Source: a virus. From it: a stretch of 64,000 nucleotides of DNA. Under the pieces are notes generated by a model. It ran no database searches. It had not been told where the DNA came from and saw only the letters and a program-made list of their open reading frames with translations. How positions within the stretch are numbered: position 1 is the first letter of the stretch; the number at the start of each line of letters is the position of its first letter. The translations under genes and the position numbers were made by a program. This document shows positions 1 to 64,000 of the stretch, one piece after another. The stretch is taken from IMG/VR virus record IMGVR_UViG_3300032731_001452, positions 5,218 to 69,217 of that record, one strand, 5' to 3'.

Positions 1-781
1 CGAGAAACTCGAAAGCCGTCGCGACCGAACCGTAAAGACCAACGCACATGCCAACTTCGAATCGGGTAGCGTCAGCGACGATAACATCCGCCTGAGCGGC
101 AGCGGCAGCAACCGCAGCTGTCGTTGAAGCACGATGCTTGCTGGCGGTCGTCAGGTTCACACCATCACTGCAGATAGCTCCAGCTATAGGATCTGCAAGA
201 GAAAACGTGCTTGTTGTGTAGTTAATGGCGTAGATGTATCCGTACTTGGTGGTAGCCAAAACCGGATCGACGGCGCGAACTACATCACCAATCTCAAATC
301 CGCTGACATCATCCACGATGACGTCAGCGATAGCGAGTGCGGGCCAGGTAGCCGGGTCGTTAATGGTCGTGGAACGCTTGAGGTTGGATACCCCCAAGAA
401 GTTACCGCCCTCACCCTCACCAATCGCGAGAACGTTCATGCCAACTGCGGGAATGAGTACGGAGTTGTTGATGTCCAAGGTCCCGCGGTTACCCGGCGTT
501 GCGGTACCCGCGGTGGTTCGTGAAATCCAGCACGCCGAACCACCATTCTCGAAGAATTGCTTGACGCAGAATGGAAGAAACAAATCGCCGTAAACCGAGC
601 TGTTGAAAACGCCGCCGTACAGCCGGGTAAACTGAGCCCAAGACGTGACGAAGCCGAGTTGATCGTCAACCCCTCTCCTCGTCAATCCTTCGAACGCACC
701 GATATCCGAAGCTGGCGCCGTGATGAGCGGGATTCCACCCTGTTCGGTGAAATAGAGACCGGGGAAGGTCAGAATAGGCAT
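1..781 (-). CDS. Contractile tail sheath protein, 5' part (runs off the window)
   Basis: Not in the ORF track. Manual translation from ATG 781 is open to the window edge: MPILTFPGLYFTEQ...IGAFEGLTRRG...VTSWAQFTRLYGG...KQFFENGGSACWISR, the typical sheath N-terminal motifs PG.Y..E and FF.NGG..C...R. Confidence 0.9.
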   Translation of the reverse strand, partial: MPILTFPGLYFTEQGGIPLITAPASDIGAFEGLTRRGVDDQLGFVTSWAQFTRLYGGVFNSSVYGDLFLPFCVKQFFENGGSACWISRTTAGTATPGNRGTLDINNSVLIPAVGMNVLAIGEGEGGNFLGVSNLKRSTTINDPATWPALAIADVIVDDVSGFEIGDVVRAVDPVLATTKYGYIYAINYTTSTFSLADPIAGAICSDGVNLTTASKHRASTTAAVAAAAAQADVIVADATRFEVGMCVGLYGSVATAFEFL

Positions 782-784
782 CTA

Positions 785-1009
785 CTAGCCCTCCAGTGCC
801 GCGCTTGCCGGCTTGTTCTTTTTCGAGGTTTTCTTCTTGGGGGCATCCACGATAATCAGACGTGGCTTCCGGAGATTCGCGGCGCGATAAAAATAAACGC
901 CCTCCGCAATTTCGTCGGTAACGGAGATTGTGGCATTAGGCTTAATGGAGATACCCGACACGGGGTCTACCCATCGTCGCCGTGGGTTCAAGTTGGTTAC
1001 TAGCTTCAT
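785..1009 (-). CDS. Small hypothetical protein preceding the tail sheath
   Basis: 74 aa, coupled to both neighbours, basic C-terminus; usual position of a small pre-sheath gene. Confidence 0.6.
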   Translation of the reverse strand: MKLVTNLNPRRRWVDPVSGISIKPNATISVTDEIAEGVYFYRAANLRKPRLIIVDAPKKKTSKKNKPASAALEG

Positions 1010-2694
1010 GTCTCAACACCTCGCATAAAGGGTAACGCGCGTAAGCTGGGAAGTAACGCGCGAACTTGACTTTTTTGGGTTAATTGACGGTCTATCCACC
1101 GTATACCTGTACTGCCTGATTGCAAACGCTTGATTTGCAATCCTTGATGGTGTTCAGAAGCCACTTCAGAGGGAAGCATATCATTCACTTGCCAAACGTA
1201 GCCAGTTGCGTCTGAAGCGAATCCGTCATCAAACGCTCTACGCACCATTTCAGCCATTCTCGCCGCCTTGGCTACGTCGTTTGCTACGCAAAAAGCTTCC
1301 CATTCGAACGTATCGTAGTTCGGCGCCTCTTCGACCCAACAAAGCCCTAAACTCCTGTTAGTAAAGGTACTTAGGGCGCCTCCATGACGAATGTCATGGT
1401 TAACTACAGGGAACGTTAAGTCGATTTCTGGAACTTCCGGATCCACTAAAAACGGGTCCGAGCTAATCTTCACGGTTACATTTGCTTTATAGTGTACAAC
1501 TACTTTTTGAGCGCCTGCTACAACAACAGTTGTAGTTATCGCCGCCCCGGACTGCGATGAAAAGATATCGGTTGTAGTATCTACGTCTTGCATACCGCCT
1601 ACGTAAACGTGTTCTACAACAGGGCTTTGTAATTTAGTTCGCAGCGTTATCTGATTCGTTCCATCGCCAGCTTCCAAGGCGCGATAATATATATCACCAG
1701 TTCGTAAAAACCTTACAAGCGAACGCTTTAAATCATTTTCAAGGTTTACTTGTTCGATAAAGTCTACGGCACACACGACGCCGTACGCTTTTGGAGTTTG
1801 CGTATTATCGGTAGAAGCAACCAACTTACAACGAGTAGACCACGTCATATGGTCGTCGTAATCAGACGGAACTAGTAGACTGATATAACGCTCGATTACC
1901 TGATGATGCGTCCATTCATCAGTAACCCACGCGGTACCATCCCACCCCAACCAACTCGTACCGTTATCTAACGATACTTGCCACAATACTTCACCACCAA
2001 CGGAAGCTGTTCGATTAAACCACGAATTCCCAACGTAGAAAGAAGCGGTGACGGCTGCCGGAAATGTTGCCTCGATATAAACCGTGTCAACTTTTGTTTC
2101 GTCAAAAGTACCAGTAGTACTAGTTGGTTTATCTATCTCAACTAAGATAACGTTCCAGTTATCCGTCAACGGAGAAAATACTTCGTACCGCGCAGAATCG
2201 CCGTCGCTGTCGTGTAGCTCAACAGAAAGTGTTACGGCGTTACTTGGGATGAATACATGAAATTCAAGCGTGTCGCTCTCAAGCAAGTTCCAAGCAACGG
2301 TTCGATAACAGCGCGCTGTTATAGAAGACGCGTCTTTTGTAACTTTCATTTCGGTACCGTACGTTCGGTACTCAAGTGAATGACTAATCGTGACGGCGGC
2401 ACTTCCAGGTGTCCAGTCCGACCAATTCGCAAATTGCTCGTCTTCGACCACGAATTCTTGATCAAACTCAACAGCCGGCTCGAAGGTATACGGTGGAAGT
2501 TGAAGCGCCCACCCAGAGAACTCAGGGAAGGTTAAGACGCCATCATCTTCGTACGGATCGACGGGGTTCCAAGCCAAAGCGGCTTGAACCCGCTTTAACG
2601 TAGCAACTTGCCCTTCCGAATCGCCTAGATCTCGCGAGATGACAACGTCGTCATCTACAGTGGCGTCGCGAATGGAATGGTCAAGAAACGGCAT
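1006..2694 (-). CDS. Putative tail completion/terminator-type virion protein with added beta-sandwich domain
   Basis: Likely start ATG 2694 (MPFLDHSIRD). Lies between neck genes and sheath; internal beta-rich carbohydrate-binding-module-like segment (DTLEFHVFIP...WNVILVEI...FYVGN). Confidence 0.5.
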   Translation of the reverse strand: MPFLDHSIRDATVDDDVVISRDLGDSEGQVATLKRVQAALAWNPVDPYEDDGVLTFPEFSGWALQLPPYTFEPAVEFDQEFVVEDEQFANWSDWTPGSAAVTISHSLEYRTYGTEMKVTKDASSITARCYRTVAWNLLESDTLEFHVFIPSNAVTLSVELHDSDGDSARYEVFSPLTDNWNVILVEIDKPTSTTGTFDETKVDTVYIEATFPAAVTASFYVGNSWFNRTASVGGEVLWQVSLDNGTSWLGWDGTAWVTDEWTHHQVIERYISLLVPSDYDDHMTWSTRCKLVASTDNTQTPKAYGVVCAVDFIEQVNLENDLKRSLVRFLRTGDIYYRALEAGDGTNQITLRTKLQSPVVEHVYVGGMQDVDTTTDIFSSQSGAAITTTVVVAGAQKVVVHYKANVTVKISSDPFLVDPEVPEIDLTFPVVNHDIRHGGALSTFTNRSLGLCWVEEAPNYDTFEWEAFCVANDVAKAARMAEMVRRAFDDGFASDATGYVWQVNDMLPSEVASEHHQGLQIKRLQSGSTGIRWIDRQLTQKSQVRALLPSLRALPFMRGVET

Positions 2695-2696
2695 TG

Positions 2697-2921
2697 CTAG
2701 TAGGAACCCTTCTTGAAGCGTCGTACGATTTCGTCGAACTGATAGTACTCGCTTAGAAGCCACTCGTTCCACAAATCATCTCCGTCAGGACATTCTTCAT
2801 GAAGATGGACGGTGAACCGCGAACGACCACGGCTGAGTTTTTTGCTCGTAACCAAACACCCCTTCACCAACGAAGCGAATGCCGCACAACCAAGATCTAT
2901 GGTGACGTACGTGTCGCTCAT
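2697..2921 (-). CDS. Small hypothetical protein
   Basis: 74 aa ORF tightly packed in the operon. Confidence 0.6.
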   Translation of the reverse strand: MSDTYVTIDLGCAAFASLVKGCLVTSKKLSRGRSRFTVHLHEECPDGDDLWNEWLLSEYYQFDEIVRRFKKGSY

Positions 2922-2923
2922 GG

Positions 2924-3721
2924 CTAACAGTCCACCTTGGCGCCGCGGATACCACGCTGAACTTCCGTGTTCTGTACAGACTTCTTGGTCGTCTCGAACC
3001 GCGTCATTTTAACCCGCTTACTCAATCCAACCGGAGGAATTCTCATGGTTGTGATCTTGTTCGCGGCTTCTACAGCTTGATTGTAAACTTTTTCAATCTC
3101 TTTCGACGAGTCCATCACACCAGCGCGGAGAAAATCTCGACCGGGCGTAATCTTCGTAAGTCCAATTCGTGGCGCTACTAAATTGTTTGCGCGAAGCATT
3201 CGAATCCATGGCTTATGCCGTTCGTCGTACGTTTGCGTGTAACCTTTAATAATCCTCGCGGCGCGTTGTTGAAGCGCTGGGTTACCTTTGATCGTTACGT
3301 CCACGATTTGTAAAGGTCGCCCCCTAGAATCACTACTATGCTTGACTCGCGGTGATTCCGCCTTAACGCGAATGGATCTAGAGAGTGTTCCGGCGCCCTG
3401 GAACGGTGCCTGGCTTACCCGTCCACCACGCATTACTCGCATAGACTGTGTTACACCGCTACCGGCTTTAGCGATTTCGACGGATTTAGAGCGACCCGTT
3501 TCTAACACTTTTTGAACGGATCTGCGAACGATGTTCTCTATCTCACTTTTTCGCTTATCGAACTCTTTTTCAGCCGTCGAATTCCATAACGCAATCGCCG
3601 CCATCGTGTCCCTGACTCCGGTGATGTCGATATGCAGACGGTTATGGACGTTACGGCCGTACTTGGACGCAATCGTACGCCCGCCGCGGTTTGGTCGTCG
3701 AATAGGAATAGCTGACGCCAT
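2924..3721 (-). CDS. Putative neck/tail-completion protein (HK97 gp10-like position)
   Basis: Basic 265 aa protein with GTLSRSI and PGRDFLRAGV motifs; synteny. Confidence 0.5.
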   Translation of the reverse strand: MASAIPIRRPNRGGRTIASKYGRNVHNRLHIDITGVRDTMAAIALWNSTAEKEFDKRKSEIENIVRRSVQKVLETGRSKSVEIAKAGSGVTQSMRVMRGGRVSQAPFQGAGTLSRSIRVKAESPRVKHSSDSRGRPLQIVDVTIKGNPALQQRAARIIKGYTQTYDERHKPWIRMLRANNLVAPRIGLTKITPGRDFLRAGVMDSSKEIEKVYNQAVEAANKITTMRIPPVGLSKRVKMTRFETTKKSVQNTEVQRGIRGAKVDC

Positions 3722-4200
3722 TACCTTGGCGTCCTAGACCCGGATCGATCTTGCGAGTTGTGCTGGAAGTAAGCCGCAGTCATCGCGGGCTCCGAGTCAA
3801 CGTTCTGCCCCCCACCCATCCAAGCTACGGGTCGTACTTCGATGATGAGCAAATCAACCGTTCGACTCCCAACCAAAATGATACGATCGCCATTCTCGAG
3901 CTGCGTCAACCCCTTCGCAATTAGCAAACGATCGAGTTCCGTTGTTTTGAAAACGATTCGACCGTGAGTCGGTTTCGTATCACCGCCGAAAACAGAGATG
4001 TGTTTTTCGTATTTCTCAAAGAAAGGTTGGCCCTTCAGGTCGACCGTGAAGCTTGTTCGTTCGTACGGACCGGTCTTATCGAGGAAATCTTCGTCGAGAA
4101 GTTCTTCGCTAACGTCACCCGTGCGCTTCAACGGTTCAACGCGCACGGTCGTGGGGTTGAACTTGCAGGGGAAGTTAGCGTTGCCTTTCCACCACACCAT
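3721..4200 (-). CDS. Putative head-closure/stopper protein
   Basis: Probable start ATG 4200 in a TGATG overlap with the upstream stop; beta-rich; follows the adaptor gene. Confidence 0.5.
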   Translation of the reverse strand: MVWWKGNANFPCKFNPTTVRVEPLKRTGDVSEELLDEDFLDKTGPYERTSFTVDLKGQPFFEKYEKHISVFGGDTKPTHGRIVFKTTELDRLLIAKGLTQLENGDRIILVGSRTVDLLIIEVRPVAWMGGGQNVDSEPAMTAAYFQHNSQDRSGSRTPR

Positions 4201-5099
4201 CAGATCATCCCCACGTACTGTGGCCGACGATACCGATGTAACCCTTCGTCGATCATGGCCACGCCGGTCCACCAATCACCGCCGGACATTCCAAACTCGG
4301 ATGGTGAAAACTTCTCGTACTCGTACATGTCCGTTTGTTCACGCTTCAACCACGGACAGTTCGCGGCGCCGCCGGCACCCGATCCCATGTAAAGCGCCTC
4401 GATGACGAAATCGCGAACGCCGCCCGGTACTTGTCCCCAACGAGTAAACGTGGCACCTATAGCCGCCGTCGTCAGTAAGAAATCGCCGCCTTCGACCGTA
4501 ATTCTACTGTTCGGGGCGTCAACCGCCACCACCGTCAGGACCGTGCCGTCCGGCATTGTCCCAACGTCGTTACGGCGCAACGCGGCTACCGACGATAGAT
4601 TCAAGTACGTATCGCCGTTAAGAAATTCAACCGTCAAGGTGTACTCGACCTTGTTTACTTGTTCCATCCAACCCCACACCGCATCAACCGAATAGTTATG
4701 CGACCCCTCATACCAGTTACCGAAATGCTTATCGATACGTCGGCGAGGGTGGTTGGTATCCAACGAGAAATCAGTCGTGGCGATTGTCTGCGTCGACGCC
4801 GCCATCTGAACCCAATCGGCTACGCGGTAGCGGCGGGTTCGTTCCGTTTGAAGTGCAATGGTAATGTCCGCTTCAGCCGACAGAATCGGCCAAAGGTCAG
4901 GATGCTGAAGGATCCGATGATCCTGACCGTCAAGGAAGATCTCTTCGTCGCGCGGGTAGTAAATCTGTAGGTTCTGACTTTCTACCCAACGACTCACTTC
5001 GTCCAGGGCTTGCCTGACCGACGCATCGTCAACAACCGCTTGCGGGATACCCCGGTCGCGAATGTCTTGAACCGTTGCGTACCTTGGCGGAAAGGCCAT
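4200..5099 (-). CDS. Head-tail adaptor/connector protein
   Basis: N-terminal YATVQDIRDRG...ALDEVSRWVE and C-terminal WGQVPGGVRDFV...LHRYRRP, typical of gp6/gp15-like adaptors; internal beta insert. Confidence 0.7.
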   Translation of the reverse strand: MAFPPRYATVQDIRDRGIPQAVVDDASVRQALDEVSRWVESQNLQIYYPRDEEIFLDGQDHRILQHPDLWPILSAEADITIALQTERTRRYRVADWVQMAASTQTIATTDFSLDTNHPRRRIDKHFGNWYEGSHNYSVDAVWGWMEQVNKVEYTLTVEFLNGDTYLNLSSVAALRRNDVGTMPDGTVLTVVAVDAPNSRITVEGGDFLLTTAAIGATFTRWGQVPGGVRDFVIEALYMGSGAGGAANCPWLKREQTDMYEYEKFSPSEFGMSGGDWWTGVAMIDEGLHRYRRPQYVGMI

Positions 5100-5116
5100 C
5101 GATCACCTTCGCGTTT

Positions 5117-5839
5117 CTAGGCGTCGGGGTTGTACTCAGGGCTGTCCGGATTCTTCTTGCACCAGCGGTTCTCGTGCATGAGCCGGCCCTTTTGGTTATG
5201 AAGCTTTCGACCGCAGTAACGACACTGCGACTTCGACACCTCAGCGTTCTCAACCGGTACGGCTGGTTTAGCCGGTTCGGTTTCCACGGGGTTGTCAGGC
5301 GTTTCGTCGACTTGCTTCAAGACAGGCGCGGGCTTCACTTCGACCGCAACCTTCTTCTTCGGCGGTCCGGTCTGATCAGCCATCGGCGCCGTAGTCGCCG
5401 ACAAATCACCAGCGGAAATCTTGGCATTCAGGGCTCGCAAATCCTGCGAATCCTTCGTACCAACACCTTCCTTGGCGAGACCCTTTGCGGAAACTCCGTC
5501 AGCTTCCTTCTTCTTGGCGTCGTTGAAAAGATCGCGGCGGCGTTCCGCCCGATCAAGCTGATGCTGTGACGGTGGCGGGAAGGTTCGCGCCGTTTTTCCG
5601 GTTTCCGTATAGGACACCGGACGCTTCTTCGCGGCTAGTTCGGCCGCGGTTGCCTGCGGCTTGCCCTCTTCGCGTAAATCCGGATGGGTGCGGAAAAACT
5701 TGATGTCGATAGCGTTGATTACCGGCGCTGTTTTTTCGCTGTTTTTGAAGTGGTAACGCTTGCCGCTCTGGCCAGCCAGCGTCATAGATGCGGTCTTGCT
5801 GAAAAAAACAATACCGCGTGTGATGGGTAATTGAGCCAT
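5117..5839 (-). CDS. Hypothetical protein with C-terminal Zn-finger-like motif
   Basis: 240 aa directly after the capsid gene; CRYC-x12-HENRWC; Pro/Lys-rich linker. Confidence 0.65.
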   Translation of the reverse strand: MAQLPITRGIVFFSKTASMTLAGQSGKRYHFKNSEKTAPVINAIDIKFFRTHPDLREEGKPQATAAELAAKKRPVSYTETGKTARTFPPPSQHQLDRAERRRDLFNDAKKKEADGVSAKGLAKEGVGTKDSQDLRALNAKISAGDLSATTAPMADQTGPPKKKVAVEVKPAPVLKQVDETPDNPVETEPAKPAVPVENAEVSKSQCRYCGRKLHNQKGRLMHENRWCKKNPDSPEYNPDA

Positions 5840-5872
5840 TTGTAGCCCTCCTTGAACTCGGGCACCGGTTAA

Positions 5873-5897
5873 GGGCGGGGGCGTTATGCCCCCGCCC
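5873..5897 (-). terminator. GC-rich stem-loop downstream of the major capsid gene
   Basis: GGGCGGGGGC-N5-GCCCCCGCCC perfect 10-bp inverted repeat; no clear U-tract, so attenuator or mRNA-stabilising hairpin. Confidence 0.55.
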
Positions 5898-5931
5898 CAC
5901 CGATACGCTATGGGTTTACAACCCTAGTGGC

Positions 5932-7233
5932 CTACAGCAGCTGCCGACGACGGACGTTGGTCAGCTTCACGATGCGGTTCTTGTCCTCCACGACGAAATC
6001 GTGGAAAGAGTAAGTCGTGAACTCCATGCGGTCACGATCCTTGTTGAACTCGGTGAACAGCGCGGTCTGGAGGGTCATGATCCAGACGAAGTTCTGCGGG
6101 TTCAGGTACCACACGAAGGTGCCCTCGGGCACGTTGCCGGCAACGCCATCGGCGCTACCGAGGGTCACGCCAACCGTGAAGCCCATCAGGCTGTAGGGGT
6201 TGTTGGCGACGGCCTGGATATCCACCTCGGAGGCGGCACCCTCGGTGGCCGACTGCAGAATCAGACGGCCGTAACCGTCGGCGTAGGAGACGTCAGCACC
6301 GATGGCGGTGTTGATCTCAGCGGAAATCTCGTGCGCGTAACGCAGACCGGAGGTCAGCGTGATGCCCACGGCGCCAGCGTTGTCGTAGTCGAGCAACATC
6401 TGGTCATTGGTACCCGTGGTGATCTCCCAGGGGTCCAGCTCGTCACTCGCGACGGCTGCCGGGGTGGCTGCGGTCACGGAGAGGGCCTTGGCAGCCGGAA
6501 TGAGCGGGATCGTGGTCACGGGGCGACCCAGGAGCCGCTCGATGACGCCTTCGACGTTGACGCGGTCGCCACCGGCCGTAGCGCGGGAGCCGTACAGGTC
6601 GACGTAGTCGGTCAGCGTGTTGGGGTTGATGAGCCACTTGAGGTCGGGATCGTTCTGCTGGTCGGCGGGCATGGCGCGAGCCGCAGCGGCGAACATCTCA
6701 CGAGCCACTTCCTGGCCACCCGCGTTCACGATGTGGCAGTCGTCGGTCAGGAGATCAAAACCGTCATTGGCCTGCAGCAGCAGTCCGATGTCGTCGGTGG
6801 TACCGGCGAAGGTGGTTTCGTCGCCCTGGATCCCGAGGTACTCCATATCCGTCTTCATACGAGCGGACATGGTGTCCACCAGGGTATTCTCGAAGTTACC
6901 CTGCTCGATGTTCTGGATCATGGTCTCACGAGTCACGGCCCAGTCGCTCCGCATCTTTTTCGTGAGGATGTTGAGACGGTCGAACTGAGGCTTGCTCTGC
7001 TTGATCGGCAGGGTGTCTTCCTCAGCGTAGGTGGTGATCGGAGCACCGATGTGCAGGCGATCAATCGTGCCCTGGAGCTGCCGCAGCGTCTCGAAGCGCA
7101 CGATGTTCAGCAGACCGTCGTACTCCCGCAGGCGGAGCGCAAACTGATTCTGCTGCTCGGGGTTCAACTCACCGCCCAAAAGCAGATCGCTCTGCTGGAT
7201 GGTGGTTTTGATGATATCGGTATTTGCGTCCAT
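5932..7233 (-). CDS. Major capsid protein (HK97 fold) with inserted domain
   Basis: GGELNPEQQNQF N-arm, QANDGF, NPQNFVW and DFVVED motifs; strong codon bias; follows the protease/scaffold gene. Confidence 0.9.
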   Translation of the reverse strand: MDANTDIIKTTIQQSDLLLGGELNPEQQNQFALRLREYDGLLNIVRFETLRQLQGTIDRLHIGAPITTYAEEDTLPIKQSKPQFDRLNILTKKMRSDWAVTRETMIQNIEQGNFENTLVDTMSARMKTDMEYLGIQGDETTFAGTTDDIGLLLQANDGFDLLTDDCHIVNAGGQEVAREMFAAAARAMPADQQNDPDLKWLINPNTLTDYVDLYGSRATAGGDRVNVEGVIERLLGRPVTTIPLIPAAKALSVTAATPAAVASDELDPWEITTGTNDQMLLDYDNAGAVGITLTSGLRYAHEISAEINTAIGADVSYADGYGRLILQSATEGAASEVDIQAVANNPYSLMGFTVGVTLGSADGVAGNVPEGTFVWYLNPQNFVWIMTLQTALFTEFNKDRDRMEFTTYSFHDFVVEDKNRIVKLTNVRRRQLL

Positions 7234-7251
7234 GGTTTCCTCGTGTTCGGG

Positions 7252-9942
7252 CTACTCGCCCGAGTTAGCTTTCTCGTTTTCGATCTTCTGCTTCAAGCCG
7301 GCGAACTTGGGACCGAAGATGCCAGTGAAACCCTTGTTGGTTTCTTCCGGCTCTTCAGCAACGTCTTCATCGACGATCGGAATCTGCTGTGACATGCCAG
7401 ACGCCTTCACCATTTTCGCGAGGTGTTGCCGAGCCTCACGAAGGCTGTCTTCCAGGTTCTTGACCCGGTCGGCCAATGCACCACTATCCTCGTCGCCCTC
7501 CTTGAAGGCTTTGAGTTCGGTACCAAGTCCGTCAACCCGCCCCTGCAGTTCTTTCACGAGGTTCTTGACCTCACCGAGCTGTTCCGCAACCTGTTTCTGC
7601 GCCGCCTCTTCGGTCGACATTGCAAACGGGTTACCGTCGCTGAACATCTTGAAGGCGCGCTGGACGCGAGCCTTGTCCGATTCGCTGAGTTTCAGCTCAT
7701 TGGACTTGTAAGCGACGACGGTGTCTTCAACCGCTTTGCGAGAAACGACGGGGGAATCGTCGATAACGTCGTACAGGGGGTTGCTGTAAGACGCGAGGCT
7801 CTTGACCTCTCCCTCAAAGTGACCAAAGAAACCCTTGAACTTGCGCCAGTCCATAGACTTCTTCGAGCCGCTGCTATCAGAGCTGCACAGGGCGCGAAGG
7901 TTATGAATGGCTTCTTCTTCGTCGAGAATCTCCACGGTTTCCGCGGGGGTTCCACGCTGAAGCTGACCAAGCAATCCGGCCATACGGCGTACGTCCGGCG
8001 ATTCTAGCTTGAGGAGCTTGCCGAGTTCTTCGATGATTCCGAACTGAGCTTCCGAATCGACCGCTGGCTCCTCGTCGACAACCGGCGCGGCTTCAACTTC
8101 CGGCTCTTCATCGACCACCGACTCTTCAACTTCCGGTTCCGGCTCAGGTTCGCCGTCATCGGTGGCTTCCGGCTCTTCGTCACCTTCCGGAGTATCCGCT
8201 TCCGGCTCGTTTTCAGGCTCGTCGCCAACCGCTGGCTCTTCATCGGCTTCCGGCTCGTCTTCAACGTCCGGTTCAGCTTCCGGTTCAGCTTCCGGCTCCT
8301 CTGCAACTTCCGGTTCATCTTCTACCGGCGGTTCGGCGTCCTTGTTGGTTTTCAAACCCTTGTCGTCACCCTCGGAGGAAGCATCCTCCGCGGGGGCGTC
8401 CACGGTGACATTACCGTCCTGCTCTTCCACTGTCGTATCCTCCTCGAATGGGTTGTCGGCATCTGGATCGATTTGCCGAAGGTGGGAAACCAGATGCCGT
8501 TGAACTTCTTCGAGTTCATCGTCCGGAATACCCAGGTTATCATCGGAATCTAACAACATCTTAACGGCTTTATCCAAGCCGATTTGATTCAGCGTTAGCG
8601 CGCTATCTTCCACCTGATGGTGAAGGAGCAAGAAGACGGACTTGTCGCTTTCTTCGTCGTCGTCGTCAACGGCTAGCTCGTACCAACTGAAAGCCAGCGC
8701 AAACGTATCCCAGTCAATCACGTCAACATCACCGGAGCCGTCCGAAGAAGCCCACTTACGCAAATCGTCAACCACATCCGAGCTATCCCAATCCTCTTCA
8801 TCAGAGATGGGCGTTTCATGCTCCGGAAGCGCCCGGCGTAGGTAAAGGGCGACGTCTACGTAATCATCGCCGAGCGCTTTTACCTCGTCGTAAACCAGTC
8901 GCGGTCGAACTTCGATTGAATTTTCGAAGGTGAAAGCGACGCCATCGGCGGTGGCGTAATTCGCCTTGTAGTACTTGTCGTTTTCGGGATTGTAAACCAC
9001 CACATCGCCGTCGAAAACCGTCTCGAGATAGAGGGGATACCACCAGTCGCGGTCGATAGGCCCGAAAATCCCCGTCTCTTCGGCGGCTTCAACCGAAGCG
9101 GCCCAGATGTTGTTCATGAACGTACGCATGTCCATGTCGTGTAGGTCCACCGACTTGCTGCAACGAACGCTGAGCGCTTCTTTCAGCTCTGCAGCGGTGG
9201 AATACGACGCGATGCTACGCAACTTGTGGGGATTCGCCGTTGAGCTAGTTGTCTCGTCCGTCATCGCTTCCGCCTCCTTGGTGGTCGCCGCTTCGCCGAA
9301 GAAATTAGAGGAAAGTTCGGGGGGCGTTCCCTTAGCGACGTAGCTGTCTTGCTCGTGCGCTACGATACCGAGATCCTTCAAGCTCTTGAACTCTGAGAGT
9401 TCGCCGGCCTTTTCAGCTGCCATACGATACATCTTCGTGTACCACTCGATAGCTCGGGCGCGACGGTTGCACGGAATACCGACGACCGAAACTTCGTAAA
9501 TAAGGAAGTCGAGAATGCGGCGGATCGTTCGACCCGCTTCCTCGTTGAATTCAGACACGACCTCGAGTAAGCGTCCGCCAACCGAAAAACCGCTCAACGT
9601 TCCGTCGGCGATGAACTGGCGAATTTCCGCCGCTTGCTTCGAAACGAAAACCTTGATCTTGACGCCCCAACCACCACGTTCATTCTTCTCGACTGCAGCT
9701 TCTACGACGCGACCTACCGGAGCGCCGTAGTTGTGGTTGTAGAAAACGGTAGGGGAAAGAAGCAAACCCTTCGCCATACCTTCCATGGCGCTACGGTCAA
9801 AAACGTCAAACTCGAAATCAACATCGTCCGAAGTTGCCCACGCGTCGACGTAAAATTCTTCGGCGTTTACGTCTAATTCCTTGCGAACAAATTGGAATCC
9901 AACGCGGGCTTGGTACGATGAAAATTGTCCGGTAGCTTCCAC
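7252..9942 (-). CDS. Prohead protease (HK97/XkdF-like) fused to acidic scaffold region
   Basis: VFYNHNYGAPVGRV, GTLSGFSVGG and YEVSVVGIPCN protease motifs; long E/P-rich linker; C-terminal coiled coil. Confidence 0.9.
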   Translation of the reverse strand: MEATGQFSSYQARVGFQFVRKELDVNAEEFYVDAWATSDDVDFEFDVFDRSAMEGMAKGLLLSPTVFYNHNYGAPVGRVVEAAVEKNERGGWGVKIKVFVSKQAAEIRQFIADGTLSGFSVGGRLLEVVSEFNEEAGRTIRRILDFLIYEVSVVGIPCNRRARAIEWYTKMYRMAAEKAGELSEFKSLKDLGIVAHEQDSYVAKGTPPELSSNFFGEAATTKEAEAMTDETTSSTANPHKLRSIASYSTAAELKEALSVRCSKSVDLHDMDMRTFMNNIWAASVEAAEETGIFGPIDRDWWYPLYLETVFDGDVVVYNPENDKYYKANYATADGVAFTFENSIEVRPRLVYDEVKALGDDYVDVALYLRRALPEHETPISDEEDWDSSDVVDDLRKWASSDGSGDVDVIDWDTFALAFSWYELAVDDDDEESDKSVFLLLHHQVEDSALTLNQIGLDKAVKMLLDSDDNLGIPDDELEEVQRHLVSHLRQIDPDADNPFEEDTTVEEQDGNVTVDAPAEDASSEGDDKGLKTNKDAEPPVEDEPEVAEEPEAEPEAEPDVEDEPEADEEPAVGDEPENEPEADTPEGDEEPEATDDGEPEPEPEVEESVVDEEPEVEAAPVVDEEPAVDSEAQFGIIEELGKLLKLESPDVRRMAGLLGQLQRGTPAETVEILDEEEAIHNLRALCSSDSSGSKKSMDWRKFKGFFGHFEGEVKSLASYSNPLYDVIDDSPVVSRKAVEDTVVAYKSNELKLSESDKARVQRAFKMFSDGNPFAMSTEEAAQKQVAEQLGEVKNLVKELQGRVDGLGTELKAFKEGDEDSGALADRVKNLEDSLREARQHLAKMVKASGMSQQIPIVDEDVAEEPEETNKGFTGIFGPKFAGLKQKIENEKANSGE

Positions 9943-9953
9943 GTCAACTCCAG

Positions 9954-11375
9954 TTACTCAGAAATAATGTGAGTTTCAACGACTCGATCGGACAGATTTC
10001 CATCAGCACGGCGCCACCGAACGAGCGCCGCGCCATCTTCTTGAAGACTCTTGTTTGTAATCCGAATCACTTCGTCATGACCGCTCTTTTGCGCTCGCGG
10101 AAGGTGCTTCAACACGGGCGTTGTCGAACCAGCCAAGAGCTTCTCCATCTGACGGCGCCGTTCCATCGCGCTTACGTCCTGAAGCGAGCCGTCGAGAAAC
10201 ACGCAGTCCTCAACGTAAAAAGCAGCGCCGCCGTCATTAATGCTACCGTCCAAGATACCTTGGATAGTTTGGGCACCTTCGCTTTTTTCGAATCTACTTG
10301 TGACGTTCCCGGTCAAAATAACACGACCGACCGACCGAAACTCCATCACCTTCAAAGAGTCGTGTACACGTTTGAACAAACGCGTAACGTCTTTACCCCG
10401 TAAGTAAAGATGGATGATTGGCTCGGCTTGCGTTACCTCTACATGAGCTTCCAGCTCATCACCCGGGAACCATGAAGTGATGAGTACATCGGCGTTTTTA
10501 GTTTCCCACGTCTTCCAAGCCTTTTCCGCGGATAACGCGCGCGTAATCTGGGATGGAACTGATACCGGGTTACCAAACGCAACCTTCAACGCTTCAGCGG
10601 AAGGCGGGGTGGATTTAGGGGAGGCTTGCCTAGATGGCGTTTCAGTTTCACGATGTCGTTTAGTTACTGTATTTGAAGATGACGATTTACTCTTGTCGGT
10701 TGGGTTTAATAACGCGTCGAACATTTCCGACAAGTTCGGAATCTCTTGGTAATCGTCATCATTTACGGAATGAACGTGACAATCAGCTTCTGATAGCGAC
10801 CACTCTACTATTGTATGAAGATGACCGTTATTAAAAGTTGTAACGCCGTTACCCTTTGCTGAATCCAGAATCACGACGTTGTGTGAATGAGTTTCTTCTA
10901 CACTTGTTTTCGCAACGGTAAGTAAGGAGCTACGAGAAAACGAACTAAATAGCGCGTCGCTAAATAACAACGCTGTAACCGAGTCGCTCTGTGATTCGGT
11001 TATCTTAAATGGAATCGTTAACTTGTGAGCGTGAGACGCGGAATTGAGAATTCGACCGTTACGAATCATGTGGTAATGACCTTCAACAGGGTCGGTAAAA
11101 CCACTACCGTTACGGTTTATCATTGAGGCGTGACGGTGCTTTTGCTCTTTTTCTGTTGTAAGCTCGAAATCAGATATACTAGCCGTCTTCTTGTCTAAAG
11201 CGTCATTGACGTGATGAATAAGTGAACGTTCATCCAAAACCGCCAACACTTCGGCGTGATACCAAGACAAAAACTCTTCGTCTACATCCCCCAATACGCC
11301 ATGCAAACTATCATGCAATGACCAAAGTGCGCCGTCGGGGAGGGATTGTAGTCGAGAGAGTGTGGGGAATTGCAT
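9954..11375 (-). CDS. His-repeat protein with degenerate ATP-dependent DNA-ligase-like C-terminal domain
   Basis: Repeated HxH motifs (GHYH, HAH, HSH, GHLH, HVH); FYVEDCVFLDGSLQDVSAMERRRQMEKLL resembles the ligase FD.L..DG..L...ERR..LE.L motif. Confidence 0.55.
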   Translation of the reverse strand: MQFPTLSRLQSLPDGALWSLHDSLHGVLGDVDEEFLSWYHAEVLAVLDERSLIHHVNDALDKKTASISDFELTTEKEQKHRHASMINRNGSGFTDPVEGHYHMIRNGRILNSASHAHKLTIPFKITESQSDSVTALLFSDALFSSFSRSSLLTVAKTSVEETHSHNVVILDSAKGNGVTTFNNGHLHTIVEWSLSEADCHVHSVNDDDYQEIPNLSEMFDALLNPTDKSKSSSSNTVTKRHRETETPSRQASPKSTPPSAEALKVAFGNPVSVPSQITRALSAEKAWKTWETKNADVLITSWFPGDELEAHVEVTQAEPIIHLYLRGKDVTRLFKRVHDSLKVMEFRSVGRVILTGNVTSRFEKSEGAQTIQGILDGSINDGGAAFYVEDCVFLDGSLQDVSAMERRRQMEKLLAGSTTPVLKHLPRAQKSGHDEVIRITNKSLQEDGAALVRWRRADGNLSDRVVETHIISE

Positions 11376-11425
11376 AGAAGAAGAACCACCTTCGAGGCTG
11401 ATTCTTCTACTACTTTAGGAATCTG

Positions 11426-13168
11426 TCAAGAAGAAGGTTTCTGAATTCCTAATCCAAAAATACCAAGATCCTTGACCAAGGAGGGCATGTGGTGACGCAT
11501 GACCTGCGCAGCCGCTTCTTGTTCCTTAGACTCGTCATCATCATCTTCGGGCGGTTCTTCACCATCTTCTTCGAAATCACCGGGTAATCCAAGATCATCC
11601 GGTTCCACTCGCAGCTTGAGAATCCCGAGGGTGATAAACAACGGTAGCTCAGCCCACGCACCCTCCCACAACGCCAGGTTAAACCCTTGCGTATTGAGGT
11701 AACGCCGAATGTCGTTGGGGCTAAACGCGCCACCCTGGATGTAACGGCTAATCAGCTGCGATTGCTCGATCTCGTCGGCGGCTGGTGGACGAATCATCTT
11801 GAACTGCACGATGATGTCTTTTTCGTCAATACCGTGCGATTTGAGAACGTCGAAGATGATGCTGTTGTTGATGACGTATTCCAGCTCTTCCGTCTCAGGT
11901 TTGAACGCTTGTTCAATCGTGATGTGCCGCGCAACGGCCGCGGACGCACGATTCGTTCCTTCAGTCGAACCGTAGAAGAGCGCAGCCAGCCCAAACGCCT
12001 CGCGAATTTCTTCGTTATTGGCGTCGCGATACTTCTGGAAGGTTGCGTCTTCGCCGCTGGCGATAGTGAGCGGAATTACCTTGATCTCAGGCGAAACGTT
12101 AGCCGCTGGTCCAGCCTTCTGAACGGATAGCACCATGACGCGATTGCTTCGCATATCGTCGGTGTTTCGCGCGCCAGCGTTCAAGAAACGATGAATGGAC
12201 TTCTCTGACTCTGACGTCAGCGTACCACCGCTTACCGTGATAATGGCCCGCGGCATCGCGTCGGTGATTTGCGTGTTACGGTTTCGCTGCGCTGAATACC
12301 AGTTCCCGCTAACCGCCATCGCCGCCGAAGCGTGCGGGGGCGCGCCGACCTTCTCGAGATCGGAGCTGTACTCGATGAAGGTGAATAACTCGGTCGCGCG
12401 AAGGCTGACATCCAGCGCGCCGTCCTTCGCGCCATCATGGATTTTCCCGGTTTCGGCGTTGACGACGAGCGTGTCGCCAAACTCCTTGAAGTACTTCTTC
12501 CGAGCTGAACCTGTAGTCGACCCGGCAGTAGACCCGCCAGAAATATGCTTCTTCTGAATCCAACTTGGAGTGTCGCGCTTGAGGGGGTAAATATCTTTCG
12601 ATTGAGCGTGATACAAGCCGTCGATTTCGCTCACGACATCGCGCGTAACTTCCACGTGACCCTTACCGGTTGCCTTTCGATCGTACCAGCAACGATACAA
12701 AAGGGTGCTCAATGGCCACTTAGGATTCGGGCGCCCCAGGAGATTCATTACAAGCGCTTGTTGACGTTCGAATTCTTCCATCTGTTCGCCGGCCATCGTC
12801 GCTTCGTTGATGGTTGGCGACAAAATCCATCGAAGGCCAGCAACGTTTTGTGCAACGATACGACAGCTCGTACGTACGCGCGTGTTCATCTCGGGCGTCT
12901 TAGCCCAGTACGTAGGATCGTAATCGGGGTAAAGAATCTCTTCGAAAAGCGTCTTCCCAAACCTCGCCTTAGCGTCCGTATCGCTGAGCTGCTGCGAACG
13001 AGCGGAACCGTCTGGAAACATCAATTCTTTGATGGCAAAGTCGCCACCCTGATCGAACAAGCCGTAAAAGTTGACGCCTAAATCAGCGTCGGTCGAAGGT
13101 GGTCCAGCATCAACCGCGCCGTCGATAGCCTGTACGGAATCGGAAGTGTTTAACTCTTCTTTTGGCAT
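11426..13168 (-). CDS. Portal protein
   Basis: LLGRPNP, DRKATGKGHVEVTRD, EDATFQKYRDANNEEIREAFGL, NRASA and FSPNDIR motifs of HK97/PBSX-type portals. Confidence 0.9.
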   Translation of the reverse strand: MPKEELNTSDSVQAIDGAVDAGPPSTDADLGVNFYGLFDQGGDFAIKELMFPDGSARSQQLSDTDAKARFGKTLFEEILYPDYDPTYWAKTPEMNTRVRTSCRIVAQNVAGLRWILSPTINEATMAGEQMEEFERQQALVMNLLGRPNPKWPLSTLLYRCWYDRKATGKGHVEVTRDVVSEIDGLYHAQSKDIYPLKRDTPSWIQKKHISGGSTAGSTTGSARKKYFKEFGDTLVVNAETGKIHDGAKDGALDVSLRATELFTFIEYSSDLEKVGAPPHASAAMAVSGNWYSAQRNRNTQITDAMPRAIITVSGGTLTSESEKSIHRFLNAGARNTDDMRSNRVMVLSVQKAGPAANVSPEIKVIPLTIASGEDATFQKYRDANNEEIREAFGLAALFYGSTEGTNRASAAVARHITIEQAFKPETEELEYVINNSIIFDVLKSHGIDEKDIIVQFKMIRPPAADEIEQSQLISRYIQGGAFSPNDIRRYLNTQGFNLALWEGAWAELPLFITLGILKLRVEPDDLGLPGDFEEDGEEPPEDDDDESKEQEAAAQVMRHHMPSLVKDLGIFGLGIQKPSS

Positions 13169-13171
13169 TTC

Positions 13172-13537
13172 TTATTCCAGGGGCTTGAAACACCCGTCTT
13201 GATAGGGCGCGTCGGAAGCGTTTACGGAAAACCCAGTTTCCACGCAGAGGTTACCATTCCGATCGCGACACGCACCACATGTTTCTTCTTCGTACTCGGT
13301 GGTGTTCGCGAGCGCCGTCATGTCCATGCACCAATACGCGATACCTTGATCTACCGTGATGAGCACCCACCCTTCGTTCGCGATTCGGTTTAGCGCATCG
13401 GTGGATGACTCAAGATCAACGAGTTCGGTTTCTTCCTCCATGACGAGCGCGGACGTCGTCATGTAGGCGAAGTTCGGAAGCGATCTATCAAACGCCTCTT
13501 CTTGTTGATCGTTAGCTGCCAAGGATACGCTTTTCAA
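13172..13537 (-). CDS. Hypothetical protein (DUF4177-like segment plus Cys cluster)
   Basis: LNRIANEGWVLITV; C-terminal CxxC...C...C; start uncertain. Confidence 0.5.
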   Translation of the reverse strand: MKSVSLAANDQQEEAFDRSLPNFAYMTTSALVMEEETELVDLESSTDALNRIANEGWVLITVDQGIAYWCMDMTALANTTEYEEETCGACRDRNGNLCVETGFSVNASDAPYQDGCFKPLE

Positions 13538-13697
13538 TTTGGTTGATGTTCTGCAACATGATCGTCGCTTCGTCGCCAGGCTGCGTCATAATCATGACGA
13601 ACTTCTTGATGAGACCGCAAATCATGATACCGTCACGTTTGGTCAAAGGTTTGTTGGCTACTTCTTCGGGAATCGTTACACCAGTAGGTTGCACCAT
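13512..13697 (-). CDS. Small hypothetical protein
   Basis: 61 aa with AGGAG RBS. Confidence 0.55.
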   Translation of the reverse strand: MVQPTGVTIPEEVANKPLTKRDGIMICGLIKKFVMIMTQPGDEATIMLQNINQIEKRILGS

Positions 13698-13698
13698 C

Positions 13699-14400
13699 TT
13701 AAATCTCCTTGGTTAAATCGTGCCACGGCGTGTTTGTTTTCTTGCCGGCACGGCGAATCTTGATTCGCTTTTCGTGTTGTAACGCTAGCGCTACCTGACG
13801 ATCCCAAAACGCCTGGTAGCTAACGTCTTTCTTTAAGAACCTAGGGAAAAGCACCTCGAATAACAAGCGCGCTGTATCTTTCACGTCTTGTAATGCGCGG
13901 TGATTAGGGTTGTCTTCGTCGAACAAGCCAAGTCGTTTAAGGACGTTCGTTTGTTTGTAACCACCGCGTAAGTTCGGCAAAATCTGTCGAGCCAAGACCA
14001 ACGGATCGGCACCAAAAAACGCGCCCCAAGGCTTTCCTAGCCGCTTCGCTTCGTTCAGAAGAATGAAGTGGTCGAACGACATGTTGTAGGCAACCAGCGT
14101 ATGTCCGCGAAACCGTTTTGCGATTTGGTTGTAGAGATCGTCGTCAAAAACAGGCGCGTCTTTAACCATCTTATCGCTGATCTTATGAACCTTCTGAGCA
14201 CCTGTCGGAATAGGCGTTTGCGGGTTCACGAGCGTAGACCATTCATCCAGCTGAGTACCGTCCTTGTCGAACTGAACGATGGCGATCTCAACGAGTCGAG
14301 CGTCACGATCAACGCCCGTTGTTTCGGTGTCGTAAACCGAAAAGGGTCGAGAGCGCCAATCAGCGTCTGCGTCTAAGTTACTCGGTAATTCGAACGGCAT
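13699..14400 (-). CDS. DEDDh 3'-5' exonuclease (DnaQ/epsilon-like)
   Basis: ExoI VYDTETTG, ExoII AYNMSFD, ExoIII HRALQD. Confidence 0.92.
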   Translation of the reverse strand: MPFELPSNLDADADWRSRPFSVYDTETTGVDRDARLVEIAIVQFDKDGTQLDEWSTLVNPQTPIPTGAQKVHKISDKMVKDAPVFDDDLYNQIAKRFRGHTLVAYNMSFDHFILLNEAKRLGKPWGAFFGADPLVLARQILPNLRGGYKQTNVLKRLGLFDEDNPNHRALQDVKDTARLLFEVLFPRFLKKDVSYQAFWDRQVALALQHEKRIKIRRAGKKTNTPWHDLTKEI

Positions 14401-14707
14401 CGATCAACCTCTTCAGTTCCTGAACCATCATCGAGCCCGACAGCTTCGTTTCGGTTTCAGCCTTCTCTACGGGGACGGCTTTCAACTGAACCTTCAGTTG
14501 CAAGTTATAGCTCTCGGAATGCAACTGATCGTCTAAAGGAGCTGATTCCAACTCCACGGTCTCGATCGCAGCTAACGCGTGCGCCGTCGCCAACAGATCG
14601 CGAACTGTACAGCTTTCTACGGGACTGACAAATTGGAAGGTATGGACAAAGGTTCCTTTGAGGGGATTGGTTGAATCATGAGAATTCCTCGTGCGTTTAC
14701 GTTCCAA
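14378..14707 (-). CDS. Hypothetical protein
   Basis: 109 aa overlapping ORF in the operon. Confidence 0.5.
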   Translation of the reverse strand: MERKRTRNSHDSTNPLKGTFVHTFQFVSPVESCTVRDLLATAHALAAIETVELESAPLDDQLHSESYNLQLKVQLKAVPVEKAETETKLSGSMMVQELKRLIDAVRITE

Positions 14708-15048
14708 CTTTTAGCTACCCCTTCACGTACAGCGGACTCAGCGATAAACAACTGGCCGATACGTTCTTCTTCCAATAAAGCGCCTGAACGCTTTAAATCG
14801 TTCGTAGTCATGGATTGTAGCTCACCGCGCATTAACCCAAAATCTTTGTAGATGAAATGGACAACTACGGTTGAAATTGAATTAGCTTGCAGTGGCGTCA
14901 GCTCAGGAAAATGTTCTACAAGAATAGGATTTAATTGATTGCGAACGTCACCCTTTTGAACTTCACTGTTAGATAAGTTCAGCGCAGAAACAACGTCACT
15001 AATATCTTTCATTAAACGTAGCTTTAATTTCCCCATGACGACCCGCAC
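14617..15048 (-). CDS. Hypothetical protein
   Basis: About 140 aa; start uncertain. Confidence 0.55.
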   Translation of the reverse strand: MRVVMGKLKLRLMKDISDVVSALNLSNSEVQKGDVRNQLNPILVEHFPELTPLQANSISTVVVHFIYKDFGLMRGELQSMTTNDLKRSGALLEEERIGQLFIAESAVREGVAKSWNVNARGILMIQPIPSKEPLSIPSNLSVP

Positions 15049-15548
15049 ACTTTCATGTAAATATCAAGAATGTATGGTGGCTTACGCAACCCTATAATTA
15101 ATTTTTGAGAATCTTCGATCAGATGTCTTAAATCAACTACTTCTACATCCTCTTCGTTTAAGACAGAGGTTAACATCTTTAATTGTACAGTTACGTATTT
15201 CAATTCCGCGGAATCTTGGCCGTAATACGTCTTTACTTCGTCTCTGATTTTTCGAAGAAAGTTAGCCGGCGTGTACCCTCGTCGTTGAGAGTTGTTTTGG
15301 ACCCTTTCCAAGAACACTCGTAAGGATACGTGTTCATGCCGCGCGGTCGATTCTAGCTGTAGCTGGATTTTCCGCGCGGACGAACTCGTCTTCCCACAAC
15401 CAGTGCAAGTGAAGCTTGTCCACCCCTTATCACAAGCAATCTTCAAGCATCTAGAGTTGTATAATTCGCAGTGGTCATCGCGAACAACTAAAGACTTTTG
15501 AGTCAGATCACACGGAAAAGGACCAAGGTTTTCGGTCTCATCAGCCAT
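15024..15548 (-). CDS. Hypothetical protein with N-terminal Cys cluster
   Basis: RDDHCELYNSRCLKIACDKGWTSFTCTGC, resembling a small Cys motif I recall from myxobacterial/deltaproteobacterial elements (not verified). Confidence 0.6.
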   Translation of the reverse strand: MADETENLGPFPCDLTQKSLVVRDDHCELYNSRCLKIACDKGWTSFTCTGCGKTSSSARKIQLQLESTARHEHVSLRVFLERVQNNSQRRGYTPANFLRKIRDEVKTYYGQDSAELKYVTVQLKMLTSVLNEEDVEVVDLRHLIEDSQKLIIGLRKPPYILDIYMKVCGSSWGN

Positions 15549-15551
15549 GTT

Positions 15552-15944
15552 TTAAACAGCGGGAGATTCTTTCCAAGCCTCGATTGACGCCTGTACAGCA
15601 GGCAATTCCAGCGCCGCCATAAAAGCTTCCGGTGAAATCTCAAACAACCGCTGAATTCGCGCTAGGATTTTTTCCTGGAATAGCGCTTGATCTTCTTCGG
15701 CTAGCACCTGCTCTCGGTGCGGAACTTCACCAAGCAAGCGGCGACGGAATAGATCTCGAATTTCCTTTACGTCCATGAGACGTTCCAGATCCTCATCGGT
15801 AAGGCGAATTTCCGCCGGTTGGTGTGCCTTCTTCCCAACGGCGATGGTCACCTCGAGCACCGCTTCTGCTGAATAATGCGCTGCGTCCTTGTGCTGAACG
15901 AGCTTCCATGGACCGTCAGGGCGCTGAATGAATTGCTTTTGCAT
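15552..15944 (-). CDS. Hypothetical protein
   Basis: 130 aa in the operon. Confidence 0.6.
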   Translation of the reverse strand: MQKQFIQRPDGPWKLVQHKDAAHYSAEAVLEVTIAVGKKAHQPAEIRLTDEDLERLMDVKEIRDLFRRRLLGEVPHREQVLAEEDQALFQEKILARIQRLFEISPEAFMAALELPAVQASIEAWKESPAV

Positions 15945-15945
15945 G

Positions 15946-16602
15946 CTAACTCTCCTGGCTTTCGCCGATAATCGAGACTACCAAATCATCACTTTCTGAA
16001 AAGTTTGCGGCTTGCAAACTTTCAGAAACCTCTTGCGTTGTTTTTCTAGGTGGCGCTTCTTTTTTGTTGGGTAAGAAACGACCAAACTTTTCATCGATAC
16101 TCGACGAGTCGTCAAACGCTTCGCCGAAATCTATCTCTTCGTAATCAGACTCGTCGACCGACTCTACGGAATCATCTTCGTCTTCTTCCGGCGCGTCGTT
16201 ATCTGAAACAGGCATTCTGGGCACGGGGATTTTGTCGCCTTCCGGATCCCAGTCGTCTTCATCATCCCAAGAAACTCGTTTCTCCTCGTCAGGTTCCGCG
16301 GCTTTAGCGACCACCTCGGCTACCTCAGACACCGAATCTTCGATAATCACTGAGTGGCTTGTAGGCGCGATGATTACCGCATCGTCAACTTCTAAGTCCT
16401 CTTCTGGGATTCGAACCTCGAAAGTTATGGGCGCGATTCCATACCCATTGGCTGAGATAGCTTTCCAATTACGGGAAAGATGTCCGTCGAGAGTCGTGGT
16501 CTCCGGATCGGTAGACGCTTCGCCGTATGGATTCCCACGCTCATCAATCGTTAGAAGTGCGTGAAACCGAAAAACGAGATCTTTTGACGAGCCAGAAGGC
16601 AT
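15946..16602 (-). CDS. Acidic hypothetical protein containing an in-frame palindrome copy
   Basis: 218 aa, D/E-rich; ESLQAANFSE is encoded by the dispersed repeat. Confidence 0.65.
   Translation of the reverse strand: MPSGSSKDLVFRFHALLTIDERGNPYGEASTDPETTTLDGHLSRNWKAISANGYGIAPITFEVRIPEEDLEVDDAVIIAPTSHSVIIEDSVSEVAEVVAKAAEPDEEKRVSWDDEDDWDPEGDKIPVPRMPVSDNDAPEEDEDDSVESVDESDYEEIDFGEAFDDSSSIDEKFGRFLPNKKEAPPRKTTQEVSESLQAANFSESDDLVVSIIGESQES
16000..16022. repeat. Dispersed palindrome AAAGTTTGC-N5-GCAAACTTT, copy 1
   Basis: aaagtttgcggcttgcaaacttt with extended arms tttctga...tcagaaa; inside a CDS. Confidence 0.95.
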
Positions 16603-17020
16603 ACGCTAAACCACCTAGATTGAAAGACAAGTGCATCACCGCGCTTGTCCACCATCCAAGATATAGTAGCGACGCCGTAAGAACCAAAGCGAAAACAAAG
16701 AAGAAAAGTGGTTTGCCGAACTGTCGATAATGCTGCCACGAAAAAACCAGCGAGCTAAAAACGGCGGCTGGCCACACCAAAATCGACGGCAACAACAGCA
16801 ACCACGAGCGATAGACGATCTCTTCTCCTATCGAAAAAACACTGACGACAGCCATGTCGCAAAGCGCAACGAAGCTCACGTCGTAACCATTCTTGAGGTA
16901 TTCGTCGACGATTTTTCCTCGTTGGTTCTTGTAGAGCAACCGATCGTTGATGGTTACAACGACTCGAAACAAGAGTCCGATTGCGACGGCGATTCCAAAC
17001 TTCAATAAAAGCAAACTCAT
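16544..17020 (-). CDS. CPBP (CAAX protease/Abi) family intramembrane metalloprotease
   Basis: EEIVYR, FSWQH and HLSFN motifs; several TM helices. Confidence 0.85.
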   Translation of the reverse strand: MSLLLLKFGIAVAIGLLFRVVVTINDRLLYKNQRGKIVDEYLKNGYDVSFVALCDMAVVSVFSIGEEIVYRSWLLLLPSILVWPAAVFSSLVFSWQHYRQFGKPLFFFVFALVLTASLLYLGWWTSAVMHLSFNLGGLAYAFWLVKRSRFSVSRTSND

Positions 17021-17026
17021 ACCGTG

Positions 17027-17054
17027 ATTGTATCTAACTTTACGTTTATGTCAA
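17027..17054 (-). promoter_or_regulatory. Sigma70-type promoter, probably leaderless
   Basis: TTGACA-16-TACAAT, then 6 nt to ATG 17020. Confidence 0.7.
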
Positions 17055-17131
17055 GGTTTATTCTACAGCTACATAACCGCTCAGGTTTAAAACACCTTGC
17101 GGATAACCGCCAAACCCGCATACCATAAGGC

Positions 17132-17791
17132 ATGGTTTCCGCTAGCGTTATTACCGCATCCAAGAAGCAAGCTCTTCGACTCGCCAAGACGAGCGCTGTG
17201 GAAGATCGACGTGAAACCGTCAAGCTTCTGGTCCTTACCGGCAAGCAACCAGCCAACAAGATCGCTCGACAGTTCAAGGTTTCGTTACAGACGATCTACA
17301 ACGACATGGCGCTCGTTAGAGAGCGTACGCGAGACTCTCTGCAAGCCAATAAAGATGGCACGCGCGCGGAACAAGTATTACTAGACGCGCTTTCAAGTAC
17401 AGACGAACGAATCAGACGTCTCTGGAACATGCTCCGGGAAAATGAAGAAGAGAAGCAAGCCATCCTTGAGGGGATCAGAGCCGGACTAGGGGATGAGCGC
17501 CCTAGCGTAAACGCCGACTACGCTAAGTCGATTCAGACCTATGACAAAAGTGCTCTGGATACCATGCGGCAAATCCGTGCCGAAGAAGACCACCAAGCAA
17601 AACTGTTACACAAGTTTGGCGTCTTACAACCTCAAGTAAACGTCAACCAAAAGGTGACTGTGCGAGATGATACCGCTATGGTAGAAGCGATGGCGAACGC
17701 TATCAATGAATCAATCAAAGACCCCAAGCAATGCGAGCGCTTAAAGAATGCCATCTTCAGACAACTTCAAGGACCAGCTGGGACGACTTGA
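17132..17791 (+). CDS. Terminase small subunit (putative)
   Basis: N-terminal HTH (ANKIARQFKVSLQTIYNDM), helical core, overlaps TerL. Confidence 0.7.
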   Translation: MVSASVITASKKQALRLAKTSAVEDRRETVKLLVLTGKQPANKIARQFKVSLQTIYNDMALVRERTRDSLQANKDGTRAEQVLLDALSSTDERIRRLWNMLRENEEEKQAILEGIRAGLGDERPSVNADYAKSIQTYDKSALDTMRQIRAEEDHQAKLLHKFGVLQPQVNVNQKVTVRDDTAMVEAMANAINESIKDPKQCERLKNAIFRQLQGPAGTT

Positions 17792-19595
17792 TAATAGCCA
17801 GCTAAGACAACTTTACGACCGAATCATTACAGTTAAAGGCGGTCACGCCGAATGGGAATTCGATCCCGCCGAACCACTTCAATTTATCAACAGTCGTGAT
17901 TACTGCGGTCTTAAACGTGAATGCGCTTCTGTAATTAAACGTGAGTTTTGTAAGTTGTTCGAAGGCGAACCACTTCACTGGGACCATAACTTAGGTATTG
18001 TAGTAGGCGCTATTGGGCTTGGTAAATCTTATTTACTTAGCTTAATCATGGCTTACGTAGCCCACTGTCTTCTATGCTTACGTAACCCACCCGAATACTT
18101 CACTAGCCGCGGTCACGAAATCTCACCAGGCTCCAAGCTTTCCATCATCAACGCCTCGATCTCAAAAGAAAACGCGAAGAAGGTGGTATTCAGCGAAGTT
18201 CAAAACAAAATCGTCAACAACCCATGGTTCATGCGGAACTACCCGCCTAACGACCGCGTTACCAGCGAACTGATGTTCGACTCCGTTCCGAGAACCAACA
18301 AACTGAGGTTAGAAGATCTTGAAAACGGCGTCATCCGCAAGAATATCTGCATCACACCTGGCGGTTCGAGCATGGGCTCGATGGTTGGCTATTCAGTGTT
18401 TTGTGGAATCATGGATGAGGCGACGTTGTTTCAGTCTCGACGCGGGGACGATCTAGCTGATCTCGTCTACTCCGCAATGGATCGACGAATCTACTCCCGA
18501 TTCGGGGCGAAGATGGGTATGCGCGTAATCGCCGGCTCACCGCTCTACATCGGTGATTTTCTTGAACGAAAAGAAATTGAGGTTCGAACAACAGATCTGA
18601 AAAACGTCAAGGCGCACGTCATTCGCCGACCCATTTGGGATCGAAAACTTCCGATGTGGTTTTCGCAGGGCAAGCCCGTTTTTCACGTCAATATTGAAAC
18701 CGCGGAACTAGTCAAAAACCCGGAAACCTACGACCCTCCAAATAACAAATGGATAAAGGTTCCGATGGAATACTGGGATGTCTTTAAGACAAACCCTGAA
18801 GGGTCACTTCGAGATCTGGCCGCTCGACCTTCCGCTGCTATTGTTCGGTTCTTTGAAAACATCAAGATCGTGGCAAGTCTCGTCAACACGGACCGGTCAG
18901 ACCCAATCGTCTACAATCGTGAGAAGCAAACTTGGGAACTTGCTGAATGGTTTAAGCCAGCGAATCCAGACCTGTGGTACGCGATACATTTCGACGTAGC
19001 GCTTGGCGGGAAGCAGTTCCGACGCGTTGATACCGTTGAGATTGGAACTACGCGCGATCGGCAGCACGACGCCTGTGGCATCGCAATGGGTCACGTCGAA
19101 AGTTACAACGACAAAGGAAAACCGAAAATAGTTATCGACATGATGCACGCTCTGAAAGGACAGGTGGAACGCGTCGGACCTGGTGGAAAATTCGAACGCG
19201 GCGCTATCCGAATGGAGGAGTTGATTGGTTGGGTAGACGCCTTGGCTCGTCGGGGATTTCAAATCGCCGTCATAACCATGGATGGATTCCAGAGCGCTTA
19301 CTTGATGCAACAACTCGAAGATCGTTTTTACGCCGCGAAGTATCTATCGGTAGATCGAGACATCGGACCTTACATCGACTTCAAGGAAACGTTGCTGGAC
19401 GAACGTCTTGACTACTACTATCACGAGCAATTCATCAACGAAGCGCAACGGCTCGAGAAGATCGCGGGTAAGAAAATCGACCACGCGCCCGGCTCGTCTA
19501 AAGACGTTACAGACTCCGTTGCGGGTGTCGTTCACACGCTAATTCAGATCGAAGGACTAGGCGCCAACCAAGAGGTTGAGGTAAAGGTGTACTAG
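17748..19595 (+). CDS. Terminase large subunit
   Basis: Walker A GAIGLGKS, Walker B GIMDE, nuclease motifs IHFDVA, MDGFQS and IDHAPGSSKDVTDSVAG. Confidence 0.93.
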   Translation: MPSSDNFKDQLGRLDNSQLRQLYDRIITVKGGHAEWEFDPAEPLQFINSRDYCGLKRECASVIKREFCKLFEGEPLHWDHNLGIVVGAIGLGKSYLLSLIMAYVAHCLLCLRNPPEYFTSRGHEISPGSKLSIINASISKENAKKVVFSEVQNKIVNNPWFMRNYPPNDRVTSELMFDSVPRTNKLRLEDLENGVIRKNICITPGGSSMGSMVGYSVFCGIMDEATLFQSRRGDDLADLVYSAMDRRIYSRFGAKMGMRVIAGSPLYIGDFLERKEIEVRTTDLKNVKAHVIRRPIWDRKLPMWFSQGKPVFHVNIETAELVKNPETYDPPNNKWIKVPMEYWDVFKTNPEGSLRDLAARPSAAIVRFFENIKIVASLVNTDRSDPIVYNREKQTWELAEWFKPANPDLWYAIHFDVALGGKQFRRVDTVEIGTTRDRQHDACGIAMGHVESYNDKGKPKIVIDMMHALKGQVERVGPGGKFERGAIRMEELIGWVDALARRGFQIAVITMDGFQSAYLMQQLEDRFYAAKYLSVDRDIGPYIDFKETLLDERLDYYYHEQFINEAQRLEKIAGKKIDHAPGSSKDVTDSVAGVVHTLIQIEGLGANQEVEVKVY

Positions 19596-19646
19596 CGCGC
19601 GCAAGCGCTATTATCTGATTGCAAACAAACTTCTCTTTAGATACCC

Positions 19647-20399
19647 GTGGCAAAGAGGGTCAAGTTGAATCACATCGATCTGTACAAGTTACGAATCGTG
19701 CCCCTGGACGCCAAGACGCTAACGGTCATGCGGGCGTGTCCGGAAGAGGCTAAACGTTGGACGGATCCTGACGTCGAACGCACGCTCTACGCATTCGCTA
19801 TGTGCCAGATCCCAAAAAGCTACTGGTATCATAAAATTCAAACGTTGCCGTGTGGGTCTAATCAGTTCACGAATGACGTGGAAAGTTACGTTGAACATCT
19901 AGACGAGTTTATTAATAAGCAACATGTAGGATTGCTTATTTCAGGTAGTCCTGGTGTAGGTAAGACGTTTCTTGCGGCTCATATCGCCAAACAAGCTGTC
20001 CAACAAAATTTTTCGGTTTGGTTTTACGACAACAACAACTTCACAAAAGACGTCATGGACGCCATGAGAGACAAAAGCGTAGAGCGTCGCGTCGATACCA
20101 TCACCAACAAAGCTGAAGTGCTTATCATCGACAACGTTATGAATGGTTGGACTGGAAAAATCCACCCTCTTATGTGTAACAAGTTAGAATCTATTTTAGA
20201 AGCTCGTCGGGGGCGCGGCGTAACCATCTTCACTACGCTAATTCAAGAGGCAACTAACAAAGAGGAAAACCAAAAACCAATGCCGCCAAGGTTGTGGTCC
20301 CTCGTTCAAGAAGCAATGCACGTTATAAAAATCAAGGGCGTTCAAGACATGCGCCCACTCAAGGCGAAAAACGTCTTCAAGCAAGTGGTGGGCTCGTGA
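19647..20399 (+). CDS. DnaC/IstB-like AAA+ ATPase (helicase loader)
   Basis: GLLISGSPGVGKT, VLIIDN and TIFTT; directly upstream of DnaB. Confidence 0.85.
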   Translation: MAKRVKLNHIDLYKLRIVPLDAKTLTVMRACPEEAKRWTDPDVERTLYAFAMCQIPKSYWYHKIQTLPCGSNQFTNDVESYVEHLDEFINKQHVGLLISGSPGVGKTFLAAHIAKQAVQQNFSVWFYDNNNFTKDVMDAMRDKSVERRVDTITNKAEVLIIDNVMNGWTGKIHPLMCNKLESILEARRGRGVTIFTTLIQEATNKEENQKPMPPRLWSLVQEAMHVIKIKGVQDMRPLKAKNVFKQVVGS

Positions 20400-21766
20400 G
20401 CACGCCTACGCCCGACGAAATCCTGATTGGCAGCGCTCTCAAAAACGCTCCCGTTCACGACTATCTCGACGAAGGCGGTCTTCCTACAGACGCGTTTGAT
20501 GAACCAACCCCACACCGTATCTGGGGTTTGTTTCGTGACTACTTTCAAAAACATGGCGACATTCCAGATTTAGATCTCTTACAAGATCTGGCAACTCAAG
20601 AAATCCCGGATCACGCCGACGATATTATCGCGTACGCGCGACGTGCGCGTAACGCCGTCGAAGATCGGAATATCGACGGTTCCAAGATCGATTACTACAT
20701 CCGAAGACTTCTTGACACCCACGAAGACATCGACCTTCGACGCAAGCTCGGATCTGCCATTGACATCCTACGGCAAGAAGGACCCACGGCGTGTCTGGAT
20801 TACTTGCAAGGTGCCACAACGGTCGAAGCGGCGATTACCGACACCGTCAAAACCACAGACCTCGTCGAAGACTTTGAAGAACGAGAAAAAGACGTTCTTG
20901 ATCGCCGCGAAAATCCGCAAGAAAGTAACGCCATCCCGCTTGGGATAGAGCCGATCGACCGCGTGCTCAACGGTGGTCTTCTAGGCGGCGAGTTAATGGT
21001 ATTCGCCGCTATTCCGGGTGGGGGAAAATCCGTCAGCCTCATGGACGTAGCTATTTCGTCCGCCGAGCAGGGTCGAAAAGTTCATTTCTTCACGATTGAA
21101 ATGGGCTTGGTTCAGACGGCGTTTCGTGGTTATTCACGTATGTCGGGTGTTTCAACGAAACACTTCCGCAACGCCGAAAATATCACCGATCAAGATCTGG
21201 AAATGTGGCGCGCTTCCGTTAAGAAGCTACGGCAAGTCGCTGGCGCTGGCGTTAAAATTACGTCCATTCCAGAGCACGCTTCCGTCCGCTTTATGCGCGC
21301 TGAACTAGCGAGGCTTGAACGGAAAGAAGGTTGGAAACCAGACTTGATTTTGGTCGACTACGCCGGAATCATGAGGCCTTCAGGTGACGGTCAGTACAAA
21401 AACGAATCGGACTGGGCGTACGTCGGCCAGAACGTCAAAGACCTAAAGGTGTGGGCTATCAGTGCTGACATTCCCGTCATCTCAGCTGTACAGCTGTTAC
21501 CAGACGCTATCGGGAAAGACTCGCTGACCTTCAAAGATCTAGGTCTGTCAAAAATCCTTATCGCGGCTACTTGCGATGTAATCGTCGCTTTCATTCCTTT
21601 GTCTCCTGAAGAACTCGAGTTTGTTGAAATACTGACTCTGCGCCTACAATGGTTGAAAGCGCGAGAAGGAACCGAGGACGAAAACGGTAAGCCCGTGTTG
21701 TTTACCGATCTAACGCCTAACTTCAGTGAAATCAGAATCCACGCTCCATCCGGTGCGGTAGCTTAG
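20396..21766 (+). CDS. dnaB: Replicative DnaB-like helicase
   Basis: Probable GTG start in a GTGA overlap; IPLGIEPIDRVLNGG, AAIPGGGKS, FFTIEM, LILVDY, VISAVQL and KARE. Confidence 0.9.
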   Translation: MSTPTPDEILIGSALKNAPVHDYLDEGGLPTDAFDEPTPHRIWGLFRDYFQKHGDIPDLDLLQDLATQEIPDHADDIIAYARRARNAVEDRNIDGSKIDYYIRRLLDTHEDIDLRRKLGSAIDILRQEGPTACLDYLQGATTVEAAITDTVKTTDLVEDFEEREKDVLDRRENPQESNAIPLGIEPIDRVLNGGLLGGELMVFAAIPGGGKSVSLMDVAISSAEQGRKVHFFTIEMGLVQTAFRGYSRMSGVSTKHFRNAENITDQDLEMWRASVKKLRQVAGAGVKITSIPEHASVRFMRAELARLERKEGWKPDLILVDYAGIMRPSGDGQYKNESDWAYVGQNVKDLKVWAISADIPVISAVQLLPDAIGKDSLTFKDLGLSKILIAATCDVIVAFIPLSPEELEFVEILTLRLQWLKAREGTEDENGKPVLFTDLTPNFSEIRIHAPSGAVA

Positions 21767-21777
21767 TAGAGGAAAAA

Positions 21778-22623
21778 ATGAGCGCATCTCCAATTTTTCG
21801 TTGGGTCGGTGGGAAACGGCAACTATTGCGGAAGCTAGAACCATTCATTCCGGACGACTTCAACGTCTACTACGAACCGTTCTTCGGTGGAGGCGCGTTG
21901 TTTTTCCACCTGGAACCCCGTCAAGCTATCGTGAACGACGCGAATCGCGCACTCATGAATGCGTACCACCAACTCTCGCAAGCGCCGAATGAGTTGCTTA
22001 ACCGCGTAGCTGCGACGCTGGAATCATTTACGAGCGAACAGTACTACAGCGCACGTGAACGCTACAACGATCTACGGTCGCAGCTTTATGGAACCTTCCC
22101 CGTAAACAGTTTCGACGCTGTCGAGTTAGCTTACTTGTTTATTTACCTAAACAAAACAAACTTCAATGGTTTGTGGCGGGAAAACAAAAGCGGGGAGTAT
22201 AACGCTCCAATTGGAAAGTTTGCTACAACACCAACCGTCAAGATTGCTAATACCATTGAAGCCGCTAGAATTCTTGATGGAACCGTAATGATGTCGTGCG
22301 ATTTCGAGGAAACGACTCGAGAAGCTTCTACTGGAGACCTGGTTTATTTTGACCCGCCTTACGACAAGGAAACGCCTGACGCCTTTAGCTCGTTTACGGC
22401 TGGTGGATTTTCGTCTAAAGACCAGTGTCGACTTTCTTTTGTTATGCACGAATTAGCTGATAAAGGCGTTTACGTTATTCTGTCAAATAGCGACACGTCT
22501 TTGATTCGTTCGTTGTATGATGATATGTTCATTCACGAAGTTCACGAACGACGCTCAATTAATTCAGACACTGAAAAACGCGCTGGTATAAAAACCCTCA
22601 TTATTACTAACTTCGAGAACTAA
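21778..22623 (+). CDS. dam: Dam-family DNA adenine methyltransferase
   Basis: RWVGGK, YYEPFFGGGA, FDPPY and LSNSD. Confidence 0.93.
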   Translation: MSASPIFRWVGGKRQLLRKLEPFIPDDFNVYYEPFFGGGALFFHLEPRQAIVNDANRALMNAYHQLSQAPNELLNRVAATLESFTSEQYYSARERYNDLRSQLYGTFPVNSFDAVELAYLFIYLNKTNFNGLWRENKSGEYNAPIGKFATTPTVKIANTIEAARILDGTVMMSCDFEETTREASTGDLVYFDPPYDKETPDAFSSFTAGGFSSKDQCRLSFVMHELADKGVYVILSNSDTSLIRSLYDDMFIHEVHERRSINSDTEKRAGIKTLIITNFEN

Positions 22624-22624
22624 C

Positions 22625-23113
22625 ATGGTAATCTTCCCCGACAATCACGATTGCATGTCAAAAAGTACCATTCTTCAATCTCGCGATTTGGGGGCGCATA
22701 CCAAAAAAAGACTCCGTATCTGTAAGGTATGCAGTAGGCTATTTTCTACGATTGAAACTTTTAAGGGAATGTCTACAGTTTCAGATGAACGGACTCAGAT
22801 TGTAGTAAAAATAGACAAGATAATTCTCACGGTTTGCGAAGCGTGCGAAATAAATAGAAAAGATTTACTCGGAAAAAAACGTAACCAACCGTTAGCTTTG
22901 ATTCGACAGGTAGCTATGTATCTATGTCATGAAAGTGGATACAATTACGCTGAAATCGGCGAAGTATTTGATAGACATTACTCAACCGTTATAGGTGGGT
23001 GCAAAAGCGTCGAAGAAAGAAAAGACAGCAACCAAGCAATTAAACGTTTTTTGTTACTAGTAAAATTCTATCACGATAATGACGATGAGCAACAAATTGC
23101 TGAAATTGATTAG
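22625..23113 (+). CDS. NrdR-like Zn ribbon fused to DnaA C-terminal HTH domain
   Basis: STILQSR...RLRICKVCSRLFSTIE followed by LLGKKRNQPLALIRQVAMYL...AEIGEVFDRHYSTVI. Confidence 0.75.
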   Translation: MVIFPDNHDCMSKSTILQSRDLGAHTKKRLRICKVCSRLFSTIETFKGMSTVSDERTQIVVKIDKIILTVCEACEINRKDLLGKKRNQPLALIRQVAMYLCHESGYNYAEIGEVFDRHYSTVIGGCKSVEERKDSNQAIKRFLLLVKFYHDNDDEQQIAEID

Positions 23114-23278
23114 CTATTTTACTAAAAAGTCACCGTCCCGATTAGCCCCTCGAGTCCACGGCGGCTTTACCTCCGATTCTTTCGACGGCGTCTTCGAGAC
23201 GTTTCGCCCACCTTTATAAGGCGTTTCTCCAAGATCTTCTGGGCGTTGACCCTTTTTCTTCTTAGCGTTTTCCGCCAT
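23114..23278 (-). CDS. Small basic protein (54 aa)
   Basis: Not in the ORF track; GGAGG RBS, MAENAKKKKGQRPEDLGETPYKGG...FLVK*. Confidence 0.5.
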   Translation of the reverse strand: MAENAKKKKGQRPEDLGETPYKGGRNVSKTPSKESEVKPPWTRGANRDGDFLVK

Positions 23279-23416
23279 CGTTTCCTCCAGTTGTCCACGT
23301 AAATCCTAAGAACTATGTTAGTTACTTCATTTTTATGATGCAACCGAAATCGATCCGACGGTATCTTAGATTAATGGAAATGTGCAACAACGCACCTAAA
23401 ATCAAGGAGATTTGAT

Positions 23417-24115
23417 ATGGGAACCCCACGCGAACAAGGTGATCTTCCTGTCGGTATGATCGGCGCGGCCGATGATACGATGTTTGTTGGTTCGCCGCAC
23501 CGAAGTCACGGATACATGTACTTCAGCGGCGTCGTCGTCCAGGACGAGTTCGTCACCATCGGCGGTCGCGTCTACCAGTTCACCGCAACTGGCGTTGTAA
23601 CGGTCGCGACTTACGTGGCGGTTGACGTCGCTGCCGGTCTCACCGCTGCCATCGCTAGCGCCGCACTCGTGGCCGCCATCAATGGCGACACTTACGCTGG
23701 CGTAACGGCCGGTCTGATGACTGGTGACACCGTTTCTCTCGTCGGTGATGACGAAACCAACATGGCTCTCGCCGAGGCGACCACCAACGTGGACCTCAGT
23801 GCAGCGCTCATGACCAACGGCGCGGTGGATACCCAGAAGGTACTCGCCGAAGATCGTTACACGATGACTACGCAGGATCTCGCTGTCCTGGCCGTTCCTG
23901 GCGAAGTGGTCATCGGGTCCGCTACTTTCGTCGGCACCCCGCACCTGCGCGGTCTGATCATCATGGACATCAACGGCGATCTGAAGCCCGTCACCGCGAC
24001 TGATGTCGCCGCCTACTGGGAGCTGGTCAGCGGCCACCTGTATCGACTGGTTGTCACGGACAACAACACGATCTTCGTGCTTGGCGACACCATCGACTGG
24101 ATCGGCATCGGTTAA
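23417..24115 (+). CDS. Putative virion structural/decoration protein
   Basis: AAGGAG RBS, capsid-like codon bias, A/T/V/G-rich. Confidence 0.6.
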   Translation: MGTPREQGDLPVGMIGAADDTMFVGSPHRSHGYMYFSGVVVQDEFVTIGGRVYQFTATGVVTVATYVAVDVAAGLTAAIASAALVAAINGDTYAGVTAGLMTGDTVSLVGDDETNMALAEATTNVDLSAALMTNGAVDTQKVLAEDRYTMTTQDLAVLAVPGEVVIGSATFVGTPHLRGLIIMDINGDLKPVTATDVAAYWELVSGHLYRLVVTDNNTIFVLGDTIDWIGIG

Positions 24116-24142
24116 CCCCCAAACATCTAACTACAAACGCTC

Positions 24143-24170
24143 ACCGAGCGGCTGGAAACAGCCGCTCGGT
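24143..24170. terminator. Intrinsic terminator hairpin between convergent genes
   Basis: ACCGAGCGGCTG-GAAA-CAGCCGCTCGGT perfect 12-bp stem; T-tract about 10 nt downstream. Confidence 0.75.
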
Positions 24171-24199
24171 TAGTCGTGACTTTTTCTTTTAAAAAATCA

Positions 24200-24222
24200 A
24201 AAGTTTGCGGCTTGCAAACTTT
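24200..24222. repeat. Dispersed palindrome copy 2
   Basis: Identical 23-mer abutting the TGA of ORF 24223-24555. Confidence 0.95.
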
Positions 24223-24555
24223 TCAGGAACTACAAAAATCAGGCGCGTTTGCATCGCAAACGATAGAGAACTTACTCGCAACCAAAAAAGCGGCTACGGG
24301 AAACGTTCGAATATCACCGCTAACATCTACAACGCGCGCGTGGAAGTAATAGATACCCGTTTGATCTAGATCGTCGGTAACGATGGTATAGCTCAATTCA
24401 CCGGGATTTACGACATCAACCGTGGCTGTCCACGTGTACTCCAAACCATCGGGCTTTCGCACGCGGAACTCTGTGACAGTAGCTCCGGTCAGGTCGATAA
24501 GAACGGAAGCGGTGATAACATCGCCAGTGTCGTTCAGGTAAAAAGTATCAGACAT
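24223..24555 (-). CDS. BppU-like Ig-fold virion protein
   Basis: DTG...IDLTGAT...VRKPDG...GELSYTIVTDDLDQTGIY motif. Confidence 0.7.
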   Translation of the reverse strand: MSDTFYLNDTGDVITASVLIDLTGATVTEFRVRKPDGLEYTWTATVDVVNPGELSYTIVTDDLDQTGIYYFHARVVDVSGDIRTFPVAAFLVASKFSIVCDANAPDFCSS

Positions 24556-24598
24556 AAGTTACCGCCAGAATTACTCTACGTGATGTTCCCGTACATCA

Positions 24599-24988
24599 TC
24601 ATTTGGTTGAATTCGCCAATGGTACAGCAGCGATCACCAATGCCGACGCCTTGCGCTTCTTGACCTTGCCCTTGTCGTCGAGGTACAGCACCTCTTGATC
24701 GGGCGGTGTGATGCCTTGCTTCGCCAGCGCGTCCCCTGCCAGCGTCGTGATCATCGCCTGCACCTGCTCGCGATACACCTCGGGCGGTCCTGTGACCTCC
24801 GGGTCAAGCGTGGCGTACTCGTCTTCCTGTTCGGCATCGGGCTCCATCAGTGCGCCAGCCTTGGTGATAGGGATTACCAGGTTCCCGGCTGGGTTGTAGA
24901 GGCCGCCATCGCCCGCTGTGTAGTCGTCGGGCACGATGTAGTCGATGTCTTTGGATGTGTCGTCAATCCACCATCTGTGTTTCTTCAT
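24599..24988 (-). CDS. Hypothetical protein
   Basis: 129 aa with GGAG RBS. Confidence 0.6.
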   Translation of the reverse strand: MKKHRWWIDDTSKDIDYIVPDDYTAGDGGLYNPAGNLVIPITKAGALMEPDAEQEDEYATLDPEVTGPPEVYREQVQAMITTLAGDALAKQGITPPDQEVLYLDDKGKVKKRKASALVIAAVPLANSTK

Positions 24989-24997
24989 GGTCTCCTC

Positions 24998-25972
24998 CTA
25001 TTCGTAGACCGGCGCGTAGACACCACCGACCCCGAAAGCACTGAAGTGTCCAGAGGACGCGAATTTCAACGACTGGGCATAGGCCATGCTTGCATGTGGC
25101 GTGTCGGCAAGGTCCGCGTATGCAACGATATATGTATCAACCGCCACATCGTGATAGATATATTTACCGGTCGCGTCTGGAACCGTGCCCGTGCTGATAG
25201 TGGCGTAAACCGTATCATGGAACTTGAGCGAGATGGTCCAATAGTCCGTCCCGTTATTTGTGCCCCATGCGTATGTGGTCGCCTTGAAGGTCCTCGCGAT
25301 AAACCCAGCGGACCCATCGGGTAGGGCAATGTTTAGCTGTGTCAACGCCGTTCCGTCGATGTTGAACGGCGCGTCAAATGGTCCGGATGTTCCAATGTTC
25401 AGATCCTGCCCGACCCAATAGTCGGTACCGCCCACCGTTTCCATGTGCACAGTGACATTTTCCGTGCCGTACCAGAGTTCGTCGCCCTCAGCCACCGCGC
25501 AAAGGCTACCGTCTGCCGGGGCGTAGGTGGCTATCGCGTCGCCGCTGGCCAGGTAGATCGTGCGGCCGATACGCCAGGGGCCGGCCGTCGTGCCGGATAG
25601 CGTGACGTCGGGGTCAACTTCGAAGATCGCGCCCGCCGTCGCAGTCAGGCAAGCGGTAGCGCTCACCGTCATGCAGCCCGTCAAGCGTGCGATCTCTCCA
25701 GTCCCCGGACTCGCCACCGTGAACACGGGTCCAGCGCCAGTGCCGATCACCGGGTTGCCGATTCCATGAATAACACCGCCGTCAGGAACAGCGCCGGGGT
25801 TCTCGGCGTACGTGCCGCCGAACACCAGCACGGTCATCTGGCCCACACCCATCGCGGCAATAGCCTCTGTTACGGTGGCGAACATCGCCCCACCATTGGC
25901 AGAAACAGTGATCGCATTTGCCGGGACCGACCAGGGATTTGTCTGCTGACTTGAACGAGTAACACCCATCAC
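24998..25972 (-). CDS. Putative virion appendage protein (pectin-lyase-like N-terminus)
   Basis: ITVSANGGAMFATVTEAIAA...VLVFGGTYAE beta-helix cap motif. Confidence 0.6.
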   Translation of the reverse strand: MMGVTRSSQQTNPWSVPANAITVSANGGAMFATVTEAIAAMGVGQMTVLVFGGTYAENPGAVPDGGVIHGIGNPVIGTGAGPVFTVASPGTGEIARLTGCMTVSATACLTATAGAIFEVDPDVTLSGTTAGPWRIGRTIYLASGDAIATYAPADGSLCAVAEGDELWYGTENVTVHMETVGGTDYWVGQDLNIGTSGPFDAPFNIDGTALTQLNIALPDGSAGFIARTFKATTYAWGTNNGTDYWTISLKFHDTVYATISTGTVPDATGKYIYHDVAVDTYIVAYADLADTPHASMAYAQSLKFASSGHFSAFGVGGVYAPVYE

Positions 25973-27930
25973 ACGGCTCCAATTTTCTTGACGATTGAAT
26001 GGTTACCCTGGACGTCAGCGAAGGCCACCTTATCACCTGCGTCCATCTCCAGGCAGATGTAGCGCGAGGTCACAGTGGTGAGATCAAGCGACGACCCGAC
26101 GCCGCCGTCATTGATGACCCACATATCGAACATGCCAGAAACGTGTCGGTCCAGGTGGAGCAAGTACCAGTCTTCTGCGGGCGTCAACCCGATGAAATGG
26201 CCCAGCTCCGTTAGGCCACCGCCCACGCTCTCGTAGAGGTAGATCCCGTCATCGGTGTTCATGTACCGGAAGCCGTACCCGTCCTGCGTGCCAGCCTCCA
26301 GCCCGCCGATGGTGTCCGCGATGAACACCAGGTCCATGTCGTTGGCGGTGTCATCCTTCCGGACCCATATCTCCCAGGTACCGAATGCAGCTTCCTCGGT
26401 GCCCATGAACGCCAGCATGTCGACGTAGACCACGCCCGCGGTCACGCACTCGATGACCTTGCACAGCTGCCCCTCGATGGTGTCGGTGGTGATCTTGTGG
26501 GTGCCGGTGGAAACCGTGAACGGACCCAACCTTGCGCCAGCGCCGACTGACGCAGGGATCGTGACGGGCGTACCCCAATCGGTCTTGAACTGGACGGCAT
26601 TGGCACCTGCCTCGTACTTGGCCAGGATTTCATCGGCGGTCAGCTTGCGCTGGTGCATCTGGATCTGGGAGATGTCCCCGTCCAGTTCATTGAAGACAAC
26701 ACCTGAAGCCTCTTCTCCGATCCAGACGGGGGCGGCTGAACTGAAAATTCCCCCCGTGGTGGTGGTGAAGGTGTCAGTCTCCGTGAACTGCCCATCCACG
26801 TAGAAGGACACGCTGTCTGCGGATTTGTCGTACACCGCTACGACGTGGTGCAAAACACCGTCGTTGATCAAGACGCCAGACTGGTCCGTTTCTGACTCGA
26901 AGTTTGCACCCGTCGAGGAGACCCCCAGCCCGAGTCGCCCAACGGCGAAACCGAAGGACCAGGAGCGCGCAGCACCACCCGCGTACCACTTTCCGATGAT
27001 GGTCCCGCTTGCGTCAGTTGTCCGGACCCACGCTTCCCACGTCGCATCGTCCGGCACATTCATGCCGGTACCACAGAGCACGTAGCCCGCGTTCCCCACG
27101 ACGTGCATGTAGTCCCCGAGCAAGTCTCTGCCGTGGTAGACGCTGCCCTCGATGGTGCCGTCGTTCCCGTTGGGGGAGGCGTCGATGAGGCGATTACCCT
27201 GGGGCCGCATGTCGTAGGCCGCTTCCAGGTCCGTTTGGTTGCCGTCGATGCTCATGATGGGCTGGATACGGGCTGTGGGCTTGGTGGGCCAGCGTTGGTC
27301 ACGGGTCTCACCCATCAGGGTGTTGATCTCGGTGATGTCCAGCTCGCGGCTGACGACCTGGCAATCTCGAACTGAGCCAAATAGTCCTAGGGTGCCCGCT
27401 CCCGTACGGGATCCAACAGCGAACTCGCCCGCGAAGCTATCCCAGAAATCAGATGTGGCTGTACCGCTTCCAACGAGCACGCCGTCCAAGTAGAGCTTCT
27501 GTTCCTTGTCTGCTGCAATCACGGCAGCAACGTGGTGCCACACATTTTTATCAAATGCCGTAGTGTAGATCACAGCACTACCAGCGTCGATGTCATCGAA
27601 GATGTTGATGTTTCCACCGGACGAGATAAGCAAGCCCCAGCTATCATTAGCGTCAAACCACCTGTTAAAAACCCACTGATTGACCCCGATGGCGTCACAT
27701 TTGAACCAGCTGCACACCGTTACGGCTTGAAGGGTATTGAGCCCCGCGCCACAGTCCACCGTCTTGGTAGTACCGTTGTTGAAATCGAGTCCGTTCCGGC
27801 CAACGAATACCGGGTCATTTACCGGCGTCCCATCGTTCCCATTCCCGCTCAGGTCGTCGGAATGACCGGATTTGTAGTCATACCACGCCGCCAGCACGCC
27901 TTCTTCGATCAATTCTTGGAGGATGCTCAT
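25969..27930 (-). CDS. Tandem LamG/ConA-like domain virion protein
   Basis: Two repeats of D.S.NGNDGT...WHHV.AV...LY.DG...G.I.....R.L...EI. Confidence 0.85.
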   Translation of the reverse strand: MSILQELIEEGVLAAWYDYKSGHSDDLSGNGNDGTPVNDPVFVGRNGLDFNNGTTKTVDCGAGLNTLQAVTVCSWFKCDAIGVNQWVFNRWFDANDSWGLLISSGGNINIFDDIDAGSAVIYTTAFDKNVWHHVAAVIAADKEQKLYLDGVLVGSGTATSDFWDSFAGEFAVGSRTGAGTLGLFGSVRDCQVVSRELDITEINTLMGETRDQRWPTKPTARIQPIMSIDGNQTDLEAAYDMRPQGNRLIDASPNGNDGTIEGSVYHGRDLLGDYMHVVGNAGYVLCGTGMNVPDDATWEAWVRTTDASGTIIGKWYAGGAARSWSFGFAVGRLGLGVSSTGANFESETDQSGVLINDGVLHHVVAVYDKSADSVSFYVDGQFTETDTFTTTTGGIFSSAAPVWIGEEASGVVFNELDGDISQIQMHQRKLTADEILAKYEAGANAVQFKTDWGTPVTIPASVGAGARLGPFTVSTGTHKITTDTIEGQLCKVIECVTAGVVYVDMLAFMGTEEAAFGTWEIWVRKDDTANDMDLVFIADTIGGLEAGTQDGYGFRYMNTDDGIYLYESVGGGLTELGHFIGLTPAEDWYLLHLDRHVSGMFDMWVINDGGVGSSLDLTTVTSRYICLEMDAGDKVAFADVQGNHSIVKKIGAV

Positions 27931-28100
27931 GGCTTGTTTATCCCCCGTCGCTCGGTTTCGTAGATGTCAGCTATCTGAAGTGGTGTGAGTGCCTGTGCCC
28001 ACAGCTTCACCTTGGCGATGTCACCCAGGAATGGACGACCGGGGAAGGTATCCGACCCGATGGTGATTGGATCGGCCGGAAGGGTGGACTGCACGCTCAC
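27927..28100 (-). pseudogene. Orphan C-terminal fragment of a LamG domain (57 aa)
   Basis: VSVQSTLPADPITIGSDTFPGRPFLGDIAKVKLWAQALTPLQIADIYETE; overlaps both neighbours. Confidence 0.6.
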
Positions 28101-28390
28101 TTGATGACCTCCACGACCTCGACGGGTTCATCCTCGATGGGGGTCAGTTCTGAGATGCGGGCACGCATGGCCTGGTGGATCAGCTTCACGTCGCTCACAG
28201 GGATGCCCACGGCCTGGGCAATCTTGAGGTACCCTTTGCTGGCCTCCACGTCCACCAGCAGCGGGATGGCCGCTTCGATGTCAGCCTTCTTCAGGTCCGG
28301 CTTGGGTGCGGTAGCAGGCTTGGCCGGTTTCGTCAGGTCTTCAAGAGCCTTCTTGTCCACCTCGGTCTTGATCAAATCTTGGTCTGCCAT
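28097..28390 (-). CDS. Hypothetical protein
   Basis: 97 aa with GGAGG RBS. Confidence 0.6.
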   Translation of the reverse strand: MADQDLIKTEVDKKALEDLTKPAKPATAPKPDLKKADIEAAIPLLVDVEASKGYLKIAQAVGIPVSDVKLIHQAMRARISELTPIEDEPVEVVEVIK

Positions 28391-28399
28391 GTCGTCCTC

Positions 28400-28924
28400 C
28401 TACCACATCTTCTTGATATGCGCGGTCATCAGCGAATCACCAGCGCCAGCTGCTGTCACGTACACCAGTCGCACGTACTTGAAGGCCACAGGGGTGTCGA
28501 TGACCCACAGCTCGTCCGTGTCGGTGTAGGACAACGCTCCGGTAAACGCCAGCGTGATGTCCTCGTAGTCGCACGACCCCGGTGCGGTCCCGTCGTCCTG
28601 AACCGTGGCCTCCAACGTCATGGTGATGGAGTCGGTGTTGATCGTGGGCAGCAGCTGCATACAAAGGTAACGCCACCCGTCCATGTCCACGTACTCGTAG
28701 AACGTGGTGGCTGCTGCCAGGGCAGCGGTGTCCAGCGTCTTGCTGGAGTAATGGGCCGAGAGGGGGTCCACTTCTCCGATGCGAATGAATTTCCCCGCGG
28801 CGTCTTCATACGCGGAGCGCCAGCGCCCATACAGGTCCATCAAGGCTCTTACGCGAACACCGTCCGCAACCGCCGCTGGGAGGTTCGCCTTAGCGAGTCC
28901 ACGTAATACATTGCTCATCGCCAT
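28400..28924 (-). CDS. Putative virion beta-sandwich protein
   Basis: 174 aa with C-terminal FKYVRLVY jelly-roll-like motif. Confidence 0.6.
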   Translation of the reverse strand: MAMSNVLRGLAKANLPAAVADGVRVRALMDLYGRWRSAYEDAAGKFIRIGEVDPLSAHYSSKTLDTAALAAATTFYEYVDMDGWRYLCMQLLPTINTDSITMTLEATVQDDGTAPGSCDYEDITLAFTGALSYTDTDELWVIDTPVAFKYVRLVYVTAAGAGDSLMTAHIKKMW

Positions 28925-28933
28925 GTCAGTCTC

Positions 28934-30418
28934 CTACAGCACGAACCAGTTAACGCCGTCATGATAAAATCCAAATTCTTCACCATCACCCTCGATGGGC
29001 CAACTTGCGTCCTCGTCGATGGTCTGCCCGGACTCAGCGGTCACCGTGACGGCGAACACGCTGGCGTTCGCGCCCTCATCCTTCATCCGAACCAGCTTCC
29101 CTGGGATGGCTAGTAAGGCATCCATCAGCCGGACAGCACAGACACCTGTTGCGGTGCGCGTAATAGCCAAGAAGCTATCGCCGGTCGTGGTGTCATAGGT
29201 AGCCACGTTAACCACGGTACGCTTGAGATTTCCGGCACCGCCCGAGAACACGTAGTACGATACGCCGTCCGTAAGTAACAGTATCGAGTCGCCTGGAGCA
29301 TTCAGATCTGTTTGGTTGGCCGGCGCCGCTACACCATCCACATACAAGCTGTTTCCGTTGCCGTCGATGGTTACAGCGTTGGTCGCCAGCGCCCCCATGG
29401 CGATAACTGGACGCCAAAAGGTGTCTAGCAAATCCGTGGGGGTGGCCGGTAAGTCGATCTGAAATGCACCACCGGCACTGTTGGCGATGAAGGTTTTTCC
29501 TCCATCCATGTGATCCAAGGTGTGGGCACCCACCAGTACTTCATACCGCGGCGACGCAGCCCACGCTGTTGGACCAACCGTACGCTCTTCTCCAGTGTCC
29601 CTTGCAATAACAACGGCCCCGAGCGGGTAGTCTGAATAAACCGCGCCCGTGAACGTAGCAATCCGGAACACCTGAGTCAGAATCTCGACGTCCGAATCGG
29701 TGTCCGTCACGAACGATTCGTACGGAATAGCAGCCAAGTACCAGTGGCGGCGCATTCTGAAGTAGCACGTGGTTGCCGCGCCCATTGTATACAGCGCCAG
29801 CGTAGCCGGCGCCGCCTTGGTACGATACACAAAGCTAATCTGAAGGTTCTCTGTTGGATTGGCGGCAACAGCATCGCCATCTACGACGGCAGCGAGGCTC
29901 TGAACGAGGCCGAAGACCTCCTCGCCGTCATCGGTCTCGATATGGTCTCCGGTCGCCGCGTCAATCAGCTCAGCTACATTGACGAGGGCGCCGCTTATTG
30001 CGGCCTGGGGCGTCACGCTCGGAACGGCTGTGCCGGCAACGGCAAAACCAGGATCTGTGACGGATACGTAACCGCCGATGTCTGTACTGACTTCAGCACC
30101 AAGCGACATTGTACCGGCGCCACCAGATAGAGCTGTGTCAGGGATAACGATACCTTGGACCGCACCACCCGTGGTGAATTGCATGGTAACCGGATCGAAG
30201 GCTCCCCAAACAGCAACGGTAGGCGCACCCGCGAACGCACCTACGTACGTTATCCAGCTGAGCGGACCTCGAGTACGCATCTCGCCGGTATCGTCTGCTA
30301 CGACGACGGCGCCGAGTTGGTACGAGGTGTATACCTCGCCAGCGAACGTGGCGATATGAATCGGATCGGGGTACGGGTGCCCATTCACCCACATTGCTGG
30401 GTATCGGCGACCAGTCAT
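28934..30418 (-). CDS. Putative tail-fibre-like virion protein with internal repeats
   Basis: IATFAGEVYTSYQLGAVVVADDTGEMRTRGP is repeated as IATFTGAVYSDYPLGAVVIARDTGEERTVGP; two C-terminal fibre-type modules ending TDGVSYYV and HDGVNWFV. Confidence 0.65.
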   Translation of the reverse strand: MTGRRYPAMWVNGHPYPDPIHIATFAGEVYTSYQLGAVVVADDTGEMRTRGPLSWITYVGAFAGAPTVAVWGAFDPVTMQFTTGGAVQGIVIPDTALSGGAGTMSLGAEVSTDIGGYVSVTDPGFAVAGTAVPSVTPQAAISGALVNVAELIDAATGDHIETDDGEEVFGLVQSLAAVVDGDAVAANPTENLQISFVYRTKAAPATLALYTMGAATTCYFRMRRHWYLAAIPYESFVTDTDSDVEILTQVFRIATFTGAVYSDYPLGAVVIARDTGEERTVGPTAWAASPRYEVLVGAHTLDHMDGGKTFIANSAGGAFQIDLPATPTDLLDTFWRPVIAMGALATNAVTIDGNGNSLYVDGVAAPANQTDLNAPGDSILLLTDGVSYYVFSGGAGNLKRTVVNVATYDTTTGDSFLAITRTATGVCAVRLMDALLAIPGKLVRMKDEGANASVFAVTVTAESGQTIDEDASWPIEGDGEEFGFYHDGVNWFVL

Positions 30419-30419
30419 G

Positions 30420-30845
30420 TTAACGAATCCTCGTATGGTTGGCGCGGATTGCGGTTACCTTCGCGGTGATAACGTCTGTCGGGGCTCCCGTGGTGATGAT
30501 TTGGATGTCTCCGTTAGCACGGATTGGCATCGGTCCTTCAAGGATGACTGAGGTAACGCCAGCCCCGAAGTTAGCCCACTCAACGGTCAATCCGTCTTCA
30601 ATGATATTTACGGTGCAAGTCGTTTGATCGCCGGGTAGGACAATCGTTATGCGCCGAATGTCCAAATCCCACCTTGCATGAAGATGGAATAGACCAGCGA
30701 CGCCCGCGACTGCTTCCGCGTACCGAACGCCGTTTGTCTCAGGCGTTGGCTCAACGGCCGGAAGTGTACCGGCCATGTTCTGGCCAGCGGCTGCGCTCTG
30801 GATAACGGTAAACGGGCGATCGAACGAGTACTGATAACGCGCCAC
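30420..30845 (-). CDS. Putative virion protein
   Basis: 141 aa, beta-rich, first gene of the appendage operon. Confidence 0.55.
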   Translation of the reverse strand: MARYQYSFDRPFTVIQSAAAGQNMAGTLPAVEPTPETNGVRYAEAVAGVAGLFHLHARWDLDIRRITIVLPGDQTTCTVNIIEDGLTVEWANFGAGVTSVILEGPMPIRANGDIQIITTGAPTDVITAKVTAIRANHTRIR

Positions 30846-31044
30846 GCCTTCTCCCTACCGGGGTCAAAACCCCACGTTTCTCGTGCTCTGCATCAAAAAG
30901 ATGCCCTAGGGACGGAATCGTCGCTAAAAACACGCTCAGAATACAACGAAAACGCGACTAGCAAGAAGCGAAAGCGCTATTATCCATACGTAGAAGTGAA
31001 ATCACGTTAACAACTTCAACCAAGAAAGAATTGTCTACAGTCAC

Positions 31045-32112
31045 ATGACAACTGAAAACAAGCCTAAACAAATCGTAATCATCGGTTGCCCTCGATCTGG
31101 AACCAGCCTGTTGCAGGTACTGTTTGCGTACTGCTTCAAAAACTGCTGGATGCCACCGGAATTCGAACAACAGCCGTCCAACTACTTCTGGACCAGAACG
31201 TTCCCCACGCTCGATCCAAAACCAGAAGCTATCATCTGGAAACGCCCCGAGATGCCGTGGCGGAGCCAAGAAAAATTCGACAAGCTGGTATCCGAAGGTG
31301 CACACGTCATCGGTCTCGCCCGACACCCCGCCTCCATGCTGACTAGCCAACAGAAGGGTAAGCCGTATTGGGACGAACTGGCATTTGGAAAAGACCGTAA
31401 AACCGCCCTTGAACGATGGCAAGCCATGTCCACGTACATGATGCGGTTCGCTCAGGGTATGATCCCCAACTTCACTTTGATACGGTTTGAGGATCTTCTG
31501 GCAAACCCGCTCAACGTACAGCGCGTCTTGAGCCGGCAGCTGGGGCTAGAATCACTATTCCCGTTCGACGAGCACCACCTCCACGTACCGGCAGACAACG
31601 TCAATGTACACGCGATGAACGGCCTACGACCTCTAGATCCCAAACGCGCTGGTCAGCTCAGTGATGAAGACCTGCGCGAGCAAGGGTTCGAAATCCCCAG
31701 CACCATCCGAATCATGGCTCGCGGACTCGGATACGACTGTGGTCCACTGCACGAACTACCGAACGACGTCAAAATCAACAACGTTGCGTTACAGCCTTAC
31801 GCTTTCGGTTGCGGCAAACTCTCGTCCAACTGGGAGTTTCATACACCCAACGACAAAGAGGGTCAGCTCGACTTGACGGCCATGCTGAACACGGTGCTGG
31901 CAACAACAATCATGGAAAACGCCGGGGAGTCATTCAAGGTCGAAGGGCCGTGCATCCTACCGGGGCATGACCACGCGATGGTGTACCACGGACGTGGAAG
32001 CGCGCCGCTGATTGTTGGTAAGTGTGAGGAGTCGGGTGATTACGTCATGCTGCAGGCGGGGGGAAACCAGCTCGCCAAAATCAAGAGCTTGCCGGCTCCC
32101 CCCGAAGACTAG
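31045..32112 (+). CDS. PAPS-dependent sulfotransferase family protein with extra C-terminal domain
   Basis: 5'-PSB loop IIGCPRSGTSLL, 3'-PB motif LARHPASMLTS, and IRFEDLLANP. Confidence 0.8.
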   Translation: MTTENKPKQIVIIGCPRSGTSLLQVLFAYCFKNCWMPPEFEQQPSNYFWTRTFPTLDPKPEAIIWKRPEMPWRSQEKFDKLVSEGAHVIGLARHPASMLTSQQKGKPYWDELAFGKDRKTALERWQAMSTYMMRFAQGMIPNFTLIRFEDLLANPLNVQRVLSRQLGLESLFPFDEHHLHVPADNVNVHAMNGLRPLDPKRAGQLSDEDLREQGFEIPSTIRIMARGLGYDCGPLHELPNDVKINNVALQPYAFGCGKLSSNWEFHTPNDKEGQLDLTAMLNTVLATTIMENAGESFKVEGPCILPGHDHAMVYHGRGSAPLIVGKCEESGDYVMLQAGGNQLAKIKSLPAPPED

Positions 32113-32114
32113 GT

Positions 32115-33965
32115 CTAAGCCTGCGGAATTACGAAGTACAGATACGCGGTAATCGAGCCAACAGTCAGCGTACTGAGGTTGGCGCCGGTCGCTGTGATGG
32201 TGACCAACGGGGTGATGGTACCGCGGGGGAACATCGCCAGCGTTCCGTCGAATGCGTCACCAGCGGCAGCTAAGTCACCGGTTCCACCCAAGATGTCATT
32301 ACCGGCATCGAGGAGCAGATCCGGGTTTCCAGTGACACCCAACTGCGCCGTGCAGGCGGTGATGGTACCACCCGCGTCGTCGTACTGGGTTGCAACGTTG
32401 ATGCGTCCACCGATAGGCATCGCGCTGGCCGGAAGTGCCGAAGCGAACGGGAGCGCGATAGCCACGCCGGCCGTCGAAGCGTCACCGAACGGAATCACCA
32501 GCTCACGGACGAACACCGGCAAGCTCGCGAGCGTGCGGGTCGCAACGCCGCCGATGGTCGTTTGACCGGCGATGTTGCCGGTGATGGCCAGGCGCGCACC
32601 AGCGTCCGTCAACGCACCGAGCAGATTCCCGGCATCGAACGTACAGGCCACAGCACCACCAGCGTTCACCATCACGAGGGCGCCGACCATATCCACGCCA
32701 ACGAACGTCAGGACCGCGTCGCCTTCGACATCACCGGAGCCACCGATATCGCAGTTCTCCATGAACAGAGTCGCCTCGTCATCCATGTCGAAGTTGCCGA
32801 CAAGATTCAATCCGCGGATGACACCGTTACCCGGGTCGTTGACGCCGTCTGCGGCCGTCGCGCCACCGTCGTAGGTGAGGTTGCCACCGATGAAGCCGCC
32901 GTACCCGCTGATGAGGCCGAGGTTGGTCGCAACCGACGGAACGTTCTGCGCCGTATCCCAGCTACCCGTCACGTTCCGAACGATGTTGGAACGCAGATAG
33001 TTGATCTGGTTGGTATTCCAGAAGCGCAAGTCCTGACCGATGACGCAACCGTTTGCGATCTGGATGTTGACCACGTTCTCCGTGATGAGATCGCCGTAAA
33101 TACCGCACTCGAGGAAGGTGATACCGGTCGTACCGAAAGCAACACCAGCGCCGACGCCAACGACCTGCGCGTCTACCACGACGCTACCGATAGCGCCGAA
33201 GATGATGTTGTGGAGCGTGACCTCGGTAGTTACGCCAGCGGCGCCGGCAACCAACTGGGCGAGGTCACCACCGACGGGCGTCGGATCCGCACCGGCAGCG
33301 CGGTACAAAGCGATGCTCGCTTCGGTTGCGTTGCTGATGATAAGGGCGGAGTTGGTCGTAGCTTCGACCATCACCTTGCCGCCGACGGCCCAGAGAATCA
33401 GGCCGCTGAAGTCGATGTCACCGTGAATCGACAAATCCTCGGTGTAGGTGTCAGCCATGATGGCGACCATGACGGGCGCGGCGATGGTGGGCGCCAGCGC
33501 ACCGGCAGCATCGATACCAGCCTGGATGGTGGCCAGCGGCTCCTTCATGTTGCCAACGTACGTGTCGTCGCCGTTGGAGCCGTCCACGTAGATGACGCGA
33601 TCCGGCCAGTGACCAGCGCTCAGATCGCTGATACGCAGCCAACGACCGGCGCCGACGACCGCCGTAGGCTGAACCACGAGGTTGCCGTCATCGACGGCGA
33701 CCGACGTGCTCTCGTAGTAGTACAGTCCGTGCGTTTCGACGAAGATGAGCGCCTTGTCGACGTAGTGCGTGTCCGCGCGCAGCGCCGCAACGGTCGCGAC
33801 CGGGTCGAGCATGGCGTTTTCTTGGTCGTCGATGCGCGAGATGAGATCGCGCGACAACTCAGCCAGAGTCGGCCCAATACCAGACGCTTTGGTTAGGTTA
33901 GCTCCGCCGTCGAAGTGATTGAGTAGAATGTCGGTAAGTGCATAAGGCGCTGTAGGCAAGGCCAT
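32115..33965 (-). CDS. Putative tailspike/beta-helix virion protein
   Basis: ATVAALRA...AVDDGNLVVQPT..GAGRWLR tailspike N-domain; IYVDGSNGDD...PLATIQAGID (DUF1565-like) and beta-helix repeats. Confidence 0.7.
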   Translation of the reverse strand: MALPTAPYALTDILLNHFDGGANLTKASGIGPTLAELSRDLISRIDDQENAMLDPVATVAALRADTHYVDKALIFVETHGLYYYESTSVAVDDGNLVVQPTAVVGAGRWLRISDLSAGHWPDRVIYVDGSNGDDTYVGNMKEPLATIQAGIDAAGALAPTIAAPVMVAIMADTYTEDLSIHGDIDFSGLILWAVGGKVMVEATTNSALIISNATEASIALYRAAGADPTPVGGDLAQLVAGAAGVTTEVTLHNIIFGAIGSVVVDAQVVGVGAGVAFGTTGITFLECGIYGDLITENVVNIQIANGCVIGQDLRFWNTNQINYLRSNIVRNVTGSWDTAQNVPSVATNLGLISGYGGFIGGNLTYDGGATAADGVNDPGNGVIRGLNLVGNFDMDDEATLFMENCDIGGSGDVEGDAVLTFVGVDMVGALVMVNAGGAVACTFDAGNLLGALTDAGARLAITGNIAGQTTIGGVATRTLASLPVFVRELVIPFGDASTAGVAIALPFASALPASAMPIGGRINVATQYDDAGGTITACTAQLGVTGNPDLLLDAGNDILGGTGDLAAAGDAFDGTLAMFPRGTITPLVTITATGANLSTLTVGSITAYLYFVIPQA

Positions 33966-34355
33966 GGTTTTCTCCAGTTGAGGGGTTCAACAACCCATAA
34001 AGCTCCTGTGACCGTACCACAAACCGAAAACGTCATTTCACGAATGAAACGCGCGCGTTTACAGGAAACCCCCGTACTTAGGGAGAAAACAAGGAAAATA
34101 GTTTGACTTACCGAAGTGGATTTGGCGCGAGTTACCCACGCCGCGAAGTAGGAATTAGAGTAACTAGAGGCGGTGGGCGCTCTCTGGCGTGATGTTAAAA
34201 TTCAAGCGGTGACTTGGTTCGGCAACAAATTCTTGAAGGGCTACCGCCATCATTGAGGCAACCAAGATCTCCACGTCTTTAAGGTTCCGCGCGCGAGGGC
34301 GTTATCCAGGCAGTCGATCAAGGGCGTCTTCTGCTTCTCCAGACCGAACCTGTCG

Positions 34356-34766
34356 TTACTCTTCGTCCAGCTCGCCCAGACGCTTCTTGATGTCGTCCTC
34401 GGTCATCTCGTCGAGCTTACCGTCCTGCTTCTTCTCCAGGGCGTCCAGGAGCTTCTCGCGTTCCTTGATGCGATCAGCCCGCTTCCCGGCCTTCTCTTCC
34501 TCGTCGAGCTTGATGGCGATGACGTGCTTGACTAGTTCGAGCGCGGTCTCCGCAAACGTCTGCTTGAGGCTCCGGCGCGTGGCGACGAAGCTCTCTTCGC
34601 TCATGGCCTTGAGCGCTCGGTTGACACCCTTGGCGACGGTGTCGAGGTCGAATTCATCACGGGAGCGCAGGGGCACGTCCCATAGCTGCTCAAGGGTCAG
34701 CAGACCCTTGACGCTTGCAAACCGGATCTTGTTGCGAAGTGCGATGTCGTACATGGCGTTGTCCAT
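34356..34766 (-). CDS. Conserved phage coiled-coil protein, partner of the upstream 665-aa gene
   Basis: A.R.K.RF.S.KGLLT.EQLWD.PL motif; C-terminal coiled coil. Confidence 0.75.
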   Translation of the reverse strand: MDNAMYDIALRNKIRFASVKGLLTLEQLWDVPLRSRDEFDLDTVAKGVNRALKAMSEESFVATRRSLKQTFAETALELVKHVIAIKLDEEEKAGKRADRIKEREKLLDALEKKQDGKLDEMTEDDIKKRLGELDEE

Positions 34767-34781
34767 TTTCTTTCTCCTCGA

Positions 34782-36779
34782 TTACGCGCCGAACCGGACA
34801 CGGTATAAGCGCTGGTTATTAACTCGGATGACCACGGAGTCTCGTTTAGTTGACGAGAATCCGAGGCCCGATAACTGACCCTCGGTGGGCTGGCACTTAG
34901 TCTTGTCCCCGATGACCTCGAAGACCTTGCGGTGCTGTTCCAGGCGTGGGTGCAGGAACTCGTTGTAAATGCCGCGCGTGGGTTCGTCGTTCAATGCCCC
35001 ATCGAGGACGAAGAACGTGTGCTGGTTGCCCACGGCGTTGTCGCCCCAGAAGTTGGGGGAGAGGGTCACCGTATTGACCTTGACGAAGTTCTCGGTCTTC
35101 AGCCCCCACTTCTCCTGGCCGACAGCGTTGCTGGTGATGCGGGGATCCAGCGCCTCCGTGTCATAGACAACGCCGTCCTTCACCTGCAGCGACACGACCG
35201 GGATCTCCTGGCGGTTCATGACTTCATGCGGGAAGTTGAAGTGCGAGATACGCCCCTGGTTCTCGATCTCGATGACGAAGCCGACGTCAACGGTCTCGCG
35301 GTGGGTGTAGTTACGCACGGAGACTTGGTAGACCCCGTCGGGCACCTGCGACCAGACGATATTCTCGACGGCCTCGCGGGTGTCTGCGCTCACGTTCATG
35401 TCGATGTCAAGCCGGCCGCCGCACCGCCCGCGCTTGTTGTTGAAGCTGATGTGGCCGCCCGGCCCGCGAACGTGGATGTCAAGGTCGTCGAGATTGAACC
35501 AGGACAAGGACGCCCGGAGTTGGACCCCTGTGACCTTGCCGCCGGCCTTGCGGACCCGCTCCTTGATCGAGTCGGCGATGTTGCCAGCGTAGGACCACGC
35601 GAAGTCGTTGCCCCAGCGAAACAACTGCTGCGGGTCCGGGTACACCGGAGCCGTCAGCGACATGAGGTTGTCCAGGTGCTCGCCCTTCAGCAGCACCTCC
35701 ATGGACGTGATGTCTCCGAGCATGCCGTTGAGAAGCTGGTCGACGGGGATGTCTTCGGCCCGATCTTCCTCGTCGTCGTGGGAGCGGTGCTCTTCGACGT
35801 GGTCCATCAGCGCGTCGCCGATGCCGCCCTTCATTAACGGCTTGACGTTGTTGTCGACCCAGAGCACGTCATTGACGTTGATGTCGTCGATACGCGCGAA
35901 GCGCCGCTCCAGGGCGGGCTCCAGATCCAGATCGCCGATGGTCTTCATGGCTTCCTTGACCATGCCGGGGGTGATCAGGGCCTTGGTCCGTTTGTAGTTC
36001 TGCGGCGCCACCTTCGATTCGAACTTGCCGACGGCCTCTTCGATGGGCACCCCGTCGCTCAGGTCAGTTGCCAGCGTTCCGATGACGGTATTTCGGAACC
36101 GCGCGGCCTTGCTGGTGCCGCGGGTCCACACGAACAGACCCTTGTCCTCGGCGGCCTGGTACTCCTGCTGGAGCTTCATGAACGCCACCAGCGCGCCCCG
36201 GTGTTCGGCACCGCGATAGAGGTTGTTGGCGTCGATCAGCGACAGGACCGTGGCCAGCGCCTCGGGGGTCAACTCGTCGAGTCCCCGCTGGAGGACGCCG
36301 ACGGTGGTGCGGTAGTCACCGCGTACCTGTTCCGGAGTGGTGGATCGAAAGCGCTTCGGGATGGGCCCGGTGTAGAAGTGATGCCAGCGCTCCACGTTTC
36401 CGTCCGGGCTCATGCCCTTGGTTATCTCGGCACCGAAGGCCCCCTCGCTAACGCGGAAGATGTCGACGATGTCGGAAGTCTCGACCACCCCGGACAGGAT
36501 AGCGGCCACTCCGTCGTATGGGTGATCGGCCCCCTCGACGCCCCAGACCGACCGGTGGTTGGCGTCGACGACGTTGCCGGCACGACGGATGAACTGCTTG
36601 CAGCAGCTGCAGTCGTGCTCGGTGCGCTCACGGAATATGAGATTACTACCCTCGGGGAACGCCTTGAGATAGATGTCCCACAACTCGTCGGGGTGCACAT
36701 CCACGACGTAGAGATCGCCAGATGCCATCTCCTGGAATCGGTCGTGGATCAACTTCCCAAATGTCTTGAAATCGCGCAT
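34782..36779 (-). CDS. Conserved phage protein with Cys motif and YfaP/DUF2135-like domain
   Basis: HDCSCCKQFI, VAPQNYKR, and SWFNLDDLDIH...LDIDMN...AVENIVW. Confidence 0.75.
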   Translation of the reverse strand: MRDFKTFGKLIHDRFQEMASGDLYVVDVHPDELWDIYLKAFPEGSNLIFRERTEHDCSCCKQFIRRAGNVVDANHRSVWGVEGADHPYDGVAAILSGVVETSDIVDIFRVSEGAFGAEITKGMSPDGNVERWHHFYTGPIPKRFRSTTPEQVRGDYRTTVGVLQRGLDELTPEALATVLSLIDANNLYRGAEHRGALVAFMKLQQEYQAAEDKGLFVWTRGTSKAARFRNTVIGTLATDLSDGVPIEEAVGKFESKVAPQNYKRTKALITPGMVKEAMKTIGDLDLEPALERRFARIDDINVNDVLWVDNNVKPLMKGGIGDALMDHVEEHRSHDDEEDRAEDIPVDQLLNGMLGDITSMEVLLKGEHLDNLMSLTAPVYPDPQQLFRWGNDFAWSYAGNIADSIKERVRKAGGKVTGVQLRASLSWFNLDDLDIHVRGPGGHISFNNKRGRCGGRLDIDMNVSADTREAVENIVWSQVPDGVYQVSVRNYTHRETVDVGFVIEIENQGRISHFNFPHEVMNRQEIPVVSLQVKDGVVYDTEALDPRITSNAVGQEKWGLKTENFVKVNTVTLSPNFWGDNAVGNQHTFFVLDGALNDEPTRGIYNEFLHPRLEQHRKVFEVIGDKTKCQPTEGQLSGLGFSSTKRDSVVIRVNNQRLYRVRFGA

Positions 36780-36803
36780 GTTCTTACTCCTTCAGTGCCC
36801 AAT

Positions 36804-36833
36804 AAGCTAGCACGATCTTTAAATCGCGGTCAA
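36804..36833 (-). promoter_or_regulatory. Sigma70-type promoter of the 665-aa gene
   Basis: TTGACC-18-TAGCTT with TG extension; AAGGAG RBS downstream. Confidence 0.5.
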
Positions 36834-36929
36834 TCTCGGTCATTTCTACACCTCCACCGTGTGAACTGTCGAATAACTTAACTGAACGAAGTTGATTCTA
36901 GCAAGATGGAAAGTTATTGCAAGAACTTT

Positions 36930-39230
36930 CTAGCTATCTTGCAACTTATCCATGATGGTTTCGCGAAGAGACTTAACGTCGTCGGGGTGTTCGCGAAGAT
37001 ACTGGATGGTAGCCTCGCGACCGTTACCAATCCGATCCCCACCGTAACTATGCCAGTTACCGCTCTTCTCAATGAGATCAAACTCAAGAGCTAAATCAAG
37101 CGTCTCACAAAGCTGATCGATGCCGCGACCGAAGATAAGATCAACCTCAGCTAGACCAAACGGCGGGGCGAGCTTGTTTTTGACCACGCGTAACTTCAGT
37201 CGATTACCGATTCGAGTCTCACCCTTCTTGATGCCACCTAAGATACGAACGTCAATTCGAACCGACGAATAAAAACGAAGCGCCTTCCCGCCGCTGGTCG
37301 TCTCGGGATTTCCAAAACCACCCGTTCCGATCTTGAGTCGTGTTTGGTTAATGAAAATCACCATCGTTTTCGTCGTTCGCGTGTTAGCCACGAGCTTACG
37401 TAGTGCCTGACTCATCAGCCGGGCCTGTAGCCCTGGTAGGCTATCTCCCATGTCACCGGCTAATTCGGCTTTTGGAGTCAACGCTGATACCGAATCAACA
37501 ACGATGATGTCAATTGCGCCGGATCGAACAAGAGTGTCGACAATCTCCAACGCTTGCTCGCCGTAATCCGGTTGGCTGATTAGCATCTCTTCGACGTTAA
37601 CGCCCACGCCTTTCGCGAGCGAAGGATCGAGAGCTTGTTCGGCGTCGATAAAAGCAGCAATACCGCCCTGCTTTTGAACCTCTGCAATTGTGTGAAGTGC
37701 GAGGGTGGTATTGTGCGTCACGAATCCGTTAGCGTTAAGCGATGCGGTTTGCTCCATCGCGAAGTCAAACGTCGGTTCGGGCTCGTTCTCCGTTACGCTT
37801 TCAACCCGATCGTAGTAATACCAACGCTTACGAATCTCCGCTAATCTAGCTAAGATGATTGGATCGCCAATCTCTTTGAAAGCCTCCGAAATCAATTCAA
37901 GACGGTTGTACGTAACGAGCGCGCGTGGGGACGGCGCCATATAACAATCCATGAGGACGTTAAGCTCGCGGTTAGTCTCGGCGGAATCGTACAAATCTCG
38001 TAAAAGACCCCCTAAGCAAGGAATGGAATCATGGTTTGTTGAACCACCGTCTCCGTGTAATCGCAAAAGTTCGTCATGTTTCTTCGCTCGGGATGAAGAT
38101 CTAGTTCCCACCACTTGAATGAATTTACGAGCTGCATCACCAGCCATCGTTAACTGCCAATAATTATTATTGGGGTACTCCGCAACATGTTTATCGCGCA
38201 GTAAACCAATGATACCGAATCGTAGTTGGAGTAAGAGCTTTACGTCATCCAATAATTCGCGGCTAGCCGACACGGTTTCAATACACATCTTACTCGGGTG
38301 GATAAAACACTCACAATCAAAATACCCACGAAGTACCTCAAGAAGCGCGGCGTCATTGAGTCGACGAACTCGAGAGCCGACGATTTTATCTGGGCTATTA
38401 CAAGGTTCCCACCCCCAAGATTCGTAAAATTTCGCAGCCGCTTCTACGCTGTTGAAGTGATAATTTATCGACGCGGTGTTACTTCCGCTCGGATAAACTT
38501 TTGGCTCCACACCGAAAATCGAAGACCCTACTCGTGCAATAAACTCCTTGATATCCGGATCGTCATTTGTAAGCCCGAGTCGAACACGATTGAAATGACC
38601 GTCCGCGAGGCTTAATCCAGCAAAATAAGCCTCGTCCGCATTACAAGCCATCATAAATTCGTGATTACGAACAATCTCACGATCGCTCACGAGGTAATCA
38701 CCAACCTCAAGTTGTTTAACTTGCTTCCATACCCAAAAACCATTCTTGCTCATAACAAGTTGCGGCTGATTAGCGGTTGGACGAATGTGAGCACCGGAGA
38801 ACGAACGGATGGTAAAAGTGGGTTTACGGTTGTTGTGAGTGAAATGCGTCGTTTCTTCGATTTCACCGTTTCGGTTGTACAAAGGAAATTCCGACGCTGT
38901 CGTTCGATTGGTACAGGTTGCTTTCAAACCCTGCATTTTGAATATTTCACCGATAGTCAACAAACCATATGGAGTTCCAATTCGGGTGTCCGCGGGTAGA
39001 CACTTACCGCTTGATTCTGGGCCAAATATCTCGATTACACGACCACGCGGAAACCCACCAATATGTAACTCGTGGTCAAGCTTCATTGAGCCGGTGGTTA
39101 CGACGTCAACGTCCATGGGCTTATCGCCCATTTTCATAATCGCGCCCTTGCCGTACAGCTTCTCGATATCCTTCAACGCTTGTTCGTAACCAAACCCAAC
39201 CGGCTTACTTTCTTTCTTTTTCTTTGCCAC
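36930..39230 (-). CDS. recA: RecA recombinase with intein (about 335 aa after splicing)
   Basis: [19 protein letters not shown]|[23 protein letters not shown] and FINQ. Confidence 0.97.
37710..39002 (-). mobile_element. LAGLIDADG intein in the RecA P-loop (431 aa)
   Basis: Begins CLPADT, ends GFVTHN before Thr; motifs [10 protein letters not shown] and LRGYFDCEC. Confidence 0.95.
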
Positions 39231-39420
39231 GTGCTTTCAACTCCTCGAGGTTTCGCTCTTTTTCTCGTATGTTTTTCAACAAGCTATCGAGTACATCTTC
39301 GACGGCTTGTTTCCGACTACTACCGAACGCCACGATCGCCAAGATGACGTTTACACCAGCCATCGATAAAATAATCCACCCCTGGACGGGATGAAGGTGC
39401 AAAAATACCCAAAAGCTCAT
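39205..39420 (-). CDS. Small membrane protein
   Basis: One TM helix followed by a charged tail. Confidence 0.55.
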
Positions 39421-39680
39421 GAGTTCGATGACATTTTCTTTCGTCGATGGTCTTCGACTGCCTGTTCCAACGTCTTAGCCATCTCGTTGAATGCGTTACT
39501 CAAATTCGCCCCGTCACCTTGAAGAACGCTTTGAATCGTCGTGTATAAATTCAACGCGATATCAGCTGGAACAGGCTCTTGTTTGACCGTGTAAAGGGCT
39601 AATGTGGACGCGACGGATTGAAGGGTCGTCCGCAAAGCTGTCGTTTCCAAGCTACGCTTGGTTGGGCGTTTATGCTTCAT
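39417..39680 (-). CDS. Hypothetical protein (probably leaderless)
   Basis: ATG 39680 lies 6 nt after TATAAT. Confidence 0.6.
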   Translation of the reverse strand: MKHKRPTKRSLETTALRTTLQSVASTLALYTVKQEPVPADIALNLYTTIQSVLQGDGANLSNAFNEMAKTLEQAVEDHRRKKMSSNS

Positions 39681-39711
39681 TGAAGAATTATAGCGGTTCG
39701 ACACAAAACCA

Positions 39712-39734
39712 AAAGTTTGCGGCTTGCAAACTTT
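39712..39734. repeat. Dispersed palindrome copy 3
   Basis: Identical 23-mer abutting the recQ stop codon. Confidence 0.95.
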
Positions 39735-42677
39735 TCAACTTCGACAAATATCGCACGTTCCGCACGTCCAGTCCGCCGGTTTGGATACATCACCGAAGTA
39801 GTCGAGAATCTGCTTTCGACGACACTTCGGTGTTTCGCAGAAGTCGATGATTTGCTGGACAAGCAGCTTAGCCATCCGACGTCGCTTGTCGATCTCAACC
39901 CAATCCATGGCGTCGTCGATGTCTTTCACTTCGATGAGCTTCACGCCACCGCTACGTTGCGGTGGCTTATACTCGATCGCCACGTTATTGAGGCTCCGCA
40001 AAGCCGCGGAGACGTGCTTCTTCTCCATCTCGAGCGCCTTCGCCATGTCAATGGTAGACACCTCAAACCACACGTGCTTTACGACACGCATTTCTTGCAG
40101 GTACTCAAGTACTTCCGCGGCTCGACCGCGGAACTTCTTCTTGGGTTCGATATGCGCCACTTCGCCGATATCGTTGGCGCGGAACTTGCGAACCACACCA
40201 GCCTTGAGCATGAAGTTCCAAACAGCGCCGATGTGGGCGTCTTGAATCCATTCGCCGATTTCAGCGGCAAAAGCACCCTGCGAAACGAACAGCTCGCCGC
40301 TAGGAATGTTACTGAGCCGTCGAATCGTATGTTCGTAGACAGCTCGGATAACGCCGTCAGGCGGCCACGACATTGCTACGAAGAAATCCTGAAGCGAACG
40401 GTCACCCGGTCGATACAGCAACGCTACGCGAGAAGGCTCGCCGTCACGACCGGCACGACCAATCTCTTGGTAGTAAGCCTCAACGGAACCCGGCATTTGC
40501 ATATGCGCGATACCGCGGATATTGGATTTATCGACGCCCATCCCAAACGCGTTCGTGGCCACGATGAGCTGCGCTTCATCATTCATGAAAGCGTCTTGTA
40601 CCGCCGTGCGTTTCTGCGCGGTCATTCCGCCGTGGTACGGTTTTGCCTTGAAGCCTGAACTACACAAAACGTCGGCGGTTTCTTCAACTTGCGAACGAGT
40701 TCCGCAGTACACAATCATCGAACCTTCGACGTTGTCGACGAACTCAAAGAGGGCGTCCAACTTCTGCGGTCCGTAAGTTTTGATTATGTCGATCTCGAGG
40801 TTGGGCCGATCGAATCCATGAACGAGTACGTTGGCGTTCTTCATCTCGAGCTGTTCCGCGATATCTTCACGAACCACCGCGGTCGCTGTTGCGGTAACGG
40901 CGAGACAAGTGGGGTTACCAAGCTGCTTTCGAACGTTAGCTAACTGCAAATACTTCGGCCTGAAGTCGTGACCCCACTTACTGATACAATGAGATTCGTC
41001 GATAGCTAACAGCGACACCTCAACGTCCAACTTACGCATGAACGTAGCCGTCAAACCTTCAGGTGCAATGAACAACGTCTTGATTCTACCCTCGTTTACG
41101 TTGACGATGGTAGCTTCTCGCGTGGCGTCGTTCATGGTGCTGTTGTAAGCTGACGCTGGAATGTTCAACTTCAACAAACCATCAACTTGGTCTTTCATGA
41201 GGCTGATGAGTGGGCTGATAACGATCGTGAGACCTGGAAGCATGAGTGAGGGGATCTGGTACGTCAGAGAGTTATGTAAAACAAACTCATCAGCAACAAA
41301 ACTAGCCTTAAATCCATTGTTTTGACTTTCGATAACAACGTCAAAAGTTTCTTTTTCTTCTACTGGTCCAAGATATTTTATCTCATCCCAGAAAATATCA
41401 TTCTTGGATAATAAATGACATTCGAAACCTTCAATGCGACCACTTCTTTTAGCAAACATCTCGCGACTCATTCGGCGAGAATTTTTAAGATAGAAGGAAC
41501 TGTCGAATACGTACGTCTTACTAAGCTTAACGAGACGCCTATCTCTATCCAACAAGTCCCAGTAGGAATAAGGAACGACATCGACGTTGGTGTTGGACTC
41601 GCTACTCTCCAACTTTCCCCACAACGCTCGGAAAGAATGAAATTTCTTACCAACTAACCACGGTTGGATAAGTTCGTTAAAGATTGCCAGGTCACCATGA
41701 CCCGAAATAGACAAGATCCAACTATCTCTAACGCCGCCTTGATACTTAGCGAGTTTGTATCGAAAACGAGACAAAATTCCGCATCGTAAAAACAAGTGTT
41801 GTAGTTGTTTGATTAACGCCTTAGAAGCCGATGTATATGCTACCGAATGCTCCTCAATCCACCCACCACCTGAAATTACTCTACCTAAAAATCTACAAAC
41901 CTGATCGGTAGACGTAAGAAACAATTGGCTAGGAACCACCCTGCTTGGCGAATGAACGCCTAATAATCCGTACTTTTTCAACAACAAATTCAAAGGGTTG
42001 CTACTAGCTCCAGCTTTTCCGTCTCGTCTACCCGGACGGGTGGTTGCGGATAGCTGCATTGAGCGTCCATTATACCATGGCGTACACCCTAAACTCGTAG
42101 TTAGGCAGCTACACAAATCCAGCAAGTCTTGATCTGCTTTGGTGTAATTAGGCGTTTGGCTGTAACGACTAGAACCATCGCATAGCATCAATGCGATTAT
42201 GTCTAATTCAACTTCTGGAATGAGTTGCGAACCATTCAGGTCAAACGAACGAGGCGTGGCTATAAGCTGACCCTCAACCAAATCTCGAACGGTTTGTTCG
42301 CCTCGGCCTGTAAATACTCGATGCTCCAAGGAAAGCCAAGTTTTCCTCCCGGAGCGTAGCCTAATCCACTTACCTTTCTTAACGCCACTAAGGATTACCT
42401 CCAAGGGCTTCACAATTCTTTGATATCCGCATTGATCGTGCGACACAACTTCAAACGGAATCCCAGCTTCCCATCGCCTATACAACTCTCTGCCTGACAC
42501 CACTTCGCCAGTGGATAACGGAACCTGAGCGTCGAGATGAACGCACTTTCCCGCGCCGGTTGGCGTTACAAATAACGTATCTCTACCAGAAAGAATCGAC
42601 TCAATCGTTTCAAGCTGACCGTCACGGAATGACGAGAAACCAAACCACTTCTCTAGAACTTCGATAGGATCGTTCAT
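39735..42677 (-). CDS. recQ: RecQ-family DNA helicase with intein
   Basis: FGFSSFRDGQ, PTGAGK|S, SPLISLMKDQV, IDESHCISKWGHDFRP, ATNAFGMGVDK, YYQEIGRAGRDG and the RQC Zn site CRR...CGTCDIC. Confidence 0.95.
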   Translation of the reverse strand: MNDPIEVLEKWFGFSSFRDGQLETIESILSGRDTLFVTPTGAGKCVHLDAQVPLSTGEVVSGRELYRRWEAGIPFEVVSHDQCGYQRIVKPLEVILSGVKKGKWIRLRSGRKTWLSLEHRVFTGRGEQTVRDLVEGQLIATPRSFDLNGSQLIPEVELDIIALMLCDGSSRYSQTPNYTKADQDLLDLCSCLTTSLGCTPWYNGRSMQLSATTRPGRRDGKAGASSNPLNLLLKKYGLLGVHSPSRVVPSQLFLTSTDQVCRFLGRVISGGGWIEEHSVAYTSASKALIKQLQHLFLRCGILSRFRYKLAKYQGGVRDSWILSISGHGDLAIFNELIQPWLVGKKFHSFRALWGKLESSESNTNVDVVPYSYWDLLDRDRRLVKLSKTYVFDSSFYLKNSRRMSREMFAKRSGRIEGFECHLLSKNDIFWDEIKYLGPVEEKETFDVVIESQNNGFKASFVADEFVLHNSLTYQIPSLMLPGLTIVISPLISLMKDQVDGLLKLNIPASAYNSTMNDATREATIVNVNEGRIKTLFIAPEGLTATFMRKLDVEVSLLAIDESHCISKWGHDFRPKYLQLANVRKQLGNPTCLAVTATATAVVREDIAEQLEMKNANVLVHGFDRPNLEIDIIKTYGPQKLDALFEFVDNVEGSMIVYCGTRSQVEETADVLCSSGFKAKPYHGGMTAQKRTAVQDAFMNDEAQLIVATNAFGMGVDKSNIRGIAHMQMPGSVEAYYQEIGRAGRDGEPSRVALLYRPGDRSLQDFFVAMSWPPDGVIRAVYEHTIRRLSNIPSGELFVSQGAFAAEIGEWIQDAHIGAVWNFMLKAGVVRKFRANDIGEVAHIEPKKKFRGRAAEVLEYLQEMRVVKHVWFEVSTIDMAKALEMEKKHVSAALRSLNNVAIEYKPPQRSGGVKLIEVKDIDDAMDWVEIDKRRRMAKLLVQQIIDFCETPKCRRKQILDYFGDVSKPADWTCGTCDICRS
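41271..42545 (-). mobile_element. LAGLIDADG intein in the RecQ Walker A motif (425 aa)
   Basis: Begins CVHLDA, ends FVLHN before Ser; motifs IALMLCDG and FLGRVISGGG, the second lacking the acidic residue. Confidence 0.95.
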
Positions 42678-42768
42678 GAACACCGCCTTCGAGGTGAATG
42701 ATAGCGGTTGAACGCGGAAGCAACCGTCAACTTGACAGATCTTACGGAGTGCCTATCGTTAAAAGACA

Positions 42769-42841
42769 GGGCGTGTAGTTCAGTGGAGAACGGTGGGAGT
42801 TCAGGCCCGCGTCGGTGTGGGTTCGACTCCCGCCACGCTCA
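42769..42841 (+). tRNA. tRNA-like RNA with aberrant 8-nt anticodon loop (AGTTCAGG; possible UCA anticodon)
   Basis: Acceptor GGGCGTG/CACGCTC, D-arm GTTC/GAAC, T-arm GTGGG-TTCGACT-CCCGC; no encoded CCA; TTGACA...TATCGT promoter upstream. Confidence 0.75.
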
Positions 42842-42856
42842 TAAGAAAGGAAATGA

Positions 42857-43081
42857 ATGCAGCTCACTTTCCGAATCGAGTGCCCCGAATGCAATTGGGG
42901 ACACAAGTTTCGTGACGCCTACGTCAACGAAGGTTGGTTGAAGGGAAAGTGCCATCATTGCGGAAATATTTTCTTCTGGAAAATTAAGGTTACAGGTGTT
43001 CAGATAGAAGTTGATCAAAACCTTCCAGAAGGCAAGCCGTGCAAAACACTGCTGGAAGCTCAAGAAGAGGAATTACCGTGA
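42857..43081 (+). CDS. Small Zn-ribbon protein
   Basis: CPEC...CHHC; AAGGA RBS. Confidence 0.65.
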   Translation: MQLTFRIECPECNWGHKFRDAYVNEGWLKGKCHHCGNIFFWKIKVTGVQIEVDQNLPEGKPCKTLLEAQEEELP

Positions 43082-43173
43082 TCGGTTTTACGTGAAGATG
43101 ATAACGGCGCCAGGGCTCCTCCTGTGTTGGCGAAACACCACTCGTTTCAACAACAAACCAACAGGAGAAACCC

Positions 43174-43503
43174 ATGAAGAACGAACGAATCCGTCACCTC
43201 AAGATCAAGATCGTCAACCTAGCTGATGAAGCCCGCACCATCCGTGCCGAAGAAGCGAAAACCGCCGGCATGGAGAAGTGGCGCCTACAAGACCACCGAA
43301 AAACCGTCGTCCGCGATGCCGCTAGGTGCAACCTACTAGCTTACGCATTCCTGCGAGGAATTCCATATGACTGCGTGGAGTCTCCGAACACCACTAAAGA
43401 CGTCGACCTGTATCGCGTCAAGAAGATCGTCAAGACGTTCGGTGGTGACCAGGACGCTGTATTGGATTGGTTCGCCGACAGCGAGTTGAAAGAAGTGGCC
43501 TAG
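43174..43503 (+). CDS. Conserved phage hypothetical protein
   Basis: LKIKIVNLADEARTIR...HRKTVVR.AAR..LLAYAFLRG.PY motif; AGGAG RBS. Confidence 0.75.
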   Translation: MKNERIRHLKIKIVNLADEARTIRAEEAKTAGMEKWRLQDHRKTVVRDAARCNLLAYAFLRGIPYDCVESPNTTKDVDLYRVKKIVKTFGGDQDAVLDWFADSELKEVA

Positions 43504-43543
43504 ACGTACTCGAGGTCTGGATCGACGGGCGGCCCGTAGTGGT

Positions 43544-43807
43544 CTATGAGTCGTCCGTCGGCTTTTTCGTTGGAACTCGTTGTGACGACGAGATGTCACG
43601 GACGGGAAAATCTATCGAAAGATCGTAGATCTCTAAGACACGTCGTCCATCTGTGACGCGTTGCTTATGCCAAAGGTTGTCGTTTGGCATCACGTACGAA
43701 GGCGAAATTCTTTGGTTCGGCGACCAGTACGCAATAATCATGTGGGTGGCGCCTCTTTCAACGCCGCGTTCAAACCACGCCTTAAATTTCGGTAGTAATG
43801 ATTCCAC
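43544..43807 (-). CDS. Hypothetical protein
   Basis: WFERGVERGATHMII motif of small phage proteins. Confidence 0.6.
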   Translation of the reverse strand: MESLLPKFKAWFERGVERGATHMIIAYWSPNQRISPSYVMPNDNLWHKQRVTDGRRVLEIYDLSIDFPVRDISSSQRVPTKKPTDDS

Positions 43808-43828
43808 TTGTTGTATCTCGTTTCCGGC

Positions 43829-44452
43829 TTACCACTCGAACCGATTGATCTCTCGCATCCACTGAACTTCTTTCGGCTTCGGTAGATACACGCCATTCAT
43901 CGAGTGATGCATCAACCGGTATAGTTGCGGAACGTGCCCCATCAAGAAGAAGTGTCCTAACTCGTGCGAGAGCGCACACTTCGTATCGAACTTCCCAAGA
44001 TCGTCGGCGACGTAAACCTCGCCAACCCGTCTAATCAAAAACTGATCCCAGTACAAAACGCAGTCACCGTACTCATCCTGCGGCTCGCTATACGGCTTGG
44101 AGTTATGAGGCAGTAGCGCGCCTACGGGAGCCGACTCGAACCGCGGCTGTCCGAACTCAAAATGTTTCGTGCCGATTGCTAGATCGACCAACTCGCCTTC
44201 TACGCCCGGAACGAGCACTTGTTTACCAAACAGATGGTTCCAATCCGTAAGAACGTCCCATATCCACAGCTGAATGGTGGGGTCAACGTCATGCCAGATC
44301 TTGAACGTAAACGCTTGTTTGTCAGGCGGCGCCAGAATCGCCGGCCTAGCTTTCATCGCTCGATTCCGAAGAATCGGCCGCGCCTTCAATCGTTCCGTCG
44401 CTTCGGGTGTAAGGGGAATGCGTAGTCGAACGTCAGCTGCGGTCATAGCCAT
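43829..44452 (-). CDS. Metzincin (matrixin-like) metalloprotease
   Basis: HELGHFFLMGH (HExxHxxxxxH) followed by a Met-turn (RLMHH). Confidence 0.75.
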   Translation of the reverse strand: MAMTAADVRLRIPLTPEATERLKARPILRNRAMKARPAILAPPDKQAFTFKIWHDVDPTIQLWIWDVLTDWNHLFGKQVLVPGVEGELVDLAIGTKHFEFGQPRFESAPVGALLPHNSKPYSEPQDEYGDCVLYWDQFLIRRVGEVYVADDLGKFDTKCALSHELGHFFLMGHVPQLYRLMHHSMNGVYLPKPKEVQWMREINRFEW

Positions 44453-44520
44453 GGAGAAACTCCTCGTGTGAAGAGATGATAGCAGCTGGCGATCAAGAGG
44501 GTCGTCGAGCCGAAAGAAAC

Positions 44521-44943
44521 CTACGGGAACTCAACCAACGATCCGTCACCGAGTGGGGTCCAGTAACAGTAGAACATCACCGTGCCAGCATTTGTCGCGG
44601 AGTCTAGGGTCAAAATAATATCGCTGGCCCTCGAGATAAAAAATTCTTTTTGAATGGTCGCCGGTTCGATTTGGGCGTCCGGTGTGGCATCGTGCCACCA
44701 TTCGCCAAGATCCAGGTCCGTCATGACCGTTGACGGTATGATCGCGGCCGTAGCGCCAGCGATCCCGACCTCCCCGTTGGCTGGAGCGGGAACACCGATG
44801 TTACTCACGACCACGGCTAGTAGTCGAATGTAAACATCCCCAGTTACCGTGAAGATTGTGTGCGGACCGGCTCCTAGCGCACTGAAATCTAACGGGTTAC
44901 GAACAAGAAATTCACCAGGGGTAGGAATGAAGGTCAGGGTCAT
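44521..44943 (-). CDS. Putative virion beta-sandwich protein
   Basis: TIFTVTGDV...GTVMFYCYWTPL; composition like the appendage genes. Confidence 0.55.
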   Translation of the reverse strand: MTLTFIPTPGEFLVRNPLDFSALGAGPHTIFTVTGDVYIRLLAVVVSNIGVPAPANGEVGIAGATAAIIPSTVMTDLDLGEWWHDATPDAQIEPATIQKEFFISRASDIILTLDSATNAGTVMFYCYWTPLGDGSLVEFP

Positions 44944-45021
44944 GACAGCTCCCGATTTGACTTACCTAGACATGAAACAACGGTAGTGTACCACGTGTTA
45001 AACGGTTATTGGTGGTCGAAA

Positions 45022-46257
45022 CTACTCTGGGAGAAGGTGCGCCCAGTGCCACTCCTTGTCGGCGAAAACAGCTTTGGCATACTCAACGATTTCGCTGTAC
45101 TCCATAGCTTGAAGCGTTTCCATGTACTTGGCGCGCGTAACTACCGGATCTTCCGCCCCCATCTCGTAGTAGTACCCTAACACCCCGGCGTACGTCGCTA
45201 CGTTTTCTTGGCTACGCGCTATGCTCGTGAGCATCGTTTCGCGCGAGATTACGAACCGATCTTCCGTAATCAGGTTTTCGAAATCTTCCAAGATGCTTTT
45301 GATTTCAGCTTCCAGTTCTTCCATTTGATCGGGCGCAATACCCGCTTCGATGCACTTCGCGTTGTAGATCGGGTCGTTGAGATGATAGGCGTACAAGCCG
45401 TAACAACTCATCCCCTTTTCCTTGCGAATTCGCTCAAACAGAAGCGCCGAGCTACCGCCGCCCAGCATATTAGTGACGACGTCGTCATGGACCCACTTCG
45501 CGCTATCGAATCGCTCTGCGTCCTGGAACGCCAGGAGACGACCTTCTTGAAGGTTGGGGCGTGACTTCCAACGCGAACCAATCTCAGGGCTTAACGGCGC
45601 CGCTTCCAGTTCCGCCAAAGCCTCCTTGGAATTCTCGAGGGTGGCATCCGGCATCTCTCTGAATAGCTCAGCAAAGAACGAGGGGTCGTCTTCATCCACG
45701 TCGCCAACCGCCAAGATGTACACGTTCGGCTTGCCGTACCAACGCTTACGGAAATCATCTAGAGACGCTCTATCAAATGACTTGATGCTTTCTTCGGTTC
45801 CGATAACCGAATGCATTAACGAACCGAAAACGTCTTCTGCGGTAGTTCCCCAGAAATCACCGCGAACGTTATCTAGCCCGCGACGATATTCCGATAGGAT
45901 TACATCCTTTTCCTTCAACCATTCAGCTTCCGGAATCGAAGCGTTAAGGAACATGTCAGCCAAAATTTTGGCGGCTTCTTGCCAGTTTTCATTGCGCGCG
46001 TCTACCCAGTAAAACGTATGTTGATAATTCGTTCCGGCGTTGTTGGTAGCGCCGAGTCTAGCGGTATCACGGTCGATTTCCATATCGTTCCGCGAAGGTG
46101 TTCCCTTAAACATCATATGCTCGAGCGCGTGCGCTAAGCCGTATTCTTCTAGACGCTCGTGCGCGGAACCTACTTTCACGCGAACTGAAACATTGGTGAA
46201 AGGTGCGTGATGCTTGTGCAACAGAATGGGTAAACCGTCAACGTTGTGAATTTTCAT
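45022..46257 (-). CDS. M16 family zinc peptidase (pitrilysin/insulinase-like)
   Basis: GSAHE...GLAHALEHMMFKGT (HxxEH), NAGT, EKDVILSE and LGGGSSALLFERIRKEKG. Confidence 0.93.
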   Translation of the reverse strand: MKIHNVDGLPILLHKHHAPFTNVSVRVKVGSAHERLEEYGLAHALEHMMFKGTPSRNDMEIDRDTARLGATNNAGTNYQHTFYWVDARNENWQEAAKILADMFLNASIPEAEWLKEKDVILSEYRRGLDNVRGDFWGTTAEDVFGSLMHSVIGTEESIKSFDRASLDDFRKRWYGKPNVYILAVGDVDEDDPSFFAELFREMPDATLENSKEALAELEAAPLSPEIGSRWKSRPNLQEGRLLAFQDAERFDSAKWVHDDVVTNMLGGGSSALLFERIRKEKGMSCYGLYAYHLNDPIYNAKCIEAGIAPDQMEELEAEIKSILEDFENLITEDRFVISRETMLTSIARSQENVATYAGVLGYYYEMGAEDPVVTRAKYMETLQAMEYSEIVEYAKAVFADKEWHWAHLLPE

Positions 46258-46324
46258 GGGTACTCCAGTGGAGGAGATTGTAGCAGGTTGGCGGAGAGAC
46301 GGAAGCTAACCATTGAACCAAAAC

Positions 46325-46410
46325 TGGCGGCTGGTACAAGATTCGAACTTGTGCGGGTGTCCCCGACCTCGGATTAGCAATCCGGCACCTTGCCACTCGG
46401 TCAACCAGCC
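46325..46410 (-). tRNA. tRNA-Ser(GCT)
   Basis: Cloverleaf with long variable arm, loop TT-GCT-AA, encoded GCCA end. Confidence 0.9.
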
Positions 46411-46418
46411 AGAAAATA

Positions 46419-46497
46419 TGGCTCCCCAGGTCCGGTTCGAACGGACGTACTACACGGCTTAACAGGCCGCAGCTAACCCCAACTCAGCTACTGGGGA
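46419..46497 (-). tRNA. tRNA-Asn(GTT)
   Basis: TCCCCAG/CTGGGGA acceptor, loop CT-GTT-AA, CCA. Confidence 0.88.
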
Positions 46498-46951
46498 ACA
46501 AACGAAAAATTTCAATCACGTTGTCATCGATTCTCTTCTGAACGTCTTTTGGAATTGGAACCTTACCTACCCCAAAATATTTACCAGTCAAGAACAAGCC
46601 GCACGTTCTGCTACAAGACGTAAACCTTGAACCTTTTGTTAAATGGGTCTGACGGTATTCGCGCTCAAAAACACAACCGCAATTAGGACATCGAAGCCGC
46701 GCCATTTGCCTTCCTCGCTCACGATTATGCTCGCTGTTGTGCTTCCCCTTCTTCTTCAACTCCAAATTTTCAAAACGATTATCACGCTTGTTTCGGTTCT
46801 CGTGGTGAACCACCTCATCGCTTTTTGGCACCACCCCCGTGCGTCTCCAGTAAACCAAATGATGCTCATAGCAGTATTTTCCACGGTACTTCTTACCTGG
46901 ATATTCTTCTAGAGCGACAACTAACTCGTATTCACCATTTCTCATGGCCAT
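46484..46951 (-). mobile_element. Free-standing HNH homing endonuclease in the tRNA cluster
   Basis: YEHHLV...VVHHENRNKRDNRFENLEL plus C-terminal CPNC/CSRTC; its stop overlaps the 5' end of tRNA-Asn. Confidence 0.88.
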
Positions 46952-46986
46952 ACGTTAACAGAACTCAAAGAAATGCTCTACCTATT

Positions 46987-47065
46987 TGGCAGGGGATACA
47001 GGGCTCGAACCCTCAACACCAGGATCTGGAATCCCGTACTCTATCCAGTTGGAGCTACTGACCCA
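46987..47065 (-). tRNA. Degenerate tRNA-Trp(CCA)
   Basis: Loop TT-CCA-GA and CCA end present, but acceptor TGGGTCA/ATCCCCT pairs only 3/7 and the T-arm is imperfect. Confidence 0.65.
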
Positions 47066-47149
47066 TATGCTATAGTTACGACGGGTAGTAACCTACCAGT
47101 TTCGCCACTGCTTCAACGCCTCGAGCTTCGGTTCGGGGCGTTGTCGATT

Positions 47150-47228
47150 TGGTGCGGGTAGTGAGACTTGAACTCACGGCCTCCTGCTTGGCAAGCAAGC
47201 GCTCTAAAACCAACTGAGCTATACCCGC
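47150..47228 (-). tRNA. tRNA-Gly(GCC)
   Basis: GCGGGTA/TACCCGC acceptor, loop TT-GCC-AA, ACCA end. Confidence 0.92.
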
Positions 47229-47237
47229 GTGTTGTTG

Positions 47238-47324
47238 TGGTACCGAGGGAGGGAGTCGAACCCTCACAGCCTCGCGGCTACTGGATCCTAAATCCAGCGC
47301 GTCTGCCAACTTCGCCACCCCGGT
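47238..47324 (-). tRNA. tRNA-Leu(TAG)
   Basis: Long variable arm, loop TT-TAG-GA, ACCA end. Confidence 0.92.
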
Positions 47325-47617
47325 TCACAACACATGCATCTCTCCACCCCCGGCCGCCGCCAGGTTGGTGGGCGAACGGGGGTAACTGACTACGTACCGA
47401 GTAGCTGGAGCTGTCCTAAGAATTGGCGGGACAAGGTGTGCATGATGAGAACGTAACACGACCTCGACGTTTTTGGAAGCGAAATCAACTTGTCTAAACC
47501 ACCCAACTTGACGACGCGGTCAACTAGGCAAATTTAGTAAAGCTGGCGCCACCAAGTTGCCCTGACGGCGCCGCAACTCCTTCTACACATGGCAGGCGAG
47601 CTGGTAGAAGTATAACA

Positions 47618-47694
47618 TGGTGGGCGGTGCCAGGATCGAACTGGCGACCTTGACCTTGTAGGGGTCCTGTTCTCCCTAACTGAACTAACCGCCC
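47618..47694 (-). tRNA. tRNA-Val(TAC) with C33
   Basis: GGGCGGT/ACCGCCC acceptor, loop CC-TAC-AA, ACCA end. Confidence 0.85.
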
Positions 47695-48041
47695 GCGATT
47701 CTGTACCGTTCGTTCGATTTCCACGGATCTCGTACACCTCGTCCGTTGAGATGTTTCAAAGCCATCTCTTGAGCCTTCTTAGTTTCGTATCCAGGCCAGG
47801 ACGTACGCCACTTATTCCTACCGAACCAGCCACCTTTGTACTCGAGCCGGAACTTCTTAGACCGAGCCCTCTTATGGTGCCACGCTTCTTCGTAGCAACT
47901 TTCGATGGTTACGGATTGACGGACGACACGACGCTTCGTCGAAGATTCCAACCACCACGGGTCGCGGTACCAATGGTGTCCTTGGTTACGATGTTTCCGT
48001 GCGAACGCACGGGTTTCCCCATTTTGCCAGTTGACATGCAT
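47685..48041 (-). CDS. Basic, Trp-rich hypothetical protein
   Basis: AAGGAG RBS; preceded by a 6-codon uORF MCIAST; stop overlaps tRNA-Val. Confidence 0.6.
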   Translation of the reverse strand: MHVNWQNGETRAFARKHRNQGHHWYRDPWWLESSTKRRVVRQSVTIESCYEEAWHHKRARSKKFRLEYKGGWFGRNKWRTSWPGYETKKAQEMALKHLNGRGVRDPWKSNERYRIAGG

Positions 48042-48098
48042 GTGTTAGCTCTCCTTTACGTTGAAGCTATACACATGGTGAATCTCCTTTCTGAAGGA

Positions 48099-48123
48099 AG
48101 GTGGGGCGCATCCTGCGCCCCAC
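48099..48123 (-). terminator. Terminator-like hairpin in a 5' leader
   Basis: GGTGGGGCGCA-GGA-TGCGCCCCACC followed by TTCCTT; extended -10 TGCTATAAT at 48195-48203. Confidence 0.6.
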
Positions 48124-48209
48124 CCGGGTTCGGGAATACCTGGCAGGGTGGTCCCGTACTCACTTGAGACTAACGTCCCGTGATTGGCTTAGGAATTATA
48201 GCAGACCGA

Positions 48210-48533
48210 CTAACTCTTTGTGGCGTCGAGATCGAAAACTGGATTACCGCTGAACTGGACGCCGGTCAAAACGATTCGCATCAAATTCTCATCGTCGTGA
48301 TGGCGCGAAATACCGTAGCCGGTAAACTTCCCGTCGTACGCGAACTTTTGCCGATTCGGAACGACTCGAATCAATCCTTCACCCGGAAGATCATCGGGTA
48401 GTTCATCCATGAGGTTGACGTGCTTCACCAACTCAAGGGTGTCGCCGTTTGTCTTGACAGACTTGAATCCAACGGCCTTGCCGTTGATAGTTACCGCAAA
48501 GTTGTAACCTTTGATGATCATGATAATCTCCAA
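48210..48533 (-). CDS. Hypothetical beta-rich protein, faint tail-tube resemblance
   Basis: YNFAVTINGKAVGFKSV; start uncertain. Confidence 0.5.
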   Translation of the reverse strand: MEIIMIIKGYNFAVTINGKAVGFKSVKTNGDTLELVKHVNLMDELPDDLPGEGLIRVVPNRQKFAYDGKFTGYGISRHHDDENLMRIVLTGVQFSGNPVFDLDATKS

Positions 48534-48699
48534 ATCAAAAATGAGCGCCTAACAGCTGGCACGCGGGAGAGTTGATCAAGCTCTCAGAAACAATGACCTT
48601 TACCGCGCCTGTGTCTAGGGTGGTCGAACCCTCAAGGTTCCTGGTTTGCGCTCGGTAATACGAACCCTTTTTCCATAAGTTGATTATAGCGGTTGAACT

Positions 48700-48891
48700 T
48701 TAAGATTCAGCGCAACTCGAGGGAGATACGCTGTTGTCGACGATCGTCATTACCCCACACCGTTTGCAATTTGGGGATTTTGTCGTAGGCAACACGAACA
48801 CAGCCTTACTGCACGAAGGACGCCTAAAATACGAAGCTAGCGCCGGCATAAGGTCGTCTTCGTTAAACGTTTTCGTTCGCTGTTTACTCAT
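48700..48891 (-). CDS. Small Cys-containing protein
   Basis: Probable ATG 48891 (MSKQRTKTF); PSC and CKRCG. Confidence 0.45.
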   Translation of the reverse strand: MSKQRTKTFNEDDLMPALASYFRRPSCSKAVFVLPTTKSPNCKRCGVMTIVDNSVSPSSCAES

Positions 48892-48913
48892 TTCGCGATT
48901 CGGTACAAAACCA

Positions 48914-48936
48914 AAAGTTTGCGGCTTGCAAACTTT
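48914..48936. repeat. Dispersed palindrome copy 4
   Basis: Identical 23-mer; shares the flank acaaaacca with copy 3. Confidence 0.95.
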
Positions 48937-48996
48937 TGAAAAGTGCGAGCTTTCCACTCGCTGGGTACGGAATCTCTTCCCTTTCCATGAACAATA

Positions 48997-49214
48997 GGTC
49001 AGGAGGCGGGTATCTAATCCGCTCTTTTATTCGAGACGTCCGTACTCTGGATGGGCCGCGGACGAGTTCTTATCCTCTTAGTCACCACAATCGGGACTCG
49101 GGAGGTATAGAGTGCGATTTCGCCCCATCCCAGTTTCGCTGTTCGTTACTCTCATCCTGCGAAACAAAAATCGTCAGCCACGGATAATCTTGCGTACATC
49201 CCGTTACCCCGACC
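48997..49214 (-). ncRNA. Candidate tmRNA/tRNA-like mini-RNA (about 218 nt)
   Basis: Ends pair GGTCGGG/CCTGACC; second helix GGGATGT/ACGTCTC; T-arm-like GCGG-ATTAGATAC-CCGC; internal ORF ADDFCFAG*. Confidence 0.45.
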
Positions 49215-49318
49215 GTTCCTGCTGACACTACGCTGGCGACTTTGTCCCTCTTTGCGTAGTTATCACAATTGCCAAATTATGATGTTTGTAATCACTGTTA
49301 GCTAACTGTAATTAGTTC

Positions 49319-49660
49319 TGGTGGACTCGGCGGGAGTCGAACCCGCGTGTCACGTGTTTTCGCAAGACGTCTACGTAGTCTAGCTCATCTACCCTCAGAG
49401 CGGGGTTTGTCGGAACTTTCCCCGACGGTCAACAACTCTTTATTTCAAGGTAACTTCGGTTGCCTAAGTTTCACCTCTATCGCCGTGTCGTTATGCCTTT
49501 TCTCGCTACCCAGCGAATTCTCGCAAGAAAGACACCCGGGCTCACACGGTCCCGGGAAGCAACAGCTTACGCTGCGGCCTGAAGAGGAGTTTCGTCAACT
49601 CGTTTTCATTTTACTACGCAATCTTGGTTGCAATCACCCGATCGAAACCGTTACGAGCCC
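49319..49660 (-). ncRNA. ssrA: tmRNA (SsrA)
   Basis: 5' GGGCTCGTAACGGTTTCGAT; 3' GACACGCGGGTTCGACTCCCGCCGAGTCCACCA; G3:U70 and A73; tag frame 49567-49596 gives (A)DETPLQAAA*. Confidence 0.93.
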
Positions 49661-49859
49661 ATTTCAAAGATCTATCGTTCTTCCAATGTAAAGACTCTCA
49701 AGCCGATCCTCAAGGTGCTACTCGAGAAATCCCCAACGCCTTTGCCTGCCCGCTTCACGATCTCGAAAACTGTTGTCGAAACCATCCACGGGCCATCCAG
49801 CAAATAGCGCGCGCTAAGTTGCTTGAAAGCCTTTAGATTGAAAGAACACGAACAATTTT

Positions 49860-50750
49860 TCGGCCACCCGGGACTCCCCTATGGGCGGGCGGCCACCCCA
49901 GAGAATACCCCCGGGGAATACTTGAGCAGTGTTTACAACAGCATGCTCAGGCTGGGCTCATATGCTCACGACTTTCAACTACCAAGTCTAGCAAATCTGC
50001 CAACGGTTTCCGCAATTTTTGGCAGCTACGCTTCTTCGCGTTCTTCGGTGCGCACTGGCAACCGAATTACTTGGTCGGTTTTGCCCACCCCACCGACCAA
50101 AGGGTTAAACAACTACTGAGCTTAAGAGGTGGACCAAGTTAAGCTCCGGGCAGCTCCAAGACCGTAGCCCGGGAGCGCCCCAAGATCGCTCTTGGGGGAT
50201 GAAAAGTGCTGAGCTAGGTACTCAGCGTGGAGACCTTCCGTCTCTTTGGGTAGTTATACCGTATTTATTTCGTCAAAGCCCTCTACACTACCAGAGGTAC
50301 TAAGCTATCTACTAGTTCATGAGGACAGTAGCTGCCCGGTGCCGGCAATCATGTGGCCTAGCCACCAGCAGGAGTTCTCATCCTACAGACCACTTACGGA
50401 TGAGGTGTCTAAATTTGCCAGGTCTAGGACCATCAGCCCGGCTGAGGCGCATGCCATTATGCTAACTAGCCCTGCCTTAGTTTTCATCAACGTTAGTGTC
50501 AGCGACTAACGCAGACTACAGTCACTTTTATACCCGGTGACTACAGGCTGAACACGCATGGGGCGTGGTTCATCTAAAAACGATTGCAGCCAGGATTTTC
50601 ACCTGGAACCCAAGGTTTCCTCCGTCTTTCAACGGACTATTACTCACACGTAGCTTAGGTTTGCATCAATTCCTCCGAATTTAATCGGTCTACAATCAAA
50701 CTTCCAACGTTCACGCAACCTTTTGCGTCAACGTTTTATTATAGTTTCAA
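49860..50750 (-). ncRNA. Candidate large structured non-coding RNA(s)
   Basis: About 900 nt with no credible CDS and more than 15 adjacent hairpins; sigma70 promoter at 50764-50793. Confidence 0.6.
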
Positions 50751-50763
50751 ACAACTGAGATAG

Positions 50764-50793
50764 GTTATAGCATCGACTAGCTAGCTGCGTCAA
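50764..50793 (-). promoter_or_regulatory. Sigma70 promoter driving the ncRNA/tmRNA region
   Basis: TTGACG-18-TATAAC with TG extension; AGCTAGCT palindrome in the spacer. Confidence 0.7.
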
Positions 50794-50797
50794 GGAC

Positions 50798-51196
50798 CTA
50801 ATCGTCTTTTTCTGGCCACCCCAAAGCACGCATCGCCGGACGACTCATTAGGCGGCCTTGAAGCCCGTGAATGTCGTGACAAGTCTCTTCATCATCCATC
50901 GGGTGAAGCTTCGGAAGCGCGAAGATTCGCGTAGCCGCTTCGGTAACAGCATCCAACGCTTCGATCTCTTGATCGTTCATGCCTGCGTCTTGTAAGCACT
51001 GAAGATCCTTGGGTACGCCACCTTCCTTGAGTCGAAGACGATCGTCAAGCTCGACGTAGGCTTTGATCCACGTTTCAGCCCACTCCATCAATTCCTTACG
51101 AGCTGCGTATTGCACGTGTTCTGATTCGCGCGGCACTAACTGAAGCTTCTCGATAAGTTCGCGAAACTGGCGTAACGGTTCGTCAATGTTTCTCAT
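50798..51196 (-). CDS. Hypothetical protein (probably leaderless)
   Basis: True start likely ATG 51196, since the track ORF runs into tRNA-Gln; LPKLHPMDDEETCHDIHGLQ motif. Confidence 0.65.
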   Translation of the reverse strand: MRNIDEPLRQFRELIEKLQLVPRESEHVQYAARKELMEWAETWIKAYVELDDRLRLKEGGVPKDLQCLQDAGMNDQEIEALDAVTEAATRIFALPKLHPMDDEETCHDIHGLQGRLMSRPAMRALGWPEKDD

Positions 51197-51213
51197 GATT
51201 ATATTATAGCGGT

Positions 51214-51289
51214 TGGTTGGGGAGGTAGGGCTTGAACCTACAACATCTGGCTTCAAAGGCCAGTGCTCTACCAGTTGAGCTACACCCCA
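51214..51289 (-). tRNA. tRNA-Gln(TTG)
   Basis: TGGGGTG/CTCCCCA acceptor (one mismatch), loop CT-TTG-AA, ACCA end. Confidence 0.9.
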
Positions 51290-51296
51290 ATAACCG

Positions 51297-51788
51297 TTAT
51301 TCCTTCCGCACCTCTTCCGCGAACGGTGTGTTGTCGATAATGCCTACCTCAAGCTGGCGCTGGCCCGTAGCTTTGCGATATTTCTCAGCTTGAGGCTCAT
51401 TCGACGAGAAAAACAAAAGATCTTCATGAACACGCGTTCTAAAAACACCCTCTCGAAACAAATCTACCAGCTGATCGCGATCTGTTTCCTCAACAACTTT
51501 TTTAGTTAAAGTCCACGCAACATCGTGGTCTGGTACGTAGTCGCGAACAACAATCTCGAAACAACCCCCTTTGTCAACGCAGTCTACTTCACGCCGGTTG
51601 AACAACGCTTCTACCACCGCTTCATGAACGTACTCAGTTATTTCACTCACGCTTCGTTTACGCTCAGCTTCCAGTACGCCACGAACGAACGTGGACGTTG
51701 AAACATTTTGCTCGTCAACCTGTTTTTCAATCCAAACCGCCAGTTCCAAAGGAATTCGTACCGACATCATTCTGTCATTCGGGCTCAT
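51297..51788 (-). CDS. Ribbon-helix-helix protein with C-terminal domain
   Basis: MMSVRIPLELAVWIEKQVDEQNVSTSTFVRGVLE. Confidence 0.75.
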   Translation of the reverse strand: MSPNDRMMSVRIPLELAVWIEKQVDEQNVSTSTFVRGVLEAERKRSVSEITEYVHEAVVEALFNRREVDCVDKGGCFEIVVRDYVPDHDVAWTLTKKVVEETDRDQLVDLFREGVFRTRVHEDLLFFSSNEPQAEKYRKATGQRQLEVGIIDNTPFAEEVRKE

Positions 51789-51810
51789 GATGACCTCCTG
51801 GCGCCCAAGA

Positions 51811-51836
51811 TGTCATACAAACGTCAGACAAGTCAA
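51811..51836 (-). promoter_or_regulatory. Promoter with inverted-repeat operator (RHH autoregulation)
   Basis: -35 TTGACT adjacent to TGTCTGAC-N4-GTATGACA. Confidence 0.55.
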
Positions 51837-51839
51837 GAT

Positions 51840-52319
51840 CTATTCCCCCGCCAACAAATCAATCCAGTGATCGACGTACACGCGACCAAGACGACCGTCC
51901 CAAAGGTGGGGGTTGATATACATCGTCTTAGCTTCCGCCGAACCGACTTTACCCCCTGGATTAGTCGCGCCAAGCTGGTGGGCGAACTTAAGAACCGTCT
52001 CGGTCATTCGATAACAACCCTCATTCGTCATGGACACCATCAACGCCTTTTCGCCATGAAAAACACCGATAGCCGCCTGAACGCAAATTGATGTGGTTCG
52101 ACCCTTTCCAAACTCATGTGATTCATACCACTCAATCATCGGCGCCAAACCAAGTTTGCGGTACGCTTCTTCTAGGCTACGAACGCCTTGACGTTGGCGC
52201 TCAACGATAGCTGAACGGATCACGTCCGACACGGTTCCGTCCTGTAGTAGCGCTTCTTTCTCAAGCCATCGTTTGTCGCTCGGCTCGACACGAATTTCCA
52301 ACCGTTCCGTTTTCCCCAT
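51840..52319 (-). CDS. Ribbon-helix-helix protein with C-terminal domain
   Basis: Start ATG 52319 after GGAGG; KTERLEIRVEPSDKRWLEKEALLQDGTVSDVIRSAI. Confidence 0.75.
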   Translation of the reverse strand: MGKTERLEIRVEPSDKRWLEKEALLQDGTVSDVIRSAIVERQRQGVRSLEEAYRKLGLAPMIEWYESHEFGKGRTTSICVQAAIGVFHGEKALMVSMTNEGCYRMTETVLKFAHQLGATNPGGKVGSAEAKTMYINPHLWDGRLGRVYVDHWIDLLAGE

Positions 52320-52331
52320 TTCGACCTCCAG

Positions 52332-52377
52332 TTTGTAGTACGATCGCATTTGTACTACAAATGTACGTACGAGTCAA
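52332..52377 (-). promoter_or_regulatory. Promoter with inverted-repeat operator (RHH autoregulation)
   Basis: TTGACT-17-TACAAA overlapped by TTTGTAGTAC-N10-GTACTACAAA. Confidence 0.65.
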
Positions 52378-52925
52378 CCGCCCCAAGCCGACTCGATCTC
52401 TGCCTGTTCAGCTTCTCGAGCTTCCCGTCGCTTCTCAAACTCCACGTCCCAACGATCACAAGTTTTCAAAACGGCACGAACCGCTTCTACAAAAAGTTCG
52501 CGAGCTGTAAAATCTACATCGGTTAAAGCGGACTTAGGAAGCTTATCTCGACCAATCCACCGAACCTTCTCATCGTTGAGGTATAAACGTGGCGTTGAGT
52601 CGCCATGGGCGCACGAATCCTGGCAACCACTCTTAACTCGACACAAAGGCGACGGAGCGTAGCCTACGCCAAATTTGTGGTCGCTAGTATGAACCCAAAC
52701 GCCATCACGATATAAGCCGGCGTTCCACTCCCGAAACGCTTGACCGCCAATCCGATGCTTCGCCGTTCTACTCGCTGCTATAAGCAGGGTGGTAATTTCA
52801 GAACCGTCTCGTTTGAACCTACACAACAAACCGTCTAAGAAAGCTTTGCCGCCAAGCTCCTCTTCGAGTAATTCAGCTATTTCTTCAGCAATTTTTCTAT
52901 GATATTCGCGGCTGTAGATATCCAA
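52374..52925 (-). CDS. Hypothetical protein
   Basis: 183 aa in the early-type array. Confidence 0.6.
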   Translation of the reverse strand: MDIYSREYHRKIAEEIAELLEEELGGKAFLDGLLCRFKRDGSEITTLLIAASRTAKHRIGGQAFREWNAGLYRDGVWVHTSDHKFGVGYAPSPLCRVKSGCQDSCAHGDSTPRLYLNDEKVRWIGRDKLPKSALTDVDFTARELFVEAVRAVLKTCDRWDVEFEKRREAREAEQAEIESAWGG

Positions 52926-52934
52926 GACGTTCCC

Positions 52935-53147
52935 CTAGTTAATCGGCGTGTCGTCAGGTCCGTCAACTGAAATCGTGAAACTGAAACGGTTGTTATACCA
53001 ACTCAACTCACGCATCTTAGCCACGACGAGGCGGACTGGCGCGTCAGGATTTATGTCAACCACAACGGTTGTTTCTTCTTCATGTTCAGCCCCAGCTTGT
53101 CGAACTTCTTTCGCGGTGGCGTGAATCTTCATAGTCACTTCCTTCAA
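52935..53147 (-). CDS. Small hypothetical protein
   Basis: About 65-70 aa; start may be ATG 53132. Confidence 0.55.
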   Translation of the reverse strand: MKEVTMKIHATAKEVRQAGAEHEEETTVVVDINPDAPVRLVVAKMRELSWYNNRFSFTISVDGPDDTPIN

Positions 53148-53162
53148 TCAAGATGTGACTAT

Positions 53163-53191
53163 GATTTACCATCGTTAGCTAGCTACGTCAA
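53163..53191 (-). promoter_or_regulatory. Sigma70-type promoter with TAGCTAGCTA spacer palindrome
   Basis: TTGACG-17-TAAATC; nearly identical to the 50764-50793 promoter. Confidence 0.6.
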
Positions 53192-53413
53192 GAAGTTTCG
53201 CTACCGCTTTTTCACCGAGCCCACGCGCTTAACCCGCAACCGTTTCCCTTTGAGCCGTTTCACCGGGAGTTTCGACTTCACAATCTGGGGATACAGAGCT
53301 GGAACAGCGTCGCTTCTTATCGTTCCGCGCGTGGACATGCACCCATCCTACCAGAACCTGAGCGGTAATCATAACCCCAGTTGCCTAACTGCATCGCGGT
53401 GTTATGATGGCAA

Positions 53414-54127
53414 ATGAAAGGACGGACTATGAAGCCATACCGCATCATTCAAAACGCAGATCTAATCGAAGATCTTCTATCAAACGCTACGTGGGGCGAC
53501 GTATTCTTCCATGCTGGATGTGGACGCGTAGCGATTTGTCGCGACGCGCTCTTTCAGGACTTAGATCTACAACCGCCAACGCGGTCGATGACGTGGTTCG
53601 ATCTCTGTAGGTATCTCATCGAAGCGCTTGGTTACGATCTTCCAGAAATCGAAGCTCGAGAACCTTGGGCGCGAGCGCAAGAGTACGGACGGATTCTTCA
53701 AAACCTAAGCGAATTCAACGCAACCCCCAACCTGGAGTACAGCATCGTGAGAGACATTTGGGACGGATTTTACAAGCAAGACAAGAACGTGATCATTCTC
53801 GAAGACGGCGCCATGTGGAACGTGAGCGGCCAGTTCGAGTGCTGGGATGAAGATGTGTACCACGCGCGTATGCTTGTCAACCAGCTCGACCCCATGGGTA
53901 ACGAACGTTGGGGCTTGCTCTCAGTAGACGCGCCAACCGACGACCCAACGCTGGGTAACATGCGGTTCAAGCCGCTGGATGAGTGCGTCGCTAGGGGGCT
54001 TTACGTCAACGACGTGTCCGATCTGGTTGGTCAAGCGGTCGCAACGGTCGACGACACCAAGAAGAAGCTTGTGGATGAACGCGACGGATTCTTCGCGAGT
54101 AAGACGGTCGTTCCGGGAGAAGCGTAA
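53414..54127 (+). CDS. Hypothetical protein, lone plus-strand gene
   Basis: 237 aa ORF; start may be the second Met. Confidence 0.65.
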   Translation: MKGRTMKPYRIIQNADLIEDLLSNATWGDVFFHAGCGRVAICRDALFQDLDLQPPTRSMTWFDLCRYLIEALGYDLPEIEAREPWARAQEYGRILQNLSEFNATPNLEYSIVRDIWDGFYKQDKNVIILEDGAMWNVSGQFECWDEDVYHARMLVNQLDPMGNERWGLLSVDAPTDDPTLGNMRFKPLDECVARGLYVNDVSDLVGQAVATVDDTKKKLVDERDGFFASKTVVPGEA

Positions 54128-54206
54128 AAGACCGTCCCGCCTTTTGGTTGTGAGGGAGTTGGGGGAAAACGATGAACCACCAGCAGGACGGTCTAAGAAC
54201 AGCTTC

Positions 54207-54689
54207 TCAGAGACGGTCTGGGATGTAAACGGTTAATTCTCCCTTGAACGATTCGGCCTTTACTCCATTCCGTTTAAACCAGGCGGCGATGCGTCGTTCG
54301 ATCAAACCCGCGTCCGGTTTCTTCTCTTTTAGAATTTCTATCGGAAGACTCTTGAGATTGAAGGTAGTCTTCTCGCAACCGTGCGACGCGTCCACAAGAA
54401 CCTGATCGATAACGGAAACAATGCACTCCGATAGGTAGTTTTCATCAAAATCAACCTCAGCGCGAAGACGAGCCTCTATTAACCGAAGGCGTAACGGTTG
54501 TTCATGGCTCTTAGGCGACTCAGGCATCGGCTCAGGCTCGGTGATGCCCTTTAGGAGTACCTCGACCGCTGCGTCGGGTCCGCCGAGCTTCAGCGCGTCG
54601 ATAGCGTCGCCCAGAAGCCGTCGCATCTTGATTTCACGGTCAGAAGGTTCAGAAGCGGGCGTGTCTTCAGATTTCTTGAGTTGTTCCAC
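54207..54689 (-). CDS. Hypothetical protein
   Basis: AAGGAG RBS with GTG start. Confidence 0.6.
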   Translation of the reverse strand: MEQLKKSEDTPASEPSDREIKMRRLLGDAIDALKLGGPDAAVEVLLKGITEPEPMPESPKSHEQPLRLRLIEARLRAEVDFDENYLSECIVSVIDQVLVDASHGCEKTTFNLKSLPIEILKEKKPDAGLIERRIAAWFKRNGVKAESFKGELTVYIPDRL

Positions 54690-54703
54690 GTTTGTTCTCC
54701 TTT

Positions 54704-55108
54704 TTAAGATTCGACTAAAACGAATTTGTTGCCGCGGTTGAATGGGAGTAGATCATTAAGCCTCAAAACCTCAAAAGAGGAACACTCGAGTCTTATCTGA
54801 TATCCAGCGTTTTCATCTAATCCCCAGTGCATGGTTGCGTAGTACATAGCGTCAAAGACCGTCGTTTCATCATCTACTTTGTACTGAAAGAGTTGATCGC
54901 TAAGTTGACGACGAATCAAAACGTGACGTTCCGACGTTACGCTTCGAGCGTTAGACAGCTTTTTTACCTTCATAACCGCTAAGGCTGCCTCGCAAATCGC
55001 TAAATTCAACTCAGGATCTAGTAATGACGTCGAATCCTGAAGAACGTCGCGTACGATTCCGAAGGCATCTTCTGTTAACTGATCTACGCGTTTATGAATA
55101 TCGTTCAT
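54704..55108 (-). CDS. Hypothetical protein, possible ubiquitin-like C-terminal domain
   Basis: Probable start ATG 55108; beta-grasp-like residue pattern. Confidence 0.55.
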   Translation of the reverse strand: MNDIHKRVDQLTEDAFGIVRDVLQDSTSLLDPELNLAICEAALAVMKVKKLSNARSVTSERHVLIRRQLSDQLFQYKVDDETTVFDAMYYATMHWGLDENAGYQIRLECSSFEVLRLNDLLPFNRGNKFVLVES

Positions 55109-55637
55109 TTTCAGTCCAATGCGTTTCGAAATGTGGAATCCAAACAACTTCACGTTTACGAAGGTACTCCATGGTTTCCAGTGAACGAACCGCTCGACTC
55201 AACCGCTCAATCTTTTCTCGTTGCGGCGTCACAACTCGTTCAAGACGTAATAGCTCTTCCGCTACCAGCTGCGCACGCTTAAACCATTCCTCAGTCGCGC
55301 GAAGAGCTAGGTAAACCACGTGATGGTCGAGTACAAGCGGTTTTCGATGCCCTTCCCGATGATGTACCGAGGAGCTAACCGGCAAAATACTGAGTTTACG
55401 AGCCGCTTCATCGCTAGCTAAACACCGCGCGATCTCTCTGATGTATCGAATCCCTCGCGAATCATGAACGATGAGGTCTGCGCCTTGGACAAGGGCGCCC
55501 GCGGCTGCCGCTGTCGTGTGACCCACAGCTGAAGGCGCTGTATGCAAAAGATGCAGAAGATCAACAGCTGGATGTGGAAAAGGAGTTGACGCAAACCGAA
55601 CGGCGTCATCGCGAATCGTGGGTTTACAACCGTCCAT
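55092..55637 (-). CDS. Hypothetical protein
   Basis: 181 aa in the array. Confidence 0.5.
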   Translation of the reverse strand: MDGCKPTIRDDAVRFASTPFPHPAVDLLHLLHTAPSAVGHTTAAAAGALVQGADLIVHDSRGIRYIREIARCLASDEAARKLSILPVSSSVHHREGHRKPLVLDHHVVYLALRATEEWFKRAQLVAEELLRLERVVTPQREKIERLSRAVRSLETMEYLRKREVVWIPHFETHWTENERYS

Positions 55638-55639
55638 GA

Positions 55640-55921
55640 TTACAAGACAGGGCGGATCTCTTCCGCCAACTTACGCTTGTTCATCTTACCGCGACCCACG
55701 ACCTTTTGCTTCTTCGCGAATTCAAGGAGAGCGTTACGATCGTAAGCTTCGCAGAGTTCGTCAACCGTCATGGGGCGCTGATCTTCAAGGTTCGCGTCAA
55801 TCGCTGCTTGCTTAGCCGCCTCTTCGCTTTTCAACCACCCGTTTTCACGGGCGCGGCGCCTTCCCAGCCTCATCGACAGCATATCACCATCAACCATTTT
55901 GTAATAACGATGCATCTTCAT
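55640..55921 (-). CDS. Protein with Rho N-terminal-like domain
   Basis: RNALLEFAKKQKVVGRGKMNKRKLAEEI. Confidence 0.65.
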   Translation of the reverse strand: MKMHRYYKMVDGDMLSMRLGRRRARENGWLKSEEAAKQAAIDANLEDQRPMTVDELCEAYDRNALLEFAKKQKVVGRGKMNKRKLAEEIRPVL

Positions 55922-55969
55922 TTGTTTTCTCCAGGTTTAGCTAACTTGTACCACGGTTAGATGATTAAA

Positions 55970-56284
55970 TCAACCGTTTATTGAGATAGCGTGCGCGGCG
56001 GCCTTAGTGAAGAATACAGCTTCATCTTCACGCTTCAATCCACGAAACAATCCGAGTTGCATCTCCAACGCTGTATCCAGGTCGAGATCATACTCCTTCA
56101 TTGTTGAATCCAAGAGTTGGATTTGAGGGTCGAGCTTCTGAAACATAACCTCACCAAACGTCTTGGTGGGCTCAACCTCTACTGATCCGCTCGTTGCTTG
56201 ACGCATCAACTCTAGAATTAAATCGTTGTAACACTGTATTGGCAACATTCCTTTAATTTGTTTGAGCCGCTCTTGTTCGTTCAT
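55970..56284 (-). CDS. Hypothetical protein
   Basis: 104 aa, coupled to its neighbour. Confidence 0.6.
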   Translation of the reverse strand: MNEQERLKQIKGMLPIQCYNDLILELMRQATSGSVEVEPTKTFGEVMFQKLDPQIQLLDSTMKEYDLDLDTALEMQLGLFRGLKREDEAVFFTKAAAHAISING

Positions 56285-56502
56285 GTTGTTGTTTCCGTTT
56301 CGAGAAAAGCTACAACAGAAAACGTTTCGCCGCCTTCGATTTCACCCTCTACAATCGTACCGTTGCACCGAACAATCAAGTTAGCTTCGGGTGGGATACC
56401 AGCATCTTGTAAGACCTGAAGACGATAAATACCGATCAACTCAGCCAACGAAACGGTTTTTCGCCACGTTCGTTTTCTAATGTTGACTTCGTCACATCTC
56501 AT
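56281..56502 (-). CDS. Small protein, possible ThiS/MoaD-like fold
   Basis: LQDAGIPPEANLIVRCNGTIVEGEIEGGETFSVV. Confidence 0.5.
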   Translation of the reverse strand: MRCDEVNIRKRTWRKTVSLAELIGIYRLQVLQDAGIPPEANLIVRCNGTIVEGEIEGGETFSVVAFLETETTT

Positions 56503-56510
56503 CGTTTGAT

Positions 56511-57065
56511 CTACTCGCTCTTGATAACGACGGAAGGCTTGGCACCAGGCTGTGGCGACACGAGATTCTTCTCATAGTCCACGAAGACGGGGAACGGGTA
56601 AGTGGTCACCTTGCTCTCGACGTAGACTGGCGTGACTGCGCCGTCGTAGACGCACCGAACCCACGTGGCGATCGAATTTTTGGAGGAGTACAAACCGTTA
56701 GGCTCAGCCTGCTCGATAACAACCGGCCCTGTTTCACGCACCAACGGATTCGTCAGGCTCGTATCGTACGGAATGGGGTAGGCGATACTCGGACAGTCGA
56801 ATTCGACGATACCGGTATCACTCCGTACGACCGTCCAGGTCGACACGTTCTTGTTGCGGGCTTCGTAGAGCTGGATAGCGGCGTCCCGCTCGGTGCTGTA
56901 ATCAAACCGAGGAACGGGTTGCGCGATCAGCATCTGCTCCATGGTCGTGTTGGTCTGACGACGCTCCTGATCGGCCGCGCTGTCGCAGTCGCTGTTTCCC
57001 ATCGTGAAAACGATGATTGCGACGAGGCCTACAAAAGCCAACAGGGTTCGGATGGTGTACTTCAT
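56511..57065 (-). CDS. Conserved phage exported/lipoprotein-like protein
   Basis: Signal/TM N-terminus, QPVPRFDYSTER, CPSIAYPIPY and QAEPNGLY. Confidence 0.7.
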   Translation of the reverse strand: MKYTIRTLLAFVGLVAIIVFTMGNSDCDSAADQERRQTNTTMEQMLIAQPVPRFDYSTERDAAIQLYEARNKNVSTWTVVRSDTGIVEFDCPSIAYPIPYDTSLTNPLVRETGPVVIEQAEPNGLYSSKNSIATWVRCVYDGAVTPVYVESKVTTYPFPVFVDYEKNLVSPQPGAKPSVVIKSE

Positions 57066-57078
57066 GGTCTTGTTCTCC

Positions 57079-57477
57079 TTAGTGGTTGTTGATGAAGGTT
57101 TCTACAGATTCGGGCAGAGCGCCTTTGGGTACACGCTGAGCTTCGGTCTTGATGCGGGTCTCGAGGGCGTCACGCTGTGCCCGCTGGCCCGCGATGACAA
57201 CATCGTACTGGCCGGCGTCATTGTCGGCCTGGTACTTGGCGATCTCAACGTCCAGATCGTGGTACTCGGTGACCAACTGCAGCAGCTGCGTCTCCTTGCT
57301 CTCCACGTACTGGTGACTCTCTTTGAAGGCTGCGCGTTCGAAGCCAAGGAAAGCGGGCTTGACGGATAAAATCAACAGCATGAACAGGATCACGCACGCG
57401 GCAAAAATACCGGTGTAGATGAGGGTCTTCTTCGCCAGCCATCCGTCACTCGGGAGTTCGTCTTTCCAGTCATTCAT
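57079..57477 (-). CDS. Membrane-anchored coiled-coil protein paired with the exported protein
   Basis: One TM helix, ERAAFKESHQYVES motif. Confidence 0.7.
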   Translation of the reverse strand: MNDWKDELPSDGWLAKKTLIYTGIFAACVILFMLLILSVKPAFLGFERAAFKESHQYVESKETQLLQLVTEYHDLDVEIAKYQADNDAGQYDVVIAGQRAQRDALETRIKTEAQRVPKGALPESVETFINNH

Positions 57478-57494
57478 CGTCTTTACCTTTTCTG

Positions 57495-57517
57495 AAAGTT
57501 TGCACGGTGCAAACTTT
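57495..57517. repeat. Dispersed palindrome copy 5 (variant spacer, opposite orientation)
   Basis: aaagtttgc-acggt-gcaaacttt. Confidence 0.9.
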
Positions 57518-57625
57518 TTTACTCACCAAAACATCCCCACATTTTCGCAAACCAAAGAAGCCAAACGGCAATCGCCGGCCCCATAATGATAGCGGTCCCC
57601 ACCCACTTCCGTATATCGGTTACCA

Positions 57626-59158
57626 CTATTCCGGCTTGTAGAATCGAATCGCGTACGTCCCGACGGGAATGTGTACATCCACGCCAGGCGACACGTCATC
57701 GAACTCGACGGTTTTCGGAATCACGCTCACCTTCGGTTCCTCTTTCGGAACCGTACCGCCGAAGTACTCTTCAATTTGCAATGGAACGGGTACGCCAAGC
57801 GCGCGAAGTTGTTCCGCCGCCTTGAACATCTCGACGTCCTTATCGGTGAGGCCGCTCACGAAGGCAATCTTGACGTCGGTAGAGACCGAGCTTGGCTTCG
57901 TCGCTCCTTCCGTTACCATCCGAGCCCGCGGCTTCAGGGGTTTAGGCGGAGCGGCAATAGGCGCGGTTTCTTCTTGGCGCTCACGCGTCTCCTTCTTCCA
58001 CCGTGCGGTCGTTCGTAAAATCGCCTCCAAACTCGCGTCTTTCAGATATTCTGCCGTTCCTTCTTCCAACTTATGAGCCCACTTAGCCGCTCTGCCGATA
58101 TGATTCCCGGTTTCACGATCCATATCCGAATAATTGATGACACCAACAGCCTTAGCCGCCGCGAAGTATGCCGTAAGGACTTGTCGTGTTTTTTGTATCA
58201 CCTTCTTGCTAACTACCTGCTTACGCCGCGGCTTCTTCTTCCGCTTCGGCGGGGTAGGTGATTTCTCCTCTAGTTTTTTCGACGCTTTCGGCCACACGTC
58301 CTCCATTTTGGCGTCCATCTTTTTCCTCAATTCTTTGTTTTGTGTTTTTAAACGTCGCGACGCTATCCCACGACCAAAGATTGCCTTCGCGGCTTTTTGG
58401 ATCTCAACGATTGTTGGGACTTTACCCTTCTTACTAGCAGCGTCTTGAGTCCAACGGTTTAACCACTGATGCTGAATTGCATGGAGCGCCTTCAAGCGTT
58501 CATAAGGCTCGCCGTACGGCGCGCACTTTGCGCCATCTTCAAACCACGCCTTCTGGATTTTACGAGCTTCTACGCGAACGAGATTCTTGACGTCGAAAAC
58601 CGATTTCCCTTCATCGCCACAAAGACCCGTAACGCGTTCGATCAACACGTCTGGTTGCAAGACGAGTTCCGGTCGTTCTTCGAGAATGAGAAGCGTCGCG
58701 TCGGTCACCTGTTGAATCGCAGACTTCTGCGCATCGCCATTGGCCTTCACAGCTGCGCGGTTAGCCACCGCCAACCCTTTGGCGTCCAACTCCGCCTGCT
58801 CTTCTTCCCTGGCGTTTTTCGCGTTAATAACCCGCTGCTTCTTGGCGTTCTGGATAGCCTTGATACCCACGTGCTGAACCACTTCGCCGACGTCCCTCTT
58901 CATGGTCGCCCACTTCCTGTGCGTGACGACAACGGGTATCTCGGCTTCCTTAGCGACAGCGCGGGCGGCGTTGATTCCTCTGTGATCGCACACGTCCGCC
59001 ATCACGATGATGATGTCGCAACCTTTCGGGCCGTTGATCGGCTTGAATTTACCCTTCGAGGCCGTGTGTTCTTTGACCTCAATACCAAGTGTGAGTAGGT
59101 TTTTCGCCGTGATGCCGAATGCGTATCTCTCTTCGCCACCTACGATCATTGCTCTCAT
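57626..59158 (-). CDS. DUF2325-like N-terminal domain protein, basic C-terminal half
   Basis: MIVGG...CDIIIVMADVCDH...AKEAEIPVV. Confidence 0.65.
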   Translation of the reverse strand: MRAMIVGGEERYAFGITAKNLLTLGIEVKEHTASKGKFKPINGPKGCDIIIVMADVCDHRGINAARAVAKEAEIPVVVTHRKWATMKRDVGEVVQHVGIKAIQNAKKQRVINAKNAREEEQAELDAKGLAVANRAAVKANGDAQKSAIQQVTDATLLILEERPELVLQPDVLIERVTGLCGDEGKSVFDVKNLVRVEARKIQKAWFEDGAKCAPYGEPYERLKALHAIQHQWLNRWTQDAASKKGKVPTIVEIQKAAKAIFGRGIASRRLKTQNKELRKKMDAKMEDVWPKASKKLEEKSPTPPKRKKKPRRKQVVSKKVIQKTRQVLTAYFAAAKAVGVINYSDMDRETGNHIGRAAKWAHKLEEGTAEYLKDASLEAILRTTARWKKETRERQEETAPIAAPPKPLKPRARMVTEGATKPSSVSTDVKIAFVSGLTDKDVEMFKAAEQLRALGVPVPLQIEEYFGGTVPKEEPKVSVIPKTVEFDDVSPGVDVHIPVGTYAIRFYKPE

Positions 59159-59403
59159 TAGCCTAATTCACCTTTCTTGACGTCAACGTACACGCCCTTG
59201 AAACAGGGTTCCAAGTGCTCGTTTTGTCCAATACCAACCGATTCCATGCTAACCCTCACCTCAGCAGCTGTGATTAGCTCATAACCCTGCTTCTGGATAT
59301 CCTTCTCAATAAGTTTGACGATCTCGTCCTCATCGAACACCAGTGTCATCTTGGGCATTAATACACTCCGGGTACTCGTTCCATTAGTTATTCCTCGTCG
59401 CAA
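59158..59403 (-). CDS. Small hypothetical protein
   Basis: Start likely internal (MPKMTLVF). Confidence 0.5.
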   Translation of the reverse strand: MRRGITNGTSTRSVLMPKMTLVFDEDEIVKLIEKDIQKQGYELITAAEVRVSMESVGIGQNEHLEPCFKGVYVDVKKGELG

Positions 59404-59762
59404 TACTCAACACGTATTCTAGCGTCACCGTCGAGAACGAAGACCTTACCCGCCGTCGGGTTCGCAGCCCACGCGCGAATCTCATCTAAAGATTCTTGTG
59501 ATAAAACGCCGCCTTCGACAACAACCACGCGCTGGCGCGGAAAGCGCTTCTTGACTTTTTCAGCCAACTCGCAAAGCTCCATGTCGTATGGCGGATCTTC
59601 ACGCAGCACCTGCTCTTCAATGGTTATCTCGGACCCGCAAGACAACCGGATGAGTACGGCGTCGTGACCGAATGAAGCGTCGAGATATGGCCGAAAACCA
59701 TTCACATGTTTGTCTTCAACGCCAACGCTAATTTTTACGTTTTTCATGATTCTTTCAGCCAC
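59388..59762 (-). CDS. Hypothetical protein
   Basis: About 120 aa in the array. Confidence 0.55.
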   Translation of the reverse strand: MAERIMKNVKISVGVEDKHVNGFRPYLDASFGHDAVLIRLSCGSEITIEEQVLREDPPYDMELCELAEKVKKRFPRQRVVVVEGGVLSQESLDEIRAWAANPTAGKVFVLDGDARIRVEYCDEE

Positions 59763-60115
59763 TGTTCGTTAACCAGTTCAATCGCCACTGTTTCTTCAAT
59801 ACCATTGTCTACCAACCACTCAATCCACTCTTCCTTGGTCGAAGCCAGGTAGGCGCTCCACTTCTCTTTCGGTAAGTAGTCCGAAACGTCGATGTCGACC
59901 CATCCCGGCATGATGGAATCAATCGCATGACGAAGACCGATACCCTCGCAAACCTCATCAAAAGTTTTCTGCGCTTCGTCTAACTTTTGTTGCGCCAACC
60001 TCAACGCTTCCCTTTTGTCAGGTGCGACAAAACCGTAAGCGAAATCGCAACGCTTGAAATTACAACCCTTCTTGTAGAGCGTGATCGCCAAATTTCTAGT
60101 TATTTCGTCCATCAT
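59744..60115 (-). CDS. Hypothetical protein
   Basis: 123 aa with GGAGG RBS. Confidence 0.6.
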   Translation of the reverse strand: MMDEITRNLAITLYKKGCNFKRCDFAYGFVAPDKREALRLAQQKLDEAQKTFDEVCEGIGLRHAIDSIMPGWVDIDVSDYLPKEKWSAYLASTKEEWIEWLVDNGIEETVAIELVNEQWLKES

Positions 60116-60441
60116 TCACCTCCTTGGCGGTCTTTCGAACGTCTATACTCATCGATCCGCTCAAACATCGCCCGGACCGCCGGTTCACAAGTGCGTTCAG
60201 TCAGTACGCCAATAACCTTGCAACGCTTCCCGTCATAAGAAGGACAAGCGTCGGTATGGCACGGATAACCGTCAAACCGCTCACGGTTCCAAGTTGGCTC
60301 AATATCCTGGTTTCTAAGGTCGAACTTCAATTCGGTTAAATCCAGCATGTCATTCGCTCCCAAATAGACCGTCGAGCACCTCTTTACCGAGCTGAACGGC
60401 GTCACTTTTGGCCGTTTCGACCAAAATATCTCTGATTTCAC
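60112..60441 (-). CDS. Small Cys-rich hypothetical protein
   Basis: CHTDACPSYDGKRCKVIG...CEPAV; start probably ATG near 60348. Confidence 0.55.
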   Translation of the reverse strand: MKSEIFWSKRPKVTPFSSVKRCSTVYLGANDMLDLTELKFDLRNQDIEPTWNRERFDGYPCHTDACPSYDGKRCKVIGVLTERTCEPAVRAMFERIDEYRRSKDRQGGE

Positions 60442-60784
60442 CCACTATCTGGTAGGTTTCGTAGGCGTAGGCCCCCGCGAGAACAGCAATAACTAACGCC
60501 GCGCCAGCCACAATCCGAGCTACCCAGTCTTCATTCTTCATCTCGTTACCCCTTTGCGAAACCTTGTCGACCGGTTCCCATTCGCCACACGCCTCAAAAC
60601 ACGGCGGAAACCTTCCATTATCTTGCCATTCCGAGCCCGCGAAGCCTTTGCGCGCAAACACCTGCGGCGGATGAGCGGTGCACTTGGACGACTTCATGAC
60701 ACTCGGTAATTCTTCAAACGGCTCCGGCGGTACGTACCACCGACACTCCTCGTGAGACTCTAACGTCGGCTTCTCCGGTTTCAT
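60350..60784 (-). CDS. Hypothetical protein (Cys motif plus C-terminal TM helix)
   Basis: Probable start MKPEKPTL in an ATGA overlap. Confidence 0.5.
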   Translation of the reverse strand: MKPEKPTLESHEECRWYVPPEPFEELPSVMKSSKCTAHPPQVFARKGFAGSEWQDNGRFPPCFEACGEWEPVDKVSQRGNEMKNEDWVARIVAGAALVIAVLAGAYAYETYQIVGEIRDILVETAKSDAVQLGKEVLDGLFGSE

Positions 60785-61260
60785 GAAACACCCAACTTCT
60801 CGATGGCTTCCACCACCTGTTCGTCCATCAGGCCCTCGTATCCGGTCGTCTTGACCAAACAATCACCGATAGCGTCCATGTCCATGGAATCATCGTCGAT
60901 GGCGATGTACGTCGCCTCAGTAAGTCCTACGTCCTTCAACCACTATTGAATCTGAAATCCGCGCACACCATCGTGCCCGTTGCCCGTTTTACCAATCACG
61001 TTGCCCACGAACCCATGGGCGTCCAACAGCGCCTGCAACTCTTTAGCTGAGCGGCCAATTCGCCAAGTCGACGATACGACAACGGCCGCTCCGGTGGCCT
61101 CAACAATCCGATTAAGCCGCGCAACCGCTTCTACGTCTACGTTTTCGAAGAAGAACCCATCCTTATTCTTCCCCGCGTCGTTCATCCGCTCCATCCAGAT
61201 GAGACTATTCAGCACGCCGTCTACGTCAAGGAAGATGAGCTTATTGAAAGTATTTCTCAT
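60781..61260 (-). pseudogene. HAD-domain protein (Swiss-army-knife RNA repair HAD-like) interrupted by an in-frame TAG
   Basis: IFLDVDGVLN, VVSSTWR and RGFQIQ*WL...YIAIDD...GL; TAG at 60943-60945. Confidence 0.8.
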
Positions 61261-61526
61261 TGCAGCGCCATCTCCTTAATCCACGCGCCGCCGCCGTTTT
61301 CGATGTTGTCGTAACTCACGACGAACCGCGCCCCTTCAAACGTGTTGAATTCGATGTCAAGATAATCCAGTTCGTCGTACCAACTATCCGACAGTTCGTC
61401 TTCGCCGATTTCAGTCAAGAAAGAGGTGGTCACGACTATCGCAGCCCCGATTCGTTTCTTGAACACGCCCAAGAACTCTGTTTGTTCGTCGTAACGGCGT
61501 TTGGAATAGGCGATGTAAACCTTCAT
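61257..61526 (-). CDS. Hypothetical protein
   Basis: MKVYI...EFLGVF motif. Confidence 0.6.
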   Translation of the reverse strand: MKVYIAYSKRRYDEQTEFLGVFKKRIGAAIVVTTSFLTEIGEDELSDSWYDELDYLDIEFNTFEGARFVVSYDNIENGGGAWIKEMALQ

Positions 61527-62084
61527 CGATCAAACCCTCCTTCGTACTTCTTCTTGAGTCGCAGGTACTTGATGTAATCGGCGTTCAACTTCAGTCCGAC
61601 CTCGAACCCAGCCCCGGTTTTGTCCATAACGTTCCCCAGGATCTCGGGTTCCTTCACCATGCAGTTGAAACAGCCGGTCTGGTAAAACTCGATAATCTCG
61701 TGTTTATCGGCTACCCGAACGGCTGTCACGCGCCATCCGGATGGGTACACGTCGTGGTCGCCGTGTCCGGTACCACCGCCGCACATCTCAACGGCGATCA
61801 CTCTGAACCTGGCGGTTCCGCGGCTTTCGTCGGTGGCGTCCACGTCCAATTCGTGCTCAACGTCCCGACTGAACCCGTCGACCGTTTCTGCGTGACGGAA
61901 GCAAACCATATGACTTTTATACGCCAACCCCACCGTAATGGGCTTTTTCCGCGTCCGCTACCATGTCGCGAACCTTGAGGCCAGCGTCTGTCACGTACTC
62001 AACGGATTTCGACGCATACTCCCCCAGTACGAACCCTTCGCTCGTGATGATATCGCCTTCTTGAACTAGCTGTACGTCTTCCAT
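61523..62084 (-). pseudogene. Phage hypothetical gene apparently split by a frameshift
   Basis: 5' ORF 61917-62084 (MEDVQLVQEGDIITSEGF) overlaps in another frame with ORF 61523-61933 (GGGTGHGDHDVYPSGW) near G-AAAAA-G. Confidence 0.5.
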
Positions 62085-62363
62085 CTACTTCTCCTCCAAC
62101 GCGTCCTCGAGCTTGTCGGCCCAACAATCCAACACGTTAGCAACGAACCCGTGTATGGCTCGAATGTTTTCAGCTCGATGGTGCATTTGCCGCACCACCT
62201 TCGACGCTTCTGATTCGGCCGGATTCGATTCCAGCACCATCAACCGCGTGTTCAGCGACTCCACGATTTCGTTGGGCGACAACCGCCCGTCTTCAACAAA
62301 CGTCTTCAAAGTAATCAGCGCTTCGGTCGTTCGTTTGATCTTCTCGGACTGCGTGTAGCTCAT
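62085..62363 (-). CDS. Hypothetical protein
   Basis: 92 aa, coupled. Confidence 0.6.
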   Translation of the reverse strand: MSYTQSEKIKRTTEALITLKTFVEDGRLSPNEIVESLNTRLMVLESNPAESEASKVVRQMHHRAENIRAIHGFVANVLDCWADKLEDALEEK

Positions 62364-62569
62364 GATTCCTCGCTCTTGTTGTCAACGAAGTCCGGATCTA
62401 AATATCGCGCCGGAATACCCATTTCCCGAAACATCCGCGCCTCGAACACCTTCCGCGTCTCGCGGTACGCCCCATAACGCGCGAACTCGAGGTCGGCCGC
62501 CACTATCGGAATAATCTGCAATGCTTCACGTCGTCGAATGTGTTCGGCGATTTCTTGATCGAACATCAT
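62360..62569 (-). CDS. Small hypothetical protein
   Basis: 69 aa, coupled. Confidence 0.55.
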   Translation of the reverse strand: MMFDQEIAEHIRRREALQIIPIVAADLEFARYGAYRETRKVFEARMFREMGIPARYLDPDFVDNKSEES

Positions 62570-63519
62570 TCCGTTTCCTCCACGGCTTCACCCAAAGCCG
62601 CCGATGTGTCGTTCCACAATATGTTAAATTCGGTCTCGAATTCCGGCGTGCCCACCATCGGCTTCGTCATCCGCAACCATTCCCGAAGCAATTCCGAAAA
62701 GTTTGCGGCTTGCAAACTTTCAGAAAACAAAATTTTTCCGATCGAATTCCCGCTCGCCCACAAATCCGCCATCCGCAAAACCACCATCCCCGCGAATTCG
62801 TACTGGTCGCCGTCTTCGCCGTCCAACGTACTACTCAGCAAAGCCAACACGCCGTTCCGGTCCAATCCCACAACAAGCGGAATTGCAAACCGCCCGCGCA
62901 ACGACGTCAAGGCGCCGACCTCCACGTTCAAAATACCCGCTGCCGTTTCGTCATTCGTTAATGCTAGCAAGTAAACCGCCGGCAACCGCCACCCTTGCTC
63001 TTCTGGCCGATCGTTCCGCCATCCGCTTCCACGGCCCCAGTCGCCCGTCATCAGCGAAATCCGCACCAACCCTTCGATAAACCGCAACTGGTCCAACGTT
63101 TCGCTATTCCCGCCCCAACCTTTTCCTTCCCCCGCCAACTTTTCAGCCAGCGTAATCCCCTTCCCAGGGTCTCCAGAGCACCGTTCTCTCTGCCGGTCAC
63201 TGGGGCGCCCGTCAAACGAAAACGTCGGCCGTTCACCGCGGACCTTGGGCGAATCGCCGTTAGGCGATTTCGACCAGTCCACGTTTGCAACGCCGTCCAC
63301 TTCACAAAGCCAGGCGTGCGCCTCGGGGAACAGCGCGGCGAACTGTTCCGTCACAGACGGCAGCTTCACGGGCGGCGGTTCGTAGTTCGTTGTCGACGGT
63401 GCCTTCTTTACCAGGTGGTCCGGTGTCTTCATCGTGCGCGCTCCCTCTTCGATCGTAGCGCCGTCACCGCCAGTGGTTGCTGGTTGGGCCGTCGTGCTGT
63501 GGTCGTTTCGTTTGTTCAT
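62566..63519 (-). CDS. Hypothetical protein, first gene of the early-type array; contains an in-frame palindrome copy
   Basis: 317 aa downstream of a promoter; FSESLQAANFSE. Confidence 0.6.
   Translation of the reverse strand: MNKRNDHSTTAQPATTGGDGATIEEGARTMKTPDHLVKKAPSTTNYEPPPVKLPSVTEQFAALFPEAHAWLCEVDGVANVDWSKSPNGDSPKVRGERPTFSFDGRPSDRQRERCSGDPGKGITLAEKLAGEGKGWGGNSETLDQLRFIEGLVRISLMTGDWGRGSGWRNDRPEEQGWRLPAVYLLALTNDETAAGILNVEVGALTSLRGRFAIPLVVGLDRNGVLALLSSTLDGEDGDQYEFAGMVVLRMADLWASGNSIGKILFSESLQAANFSELLREWLRMTKPMVGTPEFETEFNILWNDTSAALGEAVEETE
62698..62720. repeat. Dispersed palindrome copy 6
   Basis: Identical 23-mer inside a CDS, same frame as copy 1. Confidence 0.95.
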
Positions 63520-63526
63520 GGTGTCC

Positions 63527-63556
63527 TTTGTACCGCAGTTAGCTAACTCCTGTCAA
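63527..63556 (-). promoter_or_regulatory. Sigma70 promoter with AGTTAGCTAACT spacer palindrome
   Basis: TTGACA-18-TACAAA; 12-bp palindrome at 63537-63548. Confidence 0.7.
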
Positions 63557-63599
63557 GGAAGGAATCGCTCGGTTTTCTGGGGAATTTTTTCAGGCAGGA

Positions 63600-63925
63600 C
63601 GTTACGCAGGTAAGCTGGGGGAAAAGGTAACTTTTTGGGAAGGTAAGCTTCTGGGGAGAGTAAACGTTGTTGTGGAGAGGGTTAGCTTGAAGTTGACAGC
63701 GTAAGCTGGAACGGGGACGGGAGGGGAATAAGACGTGTTGGCGTCAGCTTAAGCTGGGGTGGGGGTTAACTAGAACAAGAGTTAGATGGTGTGGGGTGGG
63801 GGAACTTTTTACGTTTTTGGGGTGAAAATTTTCGTGGACGTCTGGGAGGGCGTGGTGTGTCTCACACGTCGTGAGACAGACTGACCCCCACCCCTTTTTG
63901 AGACACTTATTGAGACACTTCTGAG
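63600..63925. repeat. Non-coding G-skewed region with short repeats
   Basis: Four TAAGCT copies, most followed by G-runs; TGTCTCAC-N5-GTGAGACA; TTGAGACACTT x2. Confidence 0.5.
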
Positions 63926-64000
63926 CGGTATTCATGTACCGTTCAGACGGTCAAGATCTGCCCCATTTCAGCCCCCGATCTAACCTCCAATCCCACGATC

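What the first reader, a model, noticed from the sequence alone, without database searches (positions are those of the whole stretch)
42732..43503. Aberrant tRNA (possible UCA) + UGA read-through frame containing RAPP + coupled gene: candidate translation-sensing switch
Seen: one promoter precedes a tRNA-like RNA with good acceptor, D and T arms but an 8-nt anticodon loop AGTTCAGG (U followed by UCA). Next is a Zn-ribbon ORF ending in TGA at 43079-43081. The same frame stays open for 31 more codons (SVLREDDNGARAPPVLAKHHSFQQQTNRRNP), has no start codon before RAPP, and ends in a TGA overlapping the next ATG (ATGA at 43174). Known: RAPP/RAGP is the core of ribosome arrest peptides (ApdA/ApdP, SecM). 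Inference: UGA read-through, perhaps by the adjacent RNA or under release-factor shortage, would bring ribosomes to a stall motif that controls the downstream conserved gene.
Basis: partly seen in the sequence, partly recalled or inferred. Interest (0 to 1): 0.75.

Follow-up and report, generated by a model that had tools for sequence, protein, structure and literature searches.

The report
Phage tRNA-gated ribosome-stalling gene switch
A phage carries an odd tRNA that appears to read a four-letter stop signal in a tiny leader gene, sending ribosomes onto a stalling sequence that should uncover the start of a conserved gene, a kind of switch that I did not find described.

Summary
The window holds a promoter-like site, a tRNA with an 8-nt anticodon loop, a Zn-ribbon ORF, an RAPP-encoding frame with no start codon, and a 109-aa gene.

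The key prediction held. In 57 of 60 distinct relatives an R/K/H-x-P-P motif lies a median 65 nt before the start of the homologous gene.

A mini-ORF (5 codons here, 43078-43095) ends in TGA followed by A, and the motif lies in its +1 frame.

The recoding site tracks the tRNA next to it:
- Loop with UUCA: TGAA, +1 frame (34 of 34 loci).
- Loop with UCUA: TAGA, +1 frame.
- 7-nt loop with CUA: in-frame TAG.

In some relatives the gene itself carries TAG at codon 3, straight after a CUA tRNA.

The two proline codons pair with the gene's Shine-Dalgarno sequence (window hairpin -22.4 kcal/mol, z -3.81).

Best reading: a suppressor (four-base-decoding) tRNA lets ribosomes reach an arrest motif. The stalled ribosome then frees the ribosome-binding site.

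Six of six hold-out loci, five of them cultured phages, have the same layout. The function of the 109-aa protein is unknown. Nothing here has been tested at the bench. Eight literature searches found no description.

The parts
42732..42759 (+). sigma-70-like promoter (TTGACA, 16-nt spacer, TATCGT), 9 nt before the tRNA
   Evidence: One search found 1 site; shuffles of the region give a mean of 0.6. This is a consensus match only.
42769..42841 (+). tRNA with an 8-nt anticodon loop holding UUCA; no CCA end encoded; read as a four-base (UGAA) decoder
   Evidence: ARAGORN. Rfam tRNA 44.5 bits. Stem and loop parsed. In 34 of 34 TGAA-type relatives that hold an odd tRNA, UUCA lies in the anticodon region.
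42857..43081 (+). small Zn-ribbon ORF (74 aa). It lies between tRNA and leader in this phage only and is not part of the conserved module.
   Evidence: In a co-occurring strain, 15 of 18 variant positions fall on third codon positions (my count), so it is a real gene.
43078..43095 (+). mini-ORF of 5 codons (peptide MIGFT if GTG is read as Met) plus the TGA stop. The GTG start overlaps the Zn-ribbon stop, and a GAGGA-like stretch lies about 7 nt upstream.
   Evidence: Read. The same peptide end, IGFT/YGFT/RFT followed by TGAA, recurs in relatives. L057 has the same VIGFT mini-ORF with its own Shine-Dalgarno sequence.
43093..43096 (+). recoding site TGA+A, complementary to the UUCA of the tRNA loop
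   Evidence: Of the +1 candidates with a mini-ORF of at least 2 codons, 49 of 53 have A as the fourth base (my count).
43097..43177 (+). +1-frame leader segment (DDNGARAPPVLAKHHSFQQQTNRRNP, then stop). Its TGA overlaps the ATG of the next gene.
43112..43123 (+). RAPP arrest motif (AGG GCT CCT CCT)
   Evidence: The substitutions seen in nature at position 2 match those permitted in experiments (PMC12992588, sections 7, 8 and 10 read).
43113..43173 (+). hairpin that hides the ribosome-binding site. 43119-43125 (the proline codons and the two bases after them) pairs with 43161-43167, which holds the AGGAG Shine-Dalgarno sequence at 43163-43167.
   Evidence: -22.4 kcal/mol, z -3.81, and 0 of 200 shuffles fold as well. 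Family statistics.
43174..43503 (+). conserved 109-aa all-helical phage protein of unknown function; the regulated gene
   Evidence: 3471 clusters at E <= 0.001. AlphaFold2 pLDDT 90. No family or fold match.
43548..43574 (+). terminator-like hairpin with a T-run after the gene. No terminator-like site lies between the tRNA and the gene.
   Evidence: One search found 2 sites; shuffles give a mean of 1.4. This is weak evidence.

Best explanation
This is a translational switch gated by a phage-encoded suppressor tRNA.

Proposed sequence of events:
1. The promoter-like site at 42732, the only one found before the gene, probably drives the tRNA, the Zn-ribbon gene, the leader and the 109-aa gene as one transcript (inferred).
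2. Ribosomes translate a 5-codon mini-ORF and meet UGA followed by A.
3. Without the tRNA they terminate. The gene's Shine-Dalgarno sequence stays paired with the two proline codons of the leader, and the gene is OFF.
4. When the tRNA with the 8-nt loop (UUCA) is present and charged, it decodes UGA-A as four bases and moves the ribosome into the +1 frame.
5. Five codons later the ribosome synthesises R-A-P and stalls with the second proline codon in the A site, as RAPP arrest peptides do.
6. The stalled ribosome sits on the anti-Shine-Dalgarno nucleotides. The hairpin cannot form, other ribosomes start at 43174, and the gene is ON.
7. A ribosome that escapes the stall terminates on the ATGA overlap and may re-initiate.

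Relatives use the same logic with UCUA/UAGA, or with an ordinary amber suppressor (CUA) and an in-frame UAG.

Shown by comparison: the parts, their order, peptide-level conservation, the link between anticodon and recoding site, and the hairpin.

Inferred, not shown: decoding by this tRNA, the stall itself, and the direction of the switch (ON). The role of the 109-aa protein is unknown. By analogy with other arrest systems I guess that it feeds back on suppression.
For: 1. The module is conserved.
- 57 of 60 distinct loci have [RKH][AGSDPE]PP before the start codon, at a median of 65 nt (IQR 62-70).
- The counts are RGPP 23, RAPP 12, RSPP 10, RDPP 4, KDPP 3, HDPP 2, REPP 2 and RPPP 1.

2. The constraint is on the peptide.
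- Six Arg codons and all four Pro codons are used.
- The residues seen at position 2 are the ones found fully (A, G) or partly (S, D, P, E) permissive in mutagenesis. Arg is near-invariant, as in those experiments (PMC12992588, sections 7, 8 and 10 read).
- R/HxPP is also listed as a stalling motif (passages found in PMC10951233).

3. The motif frame can only be entered by recoding.
- 43 loci have a mini-ORF, then TGAA, then the +1 frame. 6 have TAGA and the +1 frame. 8 have an in-frame TAG.

4. The recoding site covaries with the tRNA.
- UUCA lies in the anticodon region in 34 of 34 TGAA loci that hold an odd tRNA.
- CUA does so in 6 of 7 TAG-type loci; the exception is L038.
- Among tRNAs with an unambiguous 5-pair stem, the +1 loci have 8- or 9-nt loops (11 of 11, counting L057 and L059, whose tRNA and leader print identically) and the in-frame loci have 7-nt loops (2 of 2) (my count).
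- The fourth base is A in 49 of 53 +1 candidates, but A, G or C in the in-frame class.

5. L040 and L036 put TAG at codon 3 of the gene itself, directly after a CUA tRNA. Expression there depends positively on suppression.

6. The leader RNA is structured.
- Leaders fold far better than shuffles: mean z -3.19 (n=53), against -0.59 for 133 control gene upstream regions (Mann-Whitney p 7e-16).
- The Shine-Dalgarno sequence pairs with the first 22 nt from the Arg codon in 41 of 55 leaders, against 49 of 133 controls (p 2.6e-6).
- Window hairpin: z -3.81.

7. All six hold-out loci examined after the pattern was defined show it: phage NCTB, DSS3_MAL1, DLP_5, L090, BUCT-ZZ01 and OLIVR1.
Against: - There is no experimental evidence of any kind: none for expression, charging, decoding or stalling. 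No RNA run holds the region.
- Pairing alone cannot tell a UUCA four-base anticodon from a Glu-like UUC anticodon that reads GAA in the +1 frame. Infernal aligns the loops in the second way.
- Solved +1 suppressor tRNAs decode a triplet in the A site and shift later (recalled from the abstract listing of PMC4238358). 'Four-base decoding' is therefore shorthand.
- The nascent chain at the stall would be only 7-25 residues long. Known RAPP peptides need about 5-12 residues of suitable upstream context (passages found in PMC10951233).
- The control for Shine-Dalgarno sequestration has a high baseline: 61% of control starts have a paired Shine-Dalgarno sequence. RNAalifold found no common structure across 51 leaders. 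The hairpin is therefore supported by folds of individual sequences, not by aligned covariation.
- Three cultured phages have K-P-P-stop instead of RxPP, which is a weaker and different pause signal.
- L053 shows no leader, and L038's tRNA loop does not match any simple reading.
- 7 of the 20 TGA-ending ORFs in the window end in TGAA. An efficient UGAA decoder would also disturb the phage's own gene ends.
Confidence: 0.7

Rival explanations
1. The tRNA, or a shortage of release factor, lets ribosomes that finish the Zn-ribbon ORF read its UGA (43079-43081) in frame and run on into RAPP.
For: In the window the frame is continuous from the Zn-ribbon stop to RAPP. L015 shares the in-frame arrangement. 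A loop holding U-UCA could in principle read UGA as a triplet.
Against: - The Zn-ribbon gene is not part of the module. In the closest relative L013 only 35 nt separate the tRNA from the end of the mini-ORF, and most loci have only a 2-5-codon mini-ORF.
- No relative has a convincing in-frame TGA leader, whereas 43 have TGAA with the +1 frame.
- The base after this TGA is T, not the conserved A.
- The shared in-frame stretch in L015 is the same nucleotides as the mini-ORF read in another frame.
Confidence: 0.08
2. The +1 shift does not need the phage tRNA. As in prfB, slow termination at UGA or UAG lets the ribosome slip, so the leader senses the activity of release factor RF2 or RF1. The tRNA lies nearby for other reasons.
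For: The stop codon is the shift site, as in prfB. The gene family sits inside tRNA clusters anyway, so adjacency alone is weak evidence. Competition from release factors must in any case affect the outcome.
Against: - The stop identity and frame track the neighbouring anticodon: 34 of 34 UUCA with TGAA, 6 of 7 CUA with TAG.
- The in-frame TAG class and the loci with TAG at codon 3 need a true suppressor.
- The codon before the stop varies (ACC, ACG, TGG, AAC, TAT and others) and is not slippery. I saw no prfB-like CUU-U or internal Shine-Dalgarno sequence in the leaders printed.
Confidence: 0.1
3. The parts are as described, but the stall does not switch the gene on. It might repress the gene, trigger mRNA cleavage or tmRNA tagging, or merely tolerate a tRNA whose real job is elsewhere, for example extending or frameshifting other phage or host proteins, or evading anticodon nucleases.
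For: - The direction of the switch is inferred only.
- A tmRNA gene follows the gene directly in L003, L004 and BUCT-ZZ01, and one lies in the window.
- Phage tRNAs with altered anticodon loops have been proposed to evade host nucleases (PMC10264068, abstract seen in the listing).
- The contig is only about 40% of the genome, so other targets could exist.
Against: - The loci with TAG at codon 3 make the gene depend positively on suppression.
- The anti-Shine-Dalgarno sequence lies under the stalled ribosome in 41 of 55 leaders.
- 16 of 57 leaders end on the start codon and 4 are fused in frame. Both arrangements pass ribosomes on to the gene.
- No TGAA-split gene was seen in the window, and no TAG-split gene in the complete DLP_5 genome.
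Confidence: 0.1
4. The leader is not translated past the stop. What is conserved is only an RNA hairpin whose CCUCC anti-Shine-Dalgarno sequence happens to read Pro-Pro.
For: CCT is the commonest proline codon at both positions (28 and 26 of 57), as an anti-Shine-Dalgarno role would favour.
Against: - The Arg codon two codons upstream is near-invariant as an amino acid but uses six codons.
- Position 2 is limited to small residues.
- The motif keeps a fixed frame relative to the stop.
- It persists where the proline codons are CCA CCC or CCG CCC and the Shine-Dalgarno sequence pairs with downstream bases instead (L002-L005).
Confidence: 0.02

Closest known systems
RAPP-type ribosome arrest peptides (ApdA, ApdP, ApcA; SecM with RAGP; CruR)
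   Same: An R-A/G-P-P core sits near the end of a small upstream ORF, directly before the regulated gene. The same substitutions are tolerated at position 2. The expected stall has R-A-P in the P site and Pro in the A site (PMC12992588, sections 7, 8, 10 and 13; passages of PMC10951233).
   Different: Known members are 100-200-residue secreted or membrane proteins. Their stall always forms and is released by a pulling force or a ligand. Here the peptide is 7-25 residues with no targeting signal, and the regulated step is whether the ribosome reaches the motif at all. The setting is also new: a phage gene of unknown function rather than Sec, YidC or metal genes.
Leader peptides that unmask a ribosome-binding site (ermCL-ermC, secM-secA)
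   Same: A ribosome stalled on a short leader melts a hairpin that hides the Shine-Dalgarno sequence of the next gene.
   Different: The trigger there is a drug or secretion status. Here it is a trans-acting tRNA. Here the stall codons themselves form the anti-Shine-Dalgarno sequence in many loci. The description of ermCL and secM is recalled, apart from the SecM passage seen in PMC10951233.
Frameshift-suppressor and engineered quadruplet-decoding tRNAs (sufD, sufJ, SufB2; UAGA decoders with a UCUA anticodon)
   Same: The anticodon loop has 8 nt, is complementary to a four-base site, and gives a +1 outcome. The UCUA/UAGA pair found in L017 and L023 is the pair used by engineers (PMC9094753, passage; PMC4764823, abstract).
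   Different: Those tRNAs are laboratory mutants or designs. These are wild-type, conserved across many phages, and each comes with a dedicated cognate site. PMC9094753 states that natural quadruplet tRNAs are expected to be rarer than variant codes (passage).
Suppressor tRNAs of stop-codon-recoded phages (codes 4 and 15)
   Same: Phage-encoded tRNAs with CUA or UCA anticodons (10.1101/2021.08.26.457843 and PMC9523058, abstracts seen).
   Different: In those phages the stop codon is reassigned across late genes. Here the window uses TAG, TGA and TAA as stops (24, 20 and 19 of 63 ORFs), and the only evident target is one leader.
prfB (RF2) programmed +1 frameshift
   Same: A +1 shift at an in-frame UGA is used for regulation, in competition with release factor.
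   Different: prfB uses a slippery CUU-U and an internal Shine-Dalgarno sequence, needs no special tRNA, and regulates RF2 itself. I saw none of these features in the leaders. The prfB features are recalled.
Synthetic amber-codon leader-peptide switches (unnatural-amino-acid switches)
   Same: A TAG is placed in a leader peptide so that a suppressor tRNA decides whether the downstream gene is expressed (PMC6412442, section 6 and Figure 8 legend, seen as passages).
   Different: Those are man-made and act on transcription through the trp and tna leaders. This one is natural and translational, and uses an arrest motif.

Membership tests
RAPP-type ribosome arrest peptides | R-[A/G]-P-P (or a permissive R-x-P-P) core near the C-terminus of a small upstream ORF | tested here: met
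   The window has RAPP at 43112-43123. 35 of 57 relatives have RAPP or RGPP. The rest have S, D, E or P at position 2, or K or H at position 1.
RAPP-type ribosome arrest peptides | The upstream ORF lies directly before the regulated gene, whose ribosome-binding site is hidden by RNA structure that a stalled ribosome would open | tested here: met
   Window hairpin -22.4 kcal/mol, z -3.81. The Shine-Dalgarno sequence pairs with the first 22 nt from the Arg codon in 41 of 55 leaders, against 49 of 133 controls.
RAPP-type ribosome arrest peptides | An N-terminal signal peptide or membrane segment, so that the stall is released by a pulling force | tested here: not met
   The whole nascent chain before the stall is 7-25 residues, which leaves no room for a targeting signal.
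RAPP-type ribosome arrest peptides | Demonstrated ribosome stalling (toeprint, peptidyl-tRNA) | not testable with these tools
   Needs cell-free translation.
+1 frameshift-suppressor / quadruplet-decoding tRNAs | Anticodon loop enlarged from 7 to 8 nt in an otherwise normal cloverleaf | tested here: met
   The relatives have 8- or 9-nt loops.
+1 frameshift-suppressor / quadruplet-decoding tRNAs | Four-base complementarity to a site whose +1 frame encodes something that is used | tested here: met
   UUCA with TGAA in 34 of 34 loci; UCUA with TAGA in L017 and L023; the +1 frame carries the conserved motif.
+1 frameshift-suppressor / quadruplet-decoding tRNAs | Aminoacylation and an actual +1 reading on the ribosome | not testable with these tools
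   The isotype could not be assigned. No RNA data are available.
Stop-codon-recoded phages with suppressor tRNA | The matching stop codon occurs in frame inside many genes, and ORFs lengthen under the alternative code | tested here: not met
   63 non-overlapping ORFs cover 83% of the window under code 11, and 20 of them end in TGA. Reading TGA as sense only adds spurious frames.
prfB-type +1 frameshift autoregulation | A slippery P-site codon (CUU-U) and an internal Shine-Dalgarno sequence just upstream of the UGA | tested here: not met
   The codon before the stop varies widely (ACC, ACG, TGG, AAC, TAT, TTG). The leaders were read. The defining features themselves are recalled.

The most novel reading that the evidence does not exclude
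Many tailed phages carry a natural, orthogonal pair of four-base codon and tRNA (UGAA/UUCA or UAGA/UCUA, with an amber-suppressor variant). On this reading the pair's dedicated job is gene regulation: the tRNA is a trans-acting regulator. A ribosome-arrest leader amplifies inefficient suppression into robust expression of a conserved small protein. That protein in turn tunes suppression, termination or rescue of stalled ribosomes, which would close a feedback loop.
Probability: 0.4. Interest if true: 0.95.

Novelty: categorically new. Interest (0 to 1): 0.9.

Why it matters
If this is right, four things follow.

1. **Natural four-base decoding.** Wild-type tRNAs that decode four bases would exist in nature, conserved, each with a dedicated target. 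Until now such tRNAs were known as laboratory suppressor mutants or engineered tools.

2. **A new control logic for arrest peptides.** Regulation would act on entry into the stall, by a trans-acting tRNA, rather than on release from it.

3. **An explanation for stray suppressor tRNAs.** Phages that use the standard genetic code often carry suppressor or unassignable tRNA genes, which annotation pipelines call 'tRNA-Sup', 'tRNA-Pyl' or 'tRNA-???', or mislabel as Glu or Val. This would explain why.

4. **A practical use.** It would be a compact, orthogonal translational switch, ready-made by evolution, for synthetic biology.

It is directly testable, because cultured phages of non-pathogenic hosts carry the module: DSS3_MAL1 and Synechococcus phage BUCT-ZZ01. 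It also flags a very large uncharacterised phage protein family (3471 clusters at 50% identity) as probably linked to translation.

Tried and rejected
- **DNA similarity.** A search of the region against phage records found no match.
- **Exact tRNA arm.** An 18-nt pattern from the tRNA anticodon arm found nothing in viral contigs.
- **Single-protein locus search.** No confirmed relative. The alignment-based searches worked.
- **Function of the 109-aa protein.** No usable result from:
  - Pfam and PHROGs;
  - PDB sequence profile;
  - Foldseek against PDB;
  - VIA-align wide, best Z 7.4, below the level that is meaningful for helical proteins;
  - BFVD, which returned only uncharacterised phage homologues;
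  - ESM Atlas.
- **tRNA isotype.** BLAST against neighbouring tRNAs was unresolved, and the comparison set was contaminated by mis-called copies of the same suppressors.
- **Common structure.** RNAalifold on 51 aligned leaders predicted no pairs. The hairpin arms are not in register between lineages.
- **Other genes split at TGAA with a +1 continuation.** No enrichment in the window: 6 TGAA/+1 cases, fewer than most other classes.
- **Second candidate.** A second RDPP with a nearby TGAA at about 55661 (-) is chance. It lies in the 3' end of another ORF, and a TAA intervenes.
- **TAG-split genes in DLP_5.** None evident in the complete genome: 4 open-frame pairs, none matching annotated genes.
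- **Expression.** No RNA holder is listed for the region. The runs laid were contigs only and do not cover the leader in the variant strain.
- **OLIVR1 annotation.** The label 'putative structural protein' could not be traced to any proteomic evidence in PMC10132094 (passages).
- **Literature.** Eight searches found no description of this module. Subscription journals and supplementary files were not searchable.
Full report
**What the window is.** The window is 64 kb of a 69-kb IMG/VR phage contig, estimated to be about 40% complete. It uses the standard genetic code. 63 non-overlapping ORFs of at least 100 aa cover 83% of it, and they end in TAG (24), TGA (20) and TAA (19).

**Checking the observation.**
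- A promoter-like site, TTGACA-16-TATCGT, lies at 42732-42759.
- A tRNA lies at 42769-42841. ARAGORN cannot name it and reports anticodon 'ttca'. Rfam scores it 44.5 bits. It has a five-pair anticodon stem and an 8-nt loop.
- A 74-aa Zn-ribbon ORF ends in TGA at 43079-43081.
- Thirty-one further open codons contain RAPP at 43112-43123 and no start codon before it.
- An ATGA overlap leads into a 109-aa gene at 43174-43503.

**The decisive test: relatives.**
- The 109-aa protein belongs to a large phage family without annotation. There are 57 close clusters and 3471 clusters by profile search. Its start (MKNER...) is conserved.
- Alignment-based searches fetched 11 viral and 74 metagenomic loci.
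- R[AG]PP lies within 300 nt upstream in 48 of 78 loci that have enough upstream sequence.
- After removing duplicates, 60 distinct loci remain. 36 have R[AG]PP and 53 have [RK][AGSDP]PP.
- With H at position 1 and E at position 2 allowed, 57 of 60 have the motif, at a median of 65 nt (IQR 62-70) before the start codon.
- The three others also fit or are neutral. L040 has TAG at codon 3 of the gene itself, right after a CUA tRNA, and L036, which one search did not score, has the same layout. L050 has an in-frame TAG followed by RASP. Only L053 shows nothing.

**How ribosomes get into the motif frame.**
- In 43 loci a mini-ORF, usually of 2-5 codons and often ending in R/G-F-T, stops at TGA followed by A. 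The motif lies 1-6 codons further on, in the +1 frame.
- In 6 loci the site is TAGA with the +1 frame. In 8 it is TAG in frame.
- The window fits the main class. GTG at 43078 overlaps the Zn-ribbon stop, four more codons follow, then TGA-A at 43093-43096, then DDNGARAPP in the +1 frame.
- The closest relative, L013 (80% protein identity), has no Zn-ribbon gene. Its mini-ORF ends 35 nt after its tRNA.
- The conserved entry is therefore the +1 route, not in-frame read-through of the Zn-ribbon stop. In this one phage both routes reach the same frame.

**The tRNA belongs to the device.**
- An odd tRNA lies upstream on the same strand, usually within 400 nt.
- Its anticodon region holds UUCA in 34 of 34 TGAA loci that have such a tRNA, and CUA in 6 of 7 TAG-type loci. 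L038 is the exception.
- Where the stem is unambiguous, the +1 loci have 8- or 9-nt loops (11 of 11, with L057 and L059 printing the same tRNA and leader), for example UUUCUAAC with TAGA in L017. The in-frame loci have 7-nt loops, for example UUCUAAC in L041 (2 of 2).
- The fourth base is A in 49 of 53 +1 candidates but is variable in the in-frame class.
- This three-way link between stop identity, frame and loop is the strongest argument that the tRNA decodes the site.
- A caveat: pairing alone cannot separate a UUCA four-base anticodon from a UUC anticodon that reads GAA in the +1 frame. The amber-suppressor class argues for decoding of the stop codon.

**The motif is constrained as a peptide.**
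- Six Arg codons and all four Pro codons occur.
- Position 2 is A or G in 35 of 57, and otherwise S, D, E or P. Mutagenesis of ApdA and ApdP found A and G fully permissive, found S, D, P and E partly permissive, and found Arg irreplaceable. RGPP was the strongest motif (PMC12992588, sections 7, 8 and 10 read).
- R/HxPP is also reported as a stalling motif, and the 5-12 residues upstream modulate the stall (passages of PMC10951233).

**The output side.**
- In the window, the proline codons and the following bases (43119-43125) pair with 43161-43167, which contains the AGGAG Shine-Dalgarno sequence. The hairpin scores -22.4 kcal/mol with z -3.81, and 0 of 200 shuffles fold as well.
- Across the family the leaders fold much better than shuffles (mean z -3.19, n=53), compared with -0.59 for 133 control gene upstream regions (p 7e-16).
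- The Shine-Dalgarno sequence pairs with the 22 nt that a ribosome stalled on the motif would cover in 41 of 55 leaders, against 49 of 133 controls (p 2.6e-6).
- The control baseline is high, and an aligned consensus fold failed. The structural claim therefore rests on folds of individual sequences.
- After the motif the frame stops within 0-8 codons in 22 of 57 leaders, overlaps the start codon in 16 (as in the window), and is fused to the gene in 4.

**Hold-out check.** Six loci were examined after the pattern had been defined, and all six show it.
- Phage NCTB: TGAA, then CNRGPP.
- DSS3_MAL1: a tRNA with CUA, an in-frame TAG, then IRPPP.
- The MAG contig L090: TGAA, then CHDPP.
- DLP_5, BUCT-ZZ01 and OLIVR1: an in-frame TAG followed by K-P-P-stop, next to a tRNA with CUA.

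The last three use a different pause signal, Pro-Pro-stop, rather than RxPP.

**Mechanism and limits.**
- The best reading is a translational ON switch gated by a suppressor tRNA and mediated by an arrest peptide.
- The loci with TAG at codon 3 support the ON direction.
- An efficient UGAA decoder would also hit 7 of the window's 20 TGA-ending ORFs. The tRNA is therefore probably inefficient, and the stall may serve as an amplifier (inference).
- No other target was found in the window or in the complete DLP_5 genome.
- The 109-aa protein is confidently predicted as all-helical (pLDDT 90) but matches no known family or fold. Its role is unknown.

**Novelty.** Eight literature searches found RAPP arrest peptides, engineered four-base decoders, recoded phages and a synthetic amber-leader switch, but nothing that describes this natural module.

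Noticed in passing
window 49319-49660 (-); L003 4526-4881; L004 4530-4904; L091 2891-3309: A phage-encoded tmRNA lies in the window (Rfam 56.1 bits; ARAGORN did not call it). In three relatives a tmRNA gene directly follows the 109-aa gene. This may link the module to the rescue of stalled ribosomes.
   Followed up: partly
window 39735-42683 (-): A RecQ-like helicase (DEAD, Helicase_C and RecQ_Zn_bind domains) is interrupted by an intein with a LAGLIDADG homing-endonuclease domain.
   Followed up: no
window 46325-51289 (-): A cluster of six ordinary tRNA genes (Ser, Asn, Gly, Leu, Val, Gln) lies on the opposite strand. The 109-aa family generally sits inside or beside phage tRNA clusters.
   Followed up: partly
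window 42784-42856: In one public run, a co-occurring strain contig matches both flanks, but the tRNA stretch is 'same length, diverged' (table 5). The tRNA may be evolving faster than its surroundings. The variant sequence could not be read.
   Followed up: no
L002-L005, L016, L021, L024, L071 (just before the mini-ORF): A TTGACA-17-TAnnnT promoter-like site ends 6 nt before the ATG or GTG of the mini-ORF, so the leader may be translated from a leaderless mRNA. I read this directly in the sequences printed and did not run a scan on it.
   Followed up: no
L038 2239-2500: An odd member of the family. The tRNA loop reads UGUUAAAU (ARAGORN: 'Stop, tta'). The leader offers three formal routes into RGPP: TAGA with a +1 shift, an in-frame TAA with no start codon, and a self-complementary UUAA. 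This remains unexplained.
   Followed up: partly
L056 2220-2491: Here a longer upstream ORF with CxxC pairs ends directly in ...GFT-TGAA, so a real gene doubles as the mini-ORF. This recalls the Zn-ribbon ORF that abuts the leader in the window.
   Followed up: no
L087 (DLP_5, MG189906) 2402-2791; L092 (OLIVR1) 1575-1648 and 1752-2219: Public annotations appear to be off in three places. DLP05_071 starts at an ATG inside the leader hairpin, although family alignment suggests the later ATG. The OLIVR1 tRNA is annotated tRNA-Val, while ARAGORN reports an unassignable loop that holds CUA. OLIVR1 gp84 is called 'putative structural protein' with no support that I could find.
   Followed up: partly

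Follow-up and report, generated by a model that had tools for sequence, protein, structure and literature searches.

The RNA-like element that lies downstream of the tmRNA gene in this phage genome is most likely a relic and not a second ribosome-rescue RNA. Our preferred reading, which we hold with about as much confidence as doubt, is that the 218-nt element represents a diverged partial copy of the tRNA-like 3′ half of the neighbouring tmRNA, which is non-chargeable and passively transcribed in the tmRNA trailer. True homology of its 3′ block to the tmRNA is probable, and sequence comparison would put the probability of a chance match near 1e-3.

The window, meaning the whole stretch of DNA that was analysed, comprises 64 kb of the 69-kb IMG/VR record IMGVR_UViG_3300032731_001452, which is estimated to be ~40% complete. 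Its source is an uncultured freshwater phage, of which the record is a fragment with a tRNA cluster; the DNA runs that contain window sequence are freshwater and viral metagenomes. The window encodes a portal protein, a protease-capsid fusion, a DnaB-like helicase, RecA and a RecQ-like helicase. In tblastn searches against phages the portal protein gave its best matches, at ~24-26% identity, to actinophages, which are the closest cultured phages. The tRNA calls in the window number seven, all but one on the minus strand, and the single tmRNA called sits within an ORF-poor stretch of ~2.2 kb (48545-50797). The locus has the following features.

49319-49660, minus strand: genuine one-piece tmRNA, matching Rfam RF00023 over its full length (56.1 bits, E 2.6e-19)
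49215-49318, minus strand: spacer from the tmRNA CCA to the candidate element, with two local hairpins in the minimum-energy (MFE) structure
48997-49214, minus strand: candidate element, 218 nt, whose isolated fold has a terminal helix, a second helix and a T-arm-like hairpin round an insert of ~150 nt
49201-49214, minus strand: 5′ strand of the terminal helix, GGUCGGGG, then UAACGG, in the same order as at the true tmRNA 5′ end
49049-49131, minus strand: long imperfect hairpin GGGAUGG...CCCAUCC, present in every predicted fold and unrelated to tmRNA
48997-49054, minus strand: block probably homologous to the last 67 nt of the tmRNA, with P2 3′ strand, T-arm and 3′ strand in order
49006-49022, minus strand: T-arm-like hairpin, 13 of its 17 letters as in the true T-arm, ungapped and of equal length
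48911-48939, minus strand: intrinsic-terminator-like hairpin, the first such hairpin downstream, ~60 nt past the candidate

Probable sequence kinship with the neighbouring tmRNA

The genuine tmRNA has the acceptor GGGCUCG/CGAGUCC with the G3:U70 pair, an encoded ACCA, a T-arm at 49346-49330 (minus strand) and a tag frame that reads ...RVDETPLQAAA*. The initial annotation had described the downstream element as a tmRNA-like RNA with a variant tag, and the sequence features on which it drew are present. The 5′ strand GGTCGGG (49214-49208) is complementary to CCTGACC (49003-48997), with a possible eighth pair, a G:U, between 49207 and 49004; GUAACGG follows at 49207-49201, where the true tmRNA has G-UAACGG. 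A second helix can be formed by CGGGAUGU (49203-49196) and ACGUCUCG (49039-49032), the T-arm-like hairpin GCGG-AUUAGAUAC-CCGC lies at 49022-49006, and a mini-ORF of 8 codons, ADDFCFAG*, is found at 49178-49152 on the minus strand.

Evidence for kinship is concentrated in the 3′ 58 nt (48997-49054). Aligned to the last 67 nt of the tmRNA, this block gave z-scores of 5.7, 5.3 and 4.9 under three scoring schemes, and none of 1000 shuffles or 1296 window segments reached its pairwise score. The two sequences are ~74% identical with 4 indels, and the matching blocks follow the order of the tmRNA: AGA.UACG, GACGUCU, CGAA (P2 3′ strand), the T-arm and UCC..ACC. In a reciprocal scan of 12778 windows on both strands (128 kb searched) the best non-self match of the 58 nt was the tmRNA 3′ end under all three schemes, tied in one of them. 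Furthermore, the candidate scores 67 against the neighbouring tmRNA and 13-50 against the 3′ ends of seven further phage tmRNAs or tRNAs in which T-arm and acceptor are the same.

Over the whole length, global alignment to the tmRNA scored 253, compared with 188 ± 19 for shuffles (0 of 300 reached it) and a maximum of 246 over 1148 window segments. When the alignment was split, the 5′ 50 nt gave z 0.9-1.6, which is not significant, and did not recover the tmRNA as query in a window-wide scan; the middle 110 nt, which hold ADDFCFAG*, gave z about -1. The proposal of a tmRNA paralogue is thus supported for the tRNA-like 3′ half, in both the shuffle and the reciprocal tests, and not for the middle and the 5′ 50 nt. 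Since the middle part is unlike tmRNA, the copy is partial or heavily remodelled. A tmRNA-derived duplicate fits the data to the same extent, with same-strand homology near the gene for the 3′ 58 nt and not for the middle or the 5′ 50 nt.

The first three codons of the mini-ORF do resemble GUU GAC GAA of the true tag, in frame. ADDFCFAG* is not homologous to known tags and is without the usual Ala-Ala end, and the surrounding middle part has no overall tmRNA likeness (z about -1); on our preferred reading the ORF is fortuitous. At the 5′ end of the element, a terminal-helix strand directly before UAACGG arose in 103 of 20000 shuffles, a number that rose to 1596 of 20000 when one mismatch was allowed. 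The 5′ strand with UAACGG therefore exceeds chance by the exact test, more weakly than the 3′ block.

Several results suit a different explanation, in which an ordinary hairpin-rich trailer spacer resembles tmRNA by chance and the similarities were chosen post hoc. An nhmmer search that started from the tmRNA and allowed E values up to 100 did not report the element and returned nine chance matches elsewhere. The strict local alignment to the tmRNA is not significant (100 of 300 shuffles), and in a window-wide scan with the tmRNA 3′ 67 nt a coding-region place on the plus strand, 62581-62690, equals the candidate (91 versus 89). These three results also weigh against a relic. For the 17-mer of the T-arm comparison with at most 4 mismatches, ~1.6 matches per window are expected by calculation and two were seen, one of them the true T-arm. 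Chance is also consistent with the lack of significance in the 5′ 50 nt and middle and with the weakening of the 5′ test when a mismatch is allowed. Because the coding-region place scores equally, the case for homology rests on the reciprocal match together with adjacency, at p ~1e-3. Under three schemes the block finds its best non-self match in the adjacent tmRNA 3′ end, with strand and order preserved, and the pairwise score was reached by none of the shuffles or segments, so that chance resemblance seems unlikely to us.

Predicted fold and tests for a working tmRNA

We searched the locus with the covariance models RF00023, RF04321, RF01849-51 and RF02544. At gathering scores cmsearch found only the true tmRNA, and the candidate gave no match at E up to 10 either, whether 1.4 kb or 341 nt was searched, so that the relaxed search suggested by the initial annotation lent the element no support. 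RF04321 made one partial match (18.3 bits, E 0.31), in which the true T-arm and CCA are joined over the spacer to GGG-GUAACGGGAU. ARAGORN did not call the candidate at default settings or with -ps, and at default the tool also missed the true tmRNA. With -ps80 it reported a 'tmRNAp' at 48937-49421 with the tag VADDFCFAG*. There were 27 such calls in the window, mostly inside genes, and this one persisted in 66 of 200 constructs with the downstream 519 nt shuffled; the call therefore has no discriminating power. If the element is a relic, it is a caution that relaxed ARAGORN searches and partial matches to the permuted model can flag a false second tmRNA.

The G3:U70 wobble is the identity element for alanine, and alanylation and trans-translation require this third-pair G:U, a normal 5-bp T-arm and a CCA end. 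The candidate departs from the genuine tmRNA at each of these points. As had been noted before, G3:U70 is missing (the third pair is U-A) and no CCA is encoded, the helix being followed by UAUUG. A G:U is found at the fifth pair (49210:49001) and could count as the third only with a mature 5′ end at 49212; it lies five letters past the T-arm, at the place of U70 in the true tmRNA. The T stem has 4 bp and the loop 9 nt, where a 5-bp stem and a 7-nt T-loop are expected; the fifth pair is lost to A.C, and the loop reads UUAGA for the UUCGA of the true tmRNA, with A for C. Between hairpin and helix there is a gap of one letter (8-bp helix) or two (7-bp helix), and none in the true tmRNA. The candidate has no recognisable pseudoknots. 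Since the third-pair G:U, the 5-bp T stem with its normal loop and the CCA are all missing, we would expect neither charging by alanyl-tRNA synthetase nor trans-translation. Of the three readings first put forward for the element (a decoy, a non-degrading rescue RNA and a decayed duplicate), the decayed duplicate is hence the best supported, because the marks for alanylation and a normal T-arm are absent. The non-degrading rescue RNA found no support.

Folding of the isolated 218 nt gave exactly the described shape as the minimum-energy structure, with pair probabilities of 0.7-1.0 overall and 0.97-1.0 for the terminal helix (7-8 bp). The stability of this fold is at chance level (z = -1.21, with 25 of 200 shuffles equally stable), and so the proposed tmRNA-like fold holds as the MFE structure of the isolated RNA and not as one that exceeds chance. 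Across 49000-49249 on the minus strand, 150-nt windows gave z -0.8 to +1.1, and the 7-bp helices with a span of 150-260 nt number 7, no more than shuffles yield (9.9 ± 4.0). The trailer as a whole is structured (z -4.5), a signal that comes from its two ends; the segment 49150-49299 has z -2.9. Within the 414-nt trailer, or within tmRNA plus trailer, neither long-range helix is predicted (probability 0.00), and enforcing them costs +4.2 kcal/mol. There the local hairpins win, and of the described helices only the hairpin 49006-49022 persists, at 0.95-0.99. The upstream strand could pair with the 3′ end into a fold like that of a tRNA-like domain (TLD) only once the element had been excised from its precursor.

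Such an excised form has some parallel among phages. A TLD-only sequence of mycobacteriophage DS6A is described as resembling molecules that inhibit tmRNA, perhaps by titrating SmpB (PMC4131195, PMC11915505). The present element is similar to the DS6A TLD-only and CDS-less forms in being phage-borne and reduced to about the tRNA-like domain. It differs from TLD-only forms in its ~150-nt unrelated insert and in adjoining an intact tmRNA; moreover, those forms are described as having been recognised as tmRNA by database search or screening (PMC4131195, PMC11915505), whereas this element was matched by no model used.

By analogy with these molecules, the element might be a working TLD RNA, excised from the tmRNA precursor, that would bind SmpB or other tRNA-handling factors but add no tag, and would thereby modulate trans-translation of the host or the phage. 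We regard this as distinctly unlikely. The isolated fold, with its terminal helix, 4-nt joint, second helix and T-arm-like hairpin, would suit it, as would the 5′ strand with UAACGG (103 of 20000 shuffles), the G:U 49210:49001 at the place of U70, and a 65-nt island over the 3′ block that is kept in a diverged contig (see below). Against it, the covariance models were silent even at E 10, the T stem has lost its fifth pair and changed its loop and stands 1-2 letters before the helix, the fold has zero probability in the precursor, and its stability is that of shuffles. Furthermore, a decoy would likewise take up the partner of the tmRNA that the phage itself encodes, and no SmpB gene was found in the 69-kb record (~40% complete). 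A slightly more doubtful version, again by analogy, has a second TLD-derived RNA made from the same precursor, which would bind SmpB and perhaps be charged without imparting a degradation tag, and would tune or block host ribosome rescue; if its mature 5′ end were 49212, the G:U would become the third pair and the 3′ tail would read C-CUA. If a TLD-derived RNA were made here it would be a natural relative of the DS6A inhibitor that lies beside its parent gene.

Possible origin of the presumed copy and comparison with known systems

For a relic, the most likely origin is a local duplication or recombination that would have produced a copy of the P2 3′ strand, the T-arm and the acceptor 3′ strand. 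Transcription would probably be passive, within the ~400-nt 3′ trailer of the tmRNA, because the spacer that separates the candidate from the tmRNA showed no promoter-like site and transcription would meet its first terminator-like hairpin only ~60 nt past the candidate.

Some of the data do not sit easily with a relic. Had a whole-gene copy decayed neutrally, the 3′ block would not have kept ~74% identity beside a remainder that can no longer be recognised; therefore either the 3′ part alone was copied or something preserves it. The intact 8-bp terminal helix beside UAACGG hints at constraint, and so does an assembled contig of 466 nt from run X3, of which only 49002-49066 (65 nt, 6 differences) falls on the stretch at 80% likeness. 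From a second X3 contig, of 291 nt, only 49246-49320 (75 nt, 5 differences) does so. Since these islands are the only parts of the contigs on the stretch, a diverged relative seems to keep both islands and not their flanks. Within 48997-49214 itself no variants were seen in runs X3, X4 and X6 where covered.

No homologous locus of the element was found in phages, IMG/VR, JGI metagenomes or a further IMG/VR record, G001. A blastn search of 48400-49800 against GenBank phages gave no match. Approaching IMG/VR through the M16 peptidase gave 18 loci that are not syntenic (at most 38% identity over the best segment, top matches 31%), and neither the neighbouring ORF of 103 aa nor the capsid-protease protein led to a related locus there. 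A 26-mer of the candidate and a two-gap pattern of the 16S-like motif had no matches. The pattern of the tmRNA 3′ end recovered seven IMG/VR contigs that have only the T-arm and acceptor in common with it; four carry permuted two-piece tmRNA genes (L021, L022, L023 and L026) and one a standard gene (L025). In L025, an abiF RNA motif (9346-9382) lies ~50 nt upstream of the tmRNA 5′ end. The pattern of the tmRNA 5′ end gave one unrelated tmRNA and two chance matches in coding sequence, and a two-anchor pattern in JGI metagenomes gave five chance matches, none homologous.

Like a standard one-piece tmRNA (RF00023), the element has a closing helix and then UAACGG; another helix and a hairpin occupy the positions of P2 and the T-arm, and a short ORF lies inside. 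In contrast to such a tmRNA, it is 218 nt long instead of 342 nt and has no model match, third-pair G:U, CCA, pseudoknots or Ala-Ala tag end.

Integration of genomic islands or prophages is described as leaving direct repeats or fragments of the ssrA 3′ end (PMC3146451, PMC4131195). The element likewise lies downstream of the tmRNA gene and repeats its 3′ end in the same orientation, as a direct repeat would, and it might be the displaced repeat left by a mobile element that integrated into the tmRNA 3′ end and has since shrunk to ~265 nt. We consider this improbable. Repeats of the att type are usually exact, but the two copies here show ~74% identity and 4 indels; the repeat is diverged, gapped and inside a phage genome, with neither integrase nor cargo. 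There is no ORF between the repeats, and searches with PF00589 and PF00239 gave no match to a tyrosine or serine recombinase in the 69-kb record (~40% complete). Nor would a scar be expected to have an upstream complementary strand with UAACGG.

Aquatic phages are reported to have permuted (two-piece) tmRNA genes (RF04321; PMC9004378), and tmRNA genes as such are rare in phages, with 402 of 18,146 genomes in one survey as it is reported (PMC9004378). The order of the present locus, with T-arm, CCA, spacer and a GG...UAACGG-like start, is similar to that of a permuted gene, and this order accounts for the weak RF04321 match and for the relaxed ARAGORN call. Unlike in a permuted gene, the 5′ strand of the candidate pairs with the 3′ strand of the true acceptor at only 4 of 7 positions, and the true T-arm contributes most of the RF04321 score at the locus. 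A tandem duplication is an arrangement from which permuted tmRNA genes could arise. A partial TLD copy beside an intact tmRNA would show that local duplication or recombination takes place inside phage tRNA regions and would supply the raw material from which TLD-only inhibitors and permuted two-piece genes are made. If the element is indeed a second, TLD-derived RNA of the kind outlined above, it would be a living example of the tandem arrangement behind permuted tmRNA genes.

That the element is a small protein-coding gene, on either strand, is extremely improbable. An ORF of 48 aa lies on the minus strand (49082-49228) and one of 83 aa on the plus strand (48936-49187); neither matches a PHROG. 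Translation table 4 gives no longer frame, reading TAG as Q yields only a 163-aa frame on the plus strand with a TTG start and two read-through TAGs, and the surrounding genes and RNAs lie on the minus strand.

The 16S rRNA-like hairpin and further features of the phage

Within the T-arm-like hairpin, 13 letters at 49008-49020 are identical to E. coli 16S rRNA 785-797; the 9-nt loop and the two G-C pairs that close it are the same in both. This would suit a mimic or captured fragment of 16S rRNA, in which the '790 loop' of helix 24 is preceded by a site that resembles the 530 loop. Collinear alignment to 16S 514-812 gave a score in the 1% tail, reached by 3 of 300 shuffles and by 4 of 534 segments, and a contig from run X6 covers 49008-49163 without difference and begins with 8 extra primer-like letters. 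We take these 8 letters to fit the universal 806R primer. An nhmmer profile of 105 diverse 16S segments, in contrast, matched 14 nt only (E 4.7) and did not find the 530-like part, RF00177 gave no match, and the window has 15 further places, most of them in genes, that match E. coli 16S, 23S or 5S rRNA exactly over 13-15 letters. The hairpin is also accounted for, letter by letter, as the tmRNA T-arm with four changed letters. With a likeness at chance level and nothing wider than one motif, an origin in 16S rRNA is very improbable and was rejected.

Because the hairpin matches the 3′ end of what we presume to be a universal primer site, the phage can turn up in 16S amplicon data. Run X6 is a small aquatic run, and such matches are a possible source of off-target reads in 16S surveys. 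If the element is a relic, the primer match of its hairpin is a second caution, in that it can bring a phage into amplicon data.

The terminator-like hairpin past the candidate has five near-identical copies in the window, all on the minus strand (48913-48937, 39711-39735, 24199-24223, 15999-16023 and 62697-62721), with 0 expected by chance. The repeat is a 25-nt hairpin with a stem of 10, the loop AAGCC and a T-rich run behind it. In the sequencing runs the hairpin is multi-copy, with a depth of 112 and many different flanks in X3, and it is probably the standard terminator of the phage group. A search with the repeat found one related record, G001, which has at least 8 copies (locus L029); compared with 48545-50800 as query, G001 has nothing in common except the terminator copies.

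Other observations concern the gene content of the window. RecA and the RecQ-like helicase, both on the minus strand (36930-39230 and 39735-42683), each contain an intein with a LAGLIDADG domain, and an HNH endonuclease gene (46484-46951) is located within the tRNA cluster. The tRNA at 42769-42841 (plus strand; Rfam 44.5 bits) lies on the strand opposite to the other tRNAs and has an anticodon loop of 8 letters, which ARAGORN reads as 'ttca' (Glu|SeC?). No recoding is evident, since long frames in the window end in all three stop codons.

Upstream of the tmRNA, ~1.1 kb (49661-50797, minus strand) has no minus-strand ORF of at least 40 aa beyond 49803, the one frame being a 43-aa frame with a TTG start at 49672-49803. 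Rfam searches of this ORF-free leader (49640-50830) at E 10 gave no credible match. The leader is partly structured (z -3.3 at 50600-50749) and could hold further RNAs or be a long leader.

The motif CCGCTATAAT occurs exactly at 48683-48692, 39687-39696 and 51203-51212 on the minus strand and with one mismatch at 48195, 42698 and 57586. With at most one mismatch there are 7 matches in all against 2.1 expected, six of the seven on the minus strand. The motif is likely a −10 element of phage promoters; two of its exact copies lie downstream of a terminator copy, at distances of ~15 nt (39687) and ~220 nt (48683).

What the first reader, a model, noticed from the sequence alone, without database searches (positions are those of the whole stretch)
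49860..50750. ~900-nt hairpin-dense non-coding region with its own promoter: candidate large phage ncRNA
Seen: in an otherwise tightly packed genome this stretch has no credible CDS. It is tiled by adjacent stems, given here on the + strand: TTGGTCGGT/ACCGACCAA, GAGCTTAA/TTAAGCTC, CCGGGC/GCCCGG, CCCCAAGA/TCTTGGGG, GCTGAG/CTCAGC, GAGAC/GTCTC, CGTTAGT/ACTAACG, AGTCAC/GTGACT, CCAGG/CCTGG, TGAGCA/TGCTCA and a terminal GGCCACCCG/CGGGCGGCC. GTAGT recurs at junctions on the minus strand, and a TTGACG-18-TATAAC promoter sits directly upstream. Known: giant structured RNAs such as GOLLD and ROOL occur in phages next to tRNA clusters. Inference: this is a GOLLD/ROOL-class or a new large RNA, or several smaller RNAs, co-transcribed with tmRNA.
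Basis: partly seen in the sequence, partly recalled or inferred. Interest (0 to 1): 0.85.

Follow-up and report, generated by a model that had tools for sequence, protein, structure and literature searches.

The report
Hairpin-rich RNA leader of phage tmRNA
A gene-free, hairpin-packed stretch of about 1.1 kb just upstream of a ribosome-rescue RNA (tmRNA) gene in an uncultured freshwater phage most likely makes non-coding RNA, but no relatives were found, so its role and even its conservation remain untested.

Summary
The minus strand folds better than shuffles and holds about twice the expected number of long helices. It also carries three GNRA/UNCG-capped hairpins; the plus strand has none.

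The coordinates are too narrow. The ORF-free block is 48534-50797 (2.26 kb), with a tmRNA gene (49319-49660, minus) in the middle. The strongest and most strand-specific structure is a 200-nt Y-shaped element (49661-49860) that abuts the tmRNA.

It is not GOLLD or ROOL: neither model, nor any other Rfam family, matches at E<=10. The predicted long-range closing helix is no better than chance, so a single giant fold is not shown.

My reading is a promoter-driven, hairpin-string 5' part of a polycistronic stable-RNA precursor that runs into the tmRNA.

No homologue was found in any collection I could search, so covariation could not be tested. No RNA run holds the stretch, so expression could not be tested either.

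Earlier agents of this scan described similar ORF-free hairpin islands beside tRNA clusters in other phages. None shares sequence with this one.

I rate it a plausible but orphan candidate of moderate interest.

The parts
50764..50793 (-). P1, promoter-like site TTGACG-18-TATAAC. Its -10 part (GCTATAAC, 50771-50764) belongs to a recurrent phage motif, GCTATAAY.
   Evidence: 2 matches of TTGACG-N10-20-TATAAC in the window, 0.08 expected. GCTATAAY occurs 6 times, all on the minus strand, 1.33 expected, and 0 of 100 shuffles reach 6; three of the six sit 6 nt before an ATG (leaderless genes), while P1 and the 48202 copy precede non-coding structured stretches. One search's sigma-70 scan does not list P1. 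Promoter function is inferred.
50246..50757 (-). Segment A, the 5' part of the putative transcript. It contains a bipartite hairpin (50735-50706) and a predicted multi-stem junction (50697-50582) closed by GAUUGUAG/CUGCAAUC. That junction holds two paralogous 23-nt modules (50692-50670 and 50639-50617), each a hairpin followed by GGAGGAA. Three further hairpins lie at 50572-50490.
   Evidence: Helices and pair probabilities 0.74-1.00 come. The modules are repeat family D3, 78% identical; one stem pair differs as A-U against U-A (read from the sequence). The GAAA-capped hairpin is at 50636-50621. Each GGAGGAA is followed 5 nt later by a start codon and a 3- or 4-codon frame. Overall structure is only moderate: z -2.09 minus, -2.78 plus.
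50228..50276 (-). Box 1: a TTGACG-12-TATAAC look-alike followed by a 30-nt element (ATAACTACCCAAAGAG...) that recurs 55 nt downstream of the tmRNA.
   Evidence: Repeat D1 is 77% identical over 30 nt. The 17-nt core is found twice in the window at <=3 mismatches, 0.16 expected, and 0 of 100 shuffles reach 2. The 12-nt spacing is too short for a sigma-70 promoter (established knowledge). Its role as a processing site or start site is unknown.
50208..50226 (-). Internal terminator-like hairpin GCUGAGU-ACCUA-GCUCAGC followed by ACUUUUCAUC.
   Evidence: Listed by the consensus scan; that scan found 7 terminator-like sites against 7.0 expected, so there is no enrichment. Pair probability 1.00.
49861..50245 (-). 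Segment B: a string of about 13 consecutive local hairpins with short linkers, including GCGA- and UACG-capped stems.
   Evidence: Stems verified. Helix probabilities are 0.71-1.00. Tetraloops are at 50189 and 50166. z is -3.13 minus against -2.17 plus. The 300-nt windows from 49800-50099 to 50100-50399 give z -1.94 to -3.05.
49661..49860 (-). Element L: a Y-shaped structure with a 26-bp closing stem (49847-49821 with 49703-49677, one bulge). It encloses a long arm and a short hairpin and ends 16 nt before the tmRNA 5' end. It lies outside the finding's coordinates but is contiguous with them.
   Evidence: MFE -78.9 kcal/mol, z -6.00, and 0 of 200 shuffles fold as well. The opposite strand gives -43.5 kcal/mol, z -1.38, and 18 of 200 shuffles fold as well. 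Helix probabilities are 0.70-1.00. A role as an RNase III-type processing stem is inferred.
49319..49660 (-). tmRNA gene.
   Evidence: Rfam RF00023 scores 56.1 bits (gathering score 47), model positions 1-374. ARAGORN does not call it. Its nearest relative among fetched loci is L116, with a shared tag-frame block.
48900..49318 (-). Segment C: structured non-coding stretch downstream of the tmRNA. It begins with box 2 (49263-49234) and ends at the palindromic terminator.
   Evidence: z -4.73 minus and -4.44 plus, 100 shuffles each.
48911..48939 (-). Intrinsic-terminator-like palindrome (12-bp stem followed by UUUUGU), the probable end of the unit. It is one of six dispersed copies in the window.
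   Evidence: 6 copies at <=2 mismatches, 0 expected.

Best explanation
The stretch is the 5' part of a phage stable-RNA transcription unit on the minus strand.

Transcription most likely starts at P1 (about 50757) and runs through about 1.1 kb of hairpin-rich non-coding RNA: segments A and B, then the Y-shaped element L. It continues into the tmRNA gene and segment C and stops at the palindromic terminator (48939-48911).

The upstream RNA is a string of mostly local, stable hairpins, several capped by GNRA or UNCG tetraloops. It is not one ornate globular fold.

I infer two processing steps. A double-strand-specific nuclease of the RNase III type cuts in the 26-bp stem of L, and RNase P cuts at the tmRNA 5' end. 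Together they would separate the tmRNA from the upstream RNA. The upstream RNA would then persist as one or several stable hairpin RNAs that either act in trans or serve as a processing and stability scaffold for the tmRNA precursor.

Shown here: absence of coding capacity, structure above chance, strand bias of the structure, the gene order and the motifs. Inferred: transcription, co-transcription with the tmRNA, the processing steps and any function.
For: No coding capacity.

Structure above chance. z is -4.69 for the 901-nt minus strand. There are 15 helices of >=8 bp against 6.8 +/- 2.1 in shuffles, and 10 long-stem hairpins against 4.4 +/- 1.65. In one search most windows over neighbouring genes fall between -1.9 and +2.15; one exception overlapping a tRNA gene is given in the Against line.

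RNA-level, minus-strand signature. Three GNRA/UNCG-capped hairpins lie on the minus strand (0 of 70 shuffles reach 3) and none on the plus strand. Element L gives z -6.00 on the minus strand and -1.38 on the plus strand, because many of its pairs are G-U.

Orientation and context. The tmRNA and six of the seven tRNA genes are on the minus strand, on both sides of the stretch.

Promoter. P1 carries the GCTATAAY motif, found 6 times, only on the minus strand and only at the starts of units. A second copy at 48202 likewise precedes a structured ORF-poor stretch (47695-48209; z -3.55; codon scores 0.04 and 0.07) that runs into tRNA-Val. I saw no sigma-70-like promoter between L and the tmRNA, by reading. 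The only listed terminators on this strand are a weak one at 50226-50208 and the strong one at 48939-48911.

Modules. Two pairs of paralogous short elements subdivide the RNA. One stem pair differs by a double, compensatory change between the paralogues (sequence).

A parallel elsewhere. In L116, the locus with the nearest tmRNA, the spacers of a tRNA/tmRNA array are also structured on the gene strand only (z -2.8, -2.8 and -2.0, against -1.5, +0.8 and -0.5).
Against: No homologue of the stretch was found, so there is no conservation or covariation evidence at all.

No RNA data exist, so transcription is unproven.

Folding z-scores are a blunt tool. The true tmRNA scores only -1.5 on either strand. 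Segment A is no better on the minus strand than on the plus strand (-2.09 against -2.78). Segment C is symmetrical (-4.73 against -4.44). The part 50250-50700 is near chance. One window over a neighbouring gene and tRNA-Gln (51150-51449) reaches z -2.65, as low as some island windows.

Many stems are perfect Watson-Crick palindromes, which fold equally well as DNA or on the other strand.

P1 fails the tool's own promoter rule.

An internal terminator-like hairpin at 50226-50208 could end transcripts before they reach the tmRNA.

Only 3 of 20 other tmRNA genes with the same 3' end have a strongly structured 200-nt upstream region, so a structured leader is not a general feature of such genes.

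The tetraloop count rests on one MFE prediction.
Confidence: 0.53

Rival explanations
1. It is one large, intricately folded RNA of a new class, comparable in kind to GOLLD or ROOL. It would be made next to tRNA/tmRNA genes and fold into a defined tertiary or multimeric structure.
For: Its size (0.9-1.1 kb), phage origin and position among tRNA/tmRNA genes match what is reported for GOLLD and ROOL (PMC5737381, passages read). Of the expected base pairs, 99 of 350 span more than 100 nt, and a 20-bp composite helix (50460-50435 with 49958-49935, P about 0.83) would close a 520-nt domain. GNRA tetraloops and a predicted multi-stem junction are present.
Against: No match to GOLLD (RF02032), to ROOL (RF03087) or to any other large-RNA model at E<=10. 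A long-range helix of >=12 bp appears in 10 of 70 shuffles, so the domain closure is not above chance. A test for loop-loop complementarity found nothing beyond shuffled loops: the observed maximum was 6 bp and the shuffled mean maximum 5.6. Most of the signal comes from local hairpins. Paralogous boxes and a terminator-like hairpin subdivide the stretch.
Confidence: 0.12
2. It is a non-functional spacer: leftover DNA between RNA genes. Its hairpins would be decayed palindromic elements, terminators or mobile-element scars without a role of their own.
For: No homologue is known. This phage scatters at least one palindrome six times over the window. It also carries mobile elements: two inteins and an HNH gene inside the tRNA cluster. 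Many stems are perfect palindromes with no strand preference. The part 50250-50700 folds at chance level.
Against: The genome is otherwise tightly packed; the other gaps are <=478 nt. Helix density is about twice the shuffled expectation. The stable tetraloops are found only on the RNA-gene strand. Element L is strongly strand-specific. The sequence was identical over every piece of the block that was laid in runs from two studies (X3 and X4 of study P1, X5 of study P2), and the block was not fully covered. That only shows a young or clonal population.
Confidence: 0.2
3. It is a cis-acting regulatory leader, of the riboswitch or attenuator kind, that controls how much tmRNA is made.
For: A phage tmRNA linked to a glutamine riboswitch has been reported for phage Melnitz (PMC9004378, passages read). 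Element L sits directly before the tmRNA. An internal terminator-like hairpin (50226-50208) could act as an attenuator.
Against: No riboswitch or leader family matches. The only hit in the stretch was c-di-GMP-I-GGC at 16.9 bits against a gathering score of 59, and a narrower search did not reproduce it. A length of 1.1 kb is far more than any known leader needs (established knowledge).
Confidence: 0.1
4. It is a DNA-level element, such as a replication origin, packaging site or array of protein-binding palindromes.
For: There are many perfect inverted repeats, and segments A and C fold equally well on both strands.
Against: The palindromes all differ in sequence, so they are not repeated binding sites (one search finds only short two-copy families). 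GC content is ordinary at about 0.50, and cumulative GC skew shows no turn here. The tetraloop and G-U asymmetries point to RNA.
Confidence: 0.03

Closest known systems
GOLLD (Rfam RF02032) and ROOL (Rfam RF03087) large RNAs
   Same: A large non-coding stretch in a phage, next to tRNA-type genes and possibly co-transcribed with them. That context is described for both families in PMC5737381 (passages).
   Different: Neither covariance model matches at E<=10. The predicted fold is a chain of local hairpins; conserved multi-stem junctions and pseudoknots are not demonstrated. No family of homologues exists to define a consensus.
RNA species I and II of the phage T4 tRNA gene region
   Same: RNAs of unknown function encoded inside a phage tRNA gene cluster. 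The Figure 1 legend of PMC2330249 shows them as boxes in the T4 tRNA region (passage). That they are small, stable and processed from the tRNA precursor is recalled, not read.
   Different: Those are short (recalled: roughly 120-140 nt). This stretch is 0.9-1.1 kb and adjoins a tmRNA.
Phage-encoded tmRNA with an associated regulatory RNA (OM43 phage Melnitz)
   Same: A phage carries its own tmRNA, which is rare: 402 of 18,146 phage genomes in PMC9004378 (passages). A structured RNA element is attached to it.
   Different: There the element is a recognised glutamine riboswitch in a two-piece tmRNA. Here the tmRNA is one-piece and the upstream RNA matches no known family.
ORF-free hairpin islands beside tRNA clusters in other phages, as described by earlier agents of this scan
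   Same: The same picture: a gap of 0.5-2.6 kb next to phage tRNA genes, dense in hairpins, judged to be arrays of small structured RNA genes, often with a tmRNA or tmRNA-like module.
   Different: Those are mostly enterobacterial phages whose modules are shared among many records. This one shares no sequence with any window of the scan and carries a complete tmRNA. Those notes are unchecked AI notes, and I did not test them.
RNase III processing stems of rRNA operons and phage T7 early transcripts (recalled, not looked up)
   Same: A long, nearly perfect duplex (26 bp in element L) sits between two RNA products of one transcript.
   Different: Nothing here shows cleavage. The host and its RNases are unknown.

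Membership tests
GOLLD RNA (RF02032) | Match to the family covariance model at or near its gathering score (150 bits) | tested here: not met
   0 matches at E<=10 in the whole 69-kb record (4 candidates scored); the all-family cmscan of 47600-51400 at E<=10 lists no GOLLD hit.
GOLLD RNA (RF02032) | Located near tRNA genes, often in phage or prophage DNA | tested here: met
   tRNA genes lie at 51214-51289 and 46325-47694 and the tmRNA at 49319-49660, all on the same strand, in a virus record. The feature is as described in PMC5737381.
ROOL RNA (RF03087) | Match to the family covariance model (gathering score 99.1 bits) | tested here: not met
   0 candidates. The tool warns that its control genomes also gave nothing, so that call alone is weak. 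(all families, E<=10, permissive filters) also lists no ROOL hit.
ROOL RNA (RF03087) | Conserved complex fold: six multi-stem junctions and three pseudoknots (PMC5737381) | tested here: inconclusive
   Single-sequence prediction gives mostly local hairpins and one or two junctions. The long-range helix is not above chance, and there is no loop-loop signal. Conservation cannot be tested without homologues.
tmRNA (RF00023), for the neighbouring gene only | Full-length match above the gathering score | tested here: met
   56.1 bits against 47, model positions 1-374. The finding's own stretch gives no tmRNA-type hit. A tmRNA_permuted hit of 18.3 bits (E 0.84) lies at 49198-49346, outside the stretch.
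Known riboswitch and leader families (for example c-di-GMP-I-GGC RF03167, and the T-box and glnA RNA families, whose names I recall) | Match to a family model | tested here: not met
   The only hit is RF03167 at 16.9 bits (gathering score 59, E 1.6) at 50581-50646. It is absent when 50520-50780 is searched alone.
Stable RNAs of phage tRNA clusters (T4 RNA species I and II) | Accumulates as a discrete stable RNA processed from the tRNA-cluster transcript | not testable with these tools
   No RNA run holds the stretch, and the host is unknown.

The most novel reading that the evidence does not exclude
The 0.9-1.1 kb upstream RNA is a new class of large phage RNA that is made together with the phage's own tmRNA. 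It would work with or on the translation-rescue machinery, for example as a scaffold or decoy for ribosomes, SmpB or RNases during infection. On this reading its two hairpin-plus-GGAGGAA modules with 3-4-codon mini-frames would be ribosome-engaging sites.
Probability: 0.12. Interest if true: 0.75.

Novelty: new member of a known kind. Interest (0 to 1): 0.4.

Why it matters
Phage tRNA and tmRNA islands are turning out to hold many unannotated structured RNAs, and what they do during infection is an open question. This case pairs a complete phage tmRNA with more than a kilobase of hairpin-rich RNA that appears to belong to the same unit, in a lineage with almost no sequenced relatives. If it is transcribed and conserved, it would add a new RNA family and a concrete system for asking why phages bring their own ribosome-rescue RNA and what accompanies it. 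As it stands it is a single-sequence candidate. Its value depends on finding relatives or transcripts.

Tried and rejected
Homologue hunting all came back empty for the stretch.
- blastn (word 11) of 49660-50800 against 50,697 phage records and 72,556 plasmids gave no match. The same search of 47600-49330 and of the tmRNA against phages gave no match.
- Flanking proteins P0001 and P0002 in viral contigs gave no relatives.
- P0001 against 5.8 billion proteins found only itself (1 hit among 19 candidates).
- The M16 peptidase gave 18 loci at <=38% identity. The RecQ C-terminal half gave 4 loci at <=38%. The 510-aa protein gave none.
- The portal gave one real relative at 79% identity (L053). Its 17-kb record has no island; the best DNA match was E 0.16.
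- The repeated-box pattern in viral contigs gave 33 loci, all chance 16-20-nt matches.
- The tmRNA 3'-end pattern gave 0 genome contigs with CCA. Without CCA it gave 14 genome contigs, mostly archaeal and CPR MAGs, and 64 metagenome loci. nhmmer matched those 64 only at the tmRNA or tRNA parts.
- A tRNA-Gln pattern in viral contigs gave 0.
- nhmmer --max of six island segments against all 137 fetched loci gave nothing below E 2.3.
- These collection scans need exact words, so 'no homologue' is a weak negative. No profile or nhmmer search of the whole collections was possible.

Population variation. Runs X3-X5 carry the same sequence over the pieces that were laid (X3 left about 50391-50550 uncovered). 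Only one difference (50581 C>T) falls inside the stretch, so there is no micro-covariation to use.

RNA evidence. No RNA holder was listed.

Ideas dropped.
- A CsrB-like GGA sponge: GGA is not among the enriched words.
- A diverged tandem copy of the tmRNA: the two short similarities D1 and D2 are not colinear.
- Similarity between segment B and segment C beyond the box: the pairwise alignment shows none.
- A kissing-loop between neighbouring hairpins at 50146-50071: I saw an 8-nt complementarity by eye, but the loop test gave no support.
- tRNA remnants: no tRNA hit at E<=10 inside the stretch.
- An internal promoter P2: its 12-nt spacing is too short.
- Host identification from the tmRNA end failed.

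Literature. Searches turned up no description of such a leader, but they were generic and are not proof that it is unpublished. Table S1 of PMC9004378 (phage tmRNAs) and the supplementary motif files of PMC5737381 (224 motifs) could hold a related motif that I could not see. I saw only the listing and the start of the abstract of the cryo-EM preprint 10.1101/2024.12.08.627333.
Full report
What the DNA is. The window is bases 5218-69217 of a 69,217-base linear virus record. CheckV estimates the record as about 40% complete, and the stretch occurs once in it. The record encodes a portal protein, a prohead protease, and RecA and RecQ that each carry an intein. The portal is under 27% identical to those of the best-matching cultured phages. 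Near-identical sequence is held by six public runs from three studies, labelled freshwater, viral and aquatic metagenome. The host is unknown.

Checking the observation. The sequence at 49860-50750 has 7-25 stops in every frame. The longest ORFs that overlap it are 98 and 87 codons on the plus strand. Their codon-usage score is at the level of a spurious ORF inside the tmRNA gene: 0.04 and 0.08 against -0.04. The neighbouring genes P0001, P0002, P0003 and 51840-52349 score 0.31-0.55. Recoding TGA, TAG or TAA opens no spanning frame. That test mattered because the phage carries a tRNA with an 8-nt anticodon loop containing UCA. Pfam matched 0 of 7 island ORFs, and PHROGs gave one weak hit to an ORF outside the finding.

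The ORF-free block is larger than reported. It runs from 48534 to 50797 (2.26 kb) and is the largest gap in a window whose other gaps are <=478 nt. In its middle lies a tmRNA gene on the minus strand (49319-49660; RF00023, 56.1 bits against a gathering score of 47). tRNA genes on the same strand flank the block.

Is the structure more than chance? The 901-nt minus strand folds at -333.8 kcal/mol against -296.0 +/- 8.1 for 20 dinucleotide shuffles (z -4.69). The plus strand gives z -4.16. I scanned 43.5-56.4 kb on the minus strand in 300-nt windows with 25 shuffles each. Most windows over neighbouring genes fall between z -1.9 and +2.15. One window that overlaps tRNA-Gln reaches -2.65, and windows that overlap tRNA genes or the ORF-poor stretch 47695-48209 also go lower. 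The windows from 49650-49949 to 50100-50399 reach -1.9 to -4.7, the windows from 48750-49049 to 49050-49349 reach -2.3 to -3.8, and the windows 47850-48149 and 48000-48299 reach -3.8 and -4.6. The windows 50250-50549 and 50400-50699 are near chance at +0.10 and -1.38.

In the MFE of 49661-50760 there are 15 uninterrupted helices of >=8 bp, against 6.8 +/- 2.1 (max 11) in 70 shuffles. There are 10 hairpins with terminal stems of >=6 bp against 4.4 +/- 1.65. So 'hairpin-dense' is real. The z-score is an insensitive measure, though: the bona fide tmRNA scores only -1.5.

RNA or DNA, and which strand? Two results point to RNA read from the minus strand. First, three hairpins are capped by GAAA, GCGA and UACG, tetraloops of the stable GNRA/UNCG kinds. 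The 70 shuffles give a mean of 0.31 such hairpins and none reaches three. The plus-strand fold has none. Second, the 200 nt between the finding and the tmRNA (49661-49860, 'L') fold into a Y-shaped structure of -78.9 kcal/mol with z -6.00 (0 of 200 shuffles as good). The complementary strand reaches only -43.5 kcal/mol with z -1.38, because many pairs are G-U. Against this, segment A (50246-50760) and segment C (48900-49318) fold about equally on both strands, and many stems are perfect palindromes.

Anatomy on the minus strand. P1 is TTGACG-18-TATAAC at 50793-50764. The tool's own promoter scan does not list it, because it requires a T at the last -10 position. However, its -10 region, GCTATAAC, belongs to the motif GCTATAAY. 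That motif occurs six times in the window, always on the minus strand, against 1.33 expected, and 0 of 100 shuffles reach six. Three copies lie 6 nt before an ATG and so look like leaderless genes. P1 and the copy at 48202 instead precede non-coding structured stretches that run into the tmRNA and into tRNA-Val.

Downstream of P1 come the following elements.
- A bipartite hairpin at 50735-50706.
- A predicted junction at 50697-50582. It contains two paralogous 23-nt modules, each a hairpin followed by GGAGGAA, then 5 nt, a start codon and a 3- or 4-codon frame. One stem pair differs as A-U against U-A between the two copies.
- Three more hairpins.
- A poorly structured part.
- A 30-nt box at 50257-50228 that recurs at 49263-49234, just after the tmRNA.
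- A terminator-like hairpin at 50226-50208.
- A run of about 13 back-to-back hairpins down to 49862.
- Element L. Its 26-bp closing stem (49847-49821 with 49703-49677) ends 16 nt before the tmRNA 5' end.

After the tmRNA comes structured segment C and a strong terminator-like palindrome at 48939-48911. That palindrome is one of six dispersed copies in the window.

One giant RNA or a string of modules? The pair-probability analysis predicts a composite helix (50460-50435 with 49958-49935) that would close a 520-nt domain. Long-range helices of >=12 bp arise in 10 of 70 shuffles, so this is not evidence. A test for loop-loop complementarity gave nothing above shuffled loops. The paralogous boxes and the internal terminator-like hairpin suggest subdivision. 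I therefore favour a chain of local hairpin modules. A single large fold is not excluded.

Comparison with known families. A cmscan of 47600-51400 against all 4,227 Rfam families at E<=10 finds only the tmRNA, tRNAs and noise. Within the stretch the only hit is c-di-GMP-I-GGC at 16.9 bits against a gathering score of 59, and a narrower search does not reproduce it. Direct searches of the whole record with GOLLD (RF02032) and ROOL (RF03087) give no match at E<=10. For ROOL the tool's control genomes were also silent, so one search is the better test. The context does resemble GOLLD and ROOL, which are described as often near tRNAs and in prophages, possibly co-transcribed with them (PMC5737381, passages). 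Other parallels are the RNA species I and II shown in the T4 tRNA gene region (PMC2330249, figure legend passage) and a phage tmRNA linked to a riboswitch, in a survey where only 402 of 18,146 phage genomes had a tmRNA (PMC9004378, passages).

Relatives. None was found for the stretch; the searches and their limits are listed under Tried and rejected. Among 64 metagenome loci that share the tmRNA 3' end, nhmmer matched only tmRNA or tRNA parts. The nearest tmRNA (L116) sits in a tRNA array whose spacers are also structured on the gene strand only: z -2.8, -2.8 and -2.0, against -1.5, +0.8 and -0.5. They show no sequence similarity to this island. Only 3 of 20 such tmRNA genes have a strongly structured 200-nt upstream region. 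Earlier agents of this scan reported similar hairpin islands next to tRNA clusters of other phages and read them as arrays of small RNA genes. Those are unchecked notes, and no window of the scan shares sequence with this one.

Verdict. The GOLLD/ROOL reading fails its membership test. The most likely explanation is a promoter-driven, hairpin-string 5' portion of a stable-RNA precursor that continues into the phage tmRNA, with element L as the likely processing stem. I give this a confidence of about 0.53. Transcription, processing, conservation and function are all untested because neither homologues nor RNA data could be obtained.

Noticed in passing
window 42769-42841 (+); also L070 5533-5607 (-): ARAGORN calls a tRNA with a four-base 'ttca' anticodon, meaning an 8-nt anticodon loop (Rfam tRNA score 44.5 bits). 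A tRNA of the same odd kind lies about 0.7 kb from a tmRNA in metagenome locus L070 (and, by its nhmmer matches, in L078 and L091), so the pairing of tmRNA with this tRNA may recur.
   Followed up: partly
window 49542-49610 (-), inside the tmRNA; L116 3429-3497: The window's tmRNA and the tmRNA of L116 each hold a 22-codon open frame of the same length. Both encode a shared ELTKLLF block whose four codon differences are all synonymous. Neither frame ends in the usual Ala-Ala degron. The window's tmRNA also lacks about 30 nt present in L116 after the 5' stem, and ARAGORN does not call it.
   Followed up: partly
window 47695-48209 (-): This is a second ORF-poor structured stretch (z -3.55 minus, -2.30 plus). 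The two overlapping ORFs there have codon scores of 0.04 and 0.07 and no Pfam or PHROG hit. It starts after a GCTATAAT motif at 48202-48195 and runs into tRNA-Val, so it is probably another structured leader or RNA gene.
   Followed up: partly
window 48900-49318 (-): The stretch downstream of the tmRNA is also structured (z -4.73 minus, -4.44 plus) and begins with the second copy of the 30-nt box. Rfam gives only an 18.3-bit tmRNA_permuted hit (E 0.84) at 49198-49346.
   Followed up: partly
window 16000, 24200, 39712, 48914, 57495, 62698 (+ coordinates): A 23-bp palindrome, AAAGTTTGC-N5-GCAAACTTT, is dispersed six times, and five copies are identical. The copy at 48914 is the terminator-like hairpin that ends the RNA island. 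In read laying, contigs break at this element.
   Followed up: partly
window 50655-50692 and 50600-50639 (-): There are two tandem modules: a hairpin, then GGAGGAA, 5 nt, a start codon and a frame of only 3 or 4 codons (MQT*, MGSR*). They recall the lambda 'bar' minigenes (recalled, not checked). They could be ribosome-engaging sites or chance.
   Followed up: no
window 36930-39230 and 39735-42683 (-); 46484-46951 (-): RecA and a RecQ-type helicase each carry an intein with a LAGLIDADG domain, and an HNH endonuclease gene sits inside the tRNA cluster. This part of the genome is rich in selfish elements.
   Followed up: no
window 60943-61260 (-): A 105-aa protein matches the HAD domain of 'Swiss Army Knife' RNA repair proteins (PF18143, E 1.5e-17). 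It is the only family hit among the 20 proteins scanned against Pfam.
   Followed up: no
window 47417-47467, 48250-48298, 49260-49284: Run X3 holds short low-depth contigs with clustered differences (8, 7 and 3 changes). This suggests a diverged strain in the same water that could supply the missing comparative data.
   Followed up: no
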